Of a DNA stretch of 64,000 nucleotides, positions 1 through 64,000 are shown one piece after another. Location: assembly GCA_034226945.1 (NCBI GenBank), contig CP120457.1, positions 620,001 to 684,000 on the forward strand. Reading direction: 5' to 3'. The position numbers and the translations under genes were made by a program. Below the pieces are notes generated by a model. It saw nothing but the letters and a program-made list of their open reading frames with translations. It was not told the origin of the DNA and ran no database searches. This DNA is from Picochlorum sp. SENEW3. Its lineage: Eukaryota. Each line of letters begins with the position of its first letter. Within the stretch, counting starts at the first letter, position 1.

Positions 1-70
1 TGATGGACCCTTGGGAATTTGACGCCAACAACTGCCTTCTCCATTGCCTGGTTTTAGGCCTAAGTGGCAA

Positions 71-180
71 TCATGTATACATATGTATATATATAGGCCC
101 ACAGTTCTGGATAGGAGCGTAATCTGCCGGGGTCGGAACATCACGCAAATTGGTGTTGCTAGTGACGTAACCTAACCTAC
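71..180. repeat. Conserved non-coding element, copy 1 (candidate promoter module)
   Basis: tcatgtatac...gttctggatagg.gcgtaatctgcc.gggtcg..catcacgcaaattggtg...acgtaaccta.cctac matches 4861-4976. Confidence 0.85.
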
Positions 181-630
181 TTTTGCGTATGTCATCTAGA
201 TGATATCTCGTGCGAAAATTGCATTCATAATTCATACTCATAAACACCGCTATTCTCCGATAAAAAAATTATTTCGAATAGTGTGAAATAGTTCAATACA
301 ATTGTCGGGAAAGATTCAGGCTTTCCTTCAGGCGAAATTTATTCTTTTTAGGCGGAACGGTCCTAAGTTCTAGGTTTGTTGGGCACGAGTACGTGTTTCG
401 CTAGGTGGGCTACTGTGGGATTGGGTTTGTGCGGGTTCATGGAAATTATACACTTTTAAAAGTACATCATTAATTAAATACAGCAGAACACTCTGAATGA
501 CTGTTGTTACAGCACGCTGCCATTGTCCTTCTGGCCTATTCAGGCCCTCTGCGCATACCAAAACCAAATAGAATTCGTGTCTTTCTTCAGCCGTATTCAA
601 TCAATCTTCTGGCGGTTTGTGCAGGACGAG

Positions 631-1581
631 ATGCAAGATAAGGAGGCTGCAATTGACGAAGGGGTGGTGGACGTGGAGTTGCTGCTGCAGAATGGGGCCA
701 TCCCACCCAAGCTGGCAGACCGCATACGAGCAGCGGATGCCAATCAGGATGGGCGCCTCTCAGTGCTGGAGCTGGTGGAGGTGATGCGCAGAGAGCAGAA
801 GGCGGTTGAGGACCGCAAGCTATTCCGTAACATAATGTTGGCCCTTCTCGTTGCCGTGCTGGTGCTGATTGCTACGCTGTGTGGCACAGTCTACGGCATT
901 GTCAAGCTGACGCAGGAGGTGAATGACCAGGATGGTTTGCTGGTGTCAGCCTCCACTGGAGAGGTGATGGGCACAGGACTGGCACAGGAACCACTCCCTT
1001 TATCTCGCCTGTATCGTTTCGGTGACTCCTCCGAGTTGAGAAATGTGGAGAGTGTCATTGTCGCCTCGAAGCCGGACGAAGGCAGTGCTGATGGCAGTGA
1101 GGAGGTGCAAATGTTTCGAGTATCCAAAATCAGCGCAGTGCCGAACGTGCGCGCCACGGTATACACAGTCGACGGCAGCAAGCTAGAGGTAGACGACACA
1201 GGTGTGCGTGTGGTGGACCAGGATAATGACGTCACGCAGTCTTCTGGTGGCAGAAGACTTTCTGAGACTGCTCCTGTGCAGACTGGAGGGGACGGCACTG
1301 TGCCAGTTGACGCCTATGTGGTTGCCAACATCTCACCCCGTTCAAATGGATGCGACTCTAGTTTGGTAAACAGTTATAAGTGGTGCTTTGACAACTACTC
1401 GAGTGATAGTGACATAGCGCGTTGTCAAGCACGTGCCCAGCAAAGGTATCAGGAATGCAATGCAACCTCTTGCGACAGTTCCAGTTATATGCGAGCATAT
1501 AAGTGGTGTTTGGACAACTACTCGGGTGACAGTGACATAGCGGGTTGCCAAGCAAGAATGCGGGAAAGGTATAACTGTTAA
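631..1581 (+). CDS. EF-hand + transmembrane protein with C-terminal duplicated Cys-rich module (paralog 1)
   Basis: EF-hand-like loop DANQDGRLSVLE, hydrophobic segment IMLALLVAVLVLIATLCGTVYGIV, GGRRLS, two YKWCxDNY repeats. First ATG is 631; a possible acceptor tgcag ends at 624, so an upstream exon is possible. Confidence 0.8.
   Translation: MQDKEAAIDEGVVDVELLLQNGAIPPKLADRIRAADANQDGRLSVLELVEVMRREQKAVEDRKLFRNIMLALLVAVLVLIATLCGTVYGIVKLTQEVNDQDGLLVSASTGEVMGTGLAQEPLPLSRLYRFGDSSELRNVESVIVASKPDEGSADGSEEVQMFRVSKISAVPNVRATVYTVDGSKLEVDDTGVRVVDQDNDVTQSSGGRRLSETAPVQTGGDGTVPVDAYVVANISPRSNGCDSSLVNSYKWCFDNYSSDSDIARCQARAQQRYQECNATSCDSSSYMRAYKWCLDNYSGDSDIAGCQARMRERYNC
1351..1578 (+). repeat. Internal coding tandem duplication, ~120-bp unit x2
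   Basis: tgcgac at 1351 and 1471; tataagtggtg...gacaactactcg.gtga.agtgacatagcg occurs twice. Confidence 0.85.
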
Positions 1582-1883
1582 TTTTAGCAGGATGCTACAA
1601 AATGGCAGCCTTGTGCCTGCAGTTCCACATGTATGCCTAGCATGGAAAATATCCACGGGTGCATGTACGTATTTGTTGTAAACAAAACATTATTCGTATC
1701 CGTAAGGGCGAATCAAGTCGATTGTGGGATTTCTATTAGTGACTTCAAAAAAATCCTATGGGGGAGCGGGGCGCCTATTAATAATTGATAATTTGATATA
1801 AAGGTGCCAAGTTGGCATCCAATCGCCTCTTAGAACCTCTGAATCAATGCTTATGCATATCCTAGTGCACAAACATAATAAAC

Positions 1884-2285
1884 ATGGTCGCTTGGCTGAT
1901 CCTGTGTGGAGGAATCTTGACTGGATCACTGTCCATGGCATGTCCTCTGTACGAGCCTTGTGACCCAAAGCCCCGGCGAATTTTGCAAGGTGCTTCATCC
2001 CCAAATACTCTCATGATACACCAAGATAGACAACATCTGCATTTGGCATTCGATTTCACGCCAGATACGAGAGAGATGTCGACACAGTGCAAAATTCAAG
2101 CCTCTGACCATGTCCTTTCCATTCAATGTGATTTCAGCTGTTTCCTTCGCCCTAAACCCAATTTGTTGATTCGATATCTCAAAAAAGGCGTCAAATATGT
2201 TATATTGGTATGTATCTCACGGAGATTGGAAAATACTGGGTGGACCGGGACGGTGCGTTGCCTGTGGACGAGCTTGTGGAGGTGA
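1884..2285 (+). CDS. Possible small secreted protein or pseudogene
   Basis: Signal-peptide-like MVAWLILCGGILTGSLSMA followed by CPLYEPCDPKPRRILQ; the 3' end runs out of frame into a paralog fragment. Confidence 0.25.
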   Translation: MVAWLILCGGILTGSLSMACPLYEPCDPKPRRILQGASSPNTLMIHQDRQHLHLAFDFTPDTREMSTQCKIQASDHVLSIQCDFSCFLRPKPNLLIRYLKKGVKYVILVCISRRLENTGWTGTVRCLWTSLWR

Positions 2286-2331
2286 TGCGCCGTGAGATGG
2301 TGGTGTCCGACCGGAAGCTGTTCCGCAACAT
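2240..2331 (+). pseudogene. Decayed fragment of the EF-hand/TM family
   Basis: Closely matches 5627-5721 (gtggaccgggacgg...ttccgcaacat) with a 3-nt deletion; no flanking homology. Confidence 0.85.
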
Positions 2332-2795
2332 GTGGTATAATTTTCAGCAGAGTTTGCTTAATTATTAGTATCATAGGCGGTCGACGTCGACCCGAGTTCT
2401 CAAAATTTTCACACAAGCCATTTTACACAGGGGCCAATACCTTTTCGAATATTGCCAAAAATCCCCATTCTTGTTTCAATAGACATGGGATTTTTTCTTA
2501 CCATCTTTCCGATGAATCGGTCGAAATAATAAAATACGCCTCTCAGGTAAATTTGGTATTTAAGGAGGCCACCATCGATGGAAGGATCCTTTCTGTAAGT
2601 GCGACTGATCGATCGGTCATCGATGACGTGATATCATATCATCACCCTATATCGATATAAATCATCATATATCACACGCATCGCTCGTCCGCGCACCCAC
2701 TGCCTCTTCAAAATCAACAATTCACGGAGACTGGAAAATAGAAAAAGATATTTGCTTTGTGGTTGGATCCAACAAATTTGTCGCAAAAACCTAAC

Positions 2796-3305
2796 ATGAA
2801 TTTCTTGGCCTTATCTACGCTCTTGCTGCTTGCAACGCTGCAAAACACCCAAGCCCGTTCTTGCGTGGTCGGAGTGGATAAAATCGATATTGATAATTTG
2901 GATTATGAATATGGATCGCGCAAACTTCTCCCAAAATTCTGCCCGAAGGAGAAGTTTGAAGAGATGTCGCCACAAAAGGCAACCACTCAGCAGAGGAGTG
3001 AATCATTTGAGATGGTATCGGCGGCATTGAAACGCTTTAACGACGACACCAAAGAAGGGAGATGTGCGTATGGATTTGCGGAGGTCAATGTGCTTGACGG
3101 AGTTGGTTGTCGTCTGAAACCAGGCCAGAAGATGGATATGGGAACCAAAACCTATACAGCCACCAGGCCAAGCTCGTCAAGTGGCCGAAGCAATGGGTAT
3201 GCCAAAAAGTCAGTTGTCGTAGAATATACCTGCCTAGGAAACGCTGGAAATAAACGTTATGTGGCTCTGGCGTACGATGCCAAGTTCACGACGAAATGTA
3301 TGTAA
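2796..3305 (+). CDS. Secreted Cys-containing protein, unknown function
   Basis: Signal peptide MNFLALSTLLLLATLQNTQA; 6 Cys in the mature part; internal RKLL. Confidence 0.75.
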   Translation: MNFLALSTLLLLATLQNTQARSCVVGVDKIDIDNLDYEYGSRKLLPKFCPKEKFEEMSPQKATTQQRSESFEMVSAALKRFNDDTKEGRCAYGFAEVNVLDGVGCRLKPGQKMDMGTKTYTATRPSSSSGRSNGYAKKSVVVEYTCLGNAGNKRYVALAYDAKFTTKCM

Positions 3306-3922
3306 GTTGTCCATGAGCAAGCATTACTCAAGCAGGCCACAACTGTGGTACCTGATCACCAGAATGGACTTCACTCTCTTGTGAATGTGAACCATTTGCG
3401 GCGCCTGAGTGCATTATCCCATGATCTCCACAATGTTGCGTACTTTTTTTTCTCGTTGTAATATACAGCCTTCGTTTTTATTCTTTAGAGTTGATGTATC
3501 CTGATCGGAGATACAGCAACGATCGACCAAATATTCATGGATATTGCTGATCAGCACGAGAGAGTCCACAGTAGTCCAATCATCACCATGTTGACTGCCA
3601 CCTACTGAACGAGTTTTTCGGCCTAATGAGGCATATGACAAACCAGAGAGGCTTTTCTAGAGAAATTTGACAGGAGAAATTCGCACTTTATCACCCATCC
3701 ACGCCATACTACGATTGCGTGAATTTGAATCTGTCATTCTCAATGACATCAGCCAAGGCTCGTTACATAATTATGTAAATGAAATCATGTGAACGACATT
3801 CTACATACTTAATGTCTCAAATGAGGATGAGATAGACAGAGTTTGACACATCATACACCTCTTGTTTCAGATTCTTGGCTGCCCCTGTCCACAGCCCAAA
3901 GTAGGGAACAATGGTATTGCAC

Positions 3923-4752
3923 TCACAACAAAAAGATAGCGGCAGTAGCAAAGATTGAGGCGAAAGCACCACCGATGGAACGTATGCCAGAGCCTGGAGG
4001 TGGATTTGGAGATGAATCCAGAGATGGGCTTGGTGATGGCCAATCTGCGCTTGGGTCATGCAACAAGAGACCAGTTGAAGGGAAGAACACCTGGGAGCTC
4101 TCTCCGTCGGGAGAAGAACAAGTAATAGGAGGTAGAACAGTGACGTTGTTGACCGATCCAGCAATAGAAATACCACGGGGGTTGGCATCATCAGTCTCAA
4201 GCAACGTAGCTGGAGAGCCATCAACCTCAAACCTCAAGGTACCTCCAGCAATATCCGTCGCAACCTTCGCATCCTCTCCTTCAACTGTGGCAATATGCCT
4301 CGAGAGAATAGAGCCTAAGAGATCAGTGTCACCCAGCAATTCTTCAGCCGTCATGTTGAAGCTGTCTTGAGCAACATAATACAGATCATCAAAAGCGCTA
4401 TCCCTGGGCATGATGAATACCAAGTTTCCTTCTGGGGCATCACCAATGTCAACATTTGCAGTGGCGTTAAAAATAGCAGAGAGATTCGAAAAGGATGGAG
4501 CAGCCAAAATTTCATATGCTTCGGCACAGAGAGGGATCTCTCCAATAGTGGTGGCTCCAGCTCCACACAACAGGGCTACAGGTCAAAATGCAATGGTGTC
4601 ACACCGATCGTAACCGAACACGTGTCGGCCTCTGCGATATCACCGATAACTATGTATGGGGGTATATATACACGTTGAGCAACACAAACTCCGTCCCGAG
4701 TGCAGATTTGTCACGCACCCAACGTCAACAAAGCCACGTATTCTTTCATCAT
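3923..4752 (-). CDS. Fasciclin (FAS1)-like, probably GPI-anchored cell-surface protein
   Basis: Exons 4752-4719 and 4575-3923; splicing the GTGCGT..CTGTAG intron creates signal peptide MMKEYVALLTLALLCGAGA. FAS1-like VFIMPRDSAF and ILSRHI, Pro/Ser linker, hydrophobic C-terminus. Confidence 0.65.
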
Positions 4753-4860
4753 GCAACCGGTTTGCAACAATATCCTTGACAGCCTGGCTTGTTGGCGAAG
4801 GAAAATGCAAAATCTTTTGAGTCTTGTTGTATGTGAGCCCATGCGCTGCTCCAGACAGAC

Positions 4861-4976
4861 TCATGTATACATGTATGGATCCACGGTTCTGGATAGGTGC
4901 GTAATCTGCCAGGGTCGAACCATCACGCAAATTGGTGCTTTTATAAAAAACTAATTAGTCACGTAACCTAGCCTAC
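4861..4976. repeat. Conserved non-coding element, copy 2
   Basis: Matches 71-180; lies between the divergent FAS1-like and EF-hand/TM genes. Confidence 0.85.
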
Positions 4977-5431
4977 CTGCGTCCGTTATCTCATCAGGCC
5001 TTCCATCGAGCCGGATCGATTGGCAGGAATCTTGCACGAGGGCACGCCGGCAACCCTGGCGCGGAATATTGTTATTGAAAAGATAGACTATAAATTTGTT
5101 TTCCAATTGTGTTTTGGGCAAACAAACCATCCATAAAGGCGCGTTCTTTGATGTGTCGTTACGCACGCAGGCGTGTGGGCTTCTGTCCCTGTAGTGTTGT
5201 TGAGCAGCAACTGGACCCCATCATTGGGGTATTGCTGTCTTTTGTTTCAAATATAACATACACATGATATGATACGATCGTACTTGATTGCTTCGTTGCT
5301 GGTGTTTGCAGACACTTGCTCACTCGCACGGTCTGAAATACAACCAAGGGTGAGAAGAACATTGAGAAAAGGACACCGAGGCAGAGATCAGGCATCGGGC
5401 CCTGGACCAGAAGATTCGACAGTGGTACGAT

Positions 5432-6355
5432 ATGAGTAGTCCCTACCCGGCACAAGGTGATGGTGACAAGGATGGGCCCACGCCTGGACTGGGAAAGTCT
5501 TCCGTTACACCTCCCCCTGTGGCATACGAGAAGGGTGATACCGTGGTGGACGTGGAGTCATTGCTCCGCTCCTGCAGCGCCAAGGGCCTGTCTGCAAAGC
5601 TGACGGACCGCATCCGGGAGGCGGATGTGGACCGGGACGGCGTGCTGTCTGTGGACGAGCTTGTGGAGGTGATGCGGCGTGAGATGCAGGCGGTGTCCGA
5701 CCGGAAGTTGTTCCGCAACATCCTGCTTGCCCTTTTTGTGGCGGTGCTGGTGCTGATTGCAACTCTATGTGGCACAGTGTATGCCATCGTGGACTTGAGC
5801 AAGGAGGTGAAGAATGACAATGGGGTGCTGGTATCCTCGTCCTCTGGTGATGTCATGTCAACAGGCTCTGCCCAGCAGACGGTGACTGTTGGTCCAGAGC
5901 TGCTGGCTCTGCTCGACTTCCCCGAATCACTCAGCAATGTTCACTCATTGGTCATTCCTTCCATGGGAGGTGATGAGACGACGGTGTACAAGATTGCGAA
6001 ACTCATCTCGTCGCCTGGCACAGGTTCCATGAATATTGCCACAGTGGACGGCACACTGCTGCTCGTGAACCAGTCTGGCGTGTACGAGCGCTCCGAGTCC
6101 GATGAATACATGCCTGTATTTGAAATGTCTGATAGCCGTCGTAAGCTGCTGATCGACAGTGTCGAGCGACCAGGTTCCCAAGGAGCTCCAAGTGTGGTTG
6201 TGAGCGTGGGATCTGGTCCCATAACACCCAGGTACACCCGGCCCATAACACCCAGCCCATGCGTCAATTGTTATAAAGCGTGCTATGATAATTACGAAAA
6301 CGCCGGTGATGTCAGTGATTGTTTCGGGCGATGTCATAAAATACATTATTGTTGA
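5432..6355 (+). CDS. EF-hand + transmembrane protein with C-terminal Cys-rich module (paralog 2)
   Basis: DVDRDGVLSVDE loop; TM segment nearly identical to paralog 1; SRRKLL; CVNCYKACYDNY...CFGRCHKIHYC. Confidence 0.85.
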   Translation: MSSPYPAQGDGDKDGPTPGLGKSSVTPPPVAYEKGDTVVDVESLLRSCSAKGLSAKLTDRIREADVDRDGVLSVDELVEVMRREMQAVSDRKLFRNILLALFVAVLVLIATLCGTVYAIVDLSKEVKNDNGVLVSSSSGDVMSTGSAQQTVTVGPELLALLDFPESLSNVHSLVIPSMGGDETTVYKIAKLISSPGTGSMNIATVDGTLLLVNQSGVYERSESDEYMPVFEMSDSRRKLLIDSVERPGSQGAPSVVVSVGSGPITPRYTRPITPSPCVNCYKACYDNYENAGDVSDCFGRCHKIHYC

Positions 6356-6850
6356 TCAACAGTACTTTGCTGTAATCAACAGCAACAAGTGCATACAGAC
6401 TGCGCAGGGCATGCTGTTGATTGTGAAGACATCATCCAAGCAGGAATGAAATCAATTGCAGCGCACCCAAACCGAAAATATTAACAATACCAAATACTGA
6501 TACTAGTGGGTATTGTTAAATAATACTTGTACAGATATGAAACATTGGTACATGAAATTGCTTGTATTCTCTGAAATGCCATCAACATGGATGGATGCCA
6601 CAAAGGGCATGTTTGATGCTAAAAAACACTGGCCAAACTAATCAATCCAGAACCAGGACACAATCCAACCAATGCTCATTGTAATCAAAATATAGCAGAA
6701 CCACCAAGCAACCCAGCATTTGAAGTGTGTTGGGGGAGATTGCAATGCAGAATAAGGCTGGCCCATACAAGGACATGTGGGAACTAAGCAAGGAAAGCAA
6801 AGTGCACGTGTAATAATTATTTGGTATGTATGTAATATCGTAGTAGGTAT

Positions 6851-9690
6851 ATGGATGATGCTGGACATGATGGTAGCGAGGCTACCAGGAATTCGACAAG
6901 GCCTTTGGGGAGAGGGTCAAGAGATTTCTCGACACTGGTCCGTGGGAAGAGGAAGCGGATTTGGGATGTTACAGAGTCTATAGATTACACACCATTTAAC
7001 AATCGGGTGGCGCTGAGGCGATATGGGGGTGTGGGGGAGCAGTCGAGGAGTATTTATGGATTTTCCGGTAGGACGTTTTTTACCCTACTGGCGACATTGT
7101 TGACTGGGATTCTGATTGGGATAACTGGGAAGATGTTGGAGGTTGGAATTGATGTTGGGGTGGGCCTGCGGAATAGATTGGTGATGGGGTTGTTGTTGGG
7201 GCAGCAGGGGACGGTCAGCTGTGACCTGGCTCTGGTGGGGCTGAGCGTGGTGACGGTGGGGGTGAGTGCGAGTGCGGTGCAGTGGTTGGCGCCTGGGGCT
7301 GCTGGGTCTGGAGTGAGTCTTGTGATGGCGTTGTTGAATGGGAATGATATCGCTGGGTTGTTGACGCCAATGGTGTTTGTGGTCAAGTTGGTTGGGACGG
7401 CATTGTCTCGGATGGCGTGCTTGGCATTGGGGCCAGAGGCTCCTTTGGTGCATTTGGGGGCGTGTGTGGCGTCAATTGTGTTTTATTCTGGTCAGCGTGC
7501 GTATCGTGCATCAACCTTTTCATGCGATCTTGTTGGGTTGCTTGAACCAATCATAATAACAAAAACAATGACCATGATGCAGGTATTGTGGATTTGAGGA
7601 GGTTGCGAGAGAGGAGGGAGATTTTGAGAGTGACGAGGGATCCAGTGTTTTCGAATGCGAGTCTGAGGCAGTTGATATCGGCTGGGGCGGCGGCGGGTAT
7701 GGCAGTGGCTTTTGGGGCGCCTGTAGGTGGTGTGCTGTTTGCGCTTGAGGAGGCATGTAGTGTGTGGTCGAAAAAGACTGCATGGAGGTGCTTGCTGGCG
7801 ACAGCGATTGCCGTGTTTTCAATGTCTCAAATATTTCCGGCGTTGGGTGGGGGATATATTCTGTCATTTTCTGGTATTTATCCTCTGTCTGACAGACAAT
7901 GGTTGTTTCAGTTGCCATTTGTGGTGTTTATGAGTGCTGTATCTGGGCTCTTGGGTGCGTTTTTTAATCTCATGCGCCGAAAGATGCAGCGGCATAGGGT
8001 ATCAAAGCGAAAGCATATGCTGAGAGTGTTGGAGGCATGTGGCGTCGCATTGGTGTCTTCTTCAGCATTTTTATTACTTCCCAGGCGGTTTGGTCAGTGT
8101 CTTGATCTGCCACCAACGTGGGAGGAGAGCCAAGTATTACAGTATGATTGCCCTGCGGGACAATATAATGACCTTGCGACGGCCCTCTTCGCAAGTGCTC
8201 CAGTGACGATTCGGAGTTTCTTAGGTCTAGGTAGCGAAAGTGAGCCTATAAATAGGATTTGTACGGCATCAATGCCCTGTTATTACACGCTGACTGCACT
8301 GATTTGTGTGAGTATGACGTATCTGGCATTGATGGTACTATCTTCTGGGTTGGCTGTGCCAGGAGGGTTGTTCATGCCTTCTGCAATGGTTGGTGGAGCC
8401 CTCGGAGCTTTCTTTGGCATTTTGATCAATCCTATTGTGCCCATGTCGTGGGACATTCAACCTGGAGTGTATGCGATTGTTGGAGCTGCAGCAATGCTTG
8501 CAGCAGTCTTCAGAAGCAGTGTGTCTCTGGTTGTCATTCTGGTGGAGGGCACGAGGGGTATCAATTTCCTTCCGGGGATATTAATTGCTGTGATTATATC
8601 AAATTTTATTGCTCATTGGATTCATCCAGATGGTATTTACGAGTCTGAATTGGAAGTGGATGGACGTGTCTTCTTCTTACGACAGGAACCTCCTGGGAGG
8701 TTGAGGAGCAAGACTGCAGAGTCATTGATGGCATCCCCTGTGGTGGGTTTGTACGAATTTGAATCCGTTGCTCGTGTGCTTCAGGTGCTATCTTCCACAA
8801 CGCACAATGGGTTTCCTGTATTTGCATCAGATCGCTCTGGCAGTAGTGCACGGCCACGTCTATCTGGGTTTATTTTGAGATCACAGTTGCTGATTTTATT
8901 GGGTGAACAGGTGTTTTGTGATGAAGAGGGTGATTATTTGAGTCATCCTTCTGGGATGGAGCAATCAGAATATGAGGAAAGGTTGGATGCATTGATGCAT
9001 CATGCTGTTCATGGAGGAAGTGAGATTGTTGATGCTCTGGTGGAGGATAGTGATGATGAGCAGGATGGGGATGGTGGGGAATTCTCTGTGCCAAAAATCA
9101 TGTCAAAAGCTCTTCAGATAATGGAGGATCTGTCAAGAGAACCTTCATTTGCTGATATACTATCTGCACAGGAGAATGGAAATGGATCGACATCGCGGGA
9201 GTTTTCCTCGTCGAGGCTGACAGAGATGATGGCAGATTCGTACATCAATTTGTCGCCCTTTATGGATTTGGGGATGATCACAGTGAGGCCAGATACCCCC
9301 GCTGCCCACGTGCATCAAATGTTTGTCACAATGTCTCTTCGACACTTGTGCGTGACAGATTCCTTGAATGGAATTCTTGGTATCGTGACACGAAAAGATT
9401 TGGATAGAGCCGCGGGGCATGGATGGTGGAGGAGTAATAAGATTGCCCCAGATCCTCCAAAGGACACTGCAGTGCTCCGATCCACAAGTTGGTTCCAATC
9501 CTCCCTTCAGGCTATTGCTGTGCCACCGCGCCGTATGCTTTCTGATTTACTCCAAAGTCTATCCCCGAGTCCTTCCATGGAGCGCACTGTATCATCGCTC
9601 GCAGAACAACATGTACATCCATCTTTGGAACATTTGTTGCAGGGAGAAGAGTCTCCCCAAGATAGTCTAGAGGATAACGTGTCACAGTGA
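6851..9690 (+). CDS. CLC: CLC-family chloride channel/antiporter with CBS domains
   Basis: Exons 6851-7496 and 7583-9690; GSGVS, GPEAP, AFGAPVGGVLFALEE, GLFMP, GIY; CBS motifs THNGFPV and GIVTRKDL. Confidence 0.93.
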
Positions 9691-9739
9691 CTCTAACAAT
9701 AAAGTACCAAATAAATGTATGAATATATTGTAATCGCAT

Positions 9740-10930
9740 CTATTTTTGTTTTCGTTGCTCTTCTTGTACTCGTAATGCTGAAGAACTCAACTTGCTATCC
9801 TCACCTGCTGCTGCTGACAGGAGCCCAACAACAATGATTATCAATGGGTGGAAGCCTAGCTCAGCTCGGACTCTATTTATCTCGTGAGCACCCCCTACTG
9901 TTTCCTCAGAGACGACAATAGCATCAAAATTTTCTTCAGTTGCACAGAGTGGAGGGATGCGTGGATCAGTGAGTGGGCCAGCAGAGACCAACTCTAGAGT
10001 AGGATTCACTGTCTGGATGAACCTCACTGCAGCGTCACAGCGCTCCTCGTACGATTGTAGCAATTCTTTTGCCTTTTTGTTCTGAAGTAGTTTATCGGAG
10101 GTTACTCCAATAAAAACCTTGTGAGTGGTCACCATGGCAGTTGCACCAAGCAAGAGTCTATGTCCAGCATGGAATCTATCAAACGTACCCCCAACAGCAA
10201 CATTTTTAAACCTCAAAGAATCTTCGTCACGAGACCATGCATTCGAACTAGAAGATATCGATGGCAGTATAATGCGCGAGGTGCGTAGCGGAGCAACAAC
10301 TGACGGGATCTGCACACGCCGCAAAGATGGAATTTGCCCACAGGGCTGCATCATTCTTTGAAATCCACCAGATTGGGGAGTCAGCTCGCCACACAGGACG
10401 TTCTTATCAGGAGCTAGAGATGCAACGTCCTCATCTTTATAAAGAAACTCAAAAACCGGAATGACGCGAAGGGTGGGTTGACGCAACGCGATTGGCAAAA
10501 GGACATTATACAAGACATCTAGTGTGTCCAGCGTCGGCTCTGCATCATCCACTGCTGGCACAGCAACGTACAACACAGCACAAGATTCGCCATGATCGGA
10601 CAAGACATCATTCAAAAGACCCAAAGACTCTTCGTATGACTCGACCGAGGATCGATCAATCAGCAACCACATTGTGCTCGTAGTGTGCTCATCCATCTGT
10701 GGCTGGCACCCACAACAAGAAAACGTTGACCAAGCCCTCCTTCCACCAGAGTCCAGGTATCTGGATCTAATTCCGTTCCAGAATACGTTCAATCTATTAT
10801 GAAAAGGTCTAGATGGCGCCACGTCTCGAGCTCGCTGTGTAGACAGCCCTCTACAGTTGGTTTTCCCTAGATATGTCGGTACCCTCGATAGTAAAGTGCT
10901 CCGATCCACTGACAGGATACCTCCATCCAT
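9740..10930 (-). CDS. COAD: Phosphopantetheine adenylyltransferase (CoaD/PPAT, eukaryotic type)
   Basis: VAVGGTFDRFHAGH, IVVSEET, KLSSS; start uncertain (ATG 10930 or 10696). Confidence 0.85.
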   Translation of the reverse strand: MDGGILSVDRSTLLSRVPTYLGKTNCRGLSTQRARDVAPSRPFHNRLNVFWNGIRSRYLDSGGRRAWSTFSCCGCQPQMDEHTTSTMWLLIDRSSVESYEESLGLLNDVLSDHGESCAVLYVAVPAVDDAEPTLDTLDVLYNVLLPIALRQPTLRVIPVFEFLYKDEDVASLAPDKNVLCGELTPQSGGFQRMMQPCGQIPSLRRVQIPSVVAPLRTSRIILPSISSSSNAWSRDEDSLRFKNVAVGGTFDRFHAGHRLLLGATAMVTTHKVFIGVTSDKLLQNKKAKELLQSYEERCDAAVRFIQTVNPTLELVSAGPLTDPRIPPLCATEENFDAIVVSEETVGGAHEINRVRAELGFHPLIIIVVGLLSAAAGEDSKLSSSALRVQEEQRKQK

Positions 10931-11269
10931 TAGCAACAAAAACAATGTTATTTAATGCTAGTATATCAGGTTTTGATCGCATACATGGCGATTGTAAGTG
11001 GTCCATGAGTTCCTTACTTGGAATAAAAAATATTCGGTTCAAATTTCAAATTTCCAGCGGGCATGACCAATTGCTCAGACATTGCTATTGGATACCTTCA
11101 AAATAGTATAGGCTTGAGTAGGAATTTAACGCCTGGGACTGTCGGAAGAAGCCTTATGCAGGGCCAACAAACGGATTGAAGAGTTGGACCTGATACGCCT
11201 TTTCACTCGCGCTCTTTGCACAGAAAAGTACCTTGAAGCCTGTCTAATAAATAATTTTCATCTATCGGG

Positions 11270-12766
11270 ATGGACTTTTTGGATCTAAAGCGAGCAAGGG
11301 CTCTAGCTGACGGTTTGGAGACTGTGGAAGCTGTGGACTCAAACGAGTGCCTTCATTTCAGACCATTGTCTCACTCGCATGTTTCTGAGGTGAATGAAAA
11401 AGGACTGGAGGGTGTGGGGGACTTTGGACCGCTGATGTCGCACCAGTACGTGCTATTCGATTGATTGGTGGCCATCTCATATTCAACCTGACAAATGCCT
11501 GTGTTGTTATTCTTCTTATTTTTATTGCAGAATCTACGGGCAAGACGAGCTCATCCGGGGATATGTCAATCCAAGAGTTGATATATATCTTTCTCCCATG
11601 TTTTTGCCCTATGTTCAGACGAGTTATGAGTCAAGAGTGAGCGATGATGGCATTGCCACAACTGACCTGGTCAAACCTCTTAAAGAAGCCTTCGGAGAGT
11701 CCACGTTACAATTGGAGAGAGAGGCATTTTTCGAAAAGATGAGAGAAGAAGAAAAACTGGGGCTGCAGATGGAAGATCTTGGGGAGCGTGTTCTGACTAG
11801 AACAATTGAGAAGGATGGCAAACAGAGCACGCTAGGAATCTTTCAGTCAACATTGGCAGATGCAAGCGAGACTGTGAAGAAACTTCATGCACGAATCGAG
11901 CCACTATTGCTATTCTTCATTGATTGTGCTGCAGCTATCGACGCAGAAGATCCATCGTGGGAGGTATTTTTAGTCACATTGCAGGATGAGGATGGAAATA
12001 TTGAGATTGTTGGCATGTGCACAGTGTATGTGTTTTATGTCTACCCGGACAAGAAGCGATTTCGAGTTGCCCAGGTATTTGTGCTTCCTAATCAGCAAGG
12101 AAAAGGGATTGGATCTGCTATTGTTGACGCTGTGTTTGAGGTTGCCAAGAACAAGGGCGTCGTAGACATTACGGTACGGATCTAGCTATTCCTTGGTCCT
12201 AGTCATGTTTTGATATTGTAATTCCATTGTGCTTGTAGTTGGAAGACCCGACAGATGACTTTAGAAGAATACGAGATAGAAAAGATTTACATGAAATGCT
12301 TACCCAGGACTGGATTGTATCCATGGCAAAAGATGCATTGGGGTCCTTGGTTTCCAAGGCATCCACGCCAAACCCACTATCAGCACCGACAGAGGCAATC
12401 GATAGGCTGTGTAGCACGCTCATGATGAATAAGAAACAAGCGCAGAGAATGTGGGAGTCGTTGCTGTACAAGGTTGCATCGGATATGGGTAATGAAGCAA
12501 CTGCTGCTGTCGAGGGCTACATTGCCAAGACCCTGGAGGAAATGTTTGTTGGCGGTGCCAAGGACGATTCAGAAAACAAGGTTGTCGTGGATACGCCAAC
12601 AGGATTTGTCATGTACAAGAGCAAAACAAAGATGACAATCCCAGGTAACATTCCGCCCGTGGAGGAAGTCACACGCGAGCAGCAGAGAGCAACACTTGCA
12701 GACTATGTAGCTGGTAGAGTTGCAGAAATTCAACGACTACTGGGCCTTTCCGTCGACCAGCATTGA
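11270..12766 (+). CDS. HAT1: Histone acetyltransferase type B catalytic subunit
   Basis: Exons 11270-11445, 11531-12173, 12239-12766; HQIYGQDELIRGY, RVAQVFVLPNQQGKGIGS, DITLEDP. Confidence 0.9.
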
Positions 12767-12768
12767 CC

Positions 12769-14037
12769 TCATACTTTACAAAAGCATTCATATTCTAAAA
12801 ATACTGGTTCATTTTGATCAGGCAGTTTGATATACGCACCAAATTTCTCCTTCTCCAATGATTCCAACTTCCCCAACAGACCTCTGTATGCACCTTTGAC
12901 AACCTTCACCTGCCTCCCTGGGGACGGAATCACAGTTTCCAGCTCATCTTGATCGACCCGCAGCACATCTTTACTATCAATCATTTCTATTTCTGCAACA
13001 AACCCCTCTACTTTTAGCACCCTGCCCTTCTTTTTATAATATCCATGCTCTTTTAAACTCGGACTCAGCACTTTGACAACAATATTTGGCGTAATCCACG
13101 CGTTACCTGTTTCTTCTTCAACCACTGCAACGGTAGCCTTTTGTTTCTTCATCTGCAGCTCACCTGCCATGAGCTCCTCTACCTTGCTTTTCTTGCCCGT
13201 TACTCTAGCAGCAGCTGCTGCTGCTGAATCATCCACATCCTCATCAAACTGTATACCACTTCTTTTCCTTGCCCCACCCTGCTGCGTCGCATTCAACGAC
13301 AGTGACACAGATTTCAAATCCTTCACATCCACATGCTGATCAGGTGCATCGGCTTGTGCTTCCTGTTCACCCCCTCCACCATTCTGCCTGGCCTTCTCAG
13401 CCTGTGCCTGCAAAATCTTCAAATGTCTTTCATCAGCCTCCTTCTCACTCTTTTCCCTCTCCCGCCGCTTCTTCCTCTCCATGGCTTCAAACGGATCTTC
13501 TTGCGTCAGCTTTATGAACCATCCCTTGGGCGTCTCATCCACCTTGCATTTTCCCTCTCTCCCAAGGTACTTGACAAACTGAGTCAAACTCAACCACTTG
13601 GTCGCGTTCATATGCACATGATGTCTATCCTGTATAAACTCATTATACACTACGTTCGCAGCAACTCGACTAAACGGATGAGTCCGACGCAAATGATCTA
13701 AAAACGTTTTTTCAAACTCCACACTATAGTCTCTGATAACCTTGTTAGGATTCTGCCCAAACACTTCCATTTGACGCTTGTGCGATTCACTTGTCAAGTG
13801 ACATTTGAATCCATTCTCATCTCTACATTGTTTATTGCACATTTGACAGTAAAAGCGAAGCTTTTGTAACCCTTTGGCCTTGATTCGGTTGGCAATGGCC
13901 TTGGGAGATGCAAAGTCTGCACAGAATACGACATGTTAGGATACCATTATCACTCCATACGCTCAACATGTAAATATAAATGGATTTAAAGAAATACAGA
14001 GGAGGAAAAACGACGAACACGTACCATGTTTGCCCAT
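12769..14037 (-). CDS. KIN17: KIN17 DNA/RNA-binding protein
   Basis: Exons 14037-14025 and 13916-12769; KAIANRIKAKGLQKLRFYCQMCNKQCRDENGFKCH, HMNATKW, C-terminal KOW-like region. Confidence 0.95.
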
Positions 14038-14140
14038 GACCACAAGCGTCTCGAATTTTCCAACGCAACACGCTTATTCTATGCAGTGTATTCTCTTCTG
14101 AGTACACAAATACAATCTACTATTACAAAAATATCAATTA

Positions 14141-15802
14141 CTATGAAAATACGTCGTCCTCCGCCAACATATCCGCAGATGCATCCACAGAGTCTATGGC
14201 ATTTTTGAATAAGGCTCTAATGTCGGTCGACATCTCGGTATCAACCGTATCCGATCGACCCCTCTGGATCTGCTGCGTCGAGTGTAACTCATCATGCAAT
14301 GAAGATGGCGTGAGTGGCCCATGGCTACTGCTGTGGACGTCCACGCTATCACCATGAGGAGTGTCAACGTCATCATCATGAGGAGCACCAGAGGTTTTTG
14401 TCACAGTGGTCTGTGCTCCGTCGTCATGTGACTCACAAACCTGTGCTCCAACAGTGTCAGCGTCATCATGAAAATGATTTTTTTGCTTTTGCTGCAAAAC
14501 AATGTCCTTGTGTGGCCTAGAGTTGATGGCTGATATAACTTCTGCCAATTGCGCATGCAGCACATTGGCCTCTGATGTCAGCTTGGCAACCTCCACCTTG
14601 GCTTCAGATGCCTCTGACATCGACGCAGTCACCATACTCTTCAACTTTGCATTCTCTTTCCGCAGCGATACATTCTCCTTCTCAAACGTACCCGCGAGCC
14701 GAGCACTATCCGACGCAGCAGATGCCTGTGACTCCAAATCCCTCGTCTTCATTCGCAAATTCGTGACTTCAGCAGCTAAAATATCTTCATCTCGAGTCCC
14801 ATGCGAGCACACAGACCCTCCATCATCACCTCCATGTGCATTCAACAAAGGATTTGAGTATACTGATCCGCTATGACTACGAGCCATGGGAGAATTTGTT
14901 GCTGCATACCGCCGATGCTGTTGAGCACTCATTGGTCCAGAGTCCATCGACCCTCGAGCCGCGACTTCCTGTCGAAGCCCCTCTATTTCTCTATTCAAAT
15001 CTTTAATCTTGGATTGATAATATTTATCCTGAGACTCCGAGTATCTCGTTGCCTTTTCCAAATCAATCTGCAACTCCTCAATCTGCTCCTCCAACTGTGC
15101 CGTATCCGCATAGGCATCCAACAATTGCTGCGCCGCCGTCTCCGCATCGATACCAGCATCCTCAAACCTTTTCAACGACGCATGTTGCTTTTCCTCAACT
15201 GCCGCCAGGGCATCCCGACTCTGTCGACATTCCTCTTCCAGCTGCACAATCCTCTTGTGCAACTCCTCTTCTGCCGCATCCCTCTTGGCATCCGCTCTCG
15301 CTTGCAAGGACTTTAAGGCTTCTAAAGACGCTGTCTTGGCTTCTACAATCCCTCTCAACGACTCCGTCTCCACCTGCAACCGCTTTGCATCGCATTCCTT
15401 CTCCATCACCCTCAGAGAGTACCGTCGCCTCTCCCTCTGCAACTTGCGTGTCACCTCCAACAGTTCCTCATGAACCTGAACAACCTGCGTCTCCCATGCA
15501 TTCATCACATCATGCAGCGAGTGACTACACTTTTTCGTCCTGATCGCCTGATCCAACAGCGAGTTCAACTCCACAATCGTCTGTGCAGGTGTCTTGGTCT
15601 CAAATGACAACTTTCTTTCTCCTCCATGCACATGTCCCATTCTCTCACCGCACTCTGACCCTTTCAAACTCGGGGGTGTCGGAACCAACCATGTCTCATC
15701 ATGCTCCAGACCACCCCTACTACGTTCGTGTGTAACAACACTCCCACCCCCGTCCCTGTGAGACACCCCTCCGCTGGCCACCACAGTCTGTGGTGTCGCC
15801 AT
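14141..15802 (-). CDS. Coiled-coil protein, unknown function
   Basis: 553-aa ORF with E/K/Q/L heptad-rich middle. Confidence 0.75.
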   Translation of the reverse strand: MATPQTVVASGGVSHRDGGGSVVTHERSRGGLEHDETWLVPTPPSLKGSECGERMGHVHGGERKLSFETKTPAQTIVELNSLLDQAIRTKKCSHSLHDVMNAWETQVVQVHEELLEVTRKLQRERRRYSLRVMEKECDAKRLQVETESLRGIVEAKTASLEALKSLQARADAKRDAAEEELHKRIVQLEEECRQSRDALAAVEEKQHASLKRFEDAGIDAETAAQQLLDAYADTAQLEEQIEELQIDLEKATRYSESQDKYYQSKIKDLNREIEGLRQEVAARGSMDSGPMSAQQHRRYAATNSPMARSHSGSVYSNPLLNAHGGDDGGSVCSHGTRDEDILAAEVTNLRMKTRDLESQASAASDSARLAGTFEKENVSLRKENAKLKSMVTASMSEASEAKVEVAKLTSEANVLHAQLAEVISAINSRPHKDIVLQQKQKNHFHDDADTVGAQVCESHDDGAQTTVTKTSGAPHDDDVDTPHGDSVDVHSSSHGPLTPSSLHDELHSTQQIQRGRSDTVDTEMSTDIRALFKNAIDSVDASADMLAEDDVFS

Positions 15803-16395
15803 GAAGAATAAATGCTACTCAATAACTATGATATTATTTAAGTAATACGATATGAACAACTCCGTCCACCAACAGTGTGTCTACAAACGTTCGATCGTCG
15901 AGACCAGTTGAATTCGTTTTCAAAATCTCGCGAATCACGCAAAGCTACACATGAATGCACTATGGGTGTCTTTATATACACGCATGAAACATATGAATGC
16001 TGAAATGCTGTAAAAGGTGGTATTTTTATGCGAATGGCGCCGTGTGTTTGGTCGTATCATCACAGGTCGACTGCCTGACGACCGAGCGGTCGACTCTGAG
16101 CCATGAGAGCGAGGTTTTTTAATTCCGATCAACCCATTTAAAATAGAAAAACCCTTCCTGGCTTCTTCTTGGACAGAAATCTCTCCAATAGCAGATGCCT
16201 CGTCATTCTCCACGTATTACAAACTCACCGCCTACTATATATTTGTATCAGTTCTATAGGGCTGATATACGACTCTGAGATACACGCAGCAAGTACGGTG
16301 GGACGCTTGGGTCGTTCGACACGTCTCCTCGAAAGAAAAAATACAGCGCTGATTTCATTTCATTTGCGATAGGCATCGTTTCTTAGATCATAGGC

Positions 16396-17637
16396 ATGTA
16401 TAGCATGATGGTTTCATTGTCTGGACAGCATTCCGTGACGTGTGGGAGATTCCACAGGCAGGATCATAGAGCAAGGGGAGGAAGGAGAGTGCCTTTGCGT
16501 GTCATGATGAGCGCACGGGAGCATGATTTGTCAGTTCATGTGAACGGATTGGATTTTGAGAATCCCTTTGTGACTGGTAGTGGGCCACCAGGAACGAATT
16601 ATGCGGTGATGAAGAAGGCTTTTGATGAAGGGTGGGGAGGTGTGGTTGCCAAGACGGTGAGTCTGGATTCTGCAAAGGTGAAGAATGTGACGCCTCGGTA
16701 TGCCAAGCTTCGGTCAGGGAATGGCGAAGTGATTGGATGGGAAAATATTGAATTGATTAGTGATAGGCCGTTGGAGGTGATGTTGGAGGATTTTGCACGG
16801 CTGAAGAGAGAGTATCCTGACCGGATGTTGATTGCATCAATCATGGAGGAGTATGACAAGGAGGCGTGGGTCAAGTTGATTGGGTTGTGTGAGGCGGCAG
16901 GGGTGGATGCGTTTGAGATTAATTTTAGCTGCCCGCATGGTATGCCGGAGAGGCGCATGGGAATGGCCATGGGACAGGATTGTGAGCTGCTGGCAGAGGT
17001 GACTGGGTGGGTGACAGAGGCTGCGTCTATTCCAGTGTGGTCGAAAATGACACCAAATATTACGGATATTAAAGTTCCCAGCAAAGTTTGTTTGGATGCT
17101 GGGAGTGATGGTATTGCTGCGATTAATACAATCGAATCGATCATGGGCATCAATTTGGACACCTTGAGACCAGAGCCTTGCGTGGAGGGACACAGCACTC
17201 GGGGAGGATATAGTTCGGTGGCTGTCAAACCCATTGCATTGGCCCGCGTGGCGTCTATAGCGCAAGTGATTGCGGAAGGATATTCTGATAGATCTTTGTC
17301 TGGGATTGGTGGTATTAATACTGGAAATGATGCCGCAGAATTTATTCTGTTGGGTTCTGATACTGTCCAAGTGTGCTCTGGTGTCATGATGCATGGGTAC
17401 CCCATGGTCAAGGGCATGAAGGCAGAACTGTCCGCGTTTATGGAGAAGCACGGTTTTACATCCCTCTCGGATTTCAAGGGAATGAGTTTGCCGTATATGA
17501 CGACGCATACGGAATTGGTTCGGATGCAGAAGGAGGCGATTGAGATGAAGAGAAAGAACAAGGTCGGTCTCGGGAATGACAAGGAATGGTCTGGGGATGA
17601 CTTTGTCAAGCAGTCCGATTCCATGGTGGCCAATTAA
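16396..17637 (+). CDS. PYD1: Dihydropyrimidine dehydrogenase, plant-type, plastid-targeted
   Basis: NPFVTGSGPPGTN, GWENIELISDR, EINFSCPHGM, KMTPNITDI; transit-peptide-like N-terminus. Confidence 0.93.
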   Translation: MYSMMVSLSGQHSVTCGRFHRQDHRARGGRRVPLRVMMSAREHDLSVHVNGLDFENPFVTGSGPPGTNYAVMKKAFDEGWGGVVAKTVSLDSAKVKNVTPRYAKLRSGNGEVIGWENIELISDRPLEVMLEDFARLKREYPDRMLIASIMEEYDKEAWVKLIGLCEAAGVDAFEINFSCPHGMPERRMGMAMGQDCELLAEVTGWVTEAASIPVWSKMTPNITDIKVPSKVCLDAGSDGIAAINTIESIMGINLDTLRPEPCVEGHSTRGGYSSVAVKPIALARVASIAQVIAEGYSDRSLSGIGGINTGNDAAEFILLGSDTVQVCSGVMMHGYPMVKGMKAELSAFMEKHGFTSLSDFKGMSLPYMTTHTELVRMQKEAIEMKRKNKVGLGNDKEWSGDDFVKQSDSMVAN

Positions 17638-17736
17638 TTGGTTTTTCTTCTTCGTCCCTTCTGTCTTTATCATAGTACTACTGCTACTACATCAATGTAA
17701 ATAATAATCCATAAGAAGAATGCAAAAGAGACTGAT

Positions 17737-18432
17737 TCAGTCTTGGCGACTGTGGACAAAATGGCTGCAATCATTCAGTCTGATCAACTGCCACCCTTTG
17801 AGGTCTCTATTCGATGTCGCATGCTCCGGTGTATACACGAGCTCCGTCATCGATGTATTGTGTGTGATAATCTTGCGCGTCATCAACGGCGTGGAATCTA
17901 ATATATGCCGCAGGGTGCACTTGATGGCAAGCCCATGTGTCGCTACAAAATTTAAAGTACCCTTGGCATCCTCAGGGGCACTCCCCACAATGGATTTCAA
18001 AACATAATCAATCATTCGCTCCTCCACATCTTTCTGACTCTCTCCACCAGGAGGTCTAAAATTAATCACATCCTGCTGAATAATGTTCAATTGCTCTGGC
18101 GTGTATACTTGATGTCTAGGTTTTCCTGCAAACTCACCCATATCAAGCTCCAATAATTGCTCAGTTTTCACACAATCTTCTTCAAACGATCGCCCTAAAT
18201 GATCCATAACGATTCTCATTGTCTCTAATGATCGCAATGCGGTCGATGAGAAGAATCTGGCGGAAGACATGTCATCTTCACTTAGAAACGAGCGAAGATA
18301 CTTCCCAAGGCTCTCTGCTTGCTGCACGCCTTCTCCGGTCAGGGGACTGTCAATTGCTCGACCACCAACTTTATCTTTTAATTCTAAATTCATAAGGCAT
18401 TCTGCATGCCGAATTAACACAATGCGATGCAT
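17737..18432 (-). CDS. Histidine phosphatase / phosphoglycerate mutase family protein
   Basis: LIRHAE, LTGEGVQQA, LLELDMG, GGES, ATHG. Confidence 0.88.
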   Translation of the reverse strand: MHRIVLIRHAECLMNLELKDKVGGRAIDSPLTGEGVQQAESLGKYLRSFLSEDDMSSARFFSSTALRSLETMRIVMDHLGRSFEEDCVKTEQLLELDMGEFAGKPRHQVYTPEQLNIIQQDVINFRPPGGESQKDVEERMIDYVLKSIVGSAPEDAKGTLNFVATHGLAIKCTLRHILDSTPLMTRKIITHNTSMTELVYTPEHATSNRDLKGWQLIRLNDCSHFVHSRQD

Positions 18433-18533
18433 GATTCTTCCGACTTTGTGTGAACCCACAGAATTGAAAGTAATTGTCTGCAAGAAATCCGATCGAGAAT
18501 CGCCAATGTACCTACAATTAATTAATAAATGAA

Positions 18534-20267
18534 TTAATCGACGAGTTGGACAGAGTCCAGGACTGCGTATCCAGCAGCTACGCCTCCTTCGGACGAGGTT
18601 GATGCCTTTGTTCGAACCAGCTGGCCAGCCCTGTGATTCACCAGAACGTTGGAGCCTTTCCTGAGAAGCACGCCATAAATACCGAGTTCTGAAAGGGACT
18701 CTATATCTTCAGCTACACCTCGACGGATCATTGTCACTGTATGTGGAGGAGGGATGATGCGTTGCATCAGAATGAGAGCTCCCAACCCTTGTTTCTGCTG
18801 CAGTCGGTCAACCATATCCTGTCCATAAAGGTTATTCCCTCCTCCCTCTCTCTGAGGTTTCAAGACGTACAGATCTGGGTTTTTGATCGCATCTTGGACA
18901 GCAGTGGATGCCTCTGTATCGTTCTCAAGGTCATCCAATCCCCACAGGCCTGCGAAACATGTCCGCATGCGAGCAGCATCCAAGTCGGATCTGCTGAATT
19001 TCTCAACAACCCCAGGGCGGGCGAGATCTTGTTGTACCTTTTTCGAACCTGCCAATTGCATCGCAATGGTTGGACATTTGGCTGCATTAGACATTTCGAT
19101 GATGGTTCGTGCATCCCATTCTTTACGAGAAGGATAATCTGTCGGCGTGTATCCAGCCCGAAAGTAGGCAAGCGACACAGTTGTTCCATCAATCATGAGG
19201 GATCCATCCTCCTGGAGGACTGCACGCTCGGCAATATCAAGGAGCGTTCTTCGAATGGTTCGAATTCTATACGTTTTCCAGAGCTGTAATTGTAGCCATT
19301 GTTGGTCGAATGAGTTCTGTTCGTCTGGTTGTACCACCATCATCATGGTTTTATCCTGGTGGCCATGCTCCTGAACAGCGGATGCCAGGCCTTGCACAAT
19401 CGAGTCCATAGAGGTATTTTGTGGCAGTTTCTTGTCCAGCTCGCTCTCCGGTATGCCAGATTTATCTAGTATATACCTATGTAATTGACTGACCAGCGTA
19501 GATAAACAGCCAAAGGAAGATGCAATTGTGTTGAGTTCCACTTGAAGCATTGTGGATGTTGGATCATGCAGCATATAGTCTGACCTGGTGATCACAAGGG
19601 ATATTTCCTCTTGCGGTTGTTTCTGGCTCTTCTGCTGCCTTGTGTCTTTGTATATTCTCATCAGCTCTCCCTATAAAAAGATACGTATACAGATAACTCA
19701 TCGAGGAGGAGCATTGACTATAATTTAACAAAAATCTCCGTACCGTGAATGCAGCATCCTCCTGTGCAGCATTCTCTAATACTTCAGTCAAATAGCCTGC
19801 ATCTTGGCTCACCATATCAATCATAGAGTTGAAAGGCTCGGCGGCATCCAACGCTCTCTCAAACGCCTGGCGAGGGAAAGGCACAGGCGTCAATGCAAAA
19901 GGAGCATGCACCAAAAGGCAGTCTGTTCCTGCTCCATACACCTATATACAGATATATGATCAGGCGCATCCTGTACATCTGCGATGGCATTCAAACATTG
20001 TCGTACCAATCCATGCTGCGCACACCATGCGATAGCATCCTGTATAAGCTCCTCCTTGCTGGAAGAAGAAGAGTGCATCCCAATATCCATGGAGGCAGCC
20101 TGAACAACTCTTCTGTTGGCTCTTGCTGTTCTCACTGATGAACCTAGAAGATGATGAGCTCTACAACCAGCCAATGGTTTACAAAATACTGATGCGACTC
20201 TATTTGCCCGAGAGCCTTTCTGCGTGGCGAGTCCTGCTGCCTCTCTAGAGCAACAGAGCACACTCAT
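18534..20267 (-). CDS. GSH2: Glutathione synthetase (eukaryotic type)
   Basis: Exons 20267-20007, 19941-19744, 19670-18534; RSDYM, QVELNTIASSF, VLKPQREGGGNN, SELGIYG, EGGVAAG. Confidence 0.95.
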
Positions 20268-20606
20268 ACAAGAAGCAGCAAACGTCACTGGTACGTTTGC
20301 TCTTCCAAAAGGACCACTGCGACGAGAATGAGCAGACGAATATGGTAAAATTGTATTTATATCGATCGATCGGTATAATAAATAGCTTTTAATGTGTAGA
20401 ATCATGAGCGTATTCGATATTTCATGCCACATTTTGAGTTTTTATAGTTTGTATTACGGAAGGTGTTGACTAGGTACATGTCAACGGCCTTCTTGGCGTC
20501 CTTTGGCACATTGTATATCGCATTTATGTGTATTATAATCCATTATATATACATAATAGGTCGATAAAACTGGCTGTAGCGTGCAAAAAAGGGCGCATGC
20601 GTGACT

Positions 20607-22220
20607 ATGACTGGGGAGTCACAGGTACAAGCAGACGACTCGTTCACTCCAGTGACGATACCTGATCTCGGAGAGGCTGGATCTGTGTGGCGATGTGAAA
20701 AATTAAAAGATTTTGAGCGCCAAATGCGGATGCTTGGGTTGGAGAATGAAACAGAGTTTAAAGCATTGCAAAGGAAGATTGAGGAATACACTGTGGAATT
20801 GGAGGACTTGTGGGAGAAGCAACGGAACTGTGAGGCAAAGTGGTGGCAGGATGGGGAATATGATGCTCACAGAGCGGATGGATATAACGATGCAGGGATG
20901 GAGTGGTATGCTGCGAAGAATTGGCCAGAGGCGTTTGCGTCATTTTCAGAGGCTATTCGTTTGCATCCTCGATCAGCAGTGTACCATTCGAATAGGTCCA
21001 TGGCAGCGCTGAAGATGAAGCAGTATGATGTGGCTCTTGAGGATGCAATACATTCGATTGAGATGGATGATATGTACTGCAAGGGGTATATACGAGCTGG
21101 AAAGGCATGTTTGGGTCTGGGTGATCCAGAGCGTGCAGAGGGCTACTTTCAACGTGCACTGGATATGGTACCTGGTAGCAAATCTGCTTTGGCAGGGCTG
21201 GATGATGCGCATCGAATGAAAGAAAAGTTTTCAGAAGAGGATGCTTTCCACCAACGACTTGCTGATGAGGGTGGTCGTCCTGCGTTATCTCGAGATGATG
21301 TGGATGTTGAGTCAGTCTCGTTGACTCTTGTGAGTGTTGAGGAGATTTTGAAATCCAATCCTAGATTGGAATCCGCGATGTATCATAAAGCTGAGTGTTT
21401 AGTTCTTATTGGTAGGTATAAAGAGGCGTTATTATTTATCGATACACTTCGATCTGGGGTTGAGAGATCGTACATATTGGCGGAGGGGCTGTGGCGAAGT
21501 GGGCGTGTGGAAGATGCTTTGGAGGTTCTCCAAGAATTCGTCGTCAGGAATGAAAAGTGTTTGGACTTGAAGACGTACATTGCGCGTCTTCAAAGAGATA
21601 TTGATATAATTCAAAGATATATGGATGAAGAGGGCGAGTATGGTCAAGCTGTTTTGCGTTGCTCAGAATTGTTGGAATCTTTGTCCATTTCAGCCTGCAG
21701 TGGGTTGTACCGTAGGCTGCTACGGATGCGTGCTGATGCTCACTGCTGTAGAGGATCGTGGCTCGACGCAAAGACGGATTTGAATCTAGCCCTTAGTATA
21801 TATGAGGAGGATGTGGATGCTCTGCGATCCAAGGCGGATGTGCTGAAACAGATGGGAGCATATACAGAGTATTTTCTCAGCCTCCAGCGACTCAAGACTG
21901 TGTCGCCCAATGTACCTGGTCTCTCTGCATTGATCATGGATGCTGCACGATTATCGTTGAAGCACAAGGATGGTGAGTCGATGAATTATGCTGATACACA
22001 GACCAAGACGGCATCTGGTCCTGCCGCTGCGTTTGATGTGCTTGGTGTGTCACATGGTGTGCCCTTGTCAGATGTGAGAAAGGCATATTTGAAACTTGCA
22101 GCCACGTGGCATCCTGACAAGTGGTCTTCGGGAACTGACGATGAGCTCAAAAATGCAGAGGAGACATTTAAAGTTATTCAAAAGGCATATAATGATATTT
22201 GTGATTCAATGTTTCTGTAA
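20607..22220 (+). CDS. TPR-repeat protein with C-terminal J domain (DNAJC7-like)
   Basis: TPR motifs (AVYHSNRSMA); J domain RKAYLKLAATWHPDK. Confidence 0.88.
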   Translation: MTGESQVQADDSFTPVTIPDLGEAGSVWRCEKLKDFERQMRMLGLENETEFKALQRKIEEYTVELEDLWEKQRNCEAKWWQDGEYDAHRADGYNDAGMEWYAAKNWPEAFASFSEAIRLHPRSAVYHSNRSMAALKMKQYDVALEDAIHSIEMDDMYCKGYIRAGKACLGLGDPERAEGYFQRALDMVPGSKSALAGLDDAHRMKEKFSEEDAFHQRLADEGGRPALSRDDVDVESVSLTLVSVEEILKSNPRLESAMYHKAECLVLIGRYKEALLFIDTLRSGVERSYILAEGLWRSGRVEDALEVLQEFVVRNEKCLDLKTYIARLQRDIDIIQRYMDEEGEYGQAVLRCSELLESLSISACSGLYRRLLRMRADAHCCRGSWLDAKTDLNLALSIYEEDVDALRSKADVLKQMGAYTEYFLSLQRLKTVSPNVPGLSALIMDAARLSLKHKDGESMNYADTQTKTASGPAAAFDVLGVSHGVPLSDVRKAYLKLAATWHPDKWSSGTDDELKNAEETFKVIQKAYNDICDSMFL

Positions 22221-25200
22221 AAAAGCAAAATGTCCATCCTCGTACCCTACAGCAATGGTGGTTTGTGGAGACTGTCCACTGGTTGCATTGACTGATATGG
22301 ATGTCAGCGGAGCGTCCAAAGCACTTGTCTTGGGACATGGGACATCAGAGAGACCCAGATTGACACTACACACATGCAGTTGCCCGCCCTCATCACCAAG
22401 ATACACAGTGTCCTTCCAGCTCCTGCAGCATAGAAGAGGCGATGCAAAGTCGCGAGACATGACAACTTGATCAGACCGCCGAGAGTCTAGCATTCTAAGA
22501 ACTCCATCTGCACATGCAACGCCAAACAATGTACCATCTTGACAGGAACACACTCCGCCGATAAAGTCGCTACAAAGTTGGGACTCCATGGTCAGTTGAT
22601 TTGATCGACAATCGAATGCAAATACAGTTCCGTCCTCAGTACCAGCGACTATAGAGTCATTGAATAGGACTTCCATACTCCAAATAGCTCCAGCAGGACT
22701 TGCTATGGTGTTCAGGGGAATGGTACCGTCATCACGTTGTCCCCATGGTGCAGTCTCCAGATCCCACACCTTGATTGTCTCATCCCAGGAAGCGCTATAT
22801 ACTAGTGATGATTCATCCGAGGTACAAAGGCATGATACAATGTCACGGTGTGCTCCAAAAGAGGATGTTGAACCAGTGTTTGTGTCATATTTGTAGATTG
22901 CCCCATCGAAACCACTAGCCAGAATGTTTTGTGATGACCATGCAGTACATGTTATTGAACCATGCGAAAAGGCACATCTCCTCCGATGCTCCTTCGTTAG
23001 TAAGTCAAAAACGATTATATGGCCGTCTTGAAAGGAAAGGGATACATCGCTAGGATTCAACGGATTGATTTCAACAGATGTCAAGCCTCCAGAAAACACA
23101 CTGGTCTCCCAGGATGCACCCTCCTCGCTGACCAAATGTGGGCCATCATCATCTTGCCGTGGCGAAGATGCATCATTCTTTCTCGATCCATTCTTCCTTG
23201 GAGAAAGTGCTTGCAAGCTCGATGAGACCTTTGCTGCGAGGGCTTCGTTCCCATACTTTAATAGGTTTGATCCAGCCCGCTTTGAGCTGCTAACAACTGT
23301 TTGCAAACGTTGCTGAAATGAACTCTGAGAATCGGTCGTTGAGCCACTTGCCGAACGTTCCTTTTTCGAATCCATAGTCTCTAAAAGGGTACTATACTCT
23401 TCTTTCGTAACTTCCAAAGCACGCAACAATGCTATATCTGAATCATTGCTTGTGGCATCATCCCCATCTGGAGGGCTATCCAGAAGAGATTGAACAACGT
23501 GCAAAACTTTAGCTATTATTTCAGATCCATCCATGGCATTACGAGATGTTTGGTGTGCCTCAAACGAACTCCGACAGACACGCCTCTGAGGATGATTCCT
23601 ATAAAAAATCTGACGAGGACACTGACCAAATTCTGCAACTGCAACTTCCATGCTTTTCTTTTCAACAGGATCCTCAATATCATCGATATTCACGAGACCT
23701 GTAATTGATTGAAACAGAATGATTTTTATATATAGTGATGCGTATAATCATAGCAGAAACACACGAAAGGATACGCAACATCATTACAAGATGAACCAAA
23801 CAAACATGATACACATACCTTCATATGTCAACTGTCGAAAGACATTATTATTCCTCAACGCATCTTCTCCACGCTGACACACACCAAACACAAGATCAAT
23901 CCAATGATGCAAATTTGCAGACACATATGGAGACTCGAGTGCCTCCCACTGCTTCTCCAAAAAATACCGTGCATCATTGTGAGCCCACGGAGGCAACTCA
24001 ACATCCCCAACAGGCTTTCCATTCTGTCTACAACCGAGAGCAAGACCTCTTGAATTCTTTAAAAAGTCTTCTGCACCGGGACAGAAAAATTCTGGAATCA
24101 GCTCCTTCACATCTGTTGGACTGTGACACACACTCTCCCATGCTTCCCGTATCCCAGTGAATGAGCGATCTGGAGCATCAAATTTACCATTCTGAAGACG
24201 CAACATATGCTCAGGCATTGATCTCACCAACCAAAACAGCGTATATCCTGGGCATGAGTAGTGCGTTCCGTACAAGAAGGGTTCCTCGCCACCATGCATC
24301 TGCATCTCTACCATATCAGCATACCTCTGTTGAAACACCTTTAGCCGCTCTTCATTTATAGCGCCTATCGGCTTTGATAAATCTCTAAATATATCTTGGC
24401 AGTTAAGGTCAATTTCATCGCTCTTGTAATCCTTGATAATCCACGGAAACACAGGATACTGAGTCAAATCATGAAACGATCTCCCTGCCGCAAGATTACA
24501 ATACATCAGGTACTCGAAATTAGACAGCAATCCCCTCTGCCATGCCATCGTCGCTACCTGACAGTACCTTCCTTCAGCCTCCAACAACCCACCCGCAATA
24601 CTCCCATCCTCTCCAACATGATCCAACACAGCCCCGAGTGCCTCTTCTCTCTCCTCCTTTGACCGAAACACAAAAAACGCATTCGAACACCCCCAGTGCT
24701 TGACCGTCGTCCGCCTCTTTGCAGGCATCTTGAGGAACAATTCAATCCCCACGTCTCTCAACGAACTCCTCCGCCGTGCAGCTGCATACACAGCAGACAA
24801 CCGATGAGATCTCACATGCTCTCCCCCAGAAATATTATGCAGCGGCTGAAAGTAAAACCGAACATCCGTCACCACAAACTTCCCACGCTCTTTCGTCAAA
24901 CGAGACACCAACATGGCAGGCTTTTCAAACACAATCCGCTCGCACGTTGGATCTTCCAGACTCCCAAGATCAAAACGCTGCTCTGCTTCCAACTGACTCA
25001 GAAACACATCATGCATCTCCTTCATCTCATTCCGACCCAACCGACTACTCATCAACATCTGCTGAGCATACGGTATTATATCAGCCACTTTGGCATAGCT
25101 CAAACGAAAGCGCCACGTCACCTGACGCCCTCTACAAAAAGTATATGGCGCATCCCTCCCCTGTGGTTTCATGGTTGTATACCTATGCGCCACCACACGA

Positions 25201-25454
25201 ATCCCATTCTCTGACGCATTCCCCTCCAACTCATCCATAGATACATATGGAATCCGCGTCACTGGTATCCGAACATCATCTGGCTCAAAAAACACAGATT
25301 TGGTACACACCCTCAACTGCCCAGCCACAGACCCACCACGCAACTGCCCAGACGTGCCATCCTCCTCACACATGCATACGCATTCTGTAATATAAAACTC
25401 ATCATCCTCTAATAATAGTAAAGAAAACCGGCATCCCCCACCCGAGGGAACCAT
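22206..25454 (-). CDS. BEACH-WD40 protein, FAN/NSMAF-like
   Basis: Exons 25454-23819 and 23698-22206; RFSLLLL N-terminus, SNFEYL, QYPVFPW, YGTHYS, DVKELIPEFF, FGQCP, WD40 tail. Confidence 0.9.
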
Positions 25455-25455
25455 C

Positions 25456-25707
25456 CTAAGAGCAATCGGGAAGATTGACCTGAAATTCCTTGCCTATTCT
25501 CGGTGCTCTCTTCACACTAATCCCGTGAATAATACTCGGTCTCCTATCCGTTTTTATATCATTATCTTCAAAGAAATCAGTCCTCTGTTTCTTTGAAGGA
25601 TGCGTGTCTTTTTGTTTTGTTTCTTCTTCTTCTCCTTCTTTCTCTTGTGTGGCCTTGTCTTTCGACACAAACACAGTTGTTGATGCTTCTTCTTCTTGTT
25701 TTGTCAT
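25456..25707 (-). CDS. Small protein with ELM2-like motif
   Basis: 83 aa, charged N-terminus, C-terminal PRIGKEFQVNLP resembling the start of an ELM2 domain. Confidence 0.6.
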   Translation of the reverse strand: MTKQEEEASTTVFVSKDKATQEKEGEEEETKQKDTHPSKKQRTDFFEDNDIKTDRRPSIIHGISVKRAPRIGKEFQVNLPDCS

Positions 25708-25917
25708 GTATACTTGTTTTCCATGGACTACAATATTATTTTCTGAATATTACTATATGAAAAGGAATAACGCCTTTGTTGCATGTCTCAGAATGGCCCA
25801 TGCACATGTGATGGCCAATCTGTGACTGGCCTGCATGCAGGTACCTAGGTAACCCACACTACTACGTATATATAATTGACTGTGAAACAGAAATGCCGAG
25901 ATATCCAATGAAAAAAA

Positions 25918-26964
25918 CTATGCATGATATCCATGCTTGAGCTTGAGTGCCGTCGTATACGTCACCTTGTCTGGATATGTCTCATGACTCGGACGCAACC
26001 CTGATGCTTTCAGCATCTCCTTCCTCACATTGGCAGCATACAGCACAGGATCCTGCTTCTCCTTCTCCGTCGGATAATACACTGGAAGCGTATAACACGT
26101 GACACTATGAAACACGTTGCACAGCATGAGAATAATATGCCGATGGGCAACAACACTCTCCCAACAGGGGGATACCCCTCTCGTCTCATACTGCACAATC
26201 ACTGGCTGCAGAGGCTCTCCCGCCAGAAACGCCCCTGTTCTAAATGGAAGCAAAAAGTGACCATTCGTTGTCGTTCCCTCTGGGAACAAAAGTAACGGAC
26301 GCTCGTGCTCACCACGGCCGTGTGCCATTCCTTGCATTCGCTGCTTGACCAAGGCAGCCACACCATTCCCCTGGTTCTGCCCCTTTTTCATCGCATCATC
26401 AGCTGCCGTCTTTGACCGCTCCACATACAAACACCCCATCGATTTGCTAATACTCCCGACAATCTTCATATGCTCTGTTTTACTCCTCGCCACAAAAGAT
26501 GGAAAAAAGTGACTCATATGCACCAGAATATCACACCAACTGCAATGGTTGCTCACAATACCAGCCACCTGTGGCATCATCCCTGTACCCTTTGTTTCAC
26601 GGGAGGTCGAATCCCCCAGATGAACCCATCGCACTCGAATAAACCCAATGAATAAAAGACATATGCGGCAGTGTATCTTGCCCAAGGCAGCCACCCAATC
26701 CGACCGAACAGACTTGGGAAAGGCCCAGGCAACTTTGGTCACCAGAAAAAAACTCAACAGACAGGCCACTGACCCAAAAATCTTAATCGGGGCTATAAAA
26801 ATAAGACATAGAAACATCTTAACCATCTCATACCAAGGCTGTGGGGCTAAACCGCATTCACCGTATCGGTCCGTCCGTTCCCATGGATTCGACACGAGAA
26901 CCGCGGCCCCATTCGATACCATCGCCTCTTGTTTCTTCCTCTTCTTCTTCTCTTCTATATTCAT
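25918..26964 (-). CDS. Lysophospholipid acyltransferase (LPEAT/LPCAT-like)
   Basis: SNHCSWCD, FPEGTTTNG, FRTGAF. Confidence 0.9.
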   Translation of the reverse strand: MNIEEKKKRKKQEAMVSNGAAVLVSNPWERTDRYGECGLAPQPWYEMVKMFLCLIFIAPIKIFGSVACLLSFFLVTKVAWAFPKSVRSDWVAALGKIHCRICLLFIGFIRVRWVHLGDSTSRETKGTGMMPQVAGIVSNHCSWCDILVHMSHFFPSFVARSKTEHMKIVGSISKSMGCLYVERSKTAADDAMKKGQNQGNGVAALVKQRMQGMAHGRGEHERPLLLFPEGTTTNGHFLLPFRTGAFLAGEPLQPVIVQYETRGVSPCWESVVAHRHIILMLCNVFHSVTCYTLPVYYPTEKEKQDPVLYAANVRKEMLKASGLRPSHETYPDKVTYTTALKLKHGYHA

Positions 26965-27159
26965 AATTCAGTTTACTATATTCTTTTGTAGTGTATTGAT
27001 CAATACATGGATTCGTTCATGAACTAGTACTAGTTGCAACAACTACCTCGAAGACGAATTCCATGACAAAGAAGAAAGACTCGCGAATCCGATCGGTCGA
27101 GTATGACGATAACGAATACTATTGCAACATAATTAAGAATAATAATAATAAAAATATTC

Positions 27160-28277
27160 TCAGTCGTCGCCTTCATGCATACCTTCGATGGCGCTCAGAA
27201 TGTACTCATGGACATCATCCAATGCCGAGTCCATGGCAAACATGTCCATGTCAAAGCACGGGACTCTGTGTGTTTTGGGATGGTCTCTATACGATAGCAT
27301 ATACTCCTTATGGATTCGTAATCTATCTATAATCTTCTCTTCTTCCTTTCTTTCCTCAGATGATGACGAATGAGTATGCTGTTGTTGTATGGTGGAGGAG
27401 ATCCATGCATGGGCATCCAGGGCATACTGCTCATCATCCTGGTACAAAATGATTGGCAGTACCAAGCATGCGTGCCTTTTTGTTGCGCGAATAGCCATAT
27501 CATCATCATCATCACTATATGATTTTTCTGGTGTAGTATAGGTGGCAAAGTATTCTGGGTCCACGTGAAACCCTTCGATAATGACTGATTTCCCATCATG
27601 AAATGCCTTGTCAATGTCTCCCTGAATAGCACAATGGACAATCTGGCACGCCTCCTTAAAAGCTTGGATGATTCCCTTCTTTTCCACCAAGGATGTATCG
27701 AGTATCGATCGATGTGGATCCATGGCCACATCTGGATGGTATCGAAGCATATCTTCAAGCGCATCCGTCCGCAGGACGTTTGGCAGATTGAGTCGATGGC
27801 TCAGCTGCTGGGCAAATGCCGTCTTTGTACGAGACTGTAGTCCACATAGAACAATAACGAGGGGAATGCGAGACTGATGGAATTGACTGACCAGCTTGAA
27901 TCGATGAATCTCTGCTGATCCAAACCCTTCTGTTTCCAAGAATCTGAATAAATGGTGTTCCAAATCGCTCTGTTGAATATCAAACAGTTCAGAGTCTACC
28001 AGCCACTTTTTCAATTCCAACGCCACCTTGACCGCCTGTAATTTACAAATATATGCGTATCATTTAGTATATAATAATAGGAAAATGGGAGCCATCTCGA
28101 CGTGCTGCATACCTTGTCCTGGGGGACTTTGATAAAGGTCAACATTCTGCTGACGAGATATCTCGATAGGATGTAATAGTGCTGGCCCAGCCATACTTTT
28201 ATCTTGATATAATCATATTTTGATGATGTTTGCTTGGGCAGGATACCACTGTTGTGGTCTTTGAACGAGGTTTTCAT
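27160..28277 (-). CDS. 2-phosphoglycerate kinase/LPA1-related P-loop protein
   Basis: Exons 28277-28113 and 28035-27160; SKYDYIKIKVWL, LNLPNVLRTD, GKSVIIEGFH. Confidence 0.8.
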
Positions 28278-28487
28278 CAAGATGTTCCTACTCACCGTGT
28301 CGTTGCGAGGAGCATCTCATTCGGCGCAATTCGAATAGTAGTACAAGTCATTGAAATTTTCTTCTATATATCAATAATAAATTTTTTTTCATATGCGTTG
28401 AATGCCACGAGCCTTTATGTATCCATTGATGATTGGCATCATGCAAATTTACACATGTATCATCATCATCATCCCATTTGAATAAAA

Positions 28488-29264
28488 TTATTTAGCTACA
28501 AAAGGCGCATGTGCCTTTTCTATATATATATATATATATATATGTCTGTTAAGAAGAAGCAGAAGATGGTCCCAAGACAACATCATGGATGTGGTCTTGG
28601 AGGATTCCTGCATTGAAGATTGGTTAGTTAGATGTGTCAACAGATGCTGTGGGTGTTCACAATAGAAGAGGAATGCATGGCTCGTACGTGTTAGACGTTC
28701 ATCTGCAGCCTGACGATGTTTCATTTCATCCAAACATAGTTCTATGCATTGCCTGAGGGATGCTATTTCCATTCTAATACTCTTCTGCATCATTCACATG
28801 TATTACACCGTGGTTGTTGATTGATTGATTGGTTGAGACTCCACTCATCACACACATACCTCTGAGCTTGCTCTGTCCAGGAGCTTTTCTGCTTTCCCGA
28901 TTCTCTTTCGGCACTGATGGAAAAGATGCTGCATGGCATGGTGTCTTCCTTCTGTTGTTGTTGTTGTCTGGTGGTGGGTCGCTCTTTTTGCTGGATCTTG
29001 TGTACGACGATGCATGTGGTCATCATCATAGGTATCCATGGCATCACATGTAGACTGGAAAACTGGGTTTGTTCGGACATACAGTCCCTCTGAGGCCATA
29101 TATGGCTCTGTACATACTTTTGTATGGCTACTTTCATATTCTGGAGCTTCATATGCTGTACTTGATGGATAGAGAAGGGACTGAAGGTGTTTCAACTGTT
29201 GCTTGTCCTGGTGAATGCGGTTCTGAAGCATGTGTATTGTGTCTTCCATGGTATGCTGTGTCAT
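28488..29264 (-). CDS. Hypothetical two-exon protein
   Basis: Exons 29264-28860 and 28784-28488 join in phase via GTATGT..TGCAG; no recognisable domain, 3' end uncertain. Confidence 0.45.
28521..28542. repeat. (TA)11 microsatellite
   Basis: Direct reading. Confidence 0.9.
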
Positions 29265-30193
29265 TTTTTCGCCTCTGTCGCTCCTATCTATCTATCTCTT
29301 TGGATTGTATCATATATAGTATTCTACTTTAGATGTGTGTGTTGTGAGAACAACAACTCACAGTGTGTACACAGATGGATGATGAGGTCAACATGAGGCA
29401 CACATGGATATATATATTTATACACCTGTGTGAATGCATGCTTGTGTGGATCCAGAGGGCTCTTGTACGTCATCGTTAATATTACTAGTACGGTTAAAAT
29501 ATAAATACAATGCATTGAAATAATGATCAATCATGTTTCCTTCTTCTTTCATTGCTGCTGATGTCCACCAAGACTCAAAATGTAGTAGTAGTGCTGGTGA
29601 TGCATTCTGACTCACTGCGAGCTCAGTTTTTAGCTCTCCGAGCTCATAGTCGCTTGAGGCATGTTGTATCGCTTTTAAATCAGGATGCGCATATTCTTAT
29701 TCGCTCGCTTGGACACTGCCATCAGGTATTGGCTGGTGAATAAACTTTGGGAGGAGCACTGGCTCTTCCTCCAACAGTTTTCTTGCATTCTTGACAATCT
29801 TTCTGATTCTTTCGATCGCCAGTCTATGATGAGATCGACACGCTGTTTCTGTCAAAAATTTCGTTCCATCGCACTTGTTTTTTTATATTGATCCCCTTCT
29901 TCCGCAACTCTCCTCCACAGTTGCAGAGACCCAACCTCGACTTCAACCGTTTTCTCTTGGCTATCGTCATAGGAGCTACAAAAGCGACGATTGATCTCAA
30001 AAATTGAATTATAACCTATCAACGGTAATAAAGTTTATATTTTTGGTCGAGATTGGGACGTCTACTGCATTATTTCTCGAATCTCGACGATGGTTGTTAT
30101 AACACTAATTAGTTGAGCGCCACGTCATCATTCAAGTGTCTATTTCGTTCGTTGGAACTGTCTATTTGTCTCTCCTTGTTACATACCAATGTA

Positions 30194-33100
30194 TTACTTT
30201 TTATCGAATGATTTCAAGAGATGTTTGATGACTGACTTTCCTCTGAAAAGATTGAGTCTTCGTATGCGTTCGTTTGATAAGTGGCAGTTGTCTGAACTCT
30301 GGCCCATTGGGAGGAGCAAGGCAGGAGCGTGGAGAAGTTTCTCCAAGGCCGATGCCACAGGCATGGTGCCTCCTTCTCTAACAAGGAGTGGTGTCTCTTT
30401 CCACACGTCTTGAATAGCGCTCTCTGCGAGTTTAACAAGCTTGCAGTTTGGATCTGCTTCCCACCAGTCTCCGACTGAGTGGACAGTGATTTTGATCGAA
30501 TTGCCGGATCGAAGCTTTGCGAATTCATGCTTGAGATGATCTGTAAGTCTTTTGATGATGGATTCAGAATCCTGGTTTGGTACAAATCGGACCGACACTT
30601 TGCCCACAGCGGCTCTGGGGATGACTGAGAATCGTGTCGGGCCAAATCGATAGTGTGCTGTGTCTTCGTCTTCTGCTGTTCCTACTCTCACGTCGACAAC
30701 ACTGAGGGTCGGCTGGCACCAACGCGCCCATAGCAATTCTTCTTCTGTTCGACCTACGGTAAGTTCCTTGACACCGAGGTATGCACGGTATCCTTCGAGG
30801 GAGAATTCGTTCGAGTCCTCCAGTCGCTGCATGGCAATGTCAAGACAGCTCTCTTTGACATCTTCATAAAATCCTGGAACACAAACATTGCTTCTCGAGT
30901 CAACAAGCGATGCTAGTAGTTTTGTAAGATCTGCTAAAGGCTCTGAAAATACGCCTCCTTCGTTTCCAGAATGCAAGTCTTTTGCAGGACCCCGAATCTC
31001 CACGCTCATGTTCATCATGCCCCTCATGCCATAGGTGATGCATGGATGTGCTTCGCCAACCCACAAGGTGTTTGAGATGAAAATCGCTTCAGTTCCCTCA
31101 AACCAACGAATGTTATCTTGCACGGCTTCTTTGAATCCTATACTTCCGTTTTCTTCCTCACCTTCAAACAAAAATGCAACATTCACTGGCATTTTCCCCA
31201 TGCCATCTTCACTGTATCGAAGTTCTTCCAACATTTCTCGCACAGCAAATATAAAAGCTAAAATCGGTCCCTTGTTGTCGCTCACACCTCGACCAATGTA
31301 GTACCCATCCTTGGCATGAAGCTCGAATGGATAATGGCTCCAATCTGGTTCCATGGCAGGCTGGACATCATAATGCCCATAAAAGGTGATGGTTTTCAAT
31401 GCAGGATCATTGCCTATACGTCCCATAACCAGAGGATTTTTTCCCTCCATAGTTGGTGCTAATTTCACCTCTGCTCCAATGCTTTCCAAAAGACGAAGAA
31501 GAAATTTCGCTCCCTGAAAGCAGTCCTGCTTTCTTCCTGGATCAGCACTCACAGTCTGAATTTTGATAAAGGAACGAAGAGATTTCTCAAACTCTCTCTC
31601 AATCCTTGCTGATATAGCAGCACTGGTTGTGTCAAGTTTGCTTGGGACTCTTCTGATAATATCAGGTGTCTTTGACCTAATGATTCCATTTTCTTCAATC
31701 TCTAATTCATCATCACCATCACACACACATGCATCATGCAGTGAAATCTCCCCATCGTCAGAGCACACAATTACATATGGCGGGGATATCACACATGCCA
31801 TACACGGTGGAGCATGATAATAAAGTGAATTAAAGCCTATAATCCTTGGTATAGCCTCAAACACCTTGAGGCATGACAAGGTCTGTAAATCCCAGAGACG
31901 CACAGTCCCATCAGCAGATGAACTTGCAAACATGCCCAATCCTTCGTGTGCCGATATGCTGAGCACCGATGATTCATGACCACGAAGAATATCACAACAA
32001 ACCCACGTTTCTAAATCCCAAACTCTCACCACACTGTCCCTCCCTCCTGACACCAGAAAACCTTTGATTCGAGTTAATGCAAGAACTGAGCCACGGTGAC
32101 CACGCAACACCTTTTGAAATGATAAATCCTCCGCACTCCATACTCGTATCGTTGAATCATGACTTCCACTACAAACGACATCATCACAAACAGACAAACA
32201 TGTAACAGAAGAACAATGCCCCTTGGTTGCAAACGTTGTACATATGGGGTCAACCTTGTTCTTCTCCAATGACAGAGAAAACTTGTCTAGGTCCTTATCT
32301 CGTCCAAACAATGGATGCCTCAACTTTTTCTTCTCTATTCTGTTATCCCGTGACGTATTCAAAAGCGACTCTGGCGAATACTTTTTAATCCTGCAGTCCA
32401 CACTGCCCACAAATGCTGCTCCAGACGCATCACACGCCAATGCTGTAATGGATGCTTTCGAATTCGTTTTCACGACAGATATACACTCAAATGTTTTCAA
32501 ATCCCATAAACGAATCGTCTCAGCACCAGCACTCATCAAATATTCCCCAGCAAAATCGATTCTTCGAATAGGGTCTCTGTGCCCCTGAAGAGTCTTGATG
32601 CATGTATAATCTGACAGCGCCCACACACGGATCAACCCATCCGCACCGCCACTAAATAAATATTCCTCATTACTCTTGACTGTCGTCACCGGACCTCGAT
32701 GTCCACTCAACACATGGCAAGGATCTTGCATCGATCGAGGCGTCACAGCATCATCCAACCTCAAATCATTCTCCCCTCCACCCCTAGGAGTCGTCCCACC
32801 AGATCCCGACTTCAAACTCCCACTCCTCAGAATGCCTTTCTTACACTTTCCTGAATGTGCTGCGTCGAGTCCTCCATCCACGAGTTTCTCATCCACAGTC
32901 TCCAAACACCTATACACCTCTTCATTATCAGGATGCTCCCCTTCGTTCGCAAGCCACGCCTTGAACACAGTCAGAATCCCTTTACTATCCTTGGATATCA
33001 CTAAAGCTGTATTTGGCTCCACAGCATTCCAATCAGACGTACAATCAGTCACAGGCTCTGATGCCACGAGACACACCCGTGTCTCAGTCCCAGCATACGA

Positions 33101-33964
33101 CAACCCATAACTACCCTCACCAATCACCGCGCCACCACGCTTCCCAGTGGCACTTCCAGACGGCTGAGACGACGAATGAATCGTCTTGGATGCTTGAGAC
33201 GCCAAAGAAGTCGCGTGACAGGCCTGAGATCTGTCATACGAATACCCCTCTGCGTAATACAGCGACGCAGGAATGGTATCTGGATCATCAGCATACCTCG
33301 TCGCCACCGTCGTCACCCCATCCGTCACAACAAAGTTCAATAAACTCGTTCCTTCAATCCCATTCTCTTTTTGCACCCGAGTGATTGTCGACACAGTCGC
33401 CTGTATCGCCCTCAACAGCACTTCAGGCGTCTGCCTCTTCTTGGTATCAGGAAGATGATGCAGAAACAGTCCAAAGCACACCGCACTATCACTATGAAAA
33501 CTTTGAACAGCATTATATGCTTCATCATTCATAATGCTAATTAGCTGCCGACGAATATCCAGAAACCCCGCCACAACACCATTATGCATGAAGAGATAAT
33601 TCTCATGAGCAAAAGGATGACAATTCTGCTCACTCACCGGCATCCCCGGGTACGCCGCACGCACATGAGCAAAAATAAGACCACTCTCTAACTTCATCGC
33701 AAGCCTGTTCAGATTATCATTGTTCCACGCTGGCGTCACTGATGTAAATGTACAAGGAGTGGCATCGTTCATGGAACAGGGCGAGTACCACCCTATACCA
33801 AAACCATCTCCATTCAAATTTCCATATCCCAAATGACATGGTAGGCTACTATCATTCCTCCGCTCCCGTGCCTCGTAGCTTTGCTTGATAATTGACCGAG
33901 AGGGCCACAGCACGACATCCGCAACCAAAATTTCAGGCCCAATATAGGCCATCAACCGACACAT
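30194..33964 (-). CDS. Fusion: class II glutamine amidotransferase (Dug3-like) + WD40 + M20 peptidase (Dug2-like)
   Basis: Single 1256-aa ORF; MCRL, NGDGFGIGWY, FAHVRAA, NCHPF, FMHNG; ~7 WD repeats; YGHYDVQP, GRGVSDNKGP, EGEEENGS, REGGT, HLSNER. Confidence 0.92.
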   Translation of the reverse strand: MCRLMAYIGPEILVADVVLWPSRSIIKQSYEARERRNDSSLPCHLGYGNLNGDGFGIGWYSPCSMNDATPCTFTSVTPAWNNDNLNRLAMKLESGLIFAHVRAAYPGMPVSEQNCHPFAHENYLFMHNGVVAGFLDIRRQLISIMNDEAYNAVQSFHSDSAVCFGLFLHHLPDTKKRQTPEVLLRAIQATVSTITRVQKENGIEGTSLLNFVVTDGVTTVATRYADDPDTIPASLYYAEGYSYDRSQACHATSLASQASKTIHSSSQPSGSATGKRGGAVIGEGSYGLSYAGTETRVCLVASEPVTDCTSDWNAVEPNTALVISKDSKGILTVFKAWLANEGEHPDNEEVYRCLETVDEKLVDGGLDAAHSGKCKKGILRSGSLKSGSGGTTPRGGGENDLRLDDAVTPRSMQDPCHVLSGHRGPVTTVKSNEEYLFSGGADGLIRVWALSDYTCIKTLQGHRDPIRRIDFAGEYLMSAGAETIRLWDLKTFECISVVKTNSKASITALACDASGAAFVGSVDCRIKKYSPESLLNTSRDNRIEKKKLRHPLFGRDKDLDKFSLSLEKNKVDPICTTFATKGHCSSVTCLSVCDDVVCSGSHDSTIRVWSAEDLSFQKVLRGHRGSVLALTRIKGFLVSGGRDSVVRVWDLETWVCCDILRGHESSVLSISAHEGLGMFASSSADGTVRLWDLQTLSCLKVFEAIPRIIGFNSLYYHAPPCMACVISPPYVIVCSDDGEISLHDACVCDGDDELEIEENGIIRSKTPDIIRRVPSKLDTTSAAISARIEREFEKSLRSFIKIQTVSADPGRKQDCFQGAKFLLRLLESIGAEVKLAPTMEGKNPLVMGRIGNDPALKTITFYGHYDVQPAMEPDWSHYPFELHAKDGYYIGRGVSDNKGPILAFIFAVREMLEELRYSEDGMGKMPVNVAFLFEGEEENGSIGFKEAVQDNIRWFEGTEAIFISNTLWVGEAHPCITYGMRGMMNMSVEIRGPAKDLHSGNEGGVFSEPLADLTKLLASLVDSRSNVCVPGFYEDVKESCLDIAMQRLEDSNEFSLEGYRAYLGVKELTVGRTEEELLWARWCQPTLSVVDVRVGTAEDEDTAHYRFGPTRFSVIPRAAVGKVSVRFVPNQDSESIIKRLTDHLKHEFAKLRSGNSIKITVHSVGDWWEADPNCKLVKLAESAIQDVWKETPLLVREGGTMPVASALEKLLHAPALLLPMGQSSDNCHLSNERIRRLNLFRGKSVIKHLLKSFDKK

Positions 33965-34754
33965 TGGTATCTAATATCAATATAATTCTAAATGATGGAC
34001 ATTCTTGGCACTATTCTTGAGCAATACCAAGAAGACAAGACCAAGAAGGGCATGCATTTACATCTTCCCATCAAAGATACTATTTGATGGGAGACGAACA
34101 CATCCTCTCCGCGGTCGTTGTGAGACGTGTCCAGGCAGGTCATCTGAGATTGACAGACTCCGTCAAACGAATAACCGATTACAGTATTATACCTAGACAA
34201 CGTGTCTAGTAATACTTTTCAAGTTCTCAGTCGTCGTGACTGATCATACGAGCTAAGGATCGCCCGCACCGAACATCCTCGGCGGGTTCGACTAGAAGGT
34301 GGGTACCACTATGATGGAGACTTTCTTTTGCTTCTATTCATCTTTATTGGCATAATGGTGGGGAGGATGGAATGTATGGGTGTATTCCTGGCATTCACGC
34401 GCGGGGTGGCAGAGGGACAGAGCACTGTCCCATCTCTGTCAACCTTTGTGAAGAATGATGGCCATCTATCTCTATGATTCATATGATAAACAAGAATGGG
34501 AGATTGCGCGTGCCTTTCTCACGCATGGGCGAGCTCGATCGCGCCATGCGTGGGAGGGTTGTGAATGCCAGAAATTCATCCCTGTCTTGCCATGCCTCGG
34601 TGGGAGGATTGCGGTATCTCTTTGCGACTTTATTAGTGCATTGGTTGGAATTCATGTGTGTATGTGTGGGTGTAGGGTGTGCCTGCGACTGGCATTCTAG
34701 AAGGATTTGACGCGGCAAAGACCTGGTGTGCCACCAGAGTGGAAATTGACGGCG

Positions 34755-36005
34755 ATGCTGGCGATTCGAGATTCTTTTTCATCCAATGATGGTGCTTACG
34801 AAGCGACGACCAGTTCTGTGCCGTCTGGGGGGGGTCGAGAGGAGAGGGCGTCCTCAGTGGTCAGGATGAGACACCCGGGTCTGTTGACACGGCCTTTGTC
34901 GATGAGTAAATCGAGCAGTTCTCCTGCGTTGAAGCATTTGTGTATGAATGCTGCGGATGGAGACTTGGAAGTGTATGTAGTGCTGAGGAATTTTCAGGAA
35001 TTTGGTGGGGGGATTTTTCACAGGCTTCCAGAGCCCTTGAGAAATGGCCTCAGAGATAGTGGCGTGTGCCATTATATGACGGTGTTTAAGCAAAAGGATG
35101 GCACCATGGTTCAGTTTGATTTCGGTCCTGCAGCCGGGGGGGATATCCACGTGGCTGGGCCAGGCCCTCTGAATAAGAGTTCAAAGGAGAGGAAAAAGGC
35201 TGTGGTGGGCCAAGTGAGGGAGAGGAAATTGCAGGCTCTGCCAGATGCGCACATGTTTGTTGGAACAACGAATATGAGTTTGTCAGAGATTAGAGCGTGG
35301 AATAATGTGCATGCAGCGTCAGAGTATGAGCTGCATCACTCCGATTGTAGGCATTATGTGAATGCATTGGTGAGGTATACAACTGGTATTGAGAGTGCAG
35401 CAATCTCTGCACTTCGGCATCAGGTAGCTAGGCATAAAAATTCTGGAAAAGTGTCAAGACACATGATTAGAGTAGGTCAGTATTTTACAGATGCAGCAAA
35501 TTGGGACAGGGTCAGAGCCATTGGCCATGCGACCAGCGCTGCCATCATGACGCTAGCAGGCCAGCAGACGCTCGCCCGGTTTGGTGCAGTTCCCATCTTC
35601 AGATCGGTGGGATCCAAAGTGATTCCAGCATCTGCGAGAGGAGCACTGGTGCCTGTAAAGAAGGCTCTGTTCCATCGCCCTGTGTATGCCATGAGTACAG
35701 CAGCTGTAGCATCCACCATTTCCACCTCACAAGAAGTGTCAGCCAGGCATGCAGCACCAGCAGGCATTCGACGAAACATGGTACAGACGATCCAAAGTGC
35801 CGTCAGAGTCGCCACAAATTTTGCAGATACGATGACGAAAACAGCATCCAACTTTGTCCAGGGCGCTGTGCGACGACCCACAAAAGTGGCACATCAAATC
35901 AGTGAGCAACCACGGCGGAAAGGACCCTTCTTCCTGGGAGCCTCGAGTGATGGCAACTTTGGCCATCAAGTCCAGCACTTGGCCATGATTGCATCTCGAC
36001 GATGA
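34755..36005 (+). CDS. Hypothetical protein, possible permuted papain-like fold
   Basis: CHYMTVF, QFDFGP, YELHHSDCRHYVNAL; 5' end uncertain. Confidence 0.65.
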   Translation: MLAIRDSFSSNDGAYEATTSSVPSGGGREERASSVVRMRHPGLLTRPLSMSKSSSSPALKHLCMNAADGDLEVYVVLRNFQEFGGGIFHRLPEPLRNGLRDSGVCHYMTVFKQKDGTMVQFDFGPAAGGDIHVAGPGPLNKSSKERKKAVVGQVRERKLQALPDAHMFVGTTNMSLSEIRAWNNVHAASEYELHHSDCRHYVNALVRYTTGIESAAISALRHQVARHKNSGKVSRHMIRVGQYFTDAANWDRVRAIGHATSAAIMTLAGQQTLARFGAVPIFRSVGSKVIPASARGALVPVKKALFHRPVYAMSTAAVASTISTSQEVSARHAAPAGIRRNMVQTIQSAVRVATNFADTMTKTASNFVQGAVRRPTKVAHQISEQPRRKGPFFLGASSDGNFGHQVQHLAMIASRR

Positions 36006-36290
36006 CCCCCTCCTCTTTTCTTCTTCTTCCTCTTTTTCCTCTATACTGGTCTGTTTTTCTCACATTGTTCCTGTAATAATAATGATCAACGAGCAATCAT
36101 GAACGATTGAATCGCATATGATGCATAGTATTGATGGTGGATTGAGCAATGCTCATTAATGAGCCTTCAGATTGGACTTGAGAGAGAGAGAGTACGTAGG
36201 TAGATGCCATCGTCCTTATCCCATGTATGTATGTTTCAAATATTTGTTTAAAAATAACAAAATCAGTCCATTCCTGATTACAATAACAAT

Positions 36291-36828
36291 ATGCTCGGGG
36301 CTCTCCGTCAGTCATCGCGTGCTGCCGTGTCCATGGTATCCAAGAGATCCATGAGCTCGGGAGTATCCTTGGCAGAGGAAATCAAAGAAATGAAAAAATG
36401 GAAGGTACGACAGGGAAGGGTTTGGCCTTTCGATATATATCGACTCATACGAGAATGAGGATTCTCAATCGCCCTATTCTTCCTTTGTCTTTATCTTTCT
36501 AACCCATCGATCATCCAATCAATCGATACTGATGTTTATGCCATGTCATGTCATGTAGGTGATTACAATCCTCGCTGTTCCAGTATGCGCAGGTACGTTG
36601 CCAACCTCCTTGAAGAGGCTCTTCAATGAAGAGTCATGCTTGTTGTTTCCTTTATGGCATCGCCTTTATGCATGTGTTATACATATGTGTGTGTGTGCAG
36701 TGAAAGCTTTTGTGGATCTCAGCCATGAGGAGCATCATGCAGCAGAGAGACCAGAGTATCCATACTTGAGGATTCGATCGAAAGAGTTCCCATGGGGGGA
36801 CGATGGACTGTTTGAAGCGAAGCATTAA
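36291..36828 (+). CDS. COX6A: Cytochrome c oxidase subunit 6a
   Basis: Exons 36291-36404, 36559-36592, 36701-36828; mitochondrial presequence, KKWK, YPYLRIRSKEFPWGDDGLFE. Confidence 0.9.
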
Positions 36829-36987
36829 TCCATCATTGATTGATTTTTTTCTTGAGGATGCTTCCGGATCCTACATCCACTCTTATATTGCTTTTGAGAA
36901 GACATGGTGTACCTTGCGTCTTATAAATATATCTACTATAATATACATGTGTGTAAGAATAAGAATAGAATACTACTGCTACGATCA

Positions 36988-37753
36988 TCACGTGTCATCA
37001 TCCTGCTTGGCACGGGTGGGTTTTCTATGTATATGAGCCGGTGCGGATACATACTGAGTAGGCTGCTGTCGCTGCTGCTGAGAAGAAGAAGGCATTGCTG
37101 CTGCTGGGGGAGGGGGACGAGGAGGGTGACCCCCACCACCACCACCAGGAGGAGGAGGAACAGGTGGCCTCCCATGCAACGATGACGATGCAGGAGGAGG
37201 AGGATGCAGAGGCGGTGCTCCATAATACGGAGGTGGAGGCACACCGCCATACACGGGAGGAGGAGGCATCATCACTCCTCCACCACTAGGATACGGAGGA
37301 TACGCTAGTCTAGGACGCACTGCTGCTGTAGGACCACTCCCAACATGTGTGTGAGAGGCAGGAAGAGGACCCCCACCGCGAGGAGGGACAGGTCCTCCAC
37401 GAACCATTCCCGGAGGAATTCCTACAGACCCCACAATCTCCCACTTGGGATCCTTTCGCCCTTCCTTCGCCTCAGGAATCTCCTGTATACCAGTTTTATG
37501 AACTTGAAGACAATGAATAGATAACGCCCTCGCAGATCCTAATCGTTTTGTACAATTCGGGCATTTAAAATGTTTCGACTTTTGATGCGTGAATAAGTCC
37601 GCTTCTTGCTGCACGTATAGATATATAGATATATAGATAACTACTCAAGTATCCTTAAAAAAAGCACTACCAAGGAAGTCGTACATTGAACTCTCTGTCG
37701 CAGTAAAAGCACCAAGGTTTGACAACCTCCACCTTTTTCCTTTTTCTGACCAT
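36988..37753 (-). CDS. ZNF207/BuGZ/SUF4-like zinc-finger protein
   Basis: Exons 37753-37685 and 37608-36988; KPWCFYCDREF, HQKSKHFKCPNC, HCLQVH, Pro-rich tail. Confidence 0.9.
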
Positions 37754-38735
37754 GAAGATCTCTATTCTTGTTCTAATAGTAGCAGTATCTATTTCTATAT
37801 TTGTCCATATTGAAGCGTAGCAGTCTTTGTTCTCTCTGCATGAGTTCCAGCCAATTGGCGTGTTTGCAAACAGTACACTACTGAGCATCATGATGCTCAT
37901 GAGCAACAGGCCACTCGATACCGATTGTCATGTAGCGTCTCTCGCTGACATTCTCGAAGAATTTCGCCTACAGTGACCCTAGATTGACACAGATTGTGAC
38001 CAAAAGTTGCCACTGCCGGCAACTCTGGTACTCTTATTAATGAATCAATGTTGAAGAGTCACTGGAAAATACAACAAGTAGTGGAGGGCCGAACGTGGCG
38101 ATTTGTGAGTTGATTAGTGATCGTAAATAGACGTTTGGGCAAGCTGATTTGTAGACTGGGAGAGCTTACTTGGGTTGTGAGAGATATACAAGTGTGGATA
38201 CTACTCATGGGGCATAATGATGAAATGCGTCTATTTACAAGGTAATCTGTTGTGACTTTAGATATCAAGTGTTCAACTCGTCATTCGGTGCTTTCTGATA
38301 CCTCGTTATCAAGACCAACGCAAGGAAAAAGCACGTACTTGTAATATTCCCATCAAATAATATAGTCAACTCACGAGTGGTCCACTCGGTGAACTTGTTC
38401 GCCACCCAGGGTCAACGCCTTGGGAAGCGCGACTCTACCCAGGCGTTCACCTGCGATTATCACACATTTTGCTTACTTATACGACCCAGTGTTACAGATT
38501 TCCGAATAATATCATTTATTGAATCTTTCAAGGGTCTCTGTTGGCCGTATCGTCAAAGCGATTACTCCTCCATTGCGCACTCGTGCAGCGAAACAGAGCA
38601 CTCTCAGGGGTATTACATCCCAGTAAAAGTATTTCAATTTTTCATTTACATGTCATATTCTTTACGAATTTCTGGTCGGGGGCCAATTCTTTATGGCTTT
38701 ATCGATCAGAATTTGTCTGTACACCAATTAATTAA

Positions 38736-39115
38736 TTAGTGTGGGTTACAGCGCCAGCCTGGGAGTTCCACCACGTTCTTCATCCAGAGCTTTCCATGGT
38801 CATCTCCACACCGAGACAATGCCACGTACAACTGTCTGTCAGAAAAGACACCATCCTGGAGGTACACTTTGACCCTCTGGAGCGTGAGCCCTTGCGCTTT
38901 GTTGACGGTCATCGCAAACGCCACGCGGATGGGTAGTGTCCTACTGAGCACAAAAGAGCCCAGGCTGTGCGTCACCACCCTGGTGATGAAGACTTCCGCC
39001 CCGTGTTGGGACCGTGGACCACCCTGGCTTTGATGGAGTGGTTGAAAACTTTGGTCACCACCATTCGCGTGCAATTGGACATGCCCTGGTGATGTTGCGG
39101 AGGGCAATGAAGGGG
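38736..39115 (-). mobile_element. Helitron-type PIF1 helicase C-terminal remnant (frameshifted)
   Basis: PFIALRN / NCTRMVV..HSIKA / EVFITRV read across frames, then PIRVAFAMTVNKAQGLTL, VFSDRQLYVALSR, KNVV. Confidence 0.8.
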
Positions 39116-39249
39116 GGGAATTCAAGTGCTTGTTGCGTTATATCTGTGTCCCAAAACAAAGGTAGAGGCTTGAATAAGTTGTTTGTATTTTTGAAAATAT
39201 CTTGCTTGAGATGTGATACACATCTGCCTGGTCTAGCAGTAATTATACC

Positions 39250-39510
39250 TCAGTATGCGATAGCCACGGTTGCTAGAACCCCGGCAAAATGGCTCCATGT
39301 CCAAAGGAATCCCACACTACTTGATGAAGGGTCGACAGCCTCAGCCTCAGTTAAACCTGCCCCTGTTGCACCACTAGTGATGTTTTCTGCCTGAACATCA
39401 GTGAAACCTCCAGCCGCCATTACAGCATCACCCTCAAAAGGGCGAGCCTGACCCATTACGCAGACTGCAGCGCACCATATAAACAACTGGATTCTCAAAA
39501 GGAAGGGCAT
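39250..39510 (-). CDS. Small secreted, possibly GPI-anchored protein (86 aa)
   Basis: Signal peptide MPFLLRIQLFIWCAAVCVMG; A/G/S/T-rich middle; hydrophobic C-terminus. Confidence 0.55.
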   Translation of the reverse strand: MPFLLRIQLFIWCAAVCVMGQARPFEGDAVMAAGGFTDVQAENITSGATGAGLTEAEAVDPSSSSVGFLWTWSHFAGVLATVAIAY

Positions 39511-39878
39511 TTTTGACTGCGAAACCCAAAAAATATTTTTCAGGAAATCGTATGCATATACATACTTATGTGACGCGGCAATTGTACAGAAAAGAATTTG
39601 AGAGGTACGCAATGACCATCGCTGCTGAGATTCCGCCCATGGAATCTCTTTTTTCGAGGGCCGGCAATATTGCCCTAGGGAATATAGGTTGCCATGAAAC
39701 CCCACGAGCCACGGGCAGACGGCCTAGTCAGTATACATGCAGTTGGCACCAAAACACTAGACGCAGAAATTATTTTTTTTGAAAGTTGCAATGGTTTAGG
39801 GTTTCCTTGTGGAGTAGCGCTCCTAAATGCCATCGATGCCGTGATATCACCACGGCCAGTAACCCGTGAGTCTGCGTT

Positions 39879-42296
39879 ATGTTATGTCACCTTTGCCTTG
39901 TGCTGATCGCCATTGCCGTCGGTGTTCAATCCCGAACTGGTGCACCTAACCCAAGGAAATGTTTTCCAAGACCATCATCCCTTTACTTTAATGTATCGCG
40001 AGTTGACAAGACGATTTTCATGGTCCCAGTTGGGGACGTTGTGGATTGCCTAACCAAGGTCCGGATTGACATGGATTTTGCCCTTGATGCCGTTGATTCG
40101 TATAATAATATTCTGCAAGCTGGTTATGGATACTACTATTATAGCAACGATGTCCTCGAGTCCAGTCCAATAGAGAATCCATTCGGATGGGAAATCTTCA
40201 ATGGGACATCTGGGGGTCAGGTGGACTATGACAAGGAGTTTCAGGCACTGAGGGAAGACATCGAGGCCAAGGGTCATGCTGATGGGATGCTGGCCTACAA
40301 GATCAATGATATTTTGCTCCGTGCGAAGGATGGGCACACGAGTGGTATCGAATTGGAATTGGACATTTTGTCATTGCTTGATGAGGACCCAGGGGCTGTT
40401 CGGAGCTGGCTCTCGCTCCAAATGGACGAGAGAGCAATGGCTCGGGTCGTGAACAATATACATGTAAATAGCAGCATATTTGATGCGGAGATAAGAGTGG
40501 TGAAGTCAATAAATGGAGAAAATCCCCTATCATACCTTGACGAACTTGTCTCCAATCCTGCAATAGGGAGTCAATCACAATACAAATCTCCAGGGGTACG
40601 GATGAATGTATTTTTAGATAACTGCAACTTTACCACTCCAATTCATAAGTGGACTGGTGTTTCTTTGGGTGATATATCGAATCTTCCAACAGGCCTCATG
40701 CTGGAGTATGAGGACGGGTTCAGTTCAAACTGGACTTTTGTTGTTTGGGTTCCTGAAAAGTACATGTATTCTACTCCTGAAGAAATTGGAGAAACACTGA
40801 CTCGAGAATCTCCTTTATACTCTGGTTTCAAAGAATTCAAAGATGGGAAGCGAATGATAGACTCTCAGAGAGAGAAGCTGACCAGGAGCCAGATGGTGAA
40901 GAGGAACCTCATCATCCATGACGAACAGCTGGGTTTTAAGCAGTTCAGGGCAACGTCTTTGGCCACAGGGAAATTTGCAACATATTCAGGGTACTTGGTG
41001 CGAGAAGACACAATGGTCTGGAAATTGCCATCTTTTGCTGCAAATGAGGATGCTGAAGACTTGGTTCACTTTTGGAACGCAATGGCAGCAGGAGCTCAGA
41101 ACAAGAAGATAGACAAGCTCATCATAGATATTTCGAATAATGCGGGGGGATATCTTGATAACGTCGTGGTTTGTTTAAAGTTATTGTATCCAGATGCTCG
41201 TACGGAAGATGTTCTCCCTATTAGCAACACTCGAATCACAGATGTAATGTACAATATGGACAGGATTGCCACAGCTGCCCTGGATATCAATCAGAAAGTC
41301 AGCTGGAGTAATGTAACCAATGCATTATTCAACATTTTCTCTGAAAGAGAAAGGATACAGGCTCTCTCGTCGATGTGCACACCATTGCTGAACTTTAAAG
41401 CACTGACTCAGGGAACTGATGTGGAAAATCTTGGAAACCTTGACTGGTATTCTCTGGGATCTACAATGAACTCCTCATCTAATTTATGTGAAAAAGACAT
41501 GACTATGTGGAGTGAAGCAGATGCAATCGAGTTTTTTGAAGCAACTTTTGCCTCCTTTGTCCCACCATGCTCGTCTCCAAATATAAGCTCTGACAATTGC
41601 AAGGTTGAAGTAATAAAAAGTATTCAAAGCGGTATACCTGTGCCAGTAACAAAAGGATACCCGTACGATATCTCAGAATTTGACTTTCTTGGCGACATGG
41701 ACGAGTATTTATCACGTGGAGAGATTCTCAAAAGCCCATTCAAGTCCTATGTATTGTTTTCCAACTCAGCTAATGTTGGAAGTGGTGCACATTTATTCCT
41801 AATCACCCTTCTGAGCCTTTCGCATAAGTACAAAAGTCTTCAGAATCTAACAACTGTGTCCATGGGGTGTATGGGAAATCAATTGGAGTGCGCTATGGCA
41901 TCTTTTGCTGGTCAAGTAGTTCGAGGATCTCCATGGATTCGAGAGATCTATGGGCTTTTTGCTGTCAGTGGGTCTGTGAAAACCATAATTGAGATCGATA
42001 GTATGTTGAAACACTCCAGAGTCACGTCAGAGGATCTGGATGCATACACGCGAGCATACAGGAAGCTCCAAGACAGTCTCCCTATGCCTCCTGCACTATC
42101 TTCTGATCTACCACAGTTTGCTTCTCGGCCATTTTTTTATAATGGCATCCCACCGAATAGCACCCTCCCAGTAGAGTATTTCAATATCCCTGCAAATAAG
42201 TATATACCATTCTGGCCTCCACCCAGAACCACGACATTTGAGAACCAGGCCTCACTGGGATACATTTATGACAAATTGTTAACAATGTTTCCATGA
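39879..42296 (+). CDS. Secreted S41-peptidase-like protein
   Basis: Signal peptide; KDGHT, VKSINGE, LIIDISNNAGG, VGSGA; intronless, 805 aa. Confidence 0.7.
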   Translation: MLCHLCLVLIAIAVGVQSRTGAPNPRKCFPRPSSLYFNVSRVDKTIFMVPVGDVVDCLTKVRIDMDFALDAVDSYNNILQAGYGYYYYSNDVLESSPIENPFGWEIFNGTSGGQVDYDKEFQALREDIEAKGHADGMLAYKINDILLRAKDGHTSGIELELDILSLLDEDPGAVRSWLSLQMDERAMARVVNNIHVNSSIFDAEIRVVKSINGENPLSYLDELVSNPAIGSQSQYKSPGVRMNVFLDNCNFTTPIHKWTGVSLGDISNLPTGLMLEYEDGFSSNWTFVVWVPEKYMYSTPEEIGETLTRESPLYSGFKEFKDGKRMIDSQREKLTRSQMVKRNLIIHDEQLGFKQFRATSLATGKFATYSGYLVREDTMVWKLPSFAANEDAEDLVHFWNAMAAGAQNKKIDKLIIDISNNAGGYLDNVVVCLKLLYPDARTEDVLPISNTRITDVMYNMDRIATAALDINQKVSWSNVTNALFNIFSERERIQALSSMCTPLLNFKALTQGTDVENLGNLDWYSLGSTMNSSSNLCEKDMTMWSEADAIEFFEATFASFVPPCSSPNISSDNCKVEVIKSIQSGIPVPVTKGYPYDISEFDFLGDMDEYLSRGEILKSPFKSYVLFSNSANVGSGAHLFLITLLSLSHKYKSLQNLTTVSMGCMGNQLECAMASFAGQVVRGSPWIREIYGLFAVSGSVKTIIEIDSMLKHSRVTSEDLDAYTRAYRKLQDSLPMPPALSSDLPQFASRPFFYNGIPPNSTLPVEYFNIPANKYIPFWPPPRTTTFENQASLGYIYDKLLTMFP

Positions 42297-42490
42297 TGTA
42301 TTGATAGGAGCATCTGGCCAGGATCTATGTACTATAAATAATATATATCTATGACAAGTATGTATAGTTCCATCAGCATGAGAATATCCCACGCCAGTAT
42401 CGGGTCTGACTTCTCCATAGTGAGAAGGAGACCATCTATACACCAATAGATGTGTGCCAATAGACGCAGCTGAGACAGTGTCTAATGTCG

Positions 42491-42678
42491 AAAACACGAA
42501 TTCGACCATTGGGGTGATAGTTATATTAGAATTATTGCTTGCTACATTGCTACTTGCACACAAACGCACCTATAATGACATCTGCTGCACGTACAAAAGC
42601 TGCCAAATGCTCCAATGCATACGCTGCTGCAACATTGTTCATACCTACTCTACACTCCCTCAACAAGGAGGTCACATT
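42491..42678 (+). pseudogene. Degenerate copy of the 5' part of the FkbM methyltransferase gene
   Basis: Aligns by eye to ~43388-43581 (gaccatt, acttgcac, tgctgcaac, tccctcaacaaggagg). Confidence 0.8.
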
Positions 42679-42680
42679 AA

Positions 42681-42866
42681 CTTTTGATGCATCAATAAGT
42701 CCGCTTCTTGCTTCACGTATAGATAGATAGATATGTATATATAGATAAGTGATAACTACTCAAGTGTCCTAAAAAGCACTACCAAGGAAGTCGTACATTG
42801 AACTCTTAGTCACAGTAAAAGCACCAAGGTTTGACAACCTCCACCTTTTTCCTTTTTCTGACCATG
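42681..42866 (-). pseudogene. Duplicated exon 1/intron/exon 2 start of the ZNF207-like gene
   Basis: Near-identical to 37579-37754; an AGA codon has become a TAA premature stop. Confidence 0.9.
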
Positions 42867-43372
42867 GGATATTATTATGTACTATCAATGCTCGTATGCT
42901 AATTTGAATGCCATTGTACTATAAGTTTTCTATAAACTTGAATCATTGATAATGATTGTTGTCATACTATGTTCTTTGACTTTCAAGTCTGGCATCTGAT
43001 ATGACCTGACTGACCCTGACTGAGCAGCCACTGCTCATGAGCAGGTGGATGATATGTGTATGCATTACATCTTCATGTTTTTCGATCGGTAGGTTTGGAA
43101 ATAGAAATGGAAAGAAGCATTCAAAGTAAAAGGCTTTATTTATTTCTTTGTGGGTTGCCTACCGGTCGAATCATGATTTGACAGTACTCAAGTTCTTGAT
43201 AAAAAAGGTGACGACTCCTTGGTCAACGTGAAGATTGCGACCTCTTTTGGCTGCTTTGTCATGACAAACGCGTGTCTTGGCATGCAAATCAAGTATTTTT
43301 AATGTAATCATTAACCATCATCGTCATCAGACCTCGCTTGTCTATAGACAGGTATCGATATAGTTGTGCACC

Positions 43373-44185
43373 ATGGCTGTGGGTCTTAACACACGTTTGA
43401 CCATTAGCGTGGTCGCTATATTCCTGGTATTATTACTTGCGGTAGTACCACTTGCACGTAAACACACGCGGGTTATCATGAGTACACATGTTCCACGTAC
43501 CAAGGCTGTCAAGTGCTCTAATACATACGATGCTGCAACGTTCTATGAGGTCTCTGAATCCCTCAACAAGGAGGAAACATTTCTGCACAATCAGTATTTC
43601 AAAGGCATATGCGGGGGTACATATGTTGAATTAGGAGGTCATGATGGAATAGGACAGGATAATACATTGGCGTTTCACAAAATACTGGAATGGCATGGGG
43701 TTTTGATTGAGGCATCGCCTGATAGGTTTACAAGATTGCAAGCAAACCGGCCCCATGATACGTTGGTTCATGCGGCCGTATGCAATACGCCTGGTTACGT
43801 TCATTTCATTGATAAAGAGTATGTTGGAGGCATATATGAGCTGATGAACCCGGAATTCATTGCTCGATGGCATCCACAGCTCAATGTCAAGGATTTGCCA
43901 ACAGTACCATGCTCAACGTTTGCATCCATCGCTGGAGAGGTTTACACATTCTTCGATTTCCTGAGTCTCGATGTTGAAGGAGGGGAATATCAGATATTAC
44001 AAACAATGGGGGACATTGAGTTTGGTGTCATCTTGGTAGAATCAGATGGAGGCAATCCTAGAAAAGACTATGCTGTTAGATCGTTTTTGGAAGACAAAGG
44101 GTATCTGTTCGATGGGAAACACAGCAATTCCCAGTGGTTTGTGAATAAAAAATGGCATGAGATATACAGGGACGTTATATATTAA
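43373..44185 (+). CDS. FkbM-family methyltransferase with N-terminal membrane anchor
   Basis: YVELGGHDG, WHGVLIEASP, FLSLDVEGGE. Confidence 0.9.
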   Translation: MAVGLNTRLTISVVAIFLVLLLAVVPLARKHTRVIMSTHVPRTKAVKCSNTYDAATFYEVSESLNKEETFLHNQYFKGICGGTYVELGGHDGIGQDNTLAFHKILEWHGVLIEASPDRFTRLQANRPHDTLVHAAVCNTPGYVHFIDKEYVGGIYELMNPEFIARWHPQLNVKDLPTVPCSTFASIAGEVYTFFDFLSLDVEGGEYQILQTMGDIEFGVILVESDGGNPRKDYAVRSFLEDKGYLFDGKHSNSQWFVNKKWHEIYRDVIY

Positions 44186-44195
44186 GCATGATTGA

Positions 44196-45038
44196 TTACA
44201 CATGAATACCTATTGGTTGCTCTGGTATGTCATCCCACATCTGCATATGCTCATCTGGCGTGACCATTCTTCGGCGTGCTCCGTCTTTATCTATAGTTAC
44301 TATACGAATCACTCCACCCGAGGATGCGTCGCGAGCCATCGCCAAGGCCAGGGCTGCTTGCACCAGATTCTCCGCCTCCTCCCTGGTCATTCCATCTTTA
44401 TATTCTGCATCAAGGTAACCCCAGATAAACGTTGATCCAGACCCATCGGTCGTCCATTTCTCTCGCACAATGGTACCACCAATAGGGCAACCATACACCT
44501 GTCCTCCTTCAACAGAGTCCCACCCAGCAACAATCATAGCACCCACCAAGTGTTTGTTTTGGTAATTCATCTGCATTCGCCATATATGTGGTGAAAAAAC
44601 ATTGTATATTCTGGCCATGATGTATGGATAGCAATCTATACGCAAAGGATGAATCCTACGTACCAGTTTGACAAGATTGGCAACAGTCACAACTTTTGGG
44701 GCATGTTGAAGTTCCATTTCATGCTGCTCAGAGAAGAATCGCACTGCAAGGGTGGTCATTAAATAGAAATATACTCAAAAAGGATTGTTACTCTCCAAGG
44801 AAAACAACAATAAACACGTACCATAGTCAGAGACTGCTTGAGTATCAGCTGCTGATCCTGATCGAAGCAAATATACAGACTCCGATAGGGGTGTTATCTT
44901 ATCCGACGCTCTATTAGATACATATATACCAGTACTAACTCTAGAATCTGCTCCTAAGACGACACCACCGTCGTATTCTACAGCGACAATGGTTGTTCCG
45001 GTGTGAGGGGCAGCCTCTTGATGGTATCGATCACCCAT
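44196..45038 (-). CDS. PBA1: 20S proteasome beta-1 subunit
   Basis: Exons 45038-44822, 44743-44664, 44570-44196; [33 protein letters not shown]. Confidence 0.93.
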
Positions 45039-45238
45039 GATGCGTTGATACTGATGATGATGTATTTGTTTTTTTCTTTTTTTGAAACAACAGACGCATG
45101 GGCGAATACCACTGAGTTCCTGTCGGGGTTCGTGGTCTGTAAATAGAATATTAAAACATGATGACCACATGTATCATGGATGATATCATGTATGATTGTG
45201 GTGGTGGGTATCACAGATCTATAGAATTATACGTGGCA

Positions 45239-46207
45239 ATGTACCCAACAGCAGTGAGCACACGATTCGCTTCGGCTCCTGGTGGTGGTATACTTGGCTC
45301 TCACCACCAGAGGCTGAGGAAGAGTGAGCAGAAGGGAGTTGTCGCTCGGGCGAAGAATGTATGGGCTCTTGATTTTGATGGGGTTGTGTGCGATTCGTGC
45401 GGAGAGTCATCCTTGTCAGCATGGAAGGTACTGTGTATATGTGTGTGTTCACCTCTCTGGAATTGGTGTTGACCATGTGGTGTTGTTATGATGCTGCTGC
45501 AGGCAGCAGCAGAACTGTGGCCCTCGGTGTTTGAAGATCGGGCGGCAATAGATCAAAAAGATCGTTTGATAGAGGATATGAGGGCAGTGAGGCCAGTTGT
45601 TGAGACTGGGTACGAGAATATTGTTCAGATTCGATGCCTATTGGAAGGTGTTTCTCCGGAGGAAATGCTGGAGAATTGGTCCACCATGTTGCCAGAGTAC
45701 ATGGAGAAGTGGAACTTGAATCGCACGCAGTTGGTTGATCTGTTTGGAAAGACACGGGATGCGTGGATCCAGTCGGATTTGGATGGATGGTTGGCGCCCA
45801 ACAGAATCTATCCTGGTGTCCCAGAGGTGATTGATCAGCTCATGGTGGAACATGAGGTGTATATTGTGACAACAAAGCAAGCACGATTTGCCGAAATGAT
45901 TTTGGAACGGATGGCATTTATTGACTTTCCATCAGATAGAATATTCTCTCAGACAACATCTGGCAAGCCAAAGACAGAGGTGTTGGAGATGCTGCAAGAG
46001 AGGCATCCTGATACAGACTATCATTTCGTTGAGGACAAGTACTCGACGTTGAAAAAAGTGGAGGCGTGCTCATCGTTGGATCGGTGGAACTTGTATCTCG
46101 TCGATTGGGGGTATAATGTGCAGAAGGAGAGGGACGCAGCATCTGCATCCGAAAGACTCAACATGGTTGATATTGCTCAGTTTAGGGCAATAATTGACTG
46201 TTTCTGA
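45239..46207 (+). CDS. HAD-superfamily hydrolase, plastid-targeted
   Basis: Exons 45239-45427 and 45503-46207; ALDFDGVVCDS, IVTTK, FVED, LVDWGYN. Confidence 0.88.
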
Positions 46208-46506
46208 ACATACTCAATGCGTTTGTATGTCATGTAAAGAGGGAACATGGGAATGAGAGAAGTTGTGTTGTGCTATGCCATGATTGCATGGAGGGGTGAA
46301 AGAATCGCCTAAATTGAGATTTAAAAATATCGACATGACCGTGCGGGGCATGCCGCATTGCTGTTGTATCGAGAATAATGGGGCAAAGACCTCTCCGATG
46401 GCATTCTAAATTAGTTTTTACATATTAAATTTGATAATCACGTCTCAATGTCTGATTTCCTGTGTAATTGAGTCTCAAACTGAAAGATTTTCAAACGAAA
46501 GGTACA

Positions 46507-49500
46507 ATGGCAAGAAAAGGCAGCAGGAAAGGATCTTCTGCCGCGAAATCCAAGTCAAATAAAATATCTGAGTCTATTATAAAGAATGAAAGCGAGGAGA
46601 AGGACTCGGAAATCGTAAAGGATGAGGATCCAGAGGTTACCTTCGACTCGGAGCAGATGTCTGAGGAGCAGGCGTCTGCGTATGGGTTGTCTGATAGCGA
46701 ACTTGTGTCTGAAGAAGTTGAAGAGTTGATTGAAGAGGAAGTTGAGAATATTGAAGCACCGAAGAAGCGAAAATATTCGTGGAGGAATGAGAGGAGCAGT
46801 CCGTGTGGCTCTGACGACTTTGGCTCTCTTGGTGAGATGGAACCTTTAGGGGAGTTTCCTTCCGATGTGGAGCTGCATATGTCTAGTGATCAGACGTTTC
46901 GTGTTCCTACGAGGGTTATTGGTGATTTGATGGCCTCATACCTGATAATGCGGGCATTCTCATGGCAACTGAGGCTGTCTCCTTTCTCTCTAGAGTCCTT
47001 CTTGCAGGCCATGGTGTCAAATGAGCCTAATGCGATCGTCGATGAGATACACTTGTGCCTTTTGAGGGCTCTTTTTATTGATGAGGTTCGAGCTGAAAGA
47101 ATGGAGAGAGAGTTGAACCTTGAATACTTGGATTTCATGACGTGGCCATCGTTCATTTGGGAGTGGCTCAGAGTGACAGGGTATGCAATAAAAGTTGTTG
47201 GCGATGAGGAGAGCGAGGAAGACGAGAGCGAGAATGATGAACCTGCGGTCAAAGAAGAGGTCAAGACCATGGAGGTTGATGGCGAGGATGTGCATACGAA
47301 GACCATGTCTATCAAGGATATTTTAAAATATACCGGGAGGTCAAATGGGGCAAACGACAAGTCCGCGCATCCAGAGTATCATTTGCTTCCGATTGATATT
47401 AAATCGTCGATTCTTCGAATTTTGTGTGACCACGTGATAGGGAGACCCTCTGTTAGAGCAGAGATTGACAGGAGAGAATCCAATGGGGAGGTGATTGCTG
47501 GAATGGGTGGGAAAGGCGGTGCGTTTGCGATCATGACAGAACAAGAGAGAGAGAAAGCCATTTTAAAGGCGCTGAAAATGAAACAAAGCGATGTAAACAT
47601 GGAGAAATGTGTGCTCTGTGGTCTTGGTGGGGTGCTCATGTGCTGTGATTCTTGTCCAGCTGCTTACCATATGCGATGCACAGGTGAGGGTGGAAAAGGA
47701 TCGGATTCGAAACAATGGAGCTGCCCTGAGTGTATTGTAGGAGGACGGGGGGAAGCTGCTGGACTGCGAATGGCGCTTGCAGGAATGACATCTCAAGGTG
47801 ATCGGGTCTATCTCTTTAACGGGGTTGTCATCACATGTAGAAGTGCTCAGGTTGTATCTGAAGGTCCTCAAGCAATGGAAATAGCAGATCATCCACCTGT
47901 CTCTCTTTCTTTCGGAACTGAGGCAAATGAAATCGTGAAATCTCTTCGTAAGCCGAAGCGCCAAAAGCTAAATAGGACAAGCTTGGATGCACTCGACGAG
48001 TTTTCATCTTGGCCGCATGATGACTGTCCGACTGGCCTCCAGACGTATATAAACAAGTATGGAAGTGGTTGGGCCACAGCAGCGGCTGCTATGCGGTCTC
48101 ATGTAGAGGACTCGAGGAAGCGGAGGTCAAGAGGCAAATTATGGATTCCACATGGCACGTGTAGCAAAGTCATTGTTCAGGAGCTCCCTATGCCAATGTC
48201 GGTGTCGAGATACGAATGGTTTCAAATGAAATCCCGCATAAATAGAAGTACAATCAGATGTGGCAAATGCCATTCGTGCCTCAGGCCAAATCTGAAGAAG
48301 GCTTGTTTGGATCCAATCATAAAGACAAGCAGCAAAGATGAAGATACAAGGTACGACAACTGCGACTTTGGATCTACAATGGTTTATGTATGGTAATTAT
48401 AGTTGGTATTCTCTGCAGATTGGGATACATAGTGGCCCTGTTGGCGAAGATGGAAAGGGAATTTTGGCCATTAGCTGATAAGCAGTGGGCCTCGTCAGAT
48501 GGGGGACATCAGTTCAGAAACAAATGGATTTCTGAACTTAGAGGATGTTCCTCAATTCAAACATTCAAACGACTGCTACTTCAGTTTGAAGGGGCTCTAA
48601 GACCACTTTGTTTCACCCAAGATTGGTACAAATGGTTTCCAAATAATCTCCTAACTGCTGCTGCTGTTCCTTCGGTTCAAGAAGTCGCAGGGATTGAGCG
48701 TCCATCAATGGCTCACTCTGAAAGCTCTGCTCAGATTATACCAGAAATTTTGGAAGATAGAGGGAGGAAGAGGGATGTCTATGAAATTGGATCTGATGTT
48801 GATATTGGAACCTTTGTCAGGTCTCATGGGGAATGGAGCACAAGGCATTTCACCAAGGAGCATCTAGCAGCAAACAGATTAGGTCCTCCGAAATTTTTAA
48901 TCAGAAAGGCAATTTTGGATGCTGGTAGAAAGGTTATCCCTGGCCTGAAATACAGGCAAGGGCGATGGAGGATGAGTTCGAAGCGATTGAACTGGATTTC
49001 TGAGGTGGAGAACTGCAAGAACACCTCAGATTTAGCACTGGCAATCAGGAAAATGGATGCATCATTGCGATGGGACTCAGTGGCGAAGCCTAAATTGCTG
49101 ATGCACACCATGTATGCAAATGCTCAACTCTTGGGCAAACAAGTTGGCGATGATGGAATGGAATATGCCCTGGACCTTACAGGAGGCGGAGAGAACATAG
49201 AATCTGATAATGAAGCTGAGGGAGATGTGTTGGACAATTTGCCTTTGAGTGCCGTTTGGACTGCTGAATCGAAGCTACCTCTCTGGCTGGTAAAATTGTA
49301 TGAGGAATCTGTGCGCAGGACTGCAGCAAGAAAGGCAATTCAAGCTTTGCAAATTCTGCCAAGATCTACCCAAGATCAACCTGCCACTGAAAATCCAGAG
49401 ATCGAGGAACAAAGAAAGAAAGATGAGGCGATATGTGGAGATAATGAAGGTCATATTTGTGCTCTTTGTTATAACACAAATGACTCGCACAAGAAATCTG

Positions 49501-51800
49501 CCTTCATTCGGTGCTCTACCTGCTCCCGAGAATTCCATGGATACTGCGTGATCCTTACAAATGAAGAAGTGAATGATATGAAAGGAAAGGATTGGGTTTG
49601 TCCTGGGTGCTTTGGCTCTGAGAAGTTGATAGCCAGGCTGATCAAGGAACCAAAAGCCGGTCAAAATCTTCCAGGGGTGGACCCAAAAGACGAGAAACCG
49701 AGAGAAAATAAAAAGCATCCAGGAAGACCGCCAAAACCTTTCTTTGAAAGAGCAGATTACAAAACAGCAGAGAGAAAAGAAATACTCAGAAGACTTGGAG
49801 AGGCCCAGCATCCTGAGTTGTTCAACGTTGTTGATGATGCAGAGGAGGAGGAGCAGGAGGATGACAAGAACAAAGAACCTTCTCTCATGCCATACGACGG
49901 TGCTGAGGATGAGTTTACGGCAAGAACATCGAGTTGCCCCGTTTGCAAGTATCCAGACCTTGGCCGTCCTCTCATCACTTGCACAAGTTGCTTGAGGCAA
50001 TTCCATAAGGAGTGCCTGGGCATCATATCAAACGTACGACAAACAACCTTATCAACATGAATAAGAACTTGGATGATTTCACCCGGTTAAAAAATGTGTG
50101 TTTTGCAGGACCAAAAATTATGGGATCCAAGGACAATCAAATGTGCAGAGTGTGCTGGGAAGAGAGTGAGAGCTCCGACAGAGAACACAATTCTCTCGGC
50201 CATTGAAGAAGCACAGCAGCCTGAAAAGCCATACTCATCGATTCAAGATAGAGTAAAGCAGCGATCGCAGCGAGCAAGAAAAGAAAAGGAAGAGCAAAAG
50301 GCTAAAGATGCAAACAAGGCAAATTGGATGGAGGCAGCAGATAGAGTGCTGACAAGGATTTACAGGATGCAAGTTGCAGAGCCTTTCAGATTTCCAATTG
50401 ATGTGGATGTCTTGAGAGATTACACCAATTACATTGAAACTCCAATGGATTTAGAAACTATTCGAGAAGAATTGTATTCATACGATAGTCCATTGGATGT
50501 TGTCCAGCGAATCAACCTCATCGTCAGTAATTGCATCGAGTACAATGGCGAAGATTCCAAGCTCTCTGGGCAGGCGAAACACATGATGAGTAGTTTCTCG
50601 AGGCTCTGGAGGAAAGAAAAGCTCCCATTGTCTGAGGAAGATGGCATCAGTGAGGAGCTTTTGGCAAAGGTTGGCCGAGCAGATGAGCCGGAGCAAGGTG
50701 ATGCCCCATATGAACGCATCAATCATTTGATGTTTGGAGAGCCAGCAACTGATTGGCAGCGCAAGGCGGGCAAAGTATTGTCGCAGCTTTCGAGATTGGA
50801 GTGCATGGAACCTTTCTTACGCCCAGTGCCCAAAGGGTTCATGAACTACTACGACGTGATCAAACGACCCATGGATCTCGGGACGATCAAGAGCAAAATG
50901 GCAGATGGAAGATACCTTGACCCCTCTCAGCTTCTTCTGGATATGGATCTCATCTGGACAAACTGTGCTAAATTTAACCAACCAGATGCACCCATCATCG
51001 AAGACTGTAAGAATGCAAAAGAAGCATTCGAAAATTTGTGGTTGAACGGCAAAGTAATGATCGGTAGCACTCCTGCTGGTGTCATCAGAAATGATGAAAA
51101 GGTCACACGGACTGATGATTGGATGGAACAAGCGCGTGGTGTGCTCTATCGTCTCATTAACTTTGTACCCCAAGCATCATGGTTTTATGACCCAGTAGAC
51201 GAATCAGAAGCACCAGGATATAAAGAAATTGTCAAAACACCGATGGACTTGCAAATCATTTCTTCAAAGTTGCAGAAAGGCCAATATCCAGCTCCAGGAA
51301 ACTTGTTGGCAGATATTGACCTCATCACCAAGAATGCAGAAGCATACAATGGACCTGATGATGAGATCACGGAGGGAGCTAGAATCTTAGATGCAGCATT
51401 CAAAAAATACTGGAAAAATGCTGGTCTAAGTTCAACTTCCATTGCGTTCGACGGCAACTCTGATTGGATGCCCAATGCTGTTGCTGTCATTGACACTGTC
51501 CTCTCGCATCCCTCATCAGAACCCTTCTCGCGTCCAGTAAATGAAAGAACTGCCCCAGGATATTCAAAACTCATAAAGAAACCAATGGACTTTTCGACAA
51601 TCAAATTCAACCTCGAGAAGGGTTCATACTTCTCCCCAGGCCAGTTGATTGACGATGTTGCTCAGATATTCCAAAATTGCAGAACATATAATCCACCTGG
51701 TGACGAAATCAGAGCTATGGGGTCTGAAATAGAATCCCTCTTTCGGAGAACATGGGATTCCATGGGCCTACCAGTGCCAAGGAAATGGAAAAAACGATGA
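46507..51800 (+). CDS. DDT-PHD-bromodomain chromatin protein (BPTF/NURF301-like)
   Basis: Exons 46507-48350, 48419-50033, 50109-51800; DDT (LRLSPFSLESF, LDFMTWP), three PHD fingers, four PMD..N..Y/FN bromodomains. Confidence 0.88.
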
Positions 51801-51819
51801 TACACTTGATGTTTTTATT

Positions 51820-52842
51820 TTACATATTGCGGACTTTGGCAACAAGAATTGTAATATCATCCAGCTTGCCACCCGTCACCTGTCCAAACTCAAAACCATT
51901 ACTCGTCATTTTTGCATTCGACAACTTGTCCCAAAAACTCAGTTCTATACCTGCCTTTCTAGCCTCCAGGGCATATGGAGACTCATACTCGGCATCCTGT
52001 GCCTTCTCAGCAGCCAATTCACCCAATCTCGTCGCAACACCCTGTACACCATCCCCTCCTGCATTCACAATATCCAAAACACTATCTACGCCTACATTGT
52101 CCCAAAGCCCATCCGTCGCCAGAACAATCACATCTCCAGACTGCAACTGCTCCCTGAACTGCATAGCATCAGCCGGGTAATCCGTCTCTGGAACATACTC
52201 CGGCGCCGCCCCCAATTGATACGGACAATCAAAAAAGTGCTCTTGAACAGGCGTCTTGAAATGCACACGCCCATCCCTGACAATCACAAACCCACTATCC
52301 CCCAGATTGCTTGCCTCCAACTCCCCACGCTCCTCATCAATCCTGATAATACATGCCGTCGCAGACCCTGGTTTCCTCGTCCGCGTATGAGCAGCAGTCA
52401 ACGCTCCAAGACTTGATACGACAACCTCGGTAACCTCCCCACTATCATCAATCAACCCATCAGCAACAATACTATCCCTCTGAGCCTCAAAATACAACTT
52501 TGCCTCCTCCATCAATGTCTGAGAATACTCTGCTGGATTAATCCCACTCTCCTGCCATCCTCCCACACCATCACTCACACCAAAACAATGAGCACTCACA
52601 AAATACGCATCCTCGCCTCCATAGGATATCTTATCTGGGTGAGGAATAACACATTCCCCAAATTCCAACGCATACGCCTCTGATACGATAGTATTTGCTC
52701 TGCTATTTCTATTATATCTATTCATATATTGAACTACATGCCTGCTTCCACGATAACTTTGAAATGCAACATCTTGCAGACATGGAGACATGTGTTTGAC
52801 ATGTCCCTGAGAAGAAGAAGACGCAGGAGAAGTTCTATACAT
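51820..52842 (-). CDS. PBCP: PTC7-type PP2C phosphatase, probable photosystem II core phosphatase
   Basis: GGEDAYF, DGVGGW, NLGDSG, TDGLWDN, SPYALEAR..GGKLDDIT; transit-like N-terminus. Confidence 0.8.
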   Translation of the reverse strand: MYRTSPASSSSQGHVKHMSPCLQDVAFQSYRGSRHVVQYMNRYNRNSRANTIVSEAYALEFGECVIPHPDKISYGGEDAYFVSAHCFGVSDGVGGWQESGINPAEYSQTLMEEAKLYFEAQRDSIVADGLIDDSGEVTEVVVSSLGALTAAHTRTRKPGSATACIIRIDEERGELEASNLGDSGFVIVRDGRVHFKTPVQEHFFDCPYQLGAAPEYVPETDYPADAMQFREQLQSGDVIVLATDGLWDNVGVDSVLDIVNAGGDGVQGVATRLGELAAEKAQDAEYESPYALEARKAGIELSFWDKLSNAKMTSNGFEFGQVTGGKLDDITILVAKVRNM

Positions 52843-52900
52843 CTTGACAATACGTGTACAGTATTCTTAATAGAAATTATAAAATACAGCCAAACACGTG

Positions 52901-53731
52901 TTACGACATGACCCTCCACATCAACCAAGAGCCAACGCTTCTATATGGCCTCCATCCAGCACTAATATCCTCCATTGTTTCCTTGGAAGGAAGCTGTCGC
53001 AACCCATACAGCTTCTGCATTCCCTTGCGTACACCCAAATCACTCACAGGTAAACAATCCGCATGACCCAAGTGAAACATGGAAAACATATCAACAGACC
53101 ATGGACCCAAGCCCTTGACCTGGAGCAGCGCCTGCCTCATGGCTGTGGCATCCATCTCACCAATCGTAGCTGCATCAATCGCTCCGCTCTCGAAATGCTC
53201 CGACAAACTCTTTAGATATTGAACTTTTGAGCGAGATAACCCCACGTTTCTGAGCGTTTCATCATCCGTCTGTGTAATCATGGTGGCATTCAATCGACCG
53301 TGAGCGTCCCCGCACTGCGCCACCAGTCTATTAAAAATTGTTGAAGCTGCTCGGATGTGAAGTTGTTGGTAACATATACTCTTCCCTAGAGAATGAAATG
53401 GACATGAAGATGTTTTGGGAAGCAATGCTTGAGGAATATCTCGACCGTGCTGTTCAAGTAATGGTTCGAGCTTGGGGTCGCTCTTGATCAAATGCTCCAC
53501 AGCCTTGGCAATGCATGCCTCTGTCGTCAAACGGGTCTCGCCTTGTTGTTCTTCTTCTTGAACCCGGTTTTCAATAGACCCTTGCCTTTTTCCTCTCTTT
53601 GGTACCGTTGTAGAATATCGTGGATTTTTTCTTTTTCCCATCCCTGTCTCATTCGCGTGTCTCACAGTCTGCTGCGTTGCCTTCTTTGCTCTCTGTGCGA
53701 GGGCACCACGTCGTGGTGAGGTACCCATCAT
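52901..53731 (-). CDS. DNA-3-methyladenine glycosylase (AlkA/MAG1 family, HhH-GPD)
   Basis: SICYQQL, GLSRSK, VKGLGPWSVDMF, DLGVRKG, WRPYRS. Confidence 0.92.
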   Translation of the reverse strand: MMGTSPRRGALAQRAKKATQQTVRHANETGMGKRKNPRYSTTVPKRGKRQGSIENRVQEEEQQGETRLTTEACIAKAVEHLIKSDPKLEPLLEQHGRDIPQALLPKTSSCPFHSLGKSICYQQLHIRAASTIFNRLVAQCGDAHGRLNATMITQTDDETLRNVGLSRSKVQYLKSLSEHFESGAIDAATIGEMDATAMRQALLQVKGLGPWSVDMFSMFHLGHADCLPVSDLGVRKGMQKLYGLRQLPSKETMEDISAGWRPYRSVGSWLMWRVMS

Positions 53732-53824
53732 GTATTCAGTGAAAATTACATATGTACATACTCTATACGCAGTAAATTAATAATAAATAGACATAACAAT
53801 AATATTCAACCATATGAACTCGGA

Positions 53825-54711
53825 TTATACAGCAGCCTCTGCTGCTGCTGCTGTGCTGCCCGTCGTGGTCACCTCATCCCCACTGGTCTCACCCAACACC
53901 TTGTCCTCCGATGACAATGCCGACTCACCACTTGCATCCGAGCCACCAACGATTGCATCACTACTCTTCACTTTCTTCTTCTTGTCTCTATATATAAACA
54001 GCAGGAAACAGAGTAATCCACCCGTACACGCGCCAATCGCATTGGGGACGTAAATAAATGGATCTGACACTGCAAGACCATACCCTAACCACAAGCACCC
54101 ATTGATACATTGCATCACACAGAGGGGTAAATTAAGCGTCGCTGAATTCTTTGTTTTCACAACAGTGACAATCGTGCTCAGCGGTGCTCCATAATACATG
54201 AGCAGAATGCCATTTGCAGTGAATCCCCACATGAGCTGGGCATCGTCATTTGGCATTTCAGTCAAAACGCCAATCGCGCCAATCAATGGGAGAACAAAGA
54301 AGAAGAACAATGTTATCGCTAATATCCTATCTTTTGTTTTCTGTCGAGCAAGCCCGTAGCAGCTCACAGTAAAGAATATACCAAACAAGAGCCCCAGTTG
54401 GTTCACCCAAAACAGCAGAGCACTTCCAGATTTGTTTGTGGGGACAATGACGTACGAATACGCAATCCATGCGGCTGCATTTGCGCTCTGAGCTGGATAT
54501 GGTACTGGGTTTAAACTCTGCATAGATGATACGACGGTTTGAATCATGCGCTGAGAAGACTCAGCGGGGTGGTCAGGTCACGTACTCCAATGTCTCGTTC
54601 TTTTCGGGCTCGGAGGACTGCTTTCATGGGTGACATGAACATTATAGTTCCTATAATACCTCCTAATAATGGGAAAACCCATTTCAGGAAGATGTCTTCG
54701 ACCGTGCTCAT
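53825..54711 (-). CDS. SWEET: SWEET sugar transporter
   Basis: Exons 54711-54586 and 54517-53825; FMSP, LNPVPY, YGAPLSTI, DPFIYVPNAIG. Confidence 0.9.
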
Positions 54712-54860
54712 GGTCGCGTTGAAGCACCCAAATTCAACGCTTGAAAAAATTCCCCACCAGCTGTGATGTGTTTCTTGCTATGACTACTCTATCTATCTTA
54801 TATGCTGATGACATAATTTTATTATTTAAAATCCAGTAGTAATACTACTGGATTCATGAA

Positions 54861-56666
54861 TTATTCAGCATGCATAGCCTTGGACTCACGAGATCTAGAT
54901 CTCTCTTGTTGTCGCTGATAAAATCTCTCCCTGGCATGATGGAACAACTCTTTGCATGGCACACGTGCATTGAGTTTAATGCATGCCAGAAATGCGCCAG
55001 AAAGCTTTCGATGCAGTGAATAACTCTCATCTGGAGGAGGTGTCAAGCGATGCTTGAGCATGATGGATCCCAGTTCTGTGACCCTCTTGGTCATGCTTGT
55101 GGTGCTTCCGAATTCATGGAGGCCCTCGGTTCTGAATGGTGCGCCCACTGTAATAGCAGCTTCTACGTGGGCATCAAGCATCACACGGGATTCATCTCCA
55201 GTCAAAAACCCAAGCTTTGTAGATCGAGCAATGATTTCATCTGCATCTTTGATGGCGCATGCATGAACCATTTCTAAATAGTTTTCAACAAAGTCTGGAG
55301 AGTATTCTTTCGCCGCTCCGAAATCGATGAGATTTAAGATATCTTTTTCTGCATCGTAGAGGAAATTTCCCCAGTTGGGGTCGGTCTGCATGTAACACCA
55401 TTCGTATAATTCCTTGAGGGTGAGGGCTAACAGTCGGGTTCCCACAACATCTCGAATCTCCTGTGGATACGCAGCCACGCTGTCGATATGCACACCATGG
55501 ACTCTTTCTGTGGTTAAAATTCGTTGCGATGATAGTTCCGGGACAACATCTGGGACATAAAACACATCACGGCATTCTGGATCCTCTCGCACCAATGTAG
55601 CAAAGCGTTGCTGTGCCTCCATCTCATACCTATAATCACATTCCAATGCGAGCTCCTTCTTCGCCACAGCAACTGCGTTTTCGACATACATGCCTTTCGG
55701 AAGTACATTGGCAACACGGATCAAACGCATTAGATTATCCACGTCTGATTCTATGGATGCCGCAACTCCAGGGTATTGAATCTTCATCACCACCTGCTTT
55801 CCATCCAACGTCACAGCAGGATGCACCTGACCGATACTCGCAGCCGCCATTGGTTTTTCATCAAAATCTGAAAGCAACGATCTCCATTCGGGGCCCAATT
55901 CCGATTTCAACACGGATTCGAGCTGTTTCTTTGGCATGACATCAGCCCCAGCTCGTACCTTGTCCAACGCTGCCTGAAACCTAGGAGGCAATACATTCTC
56001 GTCTTGAATACTCAACATTTGGCCCAATTTCAACGCTGCTCCTCTCATATGACACAAGGCATTCGCCAATCGCTCCGCATTCTTCTCAGACAGCATCAAG
56101 GATTCTTCAGTCACCAAAGAAGAAGAGCCATTGTTATCATCACCATTGGTGTGAGTCTCCTTTGTATCCTTGGTGCTTTTTGAAAATCGGCTCACCACAG
56201 AATCACGAGCCGTTCCAAACAATATCTGCGCCCCAAGAGACGCAAATCCAAATGCTCTACTGAACGAATTGCTCGGAACAGATCTTTCCTTTGGCTGAAA
56301 CAACCTCTCCTTTGTATCCCTCTTCACCTCCTCCAAAGCATACGCGCGCGTATGCCTCCAATCCCCCATATCCTTGTCTTCCTCAGAAATTACCTGAACA
56401 GCTTCCGTGGTAGTAGTATGAGTCGTCACCTGTGCAACAGGAGTAGTTGTAGTATCAGCAGGAACACCTTGACTCGACTCTGTCGTCGACCCTCCACCAC
56501 CCATTCTTTCATTGGGTGTTCCATCAGTACCCTTTTTAGTGTAATAATAATGTGGTACAATGGCGCGTGGCAACAACGCCAATCGCTCCTGAATCACACA
56601 TTCTACTCCTTGTGCGAGGCGAAGAACATCGTTCAGCAACGTTTGATACCCTGCCGCCTTACTCAT
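54861..56666 (-). CDS. COQ8: COQ8/ABC1 atypical kinase
   Basis: [38 protein letters not shown]. Confidence 0.93.
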
Positions 56667-57398
56667 TCTTCTTGCTTCTATAAATCAATTATTATTGTAT
56701 GCATTTCTGAATGCCGACGCATGAAGACTATGGCGTACCTGGAATCATCCTGACATTCTGTGTGGTTCGAATCCACTGCATTGCCATGCCAAATACTACA
56801 GTAGTAGTGGATATGCTGAGACTATTCTCTGGCACAAAAACACGCATCCGATACGTTGCTTTATGCGTATAGAGTATCTTCCATTGTCGAATCTCATCAG
56901 GGAATAGTCTCTGCAGCAATACTGGCACCACCATGCATGCTCCGCCATGCAGAAGGCGCCTTGTCACGTGGGTACCCATGAGTCGGTCCGTCCCAGATGG
57001 TGTACATCTCTGCCAGATGGCAAATGCAGCCCCGACTGCATTTTCCTTTGCGAGTGTGGCTGGATGGGGTTACAATCTTGTAGTCCTACTAGCCTTGTTT
57101 TTTGTTTATTAATACAAGGCTTTTTTGTTTGTTAACCAAACATACACACATTGGGTAGTATTATTGCCCACGTCTCAGTGCGTGTGTCCACGTATGCCAG
57201 TCGCTCGGGCTTGGTCGAGGGATTTGGTATTATAACGTACCCTTGATGCTTTTCTATCCGATTTGTTGGTAGAATTCTCACATTGAATTAGATATACTGC
57301 TGAAAAGTACTGCAAGCGAGACAACACAGATACAAACAACAAGGAACAACACGGCCGGCCGTATCGATATTGACACGAATACATAGCAACAAACAAGT

Positions 57399-59294
57399 AT
57401 GGAGTGGTGCTCGCCTGGGGCGAGACAGGTTTGTTTAGGTGTCGTTATACTGCTGCTGTTGCATGGGTCTGCTGTGCAATGTGCTGCAGCATCAAACACG
57501 ACGGCAGGGCTTGAGAATAATAATGAGTCTGTGGTAGTGTATAGTAATGGGAGCATATCCCCTGCTCAGAATGCAGGCACAGTAGAGGCCGGTAGCAATG
57601 CTTCTGATCCGGCATTGTATGAATTAGAGAATGGAAACTTACTGATCAATGTGACAGAGCTGTGGAGGTACTTTTTAGAGACGGGTGGAAGGCTTCCTCC
57701 TCTGTCTTCCCAAGCAGTGGACATGTTTGCAAGCATGGTGAATCAGGTGGATCTGACAGGCGCCTTTTCTCTGTTACAGAATGAGACGTTTTTCAATAGC
57801 TTTTTGAATCAGTTTGCTGATACGTTTCCTGAATGGAGTGCGTGGATAGGAGAAGTACGGGATGCAAGAGAGCGGTTGCTGGATGAAGGTGATTCAGGGT
57901 CATCATCAGTCGGGATGATTATAGGTATCGTGCTCGGTGTGCTAGGATGTGTTGCAATACTCGCAAGTGTTATAGTGCTCTTCATGTATAAGAGAAGAGT
58001 CGGAAGAATGACGAGTGATGAGCAGGGAGTTAAAATGGTCAATGTGGCAGCGTATGATGATTCCTTGTCTCTGAAGAGTGCGACAACACTTGCCTTGTCA
58101 GTTTGCCCAGATGATCAGAATGATATGACTCCTGATGTTGTTGGTCAAAAGGATGTGCGGAGGTATTCGAGTGATCCCGTGTTGAGGTGGATTGAAGGGC
58201 ATGCTGTGGCACAGCAGTCTCCAACACTGTCTATATCATCAGCTGATGATCATGGGAAAAATGATGCGCTGCCCAGACAGGATACAGGATCTTCTTCTGT
58301 TTTCAGTGAAGATATTCCGGAATTCTTGTCGAATTTACAATTTCATTGGGAGGATATTACTATTGTGAAATCATTGGGAGTGGGGGCATGTGGAAAGGTG
58401 TACTTGGCACGGTGGAATGAGACTCCAGTTGCTGTCAAGGTGTTGCTCGATGCAAGAGAGTTGCAGAACAAGATAGAAGCGTCCAATCACCCAGGAACAT
58501 CAGCTGTTACGTCGAAAGCATTGAGCGCTGCATCGTATGTTGCAACTGCCAATCCAAGGAGGATGCTGGAAGAGATTCGAATAACAGCAGCATTGAGGCA
58601 TCCAAATGTTGTTCAGTTTATGGGATTCTGTTTAGATCCACCCAGTATGGCAGCCGAGTACTGCCCTCGAGGGTCTTTATACCATGTCCTGCATGAACCA
58701 CACGGTCCTCCAGGCATGCAGAAGAAGACACAGTTATCATGGCTGCGGCGGGTCGCGTTTGCAGCAGATGGAGCAGCAGGGATGTTACATCTTCACAGCA
58801 GAAGCCCTCAAATCCTACATAGAGATTTGAATTCACCCAACTTGCTCGTCGCAGCAGATTGGACGGTGAAAGTAGCTGACATGGGTATGAGCAAACTGAT
58901 GATAGACTCTGCCCTAGATGGCAATATTAACTCCGTCGCCACATCAGGAGGCGGACTGAATCCAAGATGGTTAGCACCGGAGATTCTCTCAGGAGGACAA
59001 TGCACGACTGCGAGCGATGTATTCTCATTTGGCGTGGTTATGTGGGAAATCCTTACGAGGAGGATTCCATGGGAAGGAAAGACCACCTGGGCAATCGTCG
59101 GAGACGTTCAGAGTGGCCATCGACCAACCATCCCTGAGACTATTGTTGAACAAGACAACGATGGAGAATCGGTGAGAGAGTACATGTCCTTGATGGAAGC
59201 ATGCTGGAGCCATCATCCTGCTGAAAGACCAGAGTTTGGATCTATTGCGCAAAAACTGAGAGAAATCCAACGCATCATTCTGCAGAATGCATGA
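57399..59294 (+). CDS. Receptor-like TKL-group protein kinase
   Basis: Signal peptide, TM IIGIVLGVLGCVAILASVIVLFMY-KRR, GVGACG, VAVK, HRDLNSPN, DMG, WLAPE. Confidence 0.88.
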   Translation: MEWCSPGARQVCLGVVILLLLHGSAVQCAAASNTTAGLENNNESVVVYSNGSISPAQNAGTVEAGSNASDPALYELENGNLLINVTELWRYFLETGGRLPPLSSQAVDMFASMVNQVDLTGAFSLLQNETFFNSFLNQFADTFPEWSAWIGEVRDARERLLDEGDSGSSSVGMIIGIVLGVLGCVAILASVIVLFMYKRRVGRMTSDEQGVKMVNVAAYDDSLSLKSATTLALSVCPDDQNDMTPDVVGQKDVRRYSSDPVLRWIEGHAVAQQSPTLSISSADDHGKNDALPRQDTGSSSVFSEDIPEFLSNLQFHWEDITIVKSLGVGACGKVYLARWNETPVAVKVLLDARELQNKIEASNHPGTSAVTSKALSAASYVATANPRRMLEEIRITAALRHPNVVQFMGFCLDPPSMAAEYCPRGSLYHVLHEPHGPPGMQKKTQLSWLRRVAFAADGAAGMLHLHSRSPQILHRDLNSPNLLVAADWTVKVADMGMSKLMIDSALDGNINSVATSGGGLNPRWLAPEILSGGQCTTASDVFSFGVVMWEILTRRIPWEGKTTWAIVGDVQSGHRPTIPETIVEQDNDGESVREYMSLMEACWSHHPAERPEFGSIAQKLREIQRIILQNA

Positions 59295-59346
59295 CTGTTT
59301 ATATGCTATTTTTTGCGCTTTTTGTTTATAGAACTTTGTAATTCAC

Positions 59347-60165
59347 ATGTCGATCTGGGTGTTTTCAGTGTCGGTGGACTTTGGACTCCAGCTGGCAGGT
59401 TGGCTTTTATCAGTCCTTCTGGGCTCAGAGATCATCTATGATCTCCTCGGAAGTATAACATTTATAACTGTTTCTCTAGGAAGTTATAGTTTGTATGGAA
59501 TAGGGTCAAACGTTGGATTGCTGGCAACGACGCTTGTGGTCGCATGGGCAGCACGGTTGGGATCGTTTCTTTTCTACAGAATCTTACAAACCGGGCATGA
59601 TTCTAGATTTGAAAAGATTCGATCGAATCCAATCAGTTTCTTTGTAGCATGGATGATGCAAGGCGTTTGGGTTTTGGCCACGTTGACTCCTGTTCTTTTG
59701 GTCAACTCGTCTCCCTCACACGTCAAGACGTCTCTTACAAGCGTACAAACGACACAGGTATTGGTGGGAAGTGCGGTATGGACGGTAGGGTTTCTATTCG
59801 AGTCGGTGGCTGACTATCAAAAGTTTGTGTTCAAATCAACACCAGAGAATGCTGGGATGTTTATACAGTCAGGGTTGTGGAGTCTGTGTCGGTATCCAAA
59901 TTACTTTGGGGAAATGACGGTATGGTTTGGCATGTACATGATATGTACATCTCAACTCAGTCTCGATATGTGTGGTGTATCGCTGGTATCTCCCGTGTTT
60001 GTGACGCTGCTGTTGTGTTATGTGAGTGGTATACCGCTACAGGAGAAGCAAGCATGGCAACGATGGGGTGACAACGACGAGTATCTCGCGTATAAACAGA
60101 ATACCAATCTCCTTATTCCATCGATATTGTCCAACGACATGCTCTGCTGTTCAAAACGCCAATAA
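59347..60165 (+). CDS. DUF1295 / steroid 5-alpha-reductase-like membrane protein
   Basis: WAARLG, DSRF, ESVADYQK, GLWSLCRYPNYFGE. Confidence 0.9.
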   Translation: MSIWVFSVSVDFGLQLAGWLLSVLLGSEIIYDLLGSITFITVSLGSYSLYGIGSNVGLLATTLVVAWAARLGSFLFYRILQTGHDSRFEKIRSNPISFFVAWMMQGVWVLATLTPVLLVNSSPSHVKTSLTSVQTTQVLVGSAVWTVGFLFESVADYQKFVFKSTPENAGMFIQSGLWSLCRYPNYFGEMTVWFGMYMICTSQLSLDMCGVSLVSPVFVTLLLCYVSGIPLQEKQAWQRWGDNDEYLAYKQNTNLLIPSILSNDMLCCSKRQ

Positions 60166-60248
60166 CACATGCATGTCACCTGATGTTGCTAGAGTTAGAA
60201 CTTACACTTTTTTAAGAATAAAAAAGTACACCACAATGTGCGTACACT

Positions 60249-61042
60249 TTACCATGGAAGGCTGACACCGTTGGTGGCAAAGTTGTTGGCGAATGGATCA
60301 GCCAAGTGAGAGGTCAGGGCGGCGATTGGAGAAGCTCCAGTGGCCTGGTGCTGGGCAACAAATCCGAGGAAGGCCACCATGGCAAGACGTCCATTCTTGA
60401 TCTCCTTCACCTTCTTCTCATCAGAGGCCATTCCCATTGGGTCGAAAGCTCCTCCTGGGTAAATACGCTTCTCAGCATCGGCTCCTCCACGGAGAGATTC
60501 AACTCCAGCCATGGCAGCAAACTCAATGGCCAAGAGGGTTCCCAAATCAAATGGAACCTCTGCTCCCATGTACTGAGAGTGTCCTCCCTCGAGGAGTGGG
60601 AGTGGTGCGGAGTACCAGTCTCCCTGTCCCAACAATTCAGCTCCGAGACATCCGGCAACACCGAGCATAGCCCAACGTCCGTGAATCACCTCAGACTCCT
60701 GGAAGCGCTTGAGACTGGCAGCGTCCTTTCCCAATCCCAAAGGATCTGCAGATGAGCAGTATGTATAATTATGTTATAGAGTGTTAACACGAGACCTATG
60801 CGGAAAGGGAATCAGAAAGACCCTTGGAATTCCACCCCTTCCTTTCCATGAAGTGCGCGACACCAAAGCTATGAATACTTACCGAATCCATAAGAAGCTG
60901 GAAGAGAATCAAGATATGATGGAGTCTCAGATCCTGGAAGCCAGTTTCCTGCCTTCATGACGGTGCGGCTTCCATTCTTGACAGAAGCGACCTTGACGCT
61001 TCCAGACACGAAGGAGCGAGCAGACACAGTTGCAGACATCAT
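60249..61042 (-). CDS. LHCA1: Photosystem I light-harvesting protein Lhca1
   Basis: Exons 61042-60883 and 60745-60249; KAGNWLPGS, ESEVIHGRWAM, KEIKNGRLAM. Confidence 0.9.
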
Positions 61043-61819
61043 GATGCTTATAATTCTGTTCCGAGTGAACTTTTGGGATAAAATTATACGGCATCGACGC
61101 AGCCACCTCCATCTTGTCATGAAATCGCATCCCAATTTGGATTGAGGGATGGATTAGATTTCCAAGTATCCGATGGCAAGATGCGTCGAGATCTCCCATG
61201 AAGGACTACGCGCGATGGGATAGGGTCACATGCATCCCATGACCCACCTCGACCATCGGCTCAATCTCCGCCTTATCCGCAAAAAGGAGGGTCACATCAG
61301 CTGCCTCTCTGGTCATTGACCTGCTCTGTGGGTGCAATACTCGTCATGAAGGTTCCTTCACGACAATCACGCTGTGGAATGTCATTGATGTGCGAGGTGA
61401 GACTGGAAATCAATGGATCAGACATTGTGCCAGGGATGAGGGGGGGGCTGCCTCCAACCTTGAACACGAGTGCTGCTGACCTGACACTCAACAACCTCCC
61501 AGCTTTGGATCTTGTCTGTCAGATGCGATCAAAGAGTCATCATCTTCATGGGATGCCCATAGATGGACGTGTCCAATCGTGGGCGCGAGATCACGGGGCG
61601 AATTCCTTGGATCACAATCTCATCGTGGCTGTCTGCCCCCATGGGGTGGAATCCATGGGGCCTTGGGACTGGGATGAAGTGATTCTGATACTGCCTCCAG
61701 TGCCATTAATTTTATATCTAGAGGAAATCTCTGAGTTCGTGGTGGATATTTTCGTCCTATCCTACTGTGTACATCCATTCTAATCTACTTGCTCACACAG
61801 ACAAGTTCGGAGAACAAAG
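61043..61819. promoter_or_regulatory. Putative bidirectional Lhca promoter
   Basis: Between divergent ATGs; I-box-like CCTTATCC at 61271-61278; 19 GGAT/ATCC tetramers counted. Confidence 0.6.
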
Positions 61820-62793
61820 ATGCTGACTGCTGCTAGAATCAACGTTGGATTGGCTGCTGTACGTTTTAATATCGACGTTAATACATGTTTATGCGGGTAT
61901 CAGGGTAAACGTCTTCGAGAAAGACTGGATAAAACGGCTTGGGCCGAGGAGGGTGGGGTGGGGGATACGCTCGATCCTATGGATTAGAGAACGGTCGAAT
62001 GAAATGTTTGATGGGGCGAGCCACGCGCTTTTAATACCAAGGTGATTATGTTCAACTCATCGATGCTTCTTTTTGTATTTTGCAGCGCCCAGTTGCCAAC
62101 ACCTCTTCCAGAAGAAACGTATCTGCCAAGGCTGAGAGCCGCCCAATCTGGTACCCAGGAAACGAGGCTGAGGTCCCAGAGTACCTTGATGGAACCCTTG
62201 CTGGAGATTTCGGATTTGATCCTCTAGGATTGGGATCTTCTCCAGAGCAGCTCGCATGGAATGTCCAGGCTGAATTGATCCATGGACGCCTTGCTATGAC
62301 TGCTGTTGCCGGTATTTTGTACACCTCTGTCGCTCACTCTGCTGGAGCTGATGTGCCAGAGTGGTATGAGGCCGGAAAGGTCTACATGGACAAGAACCCA
62401 GAGGTTTCCTTCGGAGCTCTTGTGTGGACCACTATCGCTCTCTCTGGATGGGTTGAGTTCAAGCGTCTTCAGGACATCAGAAACCCAGGATCTCAGGGAG
62501 ATGGATCCTTCTTGGGAATCACCGATGACTTCAAGGGTGTGTCCAACGGATACCCAGGAGGAAAGTACTTTGATCCAATGGGACTCTCCCGTGGAGACGA
62601 AGCTAAATACGCCGAATACAAGGAGAAGGAGGTTAAGAACGGACGCCTTGCCATGGTTGCTTTCCTCGGATTCGCCGCCCAGTATGCCGCCACAGGAAAG
62701 GGACCAATTGACAACTTGGCTGCCCACTTGGCTGACCCAGCCCACGCCAACTTTGTCCACAACGGTATCTCCGTGCCATTTATTTCCAACTAA
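61820..62793 (+). CDS. LHCA7: Photosystem I light-harvesting protein, Lhca7-like
   Basis: Exons 61820-61858 and 62086-62793; QAELIHGRLAM, NPGSQGDGSFLG, FDPMGLSRGD, KEVKNGRLAM. Confidence 0.85.
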
Positions 62794-62855
62794 TTGCTCA
62801 TCAACGTATTCGAATGATTACATGGGTATAGTGTAAACAAAATTAGTATCGAGAA

Positions 62856-63842
62856 TCACTGCCCGATGGACCCCATCTCTCTAGCATGTTCATCAAAAAG
62901 ATTTGTTGCTGCCTCTGTCAACGGATCAGACACCAGTTGCTGTGCAACCTCTGGACTAATGGTAAACGTGTTACACCCCTGCGTCGCCAGTTGTGCAATC
63001 TCATCCGCACTTCGAATAGACGCAACAAGCAATCTCACCTCCCCGGAACACTCCGTGGACATGTCAATAATCCCCTGCATGGCTGCAACATCACTCACAG
63101 CATCCTTCCCAGCATCCCCCATCCTTCCAAAATACGGAGCCACATAATGTGCTCCCACCGACAGCGCTGTAATAACCTGATGTACACTATATACCGCCGT
63201 AAATGTCACTGGCACACCGTCATTCACCAATCGCTTTGCAGTCTGAATTCCTTCCATCGTAATGGGCACTTTGACAACAACTCGGGTATCCAACTCTGCC
63301 AAATCCAACGCACACGAATACATCTCCGCAACAGTATCCCCCCATGCCTGCAATTGAAGCTCTTGTATATCCAATTCAAACGCGTGCCGCGTCAACTGCC
63401 TGATCGACGGCAGCGTGCAGTGCACCCCACTGCGTTTCAGCAGTGTTGGGTTTGTTGTACACCCATAAAACATCCCCGTATCAGCCCACTTTTTCATCTC
63501 CTGAATATCAGCACTATCGAGATACAGTCTCATACTTGGATCATTCTCCCCCTCCACAAGCTCATCCCCATCAAACACATATGTTGCAAACTCATCCTCA
63601 TCCTCATCTTCCTGCTCATCTTCTCCAAACTCTTCCCCATCCATGGACGACCGCATCATCGTCAACGTCTGCCTTCTGAGGCCATCCGTGTACCTTGTAC
63701 TACCGTATATCCTTCCCAGAATACCACACCCCGTCGATACGACGTGCTTCTCTGGTACTACCAAGGACGAAGCATGTAGATTCTTTGACAGTCTCAGAGG
63801 CACCCTTGTTGATGGAACAGCAACAGAGGGTATCATTGCCAT
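62856..63842 (-). CDS. Transaldolase-family protein, fructose-6-phosphate aldolase-type, plastid-targeted
   Basis: LYLDSAD, TTNPT, VVKVP, YVAPYFGR, LVASIR; transit peptide and acidic linker. Confidence 0.88.
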   Translation of the reverse strand: MAMIPSVAVPSTRVPLRLSKNLHASSLVVPEKHVVSTGCGILGRIYGSTRYTDGLRRQTLTMMRSSMDGEEFGEDEQEDEDEDEFATYVFDGDELVEGENDPSMRLYLDSADIQEMKKWADTGMFYGCTTNPTLLKRSGVHCTLPSIRQLTRHAFELDIQELQLQAWGDTVAEMYSCALDLAELDTRVVVKVPITMEGIQTAKRLVNDGVPVTFTAVYSVHQVITALSVGAHYVAPYFGRMGDAGKDAVSDVAAMQGIIDMSTECSGEVRLLVASIRSADEIAQLATQGCNTFTISPEVAQQLVSDPLTEAATNLFDEHAREMGSIGQ

Positions 63843-64000
63843 GTACTACGATGGTACTTTTTTTATCTTCTTAAACGTTCTATATCTATTGTTGTGCGAG
63901 ACAACTGTATCCTGCTGTATCCTTTTGCTTGGTTCTTCCTCTCCATAGCAGAGATGCATGTTCTTTCTAATGTTTTATTTACAGACATTGATGCATTTTG

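What the first reader, a model, noticed from the sequence alone, without database searches (positions are those of the whole stretch)
523..6355. Tandem family of EF-hand/TM precursors ending in a variable Cys-rich module: candidate calcium-linked peptide-release system
Seen: both paralogs share an EF-hand-like loop, a nearly invariant TM segment, a diverged middle, a basic motif (GGRRLS / SRRKLL) and a terminal YKxCxDNYxxxxDxxxCxxR..C module, present twice in paralog 1 and once in paralog 2. Established: RRxL-type motifs are cleavage sites for subtilisin-like convertases such as S1P. Inference: these are type II membrane pro-proteins with a cytosolic Ca2+ sensor that release a disulfide-rich peptide (defence, pheromone or recognition). 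I know no described family with this layout.
Basis: partly seen in the sequence, partly recalled or inferred. Interest (0 to 1): 0.72.

Follow-up and report, generated by a model that had tools for sequence, protein, structure and literature searches.

The report
Algal precursor proteins with swappable cargo
These two green-algal genes belong to an apparently undescribed family of membrane-anchored precursor proteins whose conserved front half carries a likely cutting site followed by a tail that differs widely from copy to copy, which suggests a reusable way of secreting many different signalling or defence molecules.

Summary
Both genes are intact ORFs of a Picochlorum (631-1581, 5432-6355). 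The genome holds 24 full ORFs of the family, and a profile search matched 930 clusters. Named relatives include Gonium, Pycnococcus, Cymbomonas and a choanoflagellate. The layout is EF-hand-like N-terminus, one TM helix, a Cys-free lumenal beta domain, an R[RK]x?L site and a cargo. The site is present in 109 of 124 scorable relatives (control 4 of 124). Charge bias, sequons and even Cys counts support type II topology, and the genome encodes a site-1 protease. Corrections: the cargo is not one Cys module but a swappable slot (carriers 97-99% identical bear unrelated cargos). The Ca-binding loop is lost in 13 of 24 paralogs, so Ca sensing is not the core. The genes are not adjacent. Several copies sit head-to-head with mirror-image Diedel-domain precursors. 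Cleavage, expression and function are inferred, not shown. It works like BRICHOS proproteins but is not one.

The parts
631..1581 (+). Paralog 1 (P0001), 316-aa type II precursor
   Evidence: the same sequence is in the protein collection
736..771 (+). P0001 EF-hand loop DANQDGRLSVLE (single canonical loop, predicted cytosolic)
   Evidence: (Pfam EF-hand_5 20.2 bits, under the cut-off of 25.9)
832..903 (+). P0001 transmembrane signal-anchor (residues 68-91)
904..1251 (+). P0001 lumenal carrier domain (Cys-free, beta-rich, no Pfam match)
1252..1263 (+). P0001 predicted cleavage site RRLS
1351..1458 (+). P0001 Cys module 1 (C-x10-C-x12-C-x10-C)
1471..1578 (+). P0001 Cys module 2 (internal duplication, 83% DNA identity over 75 nt)
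5432..6355 (+). Paralog 2 (P0002), 307-aa type II precursor
5624..5659 (+). P0002 EF-hand loop DVDRDGVLSVDE
   Evidence: (EF-hand_1 23 bits, under the cut-off of 25.4)
5720..5791 (+). P0002 transmembrane signal-anchor (residues 97-120)
5792..6136 (+). P0002 lumenal beta-rich carrier domain with an NQS sequon
6137..6151 (+). P0002 predicted cleavage site RRKLL, in a disordered loop of the model
6260..6352 (+). P0002 Cys cargo C-x2-C-x3-C-x12-C-x3-C-x5-C, a helical hairpin in the model
2225..2335 (+). Decayed fragment of a family copy (EF loop to DRKL), no start and no TM
   Evidence: (L026)
1..70 (-). Broken 5' end of the head-to-head mirror gene (Diedel-RRxxL-EF-hand-anchor type). Its Cys module is missing here; intact copies lie upstream on C5
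160..180 (.). ACGT-core element upstream of P0001, repeated at 4956-4976 upstream of P0002
2796..3305 (+). Intervening predicted secreted protein P0003 (169 aa, hydrophobic N-terminus, own SRKLL site, no Pfam match), duplicated together with P0002
3923..4582 (-). Intervening fasciclin-like ORF, divergent from P0002
   Evidence: (Fasciclin 14.4 bits, under the cut-off)

Best explanation
A family of type II membrane pro-proteins that act as a constant carrier for interchangeable secreted cargo. (1) The single TM helix is an uncleaved signal-anchor; the EF-hand-like N-terminus stays in the cytosol and the rest enters the ER lumen (strongly supported by sequence statistics). (2) The Cys-free beta domain is glycosylated and tethers the cargo while it folds and forms disulfides, probably as a folding or sorting aid (inferred). 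(3) In the Golgi the alga's site-1 protease cuts at the RxL site in a disordered loop and frees the cargo from the anchor (inferred; protease present, cut not shown). (4) Tandem duplication and recombination near the site replace or rapidly change the cargo (shown for sequences). (5) The cargos act outside the cell in recognition or defence through specific protein contacts, not as cationic membrane-lytic peptides (inferred; weakest step). The EF-hand is an optional accessory.
For: Site: 109 of 124 scorable representatives, 5-34 aa after the beta domain, against 4 of 124 in an upstream window and 5.6 expected from shuffles; 61 of 68 among those scoring over 100 bits on a motif-free profile; 23 of 24 genome paralogs. 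Furin-type R-x-K/R-R occurs in only 5 of 104. S1P orthologue: E 5e-251 to human MBTPS1, with its own GGRRSLL aligned near the human RRLL autocleavage site (PMC8019017 passages). Topology: TM in 119 of 119; more K/R before than after the TM in 117 of 119; sequons 1.41 against 0.20 per 100 aa (reversed motif 0.74 and 0.32); no signal-peptide-like start in 100 of 100. Among cargos with 4 or more Cys, 53 have even and 11 odd counts; no Cys in the 100 aa before the site in 105 of 109. P0001 lacks both partners of one predicted hairpin disulfide that P0002 keeps. Model: ordered beta domain, site in a loop with pLDDT under 50. Swapping: P0071, P0075 and P0080 have 97-99% identical carriers and unrelated cargos; 82 of 126 pairs with carriers at least 75% identical have cargos under 40% identical. 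L013 and L015 differ at no TM or lumenal codon but share 52% of the cargo. Cargo substitutions are skewed to nonsynonymous relative to the carrier (L001/L002 23:3 against 13:19, p 3e-4).
Against: No evidence of expression, cleavage, localisation or activity was obtained. The hits came from a profile that included the site, which favours site-bearing relatives among weak hits; relatives and pairs are not independent. 15 of 124 lack the site in the window scored, and L017 and P0042 have neither site nor cargo. Many distant cargos are gene calls on metagenome contigs, and some tails look like read-through (for example P0067, P0079, P0172), which inflates cargo diversity. P0001's RRLS has Ser at P1, and L009 does not fit the S1P-type pattern used. 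Cargo charge is neutral to acidic (median -0.9 per 50 aa; 11 of 99 at +3 or more), so no activity class can be named. pN above pS in the cargo rests on 2-3 synonymous changes and was not tested against 1.
Confidence: 0.6

Rival explanations
1. Calcium-gated release: Ca2+ binding to the cytosolic EF-hand controls ER-to-Golgi transit or exocytosis of the precursor and so times cargo release.
For: A canonical loop is present in both window genes, in 11 of 24 paralogs and in 81 of 100 representatives. Some distant members carry 2-3 EF-hands above the Pfam cut-off (P0155, P0156, P0160, P0164). In the model the helix leaving the loop runs unbroken into the TM helix (residues 74-124), and the N-domain resembles EF-hand pairs (best Z 7.2, rmsd 2.1, 57 aligned).
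Against: The loop is lost in a well-supported clade of 12 intact paralogs (98/98) and in L020; all of these keep TM, site and cargo. The window proteins have one loop only, under the Pfam cut-off. In the mirror family the EF-hand follows a signal peptide and so is lumenal.
Confidence: 0.2
2. Variable surface display: the protein is cut, or not, but the cargo stays on the anchored carrier or in the wall and serves as a polymorphic surface determinant, adhesin or decoy against viruses, grazers or non-self cells.
For: In both models a strand just after the site (residues 254-259) is drawn as a beta strand, and the best fold match to the carrier spans it. Neighbours include a fasciclin-like gene, and some cargos are repeat or adhesin-like (DUF285). 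The polymorphism fits equally well.
Against: That strand has low confidence (pLDDT about 60-70), and the post-site sequence is not conserved across the family. No Cys in the carrier could hold the cargo covalently.
Confidence: 0.2
3. Regulated intramembrane proteolysis as in ATF6 or bZIP28: the S1P cut only licenses a second cut in the membrane, and the released cytosolic fragment is the signal.
For: Type II topology with a lumenal S1P-type site is the layout of such substrates (S1P activates membrane-anchored transcription factors; PMC7162652 passages). A TM glycine is nearly invariant.
Against: The cytosolic part is about 55-100 aa in the genome's paralogs, with no domain other than the EF-hand. 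All the diversification is in the lumenal tail. The three M50 proteases found look plastid-type on reading (family labels recalled, not tested).
Confidence: 0.06
4. Birth-and-death drift: the tails are weakly constrained linker or wall material, and their variety reflects relaxed selection and gene-calling noise.
For: The genome holds three broken copies and a truncated partner; some tails are low-complexity; some metagenome tails look spurious.
Against: Even Cys counts (53 to 11), paired loss of Cys, recognisable folded domains as cargo, and cargos conserved 92-100% in matching records (for example L020/P0045, L016/P0034, L027/P0035).
Confidence: 0.1

Closest known systems
BRICHOS proproteins (Bri2/ITM2B, chondromodulin, polychaete BRICHOS antimicrobial-peptide precursors such as nicomicin)
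   Same: Cytosolic N-terminus, TM or signal region, conserved lumenal domain and a C-terminal client cut out by proteolysis (PMC10182729 passages; PMC6265681 abstract).
   Different: BRICHOS needs a conserved Asp and two Cys; this carrier is Cys-free and has no Pfam match. The site is S1P-type, not furin-type. There is an N-terminal EF-hand, and cargos include whole domains. BRICHOS is described from metazoans.
Plant S1P/SBT6.1 substrates (CLEL/GOLVEN precursors, pro-pectin methylesterases; RALF23 recalled)
   Same: An RRxL-type site cut in the early Golgi as a step needed for secretion (PMC7162652 passages); the same protease is encoded here.
   Different: Each of those has a fixed product family and no homology to this carrier was found; here one carrier bears dozens of unrelated products.
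alpha-Hairpinins and vicilin-buried peptides
   Same: P0002's cargo has the C-x3-C-xn-C-x3-C motif and a helix-loop-helix in the model; P0001 has repeated modules (definition from PMC11591084 passages). The Atlas's top structural row was Vicilin_N, but under its bar.
   Different: The motif is in only 4 of 23 genome cargos and 5 of 104 others. P0001's modules lack one Cys pair. The precursor has a signal-anchor rather than a signal peptide or vicilin. Net charge is near zero.
Diatom RXL-processed proteins (silaffins, SAPs)
   Same: An RXL site proposed as a precursor-processing signal in an alga (PMC5647440 passages).
   Different: These have a signal peptide, an N-terminal pro-peptide and roles in biosilica; no shared carrier was found.
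Bacterial polymorphic toxin systems; cathelicidin and conotoxin precursors (recalled, from no call)
   Same: A constant export or pro region joined to a hypervariable, exchangeable C-terminal product.
   Different: No homology; no toxin domain or immunity gene was identified here; the resemblance is one of logic only.

Membership tests
BRICHOS proproteins | Type II TM or secretory layout with a lumenal domain and a C-terminal client | tested here: met
BRICHOS proproteins | BRICHOS domain with two conserved Cys forming a disulfide and a conserved Asp | tested here: not met
   No Cys in the lumenal domain of either window protein; none in the 100 aa before the site in 105 of 109 relatives; no Pfam match at E 10
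BRICHOS proproteins | BRICHOS fold (central sheet flanked by two helices) | tested here: inconclusive
   The fold searches gave only weak matches; best Z 6.3, rmsd 3.4, 86 aligned, to a VirK-family protein
S1P/SKI-1 substrates | Lumenal R-x-aliphatic-x site in an accessible loop | tested here: met
   (the pattern test is partly circular, since sites were picked by R[RK]x?L)
S1P/SKI-1 substrates | S1P orthologue in the genome | tested here: met
   G000:C10:68984 region
S1P/SKI-1 substrates | Cleavage at the site by S1P | not testable with these tools
   needs a mutant or in vitro assay
RIP transcription factors (ATF6/bZIP28 type) | Cytosolic DNA-binding domain | tested here: not met
   Pfam finds only EF-hand-type matches in the N-region
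RIP transcription factors (ATF6/bZIP28 type) | Golgi site-2 protease available | tested here: inconclusive
   Three M50 matches that look plastid-type on reading; an intron-split gene could be missed
EF-hand calcium sensors | Canonical 12-residue loop | tested here: met
   Both window genes
EF-hand calcium sensors | Paired canonical loops, kept across the family | tested here: not met
   One loop per window protein; absent in 13 of 24 paralogs
EF-hand calcium sensors | Ca2+ binding with a conformational change | not testable with these tools
   needs calorimetry or NMR
alpha-Hairpinins | C-x3-C-x(4-20)-C-x3-C motif with helix-loop-helix (P0002 cargo) | tested here: met
   model confidence about 60-75 there
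alpha-Hairpinins | Same motif in the P0001 modules | tested here: not met
   Spacings 10-12-10 and 11-12-9
alpha-Hairpinins | Signal-peptide modular or vicilin-type precursor | tested here: not met
   Signal-anchor precursor, no cupin domain
alpha-Hairpinins | Antimicrobial or protease-inhibitor activity | not testable with these tools
   needs the peptide
Diedel (PF13164), for the head-to-head partner genes | Pfam score above the curated cut-off | tested here: met
   28.7-34.0 bits against 21.3 in 3 of 3 tested, covering about half of the model

The most novel reading that the evidence does not exclude
An ancient protist 'polymorphic cargo' chassis. One membrane-anchored carrier, with an unassigned lumenal fold and a recombination-prone S1P junction, is loaded with whatever the lineage needs outside the cell (disulfide hairpins, hydrophobic peptides, Hint, ubiquitin-like, DUF285 or protease domains). 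It is co-regulated head-to-head with mirror-image Diedel-domain precursors. Together these would form rapidly evolving self/non-self or anti-virus/anti-grazer loci of microalgae, a eukaryotic counterpart in logic to bacterial polymorphic toxin systems.
Probability: 0.3. Interest if true: 0.85.

Novelty: new variant of a known kind. Interest (0 to 1): 0.65.

Why it matters
Little is known about how unicellular algae make secreted peptide signals or defences; most of what the searches returned concerns Chlamydomonas amidated peptides and diatom wall proteins. This family offers a simple handle: a carrier profile plus one cleavage site predicts the N-terminus of hundreds of candidate mature products across green algae and probably other protists. 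Each can be looked for by secretome proteomics and then made and assayed. It would extend the S1P substrate range to a peptide-release role in algae and add an unassigned lumenal pro-domain fold. Picochlorum is used in biotechnology (from own knowledge), so a native carrier that accepts cargos from a few dozen to over 500 aa is also a candidate secretion tag.

Tried and rejected
Pfam on the window proteins and on 122 of the fetched relatives found no family for the carrier; NCBIfam found nothing for either window protein. The PDB sequence search with the core profile listed only calmodulin-type EF-hand matches over profile positions 15-44 in the 60 rows shown of 272. Fold searches gave no clear match: Foldseek PDB had none at E 0.001, BFVD had one weak row, and VIA-align gave best Z 7.2 and 6.3. 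No BRICHOS chain was listed, which does not exclude the fold. A carrier-cargo complex prediction gave no verdict (score 0.00, alignments not used) and is evidence neither way. Expression: no RNA holder listed; the two runs laid are probably DNA contigs. The metagenome locus scan found no relative, so conservation of the head-to-head pairing in other species was not tested. The search for longer fused forms returned P0030, a gene model joining a family gene to the neighbouring CLC channel, judged an annotation artefact because the window has separate ORFs, and P0176, a poly-EF-hand protein rejected as unrelated. The ESM Atlas had no feature hit for the Cys module; all structural rows were under the bar. 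The Attractin match (E 2.4) and the XopAW matches (EF-hand only, far under cut-off) were rejected. Earlier-scan look-ups were empty. Paper searches listed no description of this family. A cationic antimicrobial-peptide reading was rejected on charge.


Full report
Source and observation. The window is G000:C5:620001-684000 of a 13.85-Mb, 14-contig genome. All close relatives that name an organism are Picochlorum proteins. The two ORFs are uninterrupted: P0001 at 631-1581 and P0002 at 5432-6355, 42% identical. The genes are not adjacent: a decayed family fragment, a predicted secreted gene and a fasciclin-like gene lie between them.

Family in the genome. A search with the N-terminal core found 27 places: 24 full ORFs and 3 fragments. 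Six intact copies lie within 20 kb ending in this window. 23 of 24 carry an R[RK]x?L site about 100-130 aa after the TM; L017 has neither site nor tail. The tails are 40-166 aa: 14 have 6-12 Cys in several spacings, 2 have two Cys, and 7 have none, most of these rich in Ala, Gly and Val.

Family elsewhere. A profile of 19 of the 24 paralogs matched 930 clusters at E 0.001 and 174 at 1e-10; the best 150 were returned. An unknown share of the weaker 930 may be EF-hand-only matches, and I did not see them. Of 30 representatives looked up, five clusters named an organism: Gonium pectorale, Pycnococcus provasolii, Cymbomonas tetramitiformis, Chlorella sp. A99 and the choanoflagellate Choanoeca perplexa. 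The last has the whole layout, with its site further downstream; contamination was not excluded. ESM Atlas features of the core scored 0.93-0.97 against unnamed or EF-hand-labelled clusters dominated by diatoms, haptophytes or chlorophytes; this is a lead without alignments.

The site. I located the end of the beta domain with a profile that lacked the motif. Of 150 representatives, 21 did not reach it and 5 ended too soon. Of the remaining 124, 109 have the site within 5-34 aa, against 4 of 124 in an equal upstream window and 5.6 expected by shuffling. Among those scoring over 100 bits without the motif it is 61 of 68. The consensus is G-R-R-(R/K/L/S)-L. A furin-type R-x-K/R-R occurs in 5 of 104. 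The genome encodes a clear site-1 protease (E 5e-251 to human MBTPS1), whose own GGRRSLL aligns near the human RRLL autocleavage site (PMC8019017, passages). Plant S1P cuts RRxL-type sites in the early Golgi, and this promotes secretion (PMC7162652, passages). Chlamydomonas has an S1P-like enzyme too (PMC6313938, passages). The cut itself is inferred.

Topology. In 119 scorable relatives a hydrophobic segment is always present, and 117 have more K/R before it than after. N-glycosylation sequons are 1.41 per 100 aa after the TM against 0.20 before (reversed motif 0.74 and 0.32). None of 100 has a signal-peptide-like start. Among cargos with 4 or more Cys, counts are even in 53 and odd in 11, and the 100 aa before the site are Cys-free in 105 of 109. 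Relative to P0002, P0001's modules have lost both outer Cys of the C-x3-C...C-x3-C hairpin, as expected if those two pair (connectivity recalled from alpha-hairpinins). These counts are of related sequences, not independent events.

Structure. The AlphaFold model of P0002 (126-row alignment; pLDDT 78.6, pTM 0.49) shows an EF-hand-like head, one helix running from the loop through the membrane (74-124), a beta-rich domain that is most confident over about 170-230, a disordered loop at the site (237-247) and a helical hairpin cargo. The head resembles EF-hand pairs (Z up to 7.2). The lumenal domain modelled alone has no convincing match (best Z 6.3, rmsd 3.4, 86 aligned), which shows neither novelty nor kinship.

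Cargo exchange. 104 cargos of 25 aa or more fall into 89 BLAST groups. Pfam on 122 relatives names four: Hint (Gonium), ubiquitin, DUF285, and I29 followed by the start of a papain domain; the rest have no family. P0071, P0075 and P0080 have carriers 97-99% identical and unrelated cargos. 82 of 126 pairs with carriers at least 75% identical have cargos under 40% identical. In the genome, L013 and L015 are identical through TM and lumen but 52% identical in cargo. L003 and L004 go from pS 0.03 at the N-terminus to 0.58 in the lumen and 0.98 in the cargo. L001 and L002 show 23 nonsynonymous to 3 synonymous cargo changes against 13 to 19 in the carrier (p 3e-4); a ratio above 1 was not tested. 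Against this, some metagenome tails look like read-through of unspliced DNA, so diversity outside the genome is overestimated. P0001's carrier groups with L008 while its module resembles L001 and L003, which fits a swap but also a shared ancestral hairpin.

The EF-hand. The loop is canonical in both window genes, in 11 of 24 paralogs and in 81 of 100 relatives; some distant members have 2-3 hands. On a carrier tree of 38 rows (24 paralogs and 14 chosen relatives) the loop-less paralogs form one clade of 12 (98/98) plus L020, all intact. Calcium binding is therefore plausible and probably ancestral, but not required.

Surroundings. In the C5 cluster four copies sit head-to-head with a mirror-image gene: signal peptide, variable Cys-rich module matching Diedel above the cut-off, an RRxxL-type site, EF-hand domain and hydrophobic C-terminus. 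P0001's partner has lost its Cys module and ends at window 70. Eight intact genes of this mirror type were read, all with such a site. Diedel is a Cys-rich extracellular immune-response protein of Drosophila, also found in insect viruses (PMC3307722, abstract). Ten further paralogs lie head-to-head with another family member, two of them with a broken one, making 14 of 24. These derive from perhaps four events, and divergent pairs are probably common in so compact a genome.

Mechanism and rivals. Best reading (0.6): a constant type II carrier, S1P cleavage in the Golgi, release of an exchangeable cargo for recognition or defence. Topology and exchange are shown by sequence; cleavage is inferred with good support; function is inferred weakly. 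Cargo charge is neutral to acidic, which speaks against classic cationic antimicrobial peptides. Rivals: Ca-gated release (0.2), retained surface display (0.2), drift (0.1), intramembrane signalling (0.06).

Comparison and novelty. The layout works like BRICHOS proproteins (PMC10182729, passages; PMC6265681, abstract) but fails their defining Cys pair. P0002's cargo meets the alpha-hairpinin motif (PMC11591084, passages) and P0001's does not. RXL processing is proposed for diatom wall proteins (PMC5647440, passages). Seven searches of the open library listed no description of this family. Two Picochlorum genome papers do not describe it in what I read: PMC6141220 (section 20 and passages) lists ten unnamed expanded families and mentions a down-regulated EF-hand family, and PMC11092101 (passages) has no mention of EF-hands. 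Their supplements were not read, and subscription journals are not covered. The Chlamydomonas peptide papers PMC9351486 and PMC6919629 were seen only as search listings. Verdict: real, apparently undescribed, a new variant of convertase-processed type II precursors; interest 0.65.

Noticed in passing
G000:C5:602876-603619 (-), 610783-611535 (+), 613309-614055 (-), 616461-617207 (-); also C3, C7, C12 (L034, L036-L038): Mirror-image precursor family: signal peptide, variable Diedel-domain (PF13164) Cys module, RRxxL-type site, lumenal EF-hand domain, hydrophobic C-terminus. A Diedel match in a green alga may deserve its own study.
   Followed up: partly
window 30194-33970 (-): One 1258-aa ORF fuses a class II glutamine amidotransferase, WD40 repeats and an M20 peptidase. 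It recalls the yeast Dug3 and Dug2 glutathione-degradation subunits in one chain (names recalled).
   Followed up: partly
window 2796-3305 (+): Predicted secreted 169-aa protein with its own SRKLL site and no Pfam match; a 99% identical copy at C5:603939 and three distant copies.
   Followed up: partly
window 160-180 and 4956-4976: Shared ACGT-core element (bZIP-like; label recalled) 440-475 nt upstream of 5 of the 6 C5 paralogs, inverted in two. 10 of 24 paralogs have such a core within 700 nt, with 0.23 hits expected per 700 nt, and the copies are related.
   Followed up: partly
window 6836-9690 (+): CLC chloride channel with CBS domain directly downstream. A public gene model of another Picochlorum (P0030) fuses it to the family gene, probably in error.
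   Followed up: partly
G000:C8:258679-260862 (L017, L020): Head-to-head pair in which one gene has the EF loop but no site or cargo, and the other has site and cargo but no loop.
   Followed up: no
protein P0080 (unnamed metagenome record): The cargo is a ubiquitin-like domain ending in LRGG on the predicted lumenal side, which is odd for ubiquitin.
   Followed up: no
window 39870-42296 (+): 808-aa predicted secreted protein with a partial Peptidase_S41 match.
   Followed up: no

Follow-up and report, generated by a model that had tools for sequence, protein, structure and literature searches.

A single-chain Dug3-Dug2 fusion in the green alga Picochlorum, a probable counterpart of the two-protein glutathione-degrading complex of yeast

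The closest described system to the locus considered here is the (Dug2p-Dug3p)2 complex of S. cerevisiae, a gamma-glutamyl amidohydrolase acting on glutathione, in which Dug3 is held by the WD40 domain of Dug2. The M20 domain of Dug2 is said to mediate dimerisation, and Dug2 itself reportedly lacks peptidase activity. Individual domains can further be compared with Dug1, CNDP2 and CNDP1, the M20A dipeptidases of Cys-Gly and carnosine; with EgtC (PDB 4zfj, 4zfk and 4zfl), where the bond cleaved is the gamma-glutamyl amide of a cysteine-derived adduct; and with stand-alone bacterial class-II amidotransferases (280-320 aa, 3mdn-like) from Ignavibacteria/Kapaibacteria, Pyrinomonadaceae, Udaeobacter, Cytophagales and others. 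The DUG pathway is termed 'fungus-specific' in the abstract of PMC9012958, and an excerpt of a paper on Euglena names a single transcript contig as an orthologue of 'GSH degradosome proteins'. In the literature searched, we found no description of a fused Dug3-Dug2 outside fungi, and PDB sequence searches returned no Dug2 or Dug3 structure among solved chains.

The window analysed here is the whole stretch of 64,000 nucleotides from Picochlorum sp. SENEW3, and the ORF of interest lies at 30194..33964 on its minus strand. The ORF listing of the window gives an uninterrupted frame from the first ATG to the stop, 1256 codons plus a stop codon at 30194-30196, and thus a product of 1256 aa with a mass estimated from its length at ~138 kDa. 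The translation starts MCRLMAY and, because an in-frame TAG lies three codons 5' of the ATG, the start is not further upstream. With ~3 stops per 64 codons, simple arithmetic puts the chance of 1256 open codons at ~(61/64)^1256, or ~1e-26. A hypothetical protein of Picochlorum sp. BPE23, 1256 aa long, shows 99% identity over 100% of the product's length. Two sequencing runs of a 99%-alike strain each provide one contig, spanning 30192-33957 in run X1 and 30192-33980 in run X2, and both cross the two interdomain linkers without a joint. Depth in these runs differs ~10- to 30-fold among neighbouring genes and an adjacent gene carries a GT..AG joint; we therefore read X1 and X2 as RNA-like, although their identity as RNA runs is a guess, made by software and from this reading of depth and intron joint. 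Pieces 90-95% alike over 30214-33103 in the metatranscriptome X11, and matches in X5, which is probably DNA, gave no clear added support. The earlier note on this DNA had named two-gene transcripts as evidence that would count against it; what we see is that single X1 and X2 contigs cover the ORF whole. One gene encodes all three domains, and the ORF listing, the translation and Pfam agree on the unbroken GATase-II, WD40 and M20 frame which that note described.

The likeness to the yeast complex extends to all three modules, whose order is identical if Dug3 is written before Dug2, and both systems have a Met-Cys start, a propeller, an M20 domain with a dimerisation sub-domain and an Asp-to-Asn change in that domain. 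They differ in that yeast uses two proteins whereas the alga has one polypeptide, with a Gly/Ser-rich linker of ~70 residues. The proposal of a single-chain Dug3-Dug2 fusion thus holds as regards one gene with homology to both proteins; the fusion is, however, not peculiar to this green alga.

The Ntn-type class-II glutamine-amidotransferase (Dug3-like) domain occupies residues 1-343 (32936..33964, minus strand) and is recognised from Pfam, an AlphaFold2 model and a tree. GATase_4 (PF13230) matches residues 50-222 with 39.6 bits (cut-off 23), and the model of the domain has a pLDDT of 83.3 and a pTM of 0.83. Its nearest solved folds are EgtC (4zfk/4zfl/4zfj, TM 0.81-0.85 by target length) and 3mdn, with the glutaminase domain of GlmS also matched. 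Cys2, which loss of Met1 is predicted to expose as the N-terminal nucleophile, is encoded at 33959..33961 (minus strand) within the MCRLM start; 65 of 71 aligned relatives have Cys in this column, the 6 misses including cut or mis-started gene models. R102, N128 and G129 are each conserved in 70/71 aligned relatives and D159 in 71/71. The domain thus combines what characterises Dug3, a class-II Ntn amidotransferase fold with a Cys directly after the initiator Met, and the earlier assignment to Cys2 GATase-II Ntn-hydrolases is borne out by the start, the PF13230 match, the fold and the catalytic residues alike. A low-complexity insert at residues 249-279 (33128..33220, minus strand; pLDDT <50 at 249-254 and 256-279) aligns poorly among relatives. 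Fungal Dug3-type proteins are 36-42% identical to the domain (E 1e-47 to 1e-32); its best stand-alone matches are the bacterial class-II amidotransferases (42-49% identity, E 1e-62 to 1e-51), which have all catalytic residues in common with it but consist of a single domain.

A Gly/Ser-rich linker without Pfam match leads from the amidotransferase to the propeller (residues 344-416; 32717..32935, minus strand); its pLDDT is low at both model ends and its length varies among relatives. The seven-bladed WD40 beta-propeller follows at residues 417-744 (31733..32716, minus strand), where PF00400 matches in 5 stretches (117.6 bits, cut-off 27) and propeller families match over residues 414-717. The sequence itself shows five canonical and two degenerate repeats. 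An AlphaFold2 model covering residues 405-1256 (mean pLDDT 84.2) places 27 strands, each of at least 3 residues, within model residues 13-340, as would suit seven four-stranded blades and in agreement with the approximately seven repeats counted earlier. Between blades 3 and 4 there is a disordered insert, residues 538-568 (32261-32353, minus strand; pLDDT <50 at model residues 134-164). That amidotransferase and WD40 sit on one chain is the strongest hint the genome gives of their partnership; a complex prediction of residues 1-348 with 405-775 scored 0.00 (two runs, supplied alignment unused) and weighs neither way.

The M20 (Dug2-type) metallopeptidase-like domain forms the C-terminal third of the protein (residues 781-1256; 30197..31624, minus strand), as judged from Pfam, PDB matches and a tree. 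Peptidase_M20 (PF01546) covers residues 861-1251 (83.1 bits, cut-off 24.6) and M20_dimer (PF07687) residues 979-1149 (32.4 bits, cut-off 21), the latter marking the dimerisation or lid sub-domain (30518-31030, minus strand). The WD40 and M20 part therefore has the Dug2 arrangement, an N-terminal propeller followed by a C-terminal M20 with its dimerisation sub-domain. CNDP1, CNDP2 and Dug1 align end to end with the M20 domain (E 7.9e-73 to 7e-69), and the H, D, D, EE, H, lid His and Arg positions are kept. In residue-level alignments, however, the metal-ligand Asp of CNDP1 (3dlj), CNDP2 (4ruh, 2zof) and yeast Dug1 (4g1p), isD, stands against isN in the ORF, whose Asn965 is encoded at 31070..31072 (minus strand). 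The remaining ligands and the general base are present as H864, D866, D896, E937, E938 and H1228. Both the ISNT motif and the otherwise intact HxD, D, EE and H ligands had been noticed from the letters alone, and the earlier description of the Asn as Dug2-like proved apt: it occupies the column in 91/96 M20 domains aligned from fused and fungal Dug2-type proteins, and in 212/225 Dug2-type domains of both sets. Among the best 150 library representatives with the M20 domain aligned, mostly long proteins, all but 2 are non-Asp (Asn or other). The Asn is a marker of the Dug2 lineage derived in this analysis rather than a published definition. The product differs from Dug1 and CNDP2 in that Asn965 leaves its di-metal site without the Asp of the ISD motif and in that its M20 domain lies behind a propeller rather than forming a stand-alone protein of ~480 aa. 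Across 32 fused and fungal sequences H998 and R1126 do not vary; they align in CNDP2 with the His of the lid domain and the Arg that binds substrate. The general-base Glu is replaced in 36/225 Dug2-type domains (Gly 22, Gln 8, other 6) while the ligands stay, which fits binding rather than catalysis.

All three domains occur together in 71 of 120 relatives among the matches listed, so that the domain-architecture search suggested earlier did reveal a spread across many eukaryotic groups. The fused form comes from green, red and streptophyte algae, amoebozoans, an apusomonad, choanoflagellates and ichthyosporeans; Euglena and a diplonemid also have it, the middle part having been missed there by BLASTP. 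Complete ORFs of the fusion are present in transcriptome assemblies of Mylnosiga, Hartaetosiga, Salpingoeca kvevrii, Soliformovum, Lacrimia and Euglena. The named fungi, on the other hand, have the split two-gene form. From this distribution the fused form would be old and widespread in eukaryotes, and the fungal two-gene DUG looks like a product of fission. The label 'fungal-type' in the earlier note thus has its polarity reversed, since the fusion is widespread in non-fungal eukaryotes and the fungi look derived and split; the occurrence in this alga and in many other non-fungal eukaryotes likewise departs from the 'fungus-specific' pathway of the PMC9012958 abstract.

Two sequence trees support a shared ancestry of the outer domains with fungal Dug3 and Dug2, respectively. 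The amidotransferase tree (71 rows, IQ-TREE LG+C20, a careful run) has a key branch of moderate support (UFBoot 93 / SH-aLRT 87, not starred). On one side lie 25/25 fused rows, 2 GATase+WD40 rows, 15/15 fungal Dug3-type rows and 5 others, 4 of them stand-alone eukaryotic; the other side holds 24 rows, namely 13/13 bacterial, 9 bacteria-like and a long-branched, eukaryote-labelled pair (Ochromonas, P0280). The bacterial rows are the ORF's own best stand-alone matches, and the fungal rows, here and in the M20 tree, are homologues by their database labels, among them 'DUG3 [Fulvia fulva]' in this tree. In the M20 tree (47 rows, a quick run), an outgroup of just two stand-alone M20 proteins, which keep the Asp, stands apart from a single clade (99*) of 45 fused or WD40+M20 rows; inside that clade, fungal Dug2 rows, one of them labelled 'DUG2 [Hypsizygus]', make up a clade (99*) whose sister is the fused clade (92). 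The best 150 representatives gave this tree no Dug1 or CNDP2 sequence beyond those two stand-alone proteins. Clade and shared Asn together place the M20 domain in the Dug2 lineage relative to that two-protein outgroup. The per-domain phylogenies proposed earlier hence group the M20 domain with fungal Dug2 (99*) and the amidotransferase with fungal Dug3-type proteins (93/87) rather than with bacterial EgtC-like ones, in trees built without authentic S. cerevisiae Dug2, Dug3 and Dug1, CNDP2 or mycobacterial EgtC. For EgtC, two bacterial genomes and 14 control genomes gave no match above the TIGR03442 cut-off, and the comparison was made through PDB searches alone, outside the tree.

We propose, with a probability of about 0.72, that the ORF product is a cytosolic single-chain counterpart of yeast (Dug2-Dug3)2, a gamma-glutamyl amidohydrolase acting on glutathione. 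Loss of Met1 would leave Cys2 with a free amino group and a thiol to attack the gamma-glutamyl amide bond; Cys-Gly would depart and the thioester would be hydrolysed to give glutamate. Other gamma-glutamyl peptides would probably be cleaved too. The propeller is expected to hold the amidotransferase domain, as the WD40 domain of Dug2 holds Dug3 in yeast, and the M20 domain may join the chains in pairs, as homodimers corresponding to (Dug2-Dug3)2, with Cys-Gly presumably split by a separate dipeptidase. The enzyme should reside in the cytosol because the nucleophile must be residue 2, so that no cleavable targeting peptide fits. Cleavage of glutathione by the fused protein is what we infer from homology, and it would give the alga a GGT-independent glutathione route.

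An enzyme of the same type might mainly serve another substrate, such as gamma-glutamyl dipeptides, glutathione conjugates, phytochelatins or a thiol-histidine intermediate. Such a use is unlikely in our estimate, yet it draws on the yeast complex acting on gamma-Glu-Met as well (excerpt of PMC7617739) and on the nearest solved fold, EgtC, which by its PDB entry titles cleaves a gamma-glutamyl-cysteine-type adduct and not glutathione. The residues holding the glutamyl group are invariant whether a row is fused, fungal or bacterial, and so do not tell one substrate from another; what argues for glutathione is the orthology with Dug3 and Dug2, which are described as serving its use. A somewhat less likely idea concerns the M20 domain, which could still be an active Cys-Gly dipeptidase, in which case one chain would release three amino acids and no Dug1-type enzyme would be needed. 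The protein retains general base E937 and four of the five ligands, Asn can still bind metal, H998 and R1126 do not vary, and a purely structural role leaves the near-complete conservation of the pocket unexplained. Against this activity, the Asp-to-Asn change is nearly universal, the general base is lost in those 36 of 225 domains whose ligands stay, and yeast Dug2 is reportedly no peptidase.

Far less credible is an enzyme of the EgtC type, serving the synthesis of ergothioneine or a similar thiol-histidine and fused by happenstance to a scaffold, even though the top structural matches are EgtC chains and the best NCBIfam model is EgtC, TIGR03442. The domain scores 161.3 bits, below the curated cut-off of 218.65, which fungal Dug3-type proteins (130-165) and the bacterial relatives (196-212) likewise fail to reach; the EgtC-like look in raw similarity, NCBIfam and fold is equally a trait of fungal Dug3 proteins. 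Solved EgtC aligns over residues 1-137 alone (E 1.2e-11, versus 6.4e-29 for 3mdn) and lacks the two extra domains, which are partners that belong to Dug2. At 21 bacterial loci, 0/53 neighbour ORFs fall in the EgtB or EgtD family. The neighbourhoods of the bacterial relatives, which lie across the 93/87 branch from the fused rows, have no egt setting and are heterogeneous, with no functional lead except an S9 peptidase adjacent at 5/21 loci; a WD40 or M20 relative of the ORF lies within 5 kb at 0/80 bacterial loci. Hardly any weight falls on the idea that the frame is not one gene but two neighbouring ones, or a chance read-through left by faulty assembly or annotation. Cut public models, for example a 313-aa model of another Picochlorum (P0137), and separate GATase (P0088) and WD40+M20 (P0074) models in Chlamydomonas sp. 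UWO 241 could be taken that way, but they face the stop-free 1256 codons, the jointless X1 and X2 contigs across both linkers and the full-length frame in those 71 of 120 listed relatives, de novo transcript ORFs included.

The single-chain counterpart of yeast (Dug2-Dug3)2 can be extended into a broader reading, which we hold tentatively and at slightly less than even odds. The single chain would be the ancestral eukaryotic DUG, predating the Amorphea/Archaeplastida/Discoba split; the gene would have broken on the fungal stem into DUG2 and DUG3, and animals and land plants would have lost the fusion. The M20 pocket, with its Asp-to-Asn change and dispensable general base, would be no relic but would bind the Cys-Gly end of glutathione and feed the gamma-glutamyl bond to Cys2, like the acceptor domain of other class-II amidotransferases. 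Contrary to what fission on the fungal stem predicts, fungi are not nested among holozoan fused sequences in either tree.

A fused orthologue across green and red algae, amoebozoans, apusomonads, choanoflagellates, ichthyosporeans and euglenozoans would speak for a widespread, probably ancient cytosolic recycling of glutathione sulfur and nitrogen, extending to abundant marine and industrial microalgae such as Picochlorum. The fusion also lends independent Rosetta-stone support to the Dug2-Dug3 partnership, offers a single chain simpler for structural work than the two-protein yeast complex, and sharpens the question of what role is played by an M20 pocket conserved in every ligand but one.

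As to the locus itself, the minus strand given here was missing from the earlier note, and the ORF has a glutathione synthetase gene as its neighbour.

A single frame of 1256 codons, starting MCRLM, lies on the minus strand at window 30194-33964, open without interruption as the earlier note had read it, and by simple arithmetic an open frame of this length is expected about once per 1e26 chance trials. An in-frame TAG three codons 5' of the ATG fixes the Met-Cys start. The closest database protein is a 1256-aa 'hypothetical protein' from the trebouxiophyte green alga Picochlorum sp. BPE23, 99% identical over its full length, and the green-algal assignment thus stands. Above cut-off, Pfam places GATase_4 at residues 50-222, five WD40 stretches within residues 414-717, Peptidase_M20 at residues 861-1251 and the M20 dimerisation sub-domain at residues 979-1149. 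AlphaFold2 models agree with this domain list. Residues 1-348 (30-row alignment; pLDDT 83.3, pTM 0.83) form an Ntn sandwich that ends near residue 343 and has a disordered insert at 249-279; the top solved folds are EgtC chains (TM 0.81-0.85 by target length), followed by 3mdn and then by the glutaminase domains of GlmS/GFAT and PurF. Residues 405-1256 (32-row alignment; pLDDT 84.2, pTM 0.60) contain 27 beta strands between 417 and 744, consistent with seven blades of four strands each; a disordered insert separates blades 3 and 4, and the M20 fold lies C-terminal to them. The count of about seven repeats was therefore well judged. Some genes of the window seem to have introns; this 3.8-kb gene has none.

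We then consider whether the amidotransferase domain belongs with fungal Dug3 or with the bacterial EgtC-like enzymes. Its active site was compared across 71 rows, comprising fused proteins (those with all three domains), fungal split homologues and other eukaryotic and bacterial sequences. In the roles established for class-II amidotransferases, the nucleophile Cys2 is kept in 65 rows, the six misses including late-starting or falsely extended gene models; the carboxylate-binding Arg102 is kept in 70 of 71, as is Asn128-Gly129, the oxyanion hole, and the amino-binding Asp159 is kept in all 71, as are His100 and His127. Among stand-alone proteins the domain scores best against class-II amidotransferases of bacteria, 280-320 aa long; to gather Dug3-sized fungal proteins, one labelled 'DUG3 [Fulvia fulva]', another search was set to lengths of 338-1077 aa. 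The solved mycobacterial EgtC aligns only with query residues 1-137 (E 1.2e-11), and the curated EgtC model (TIGR03442) scores the query at 161.3 bits, fungal Dug3-type proteins at 130-165 and bacterial relatives at 196-212, each of them below its cut-off of 218.65. A tree of the 71 rows (299 columns, LG+C20+F+G4; a quick run, then a careful one) is parted, in its careful form, by one branch (UFBoot 93 / SH-aLRT 87) into 47 and 24 rows. On the larger side stand all 25 fused proteins, two with amidotransferase and WD40, all 15 fungal rows, the Balamuthia protein, two further stand-alone eukaryotic rows and two rows placed among the fused ones; on the smaller, all 13 bacterial rows, nine bacteria-like rows and a long-branched pair labelled eukaryotic (Ochromonas and a EukProt protein). 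Fungi form one group in the careful tree (100/98), as do the fused rows (93/91), and green-lineage sequences group together (98/94), which matches the prediction of vertical descent. The bacterial rows are the query's own best matches, so a separate bacterial origin should have drawn them inside the fused group, and they stayed outside. The domain thus sides, with moderate support, with fungal Dug3-type proteins and away from the bacteria, which were sampled from the query's side.

The M20 domain gives the same answer. In residue alignments with solved CNDP1, CNDP2 and yeast Dug1, H864, D866, D896, E938 and H1228 are all in place, and these other ligands are thus intact as proposed; so is E937 (codon at window 31154-31156), at the general-base position. 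Asn965, whose codon was checked, stands opposite an Asp in all four solved sequences. Among 96 M20 domains of fused and fungal WD40+M20 proteins from the first search, this ligand-Asp position holds Asn in 91, Ser in four and Leu in one; in 137 more representatives, added by an exhaustive HMMER scan across 1.84 billion cluster representatives, it holds Asn in 126, Asp in three, Ser in two, His in one and Leu in one, with four unaligned there. In the two sets together, all seven sites can be aligned in 225 of 249 proteins; 212 of these have Asn (the others have Ser in 7, Asp in 3, Leu in 2 and His in 1), which bears out the description of this residue as Dug2-like. Of the three with Asp, two stand alone, at 454 and 458 aa, and are thus read as ordinary M20 enzymes. 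Within the same 225, each metal ligand is kept in 219-225, and the general base is replaced in 36 (Glu 189, Gly 22, Gln 8, other 6). A variable base beside constant ligands suggests, on sequence grounds, a pocket under selection for binding, without peptidase chemistry. H998 and R1126, which align with the lid-domain His and the Arg of CNDP2, are invariant across 32 fused and fungal sequences. An M20 tree was built by a quick method from 47 rows and 460 columns and rooted with the two stand-alone proteins that carry Asp. The remaining 45 rows, fused or WD40+M20, stay together in a single clade (99), which places the query's M20 with the fungal WD40+M20 proteins. One branch of this clade (99) is fungal and has 18 rows, two of them WD40+M20 rows without names; the other (92) holds 27 rows, namely the fused proteins, an oomycete and one nameless WD40+M20 protein. 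The two trees agree, as expected if the outer domains travelled together.

The three-domain form proves to be widespread. Of 7999 candidates scored in a full-length search, 184 reached E 0.001 or better, and the 120 listed were tested by BLASTP with three query segments (E 1e-5). All three domains are found in 71 of these 120. Named proteins with all three come from green algae (trebouxiophytes, chlorophyceans, ulvophytes, Pedinophyceae, Chloropicon and Cymbomonas), streptophyte algae (Chara, Mesostigma, Spirogloea and Chlorokybus), the red alga Cyanidium caldarium, the amoebozoans Planoprotostelium and Soliformovum, the apusomonad Thecamonas, the choanoflagellates Mylnosiga, Hartaetosiga and Salpingoeca kvevrii, and the ichthyosporeans Creolimax and Amoebidium. 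Two more of the 120 (Euglena and Lacrimia) have the outer domains, their middle part having diverged beyond the reach of the BLASTP test; 39 lack the amidotransferase and have M20, whether or not a WD40 part is detected, four have amidotransferase and WD40, and four are other. Because several of the named three-domain proteins are complete ORFs in de novo transcriptomes, the fusion cannot be put down to faulty gene models. Every fungal match listed by name, from Blastocladiomycota and Mucoromycota through Dikarya, lacks the amidotransferase domain, and the sources call some of them DUG2 or 'glutathione degradosome'. No land plant or animal is named among the matches listed in the full-length and two stand-alone-amidotransferase searches, although these listings do not prove that such organisms lack it. 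Amidotransferase and WD40 with no M20 are listed for Klebsormidium nitens (P0243, 711 aa) and Cyanidiococcus yangmingshanensis (P0244, 810 aa), which could be truncated models or genuine M20 losses, Cyanidium caldarium having all three domains. Precomputed Pfam matches join PF03372 (endonuclease/exonuclease/phosphatase) to WD40+M20 in Thraustotheca clavata (P0084, 1570 aa) and to the amidotransferase domain in a Chlamydomonas sp. UWO 241 model (P0088, 714 aa), where further accretion or merged gene models could be responsible.

On the species tree the fused gene occurs in Amoebozoa, Apusomonadida, Holozoa, Archaeplastida and Euglenozoa and the split gene in Fungi, a distribution most parsimoniously explained by an ancient fused gene that split on the fungal stem. 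What speaks against fission is that fungi nest among holozoans in neither gene tree, a placement that a rate change following fission could possibly explain. Other split or partial forms, beside those of Klebsormidium and Cyanidiococcus, are the stand-alone amidotransferase of Balamuthia and the WD40+M20 protein of the oomycete Thraustotheca. Within the best 80 of at least 598 bacterial loci, confirmed among at least 600 pattern matches in genome contigs, nothing related to the WD40 or M20 part of the query lies within 5 kb (tblastn, E 1e-5), and the eukaryotic arrangement is without bacterial precedent there; no EgtB or EgtD family member occurs among 53 neighbouring ORFs at 21 loci. We consider it likely that DUG2 and DUG3 arose by fission in fungi, the fused form being pan-eukaryotic and the fungal one probably derived. 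An S9 peptidase (prolyl oligopeptidase/DPP-IV-like) adjoins the amidotransferase at five of the 21 loci (L011, L015, L018, L034 and L037, in Kapaibacteria and Pyrinomonadaceae), and a complex-I subunit L gene is nearby at several Kapaibacteria/Ignavibacteria loci.

The interpretation as a single-chain Dug3-Dug2 is therefore supported at the level of orthology, from which its function would follow. In work by Kaur from 2012, Dug3 reportedly binds the WD40 part of Dug2, and the M20 domain of Dug2 is said to dimerise and Dug2 to have no peptidase activity. By orthology the query would carry out the first step of the yeast complex, with Cys2 as the putative nucleophile of gamma-glutamyl cleavage, the propeller as a likely platform and the M20 domain as a predicted dimeriser, whose near-intact pocket might hold the substrate by its Cys-Gly end. 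Since the N-terminal Cys has to be free, the enzyme is probably cytosolic. PMC7617739 describes the yeast Dug2-Dug3 complex as acting on gamma-Glu-Met too. Neither a fused Dug3-Dug2 nor a DUG complex in algae is described in the full texts searched, which mostly exclude subscription journals, where an earlier mention is possible. In a passage of a Euglena paper, a single transcript contig is named an orthologue of 'GSH degradosome proteins' and the fusion is passed over. Database names of fused proteins are generic or wrong, such as 'Glutamine amidotransferase type-2 domain-containing protein', 'Cys-Gly metallodipeptidase DUG1', 'WD repeat protein' and 'Cndp1'.

Two sequencing runs of one study, X1 and X2, bear on whether one transcript or two genes are present. 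Both are labelled 'RNA?', and their strain matches the window at about 99% (42 differences in 3766 bases). Depth is 59-68 on the query gene, falls to 0 directly downstream of it and reaches 500-1900 on its upstream neighbour, in which one X1 contig leaves out 34296-34674 between GT..AG ends; these contrasts and the skip make the runs RNA-like. In each run a single contig spans the ORF without a joint (30192-33957 in one, 30192-33980 in the other), and the query is read as one transcript. Contigs cannot show transcript ends, so this coverage is support and not proof. The contigs cease matching two bases beyond the stop codon, with at least 255 unlike letters after, and window 29202-30137 has zero depth from X1 and X2 and is covered by X5, probably a DNA run; the 3' flank (29202-30192) seems to differ between strains. 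The adjoining 416-aa ORF at 34755-36005 (+) has by far the highest depth (about 500-1900) and no Pfam family at E 1e-5, and the skipped stretch is likely a 377-base intron just upstream of it.

Elsewhere in the window, a 375-aa ORF at 18534-19661 (-) matches eukaryotic glutathione synthetase (PF03917, E 3.8e-87; PF03199, E 1.2e-34) over profile positions 93-363, which makes a further exon upstream likely. About 10.5 kb separates this synthesis gene from the putative degradation gene, which may reflect linkage or chance. Adjacent ORFs at 6851-7597 and 7699-9690 (+) look like exons of a single gene for a CLC chloride channel with a CBS domain, as do those at 23784-25454 and 22206-23651 (-) for PH-BEACH followed by WD40 repeats, and from these pairs the genome has some introns.
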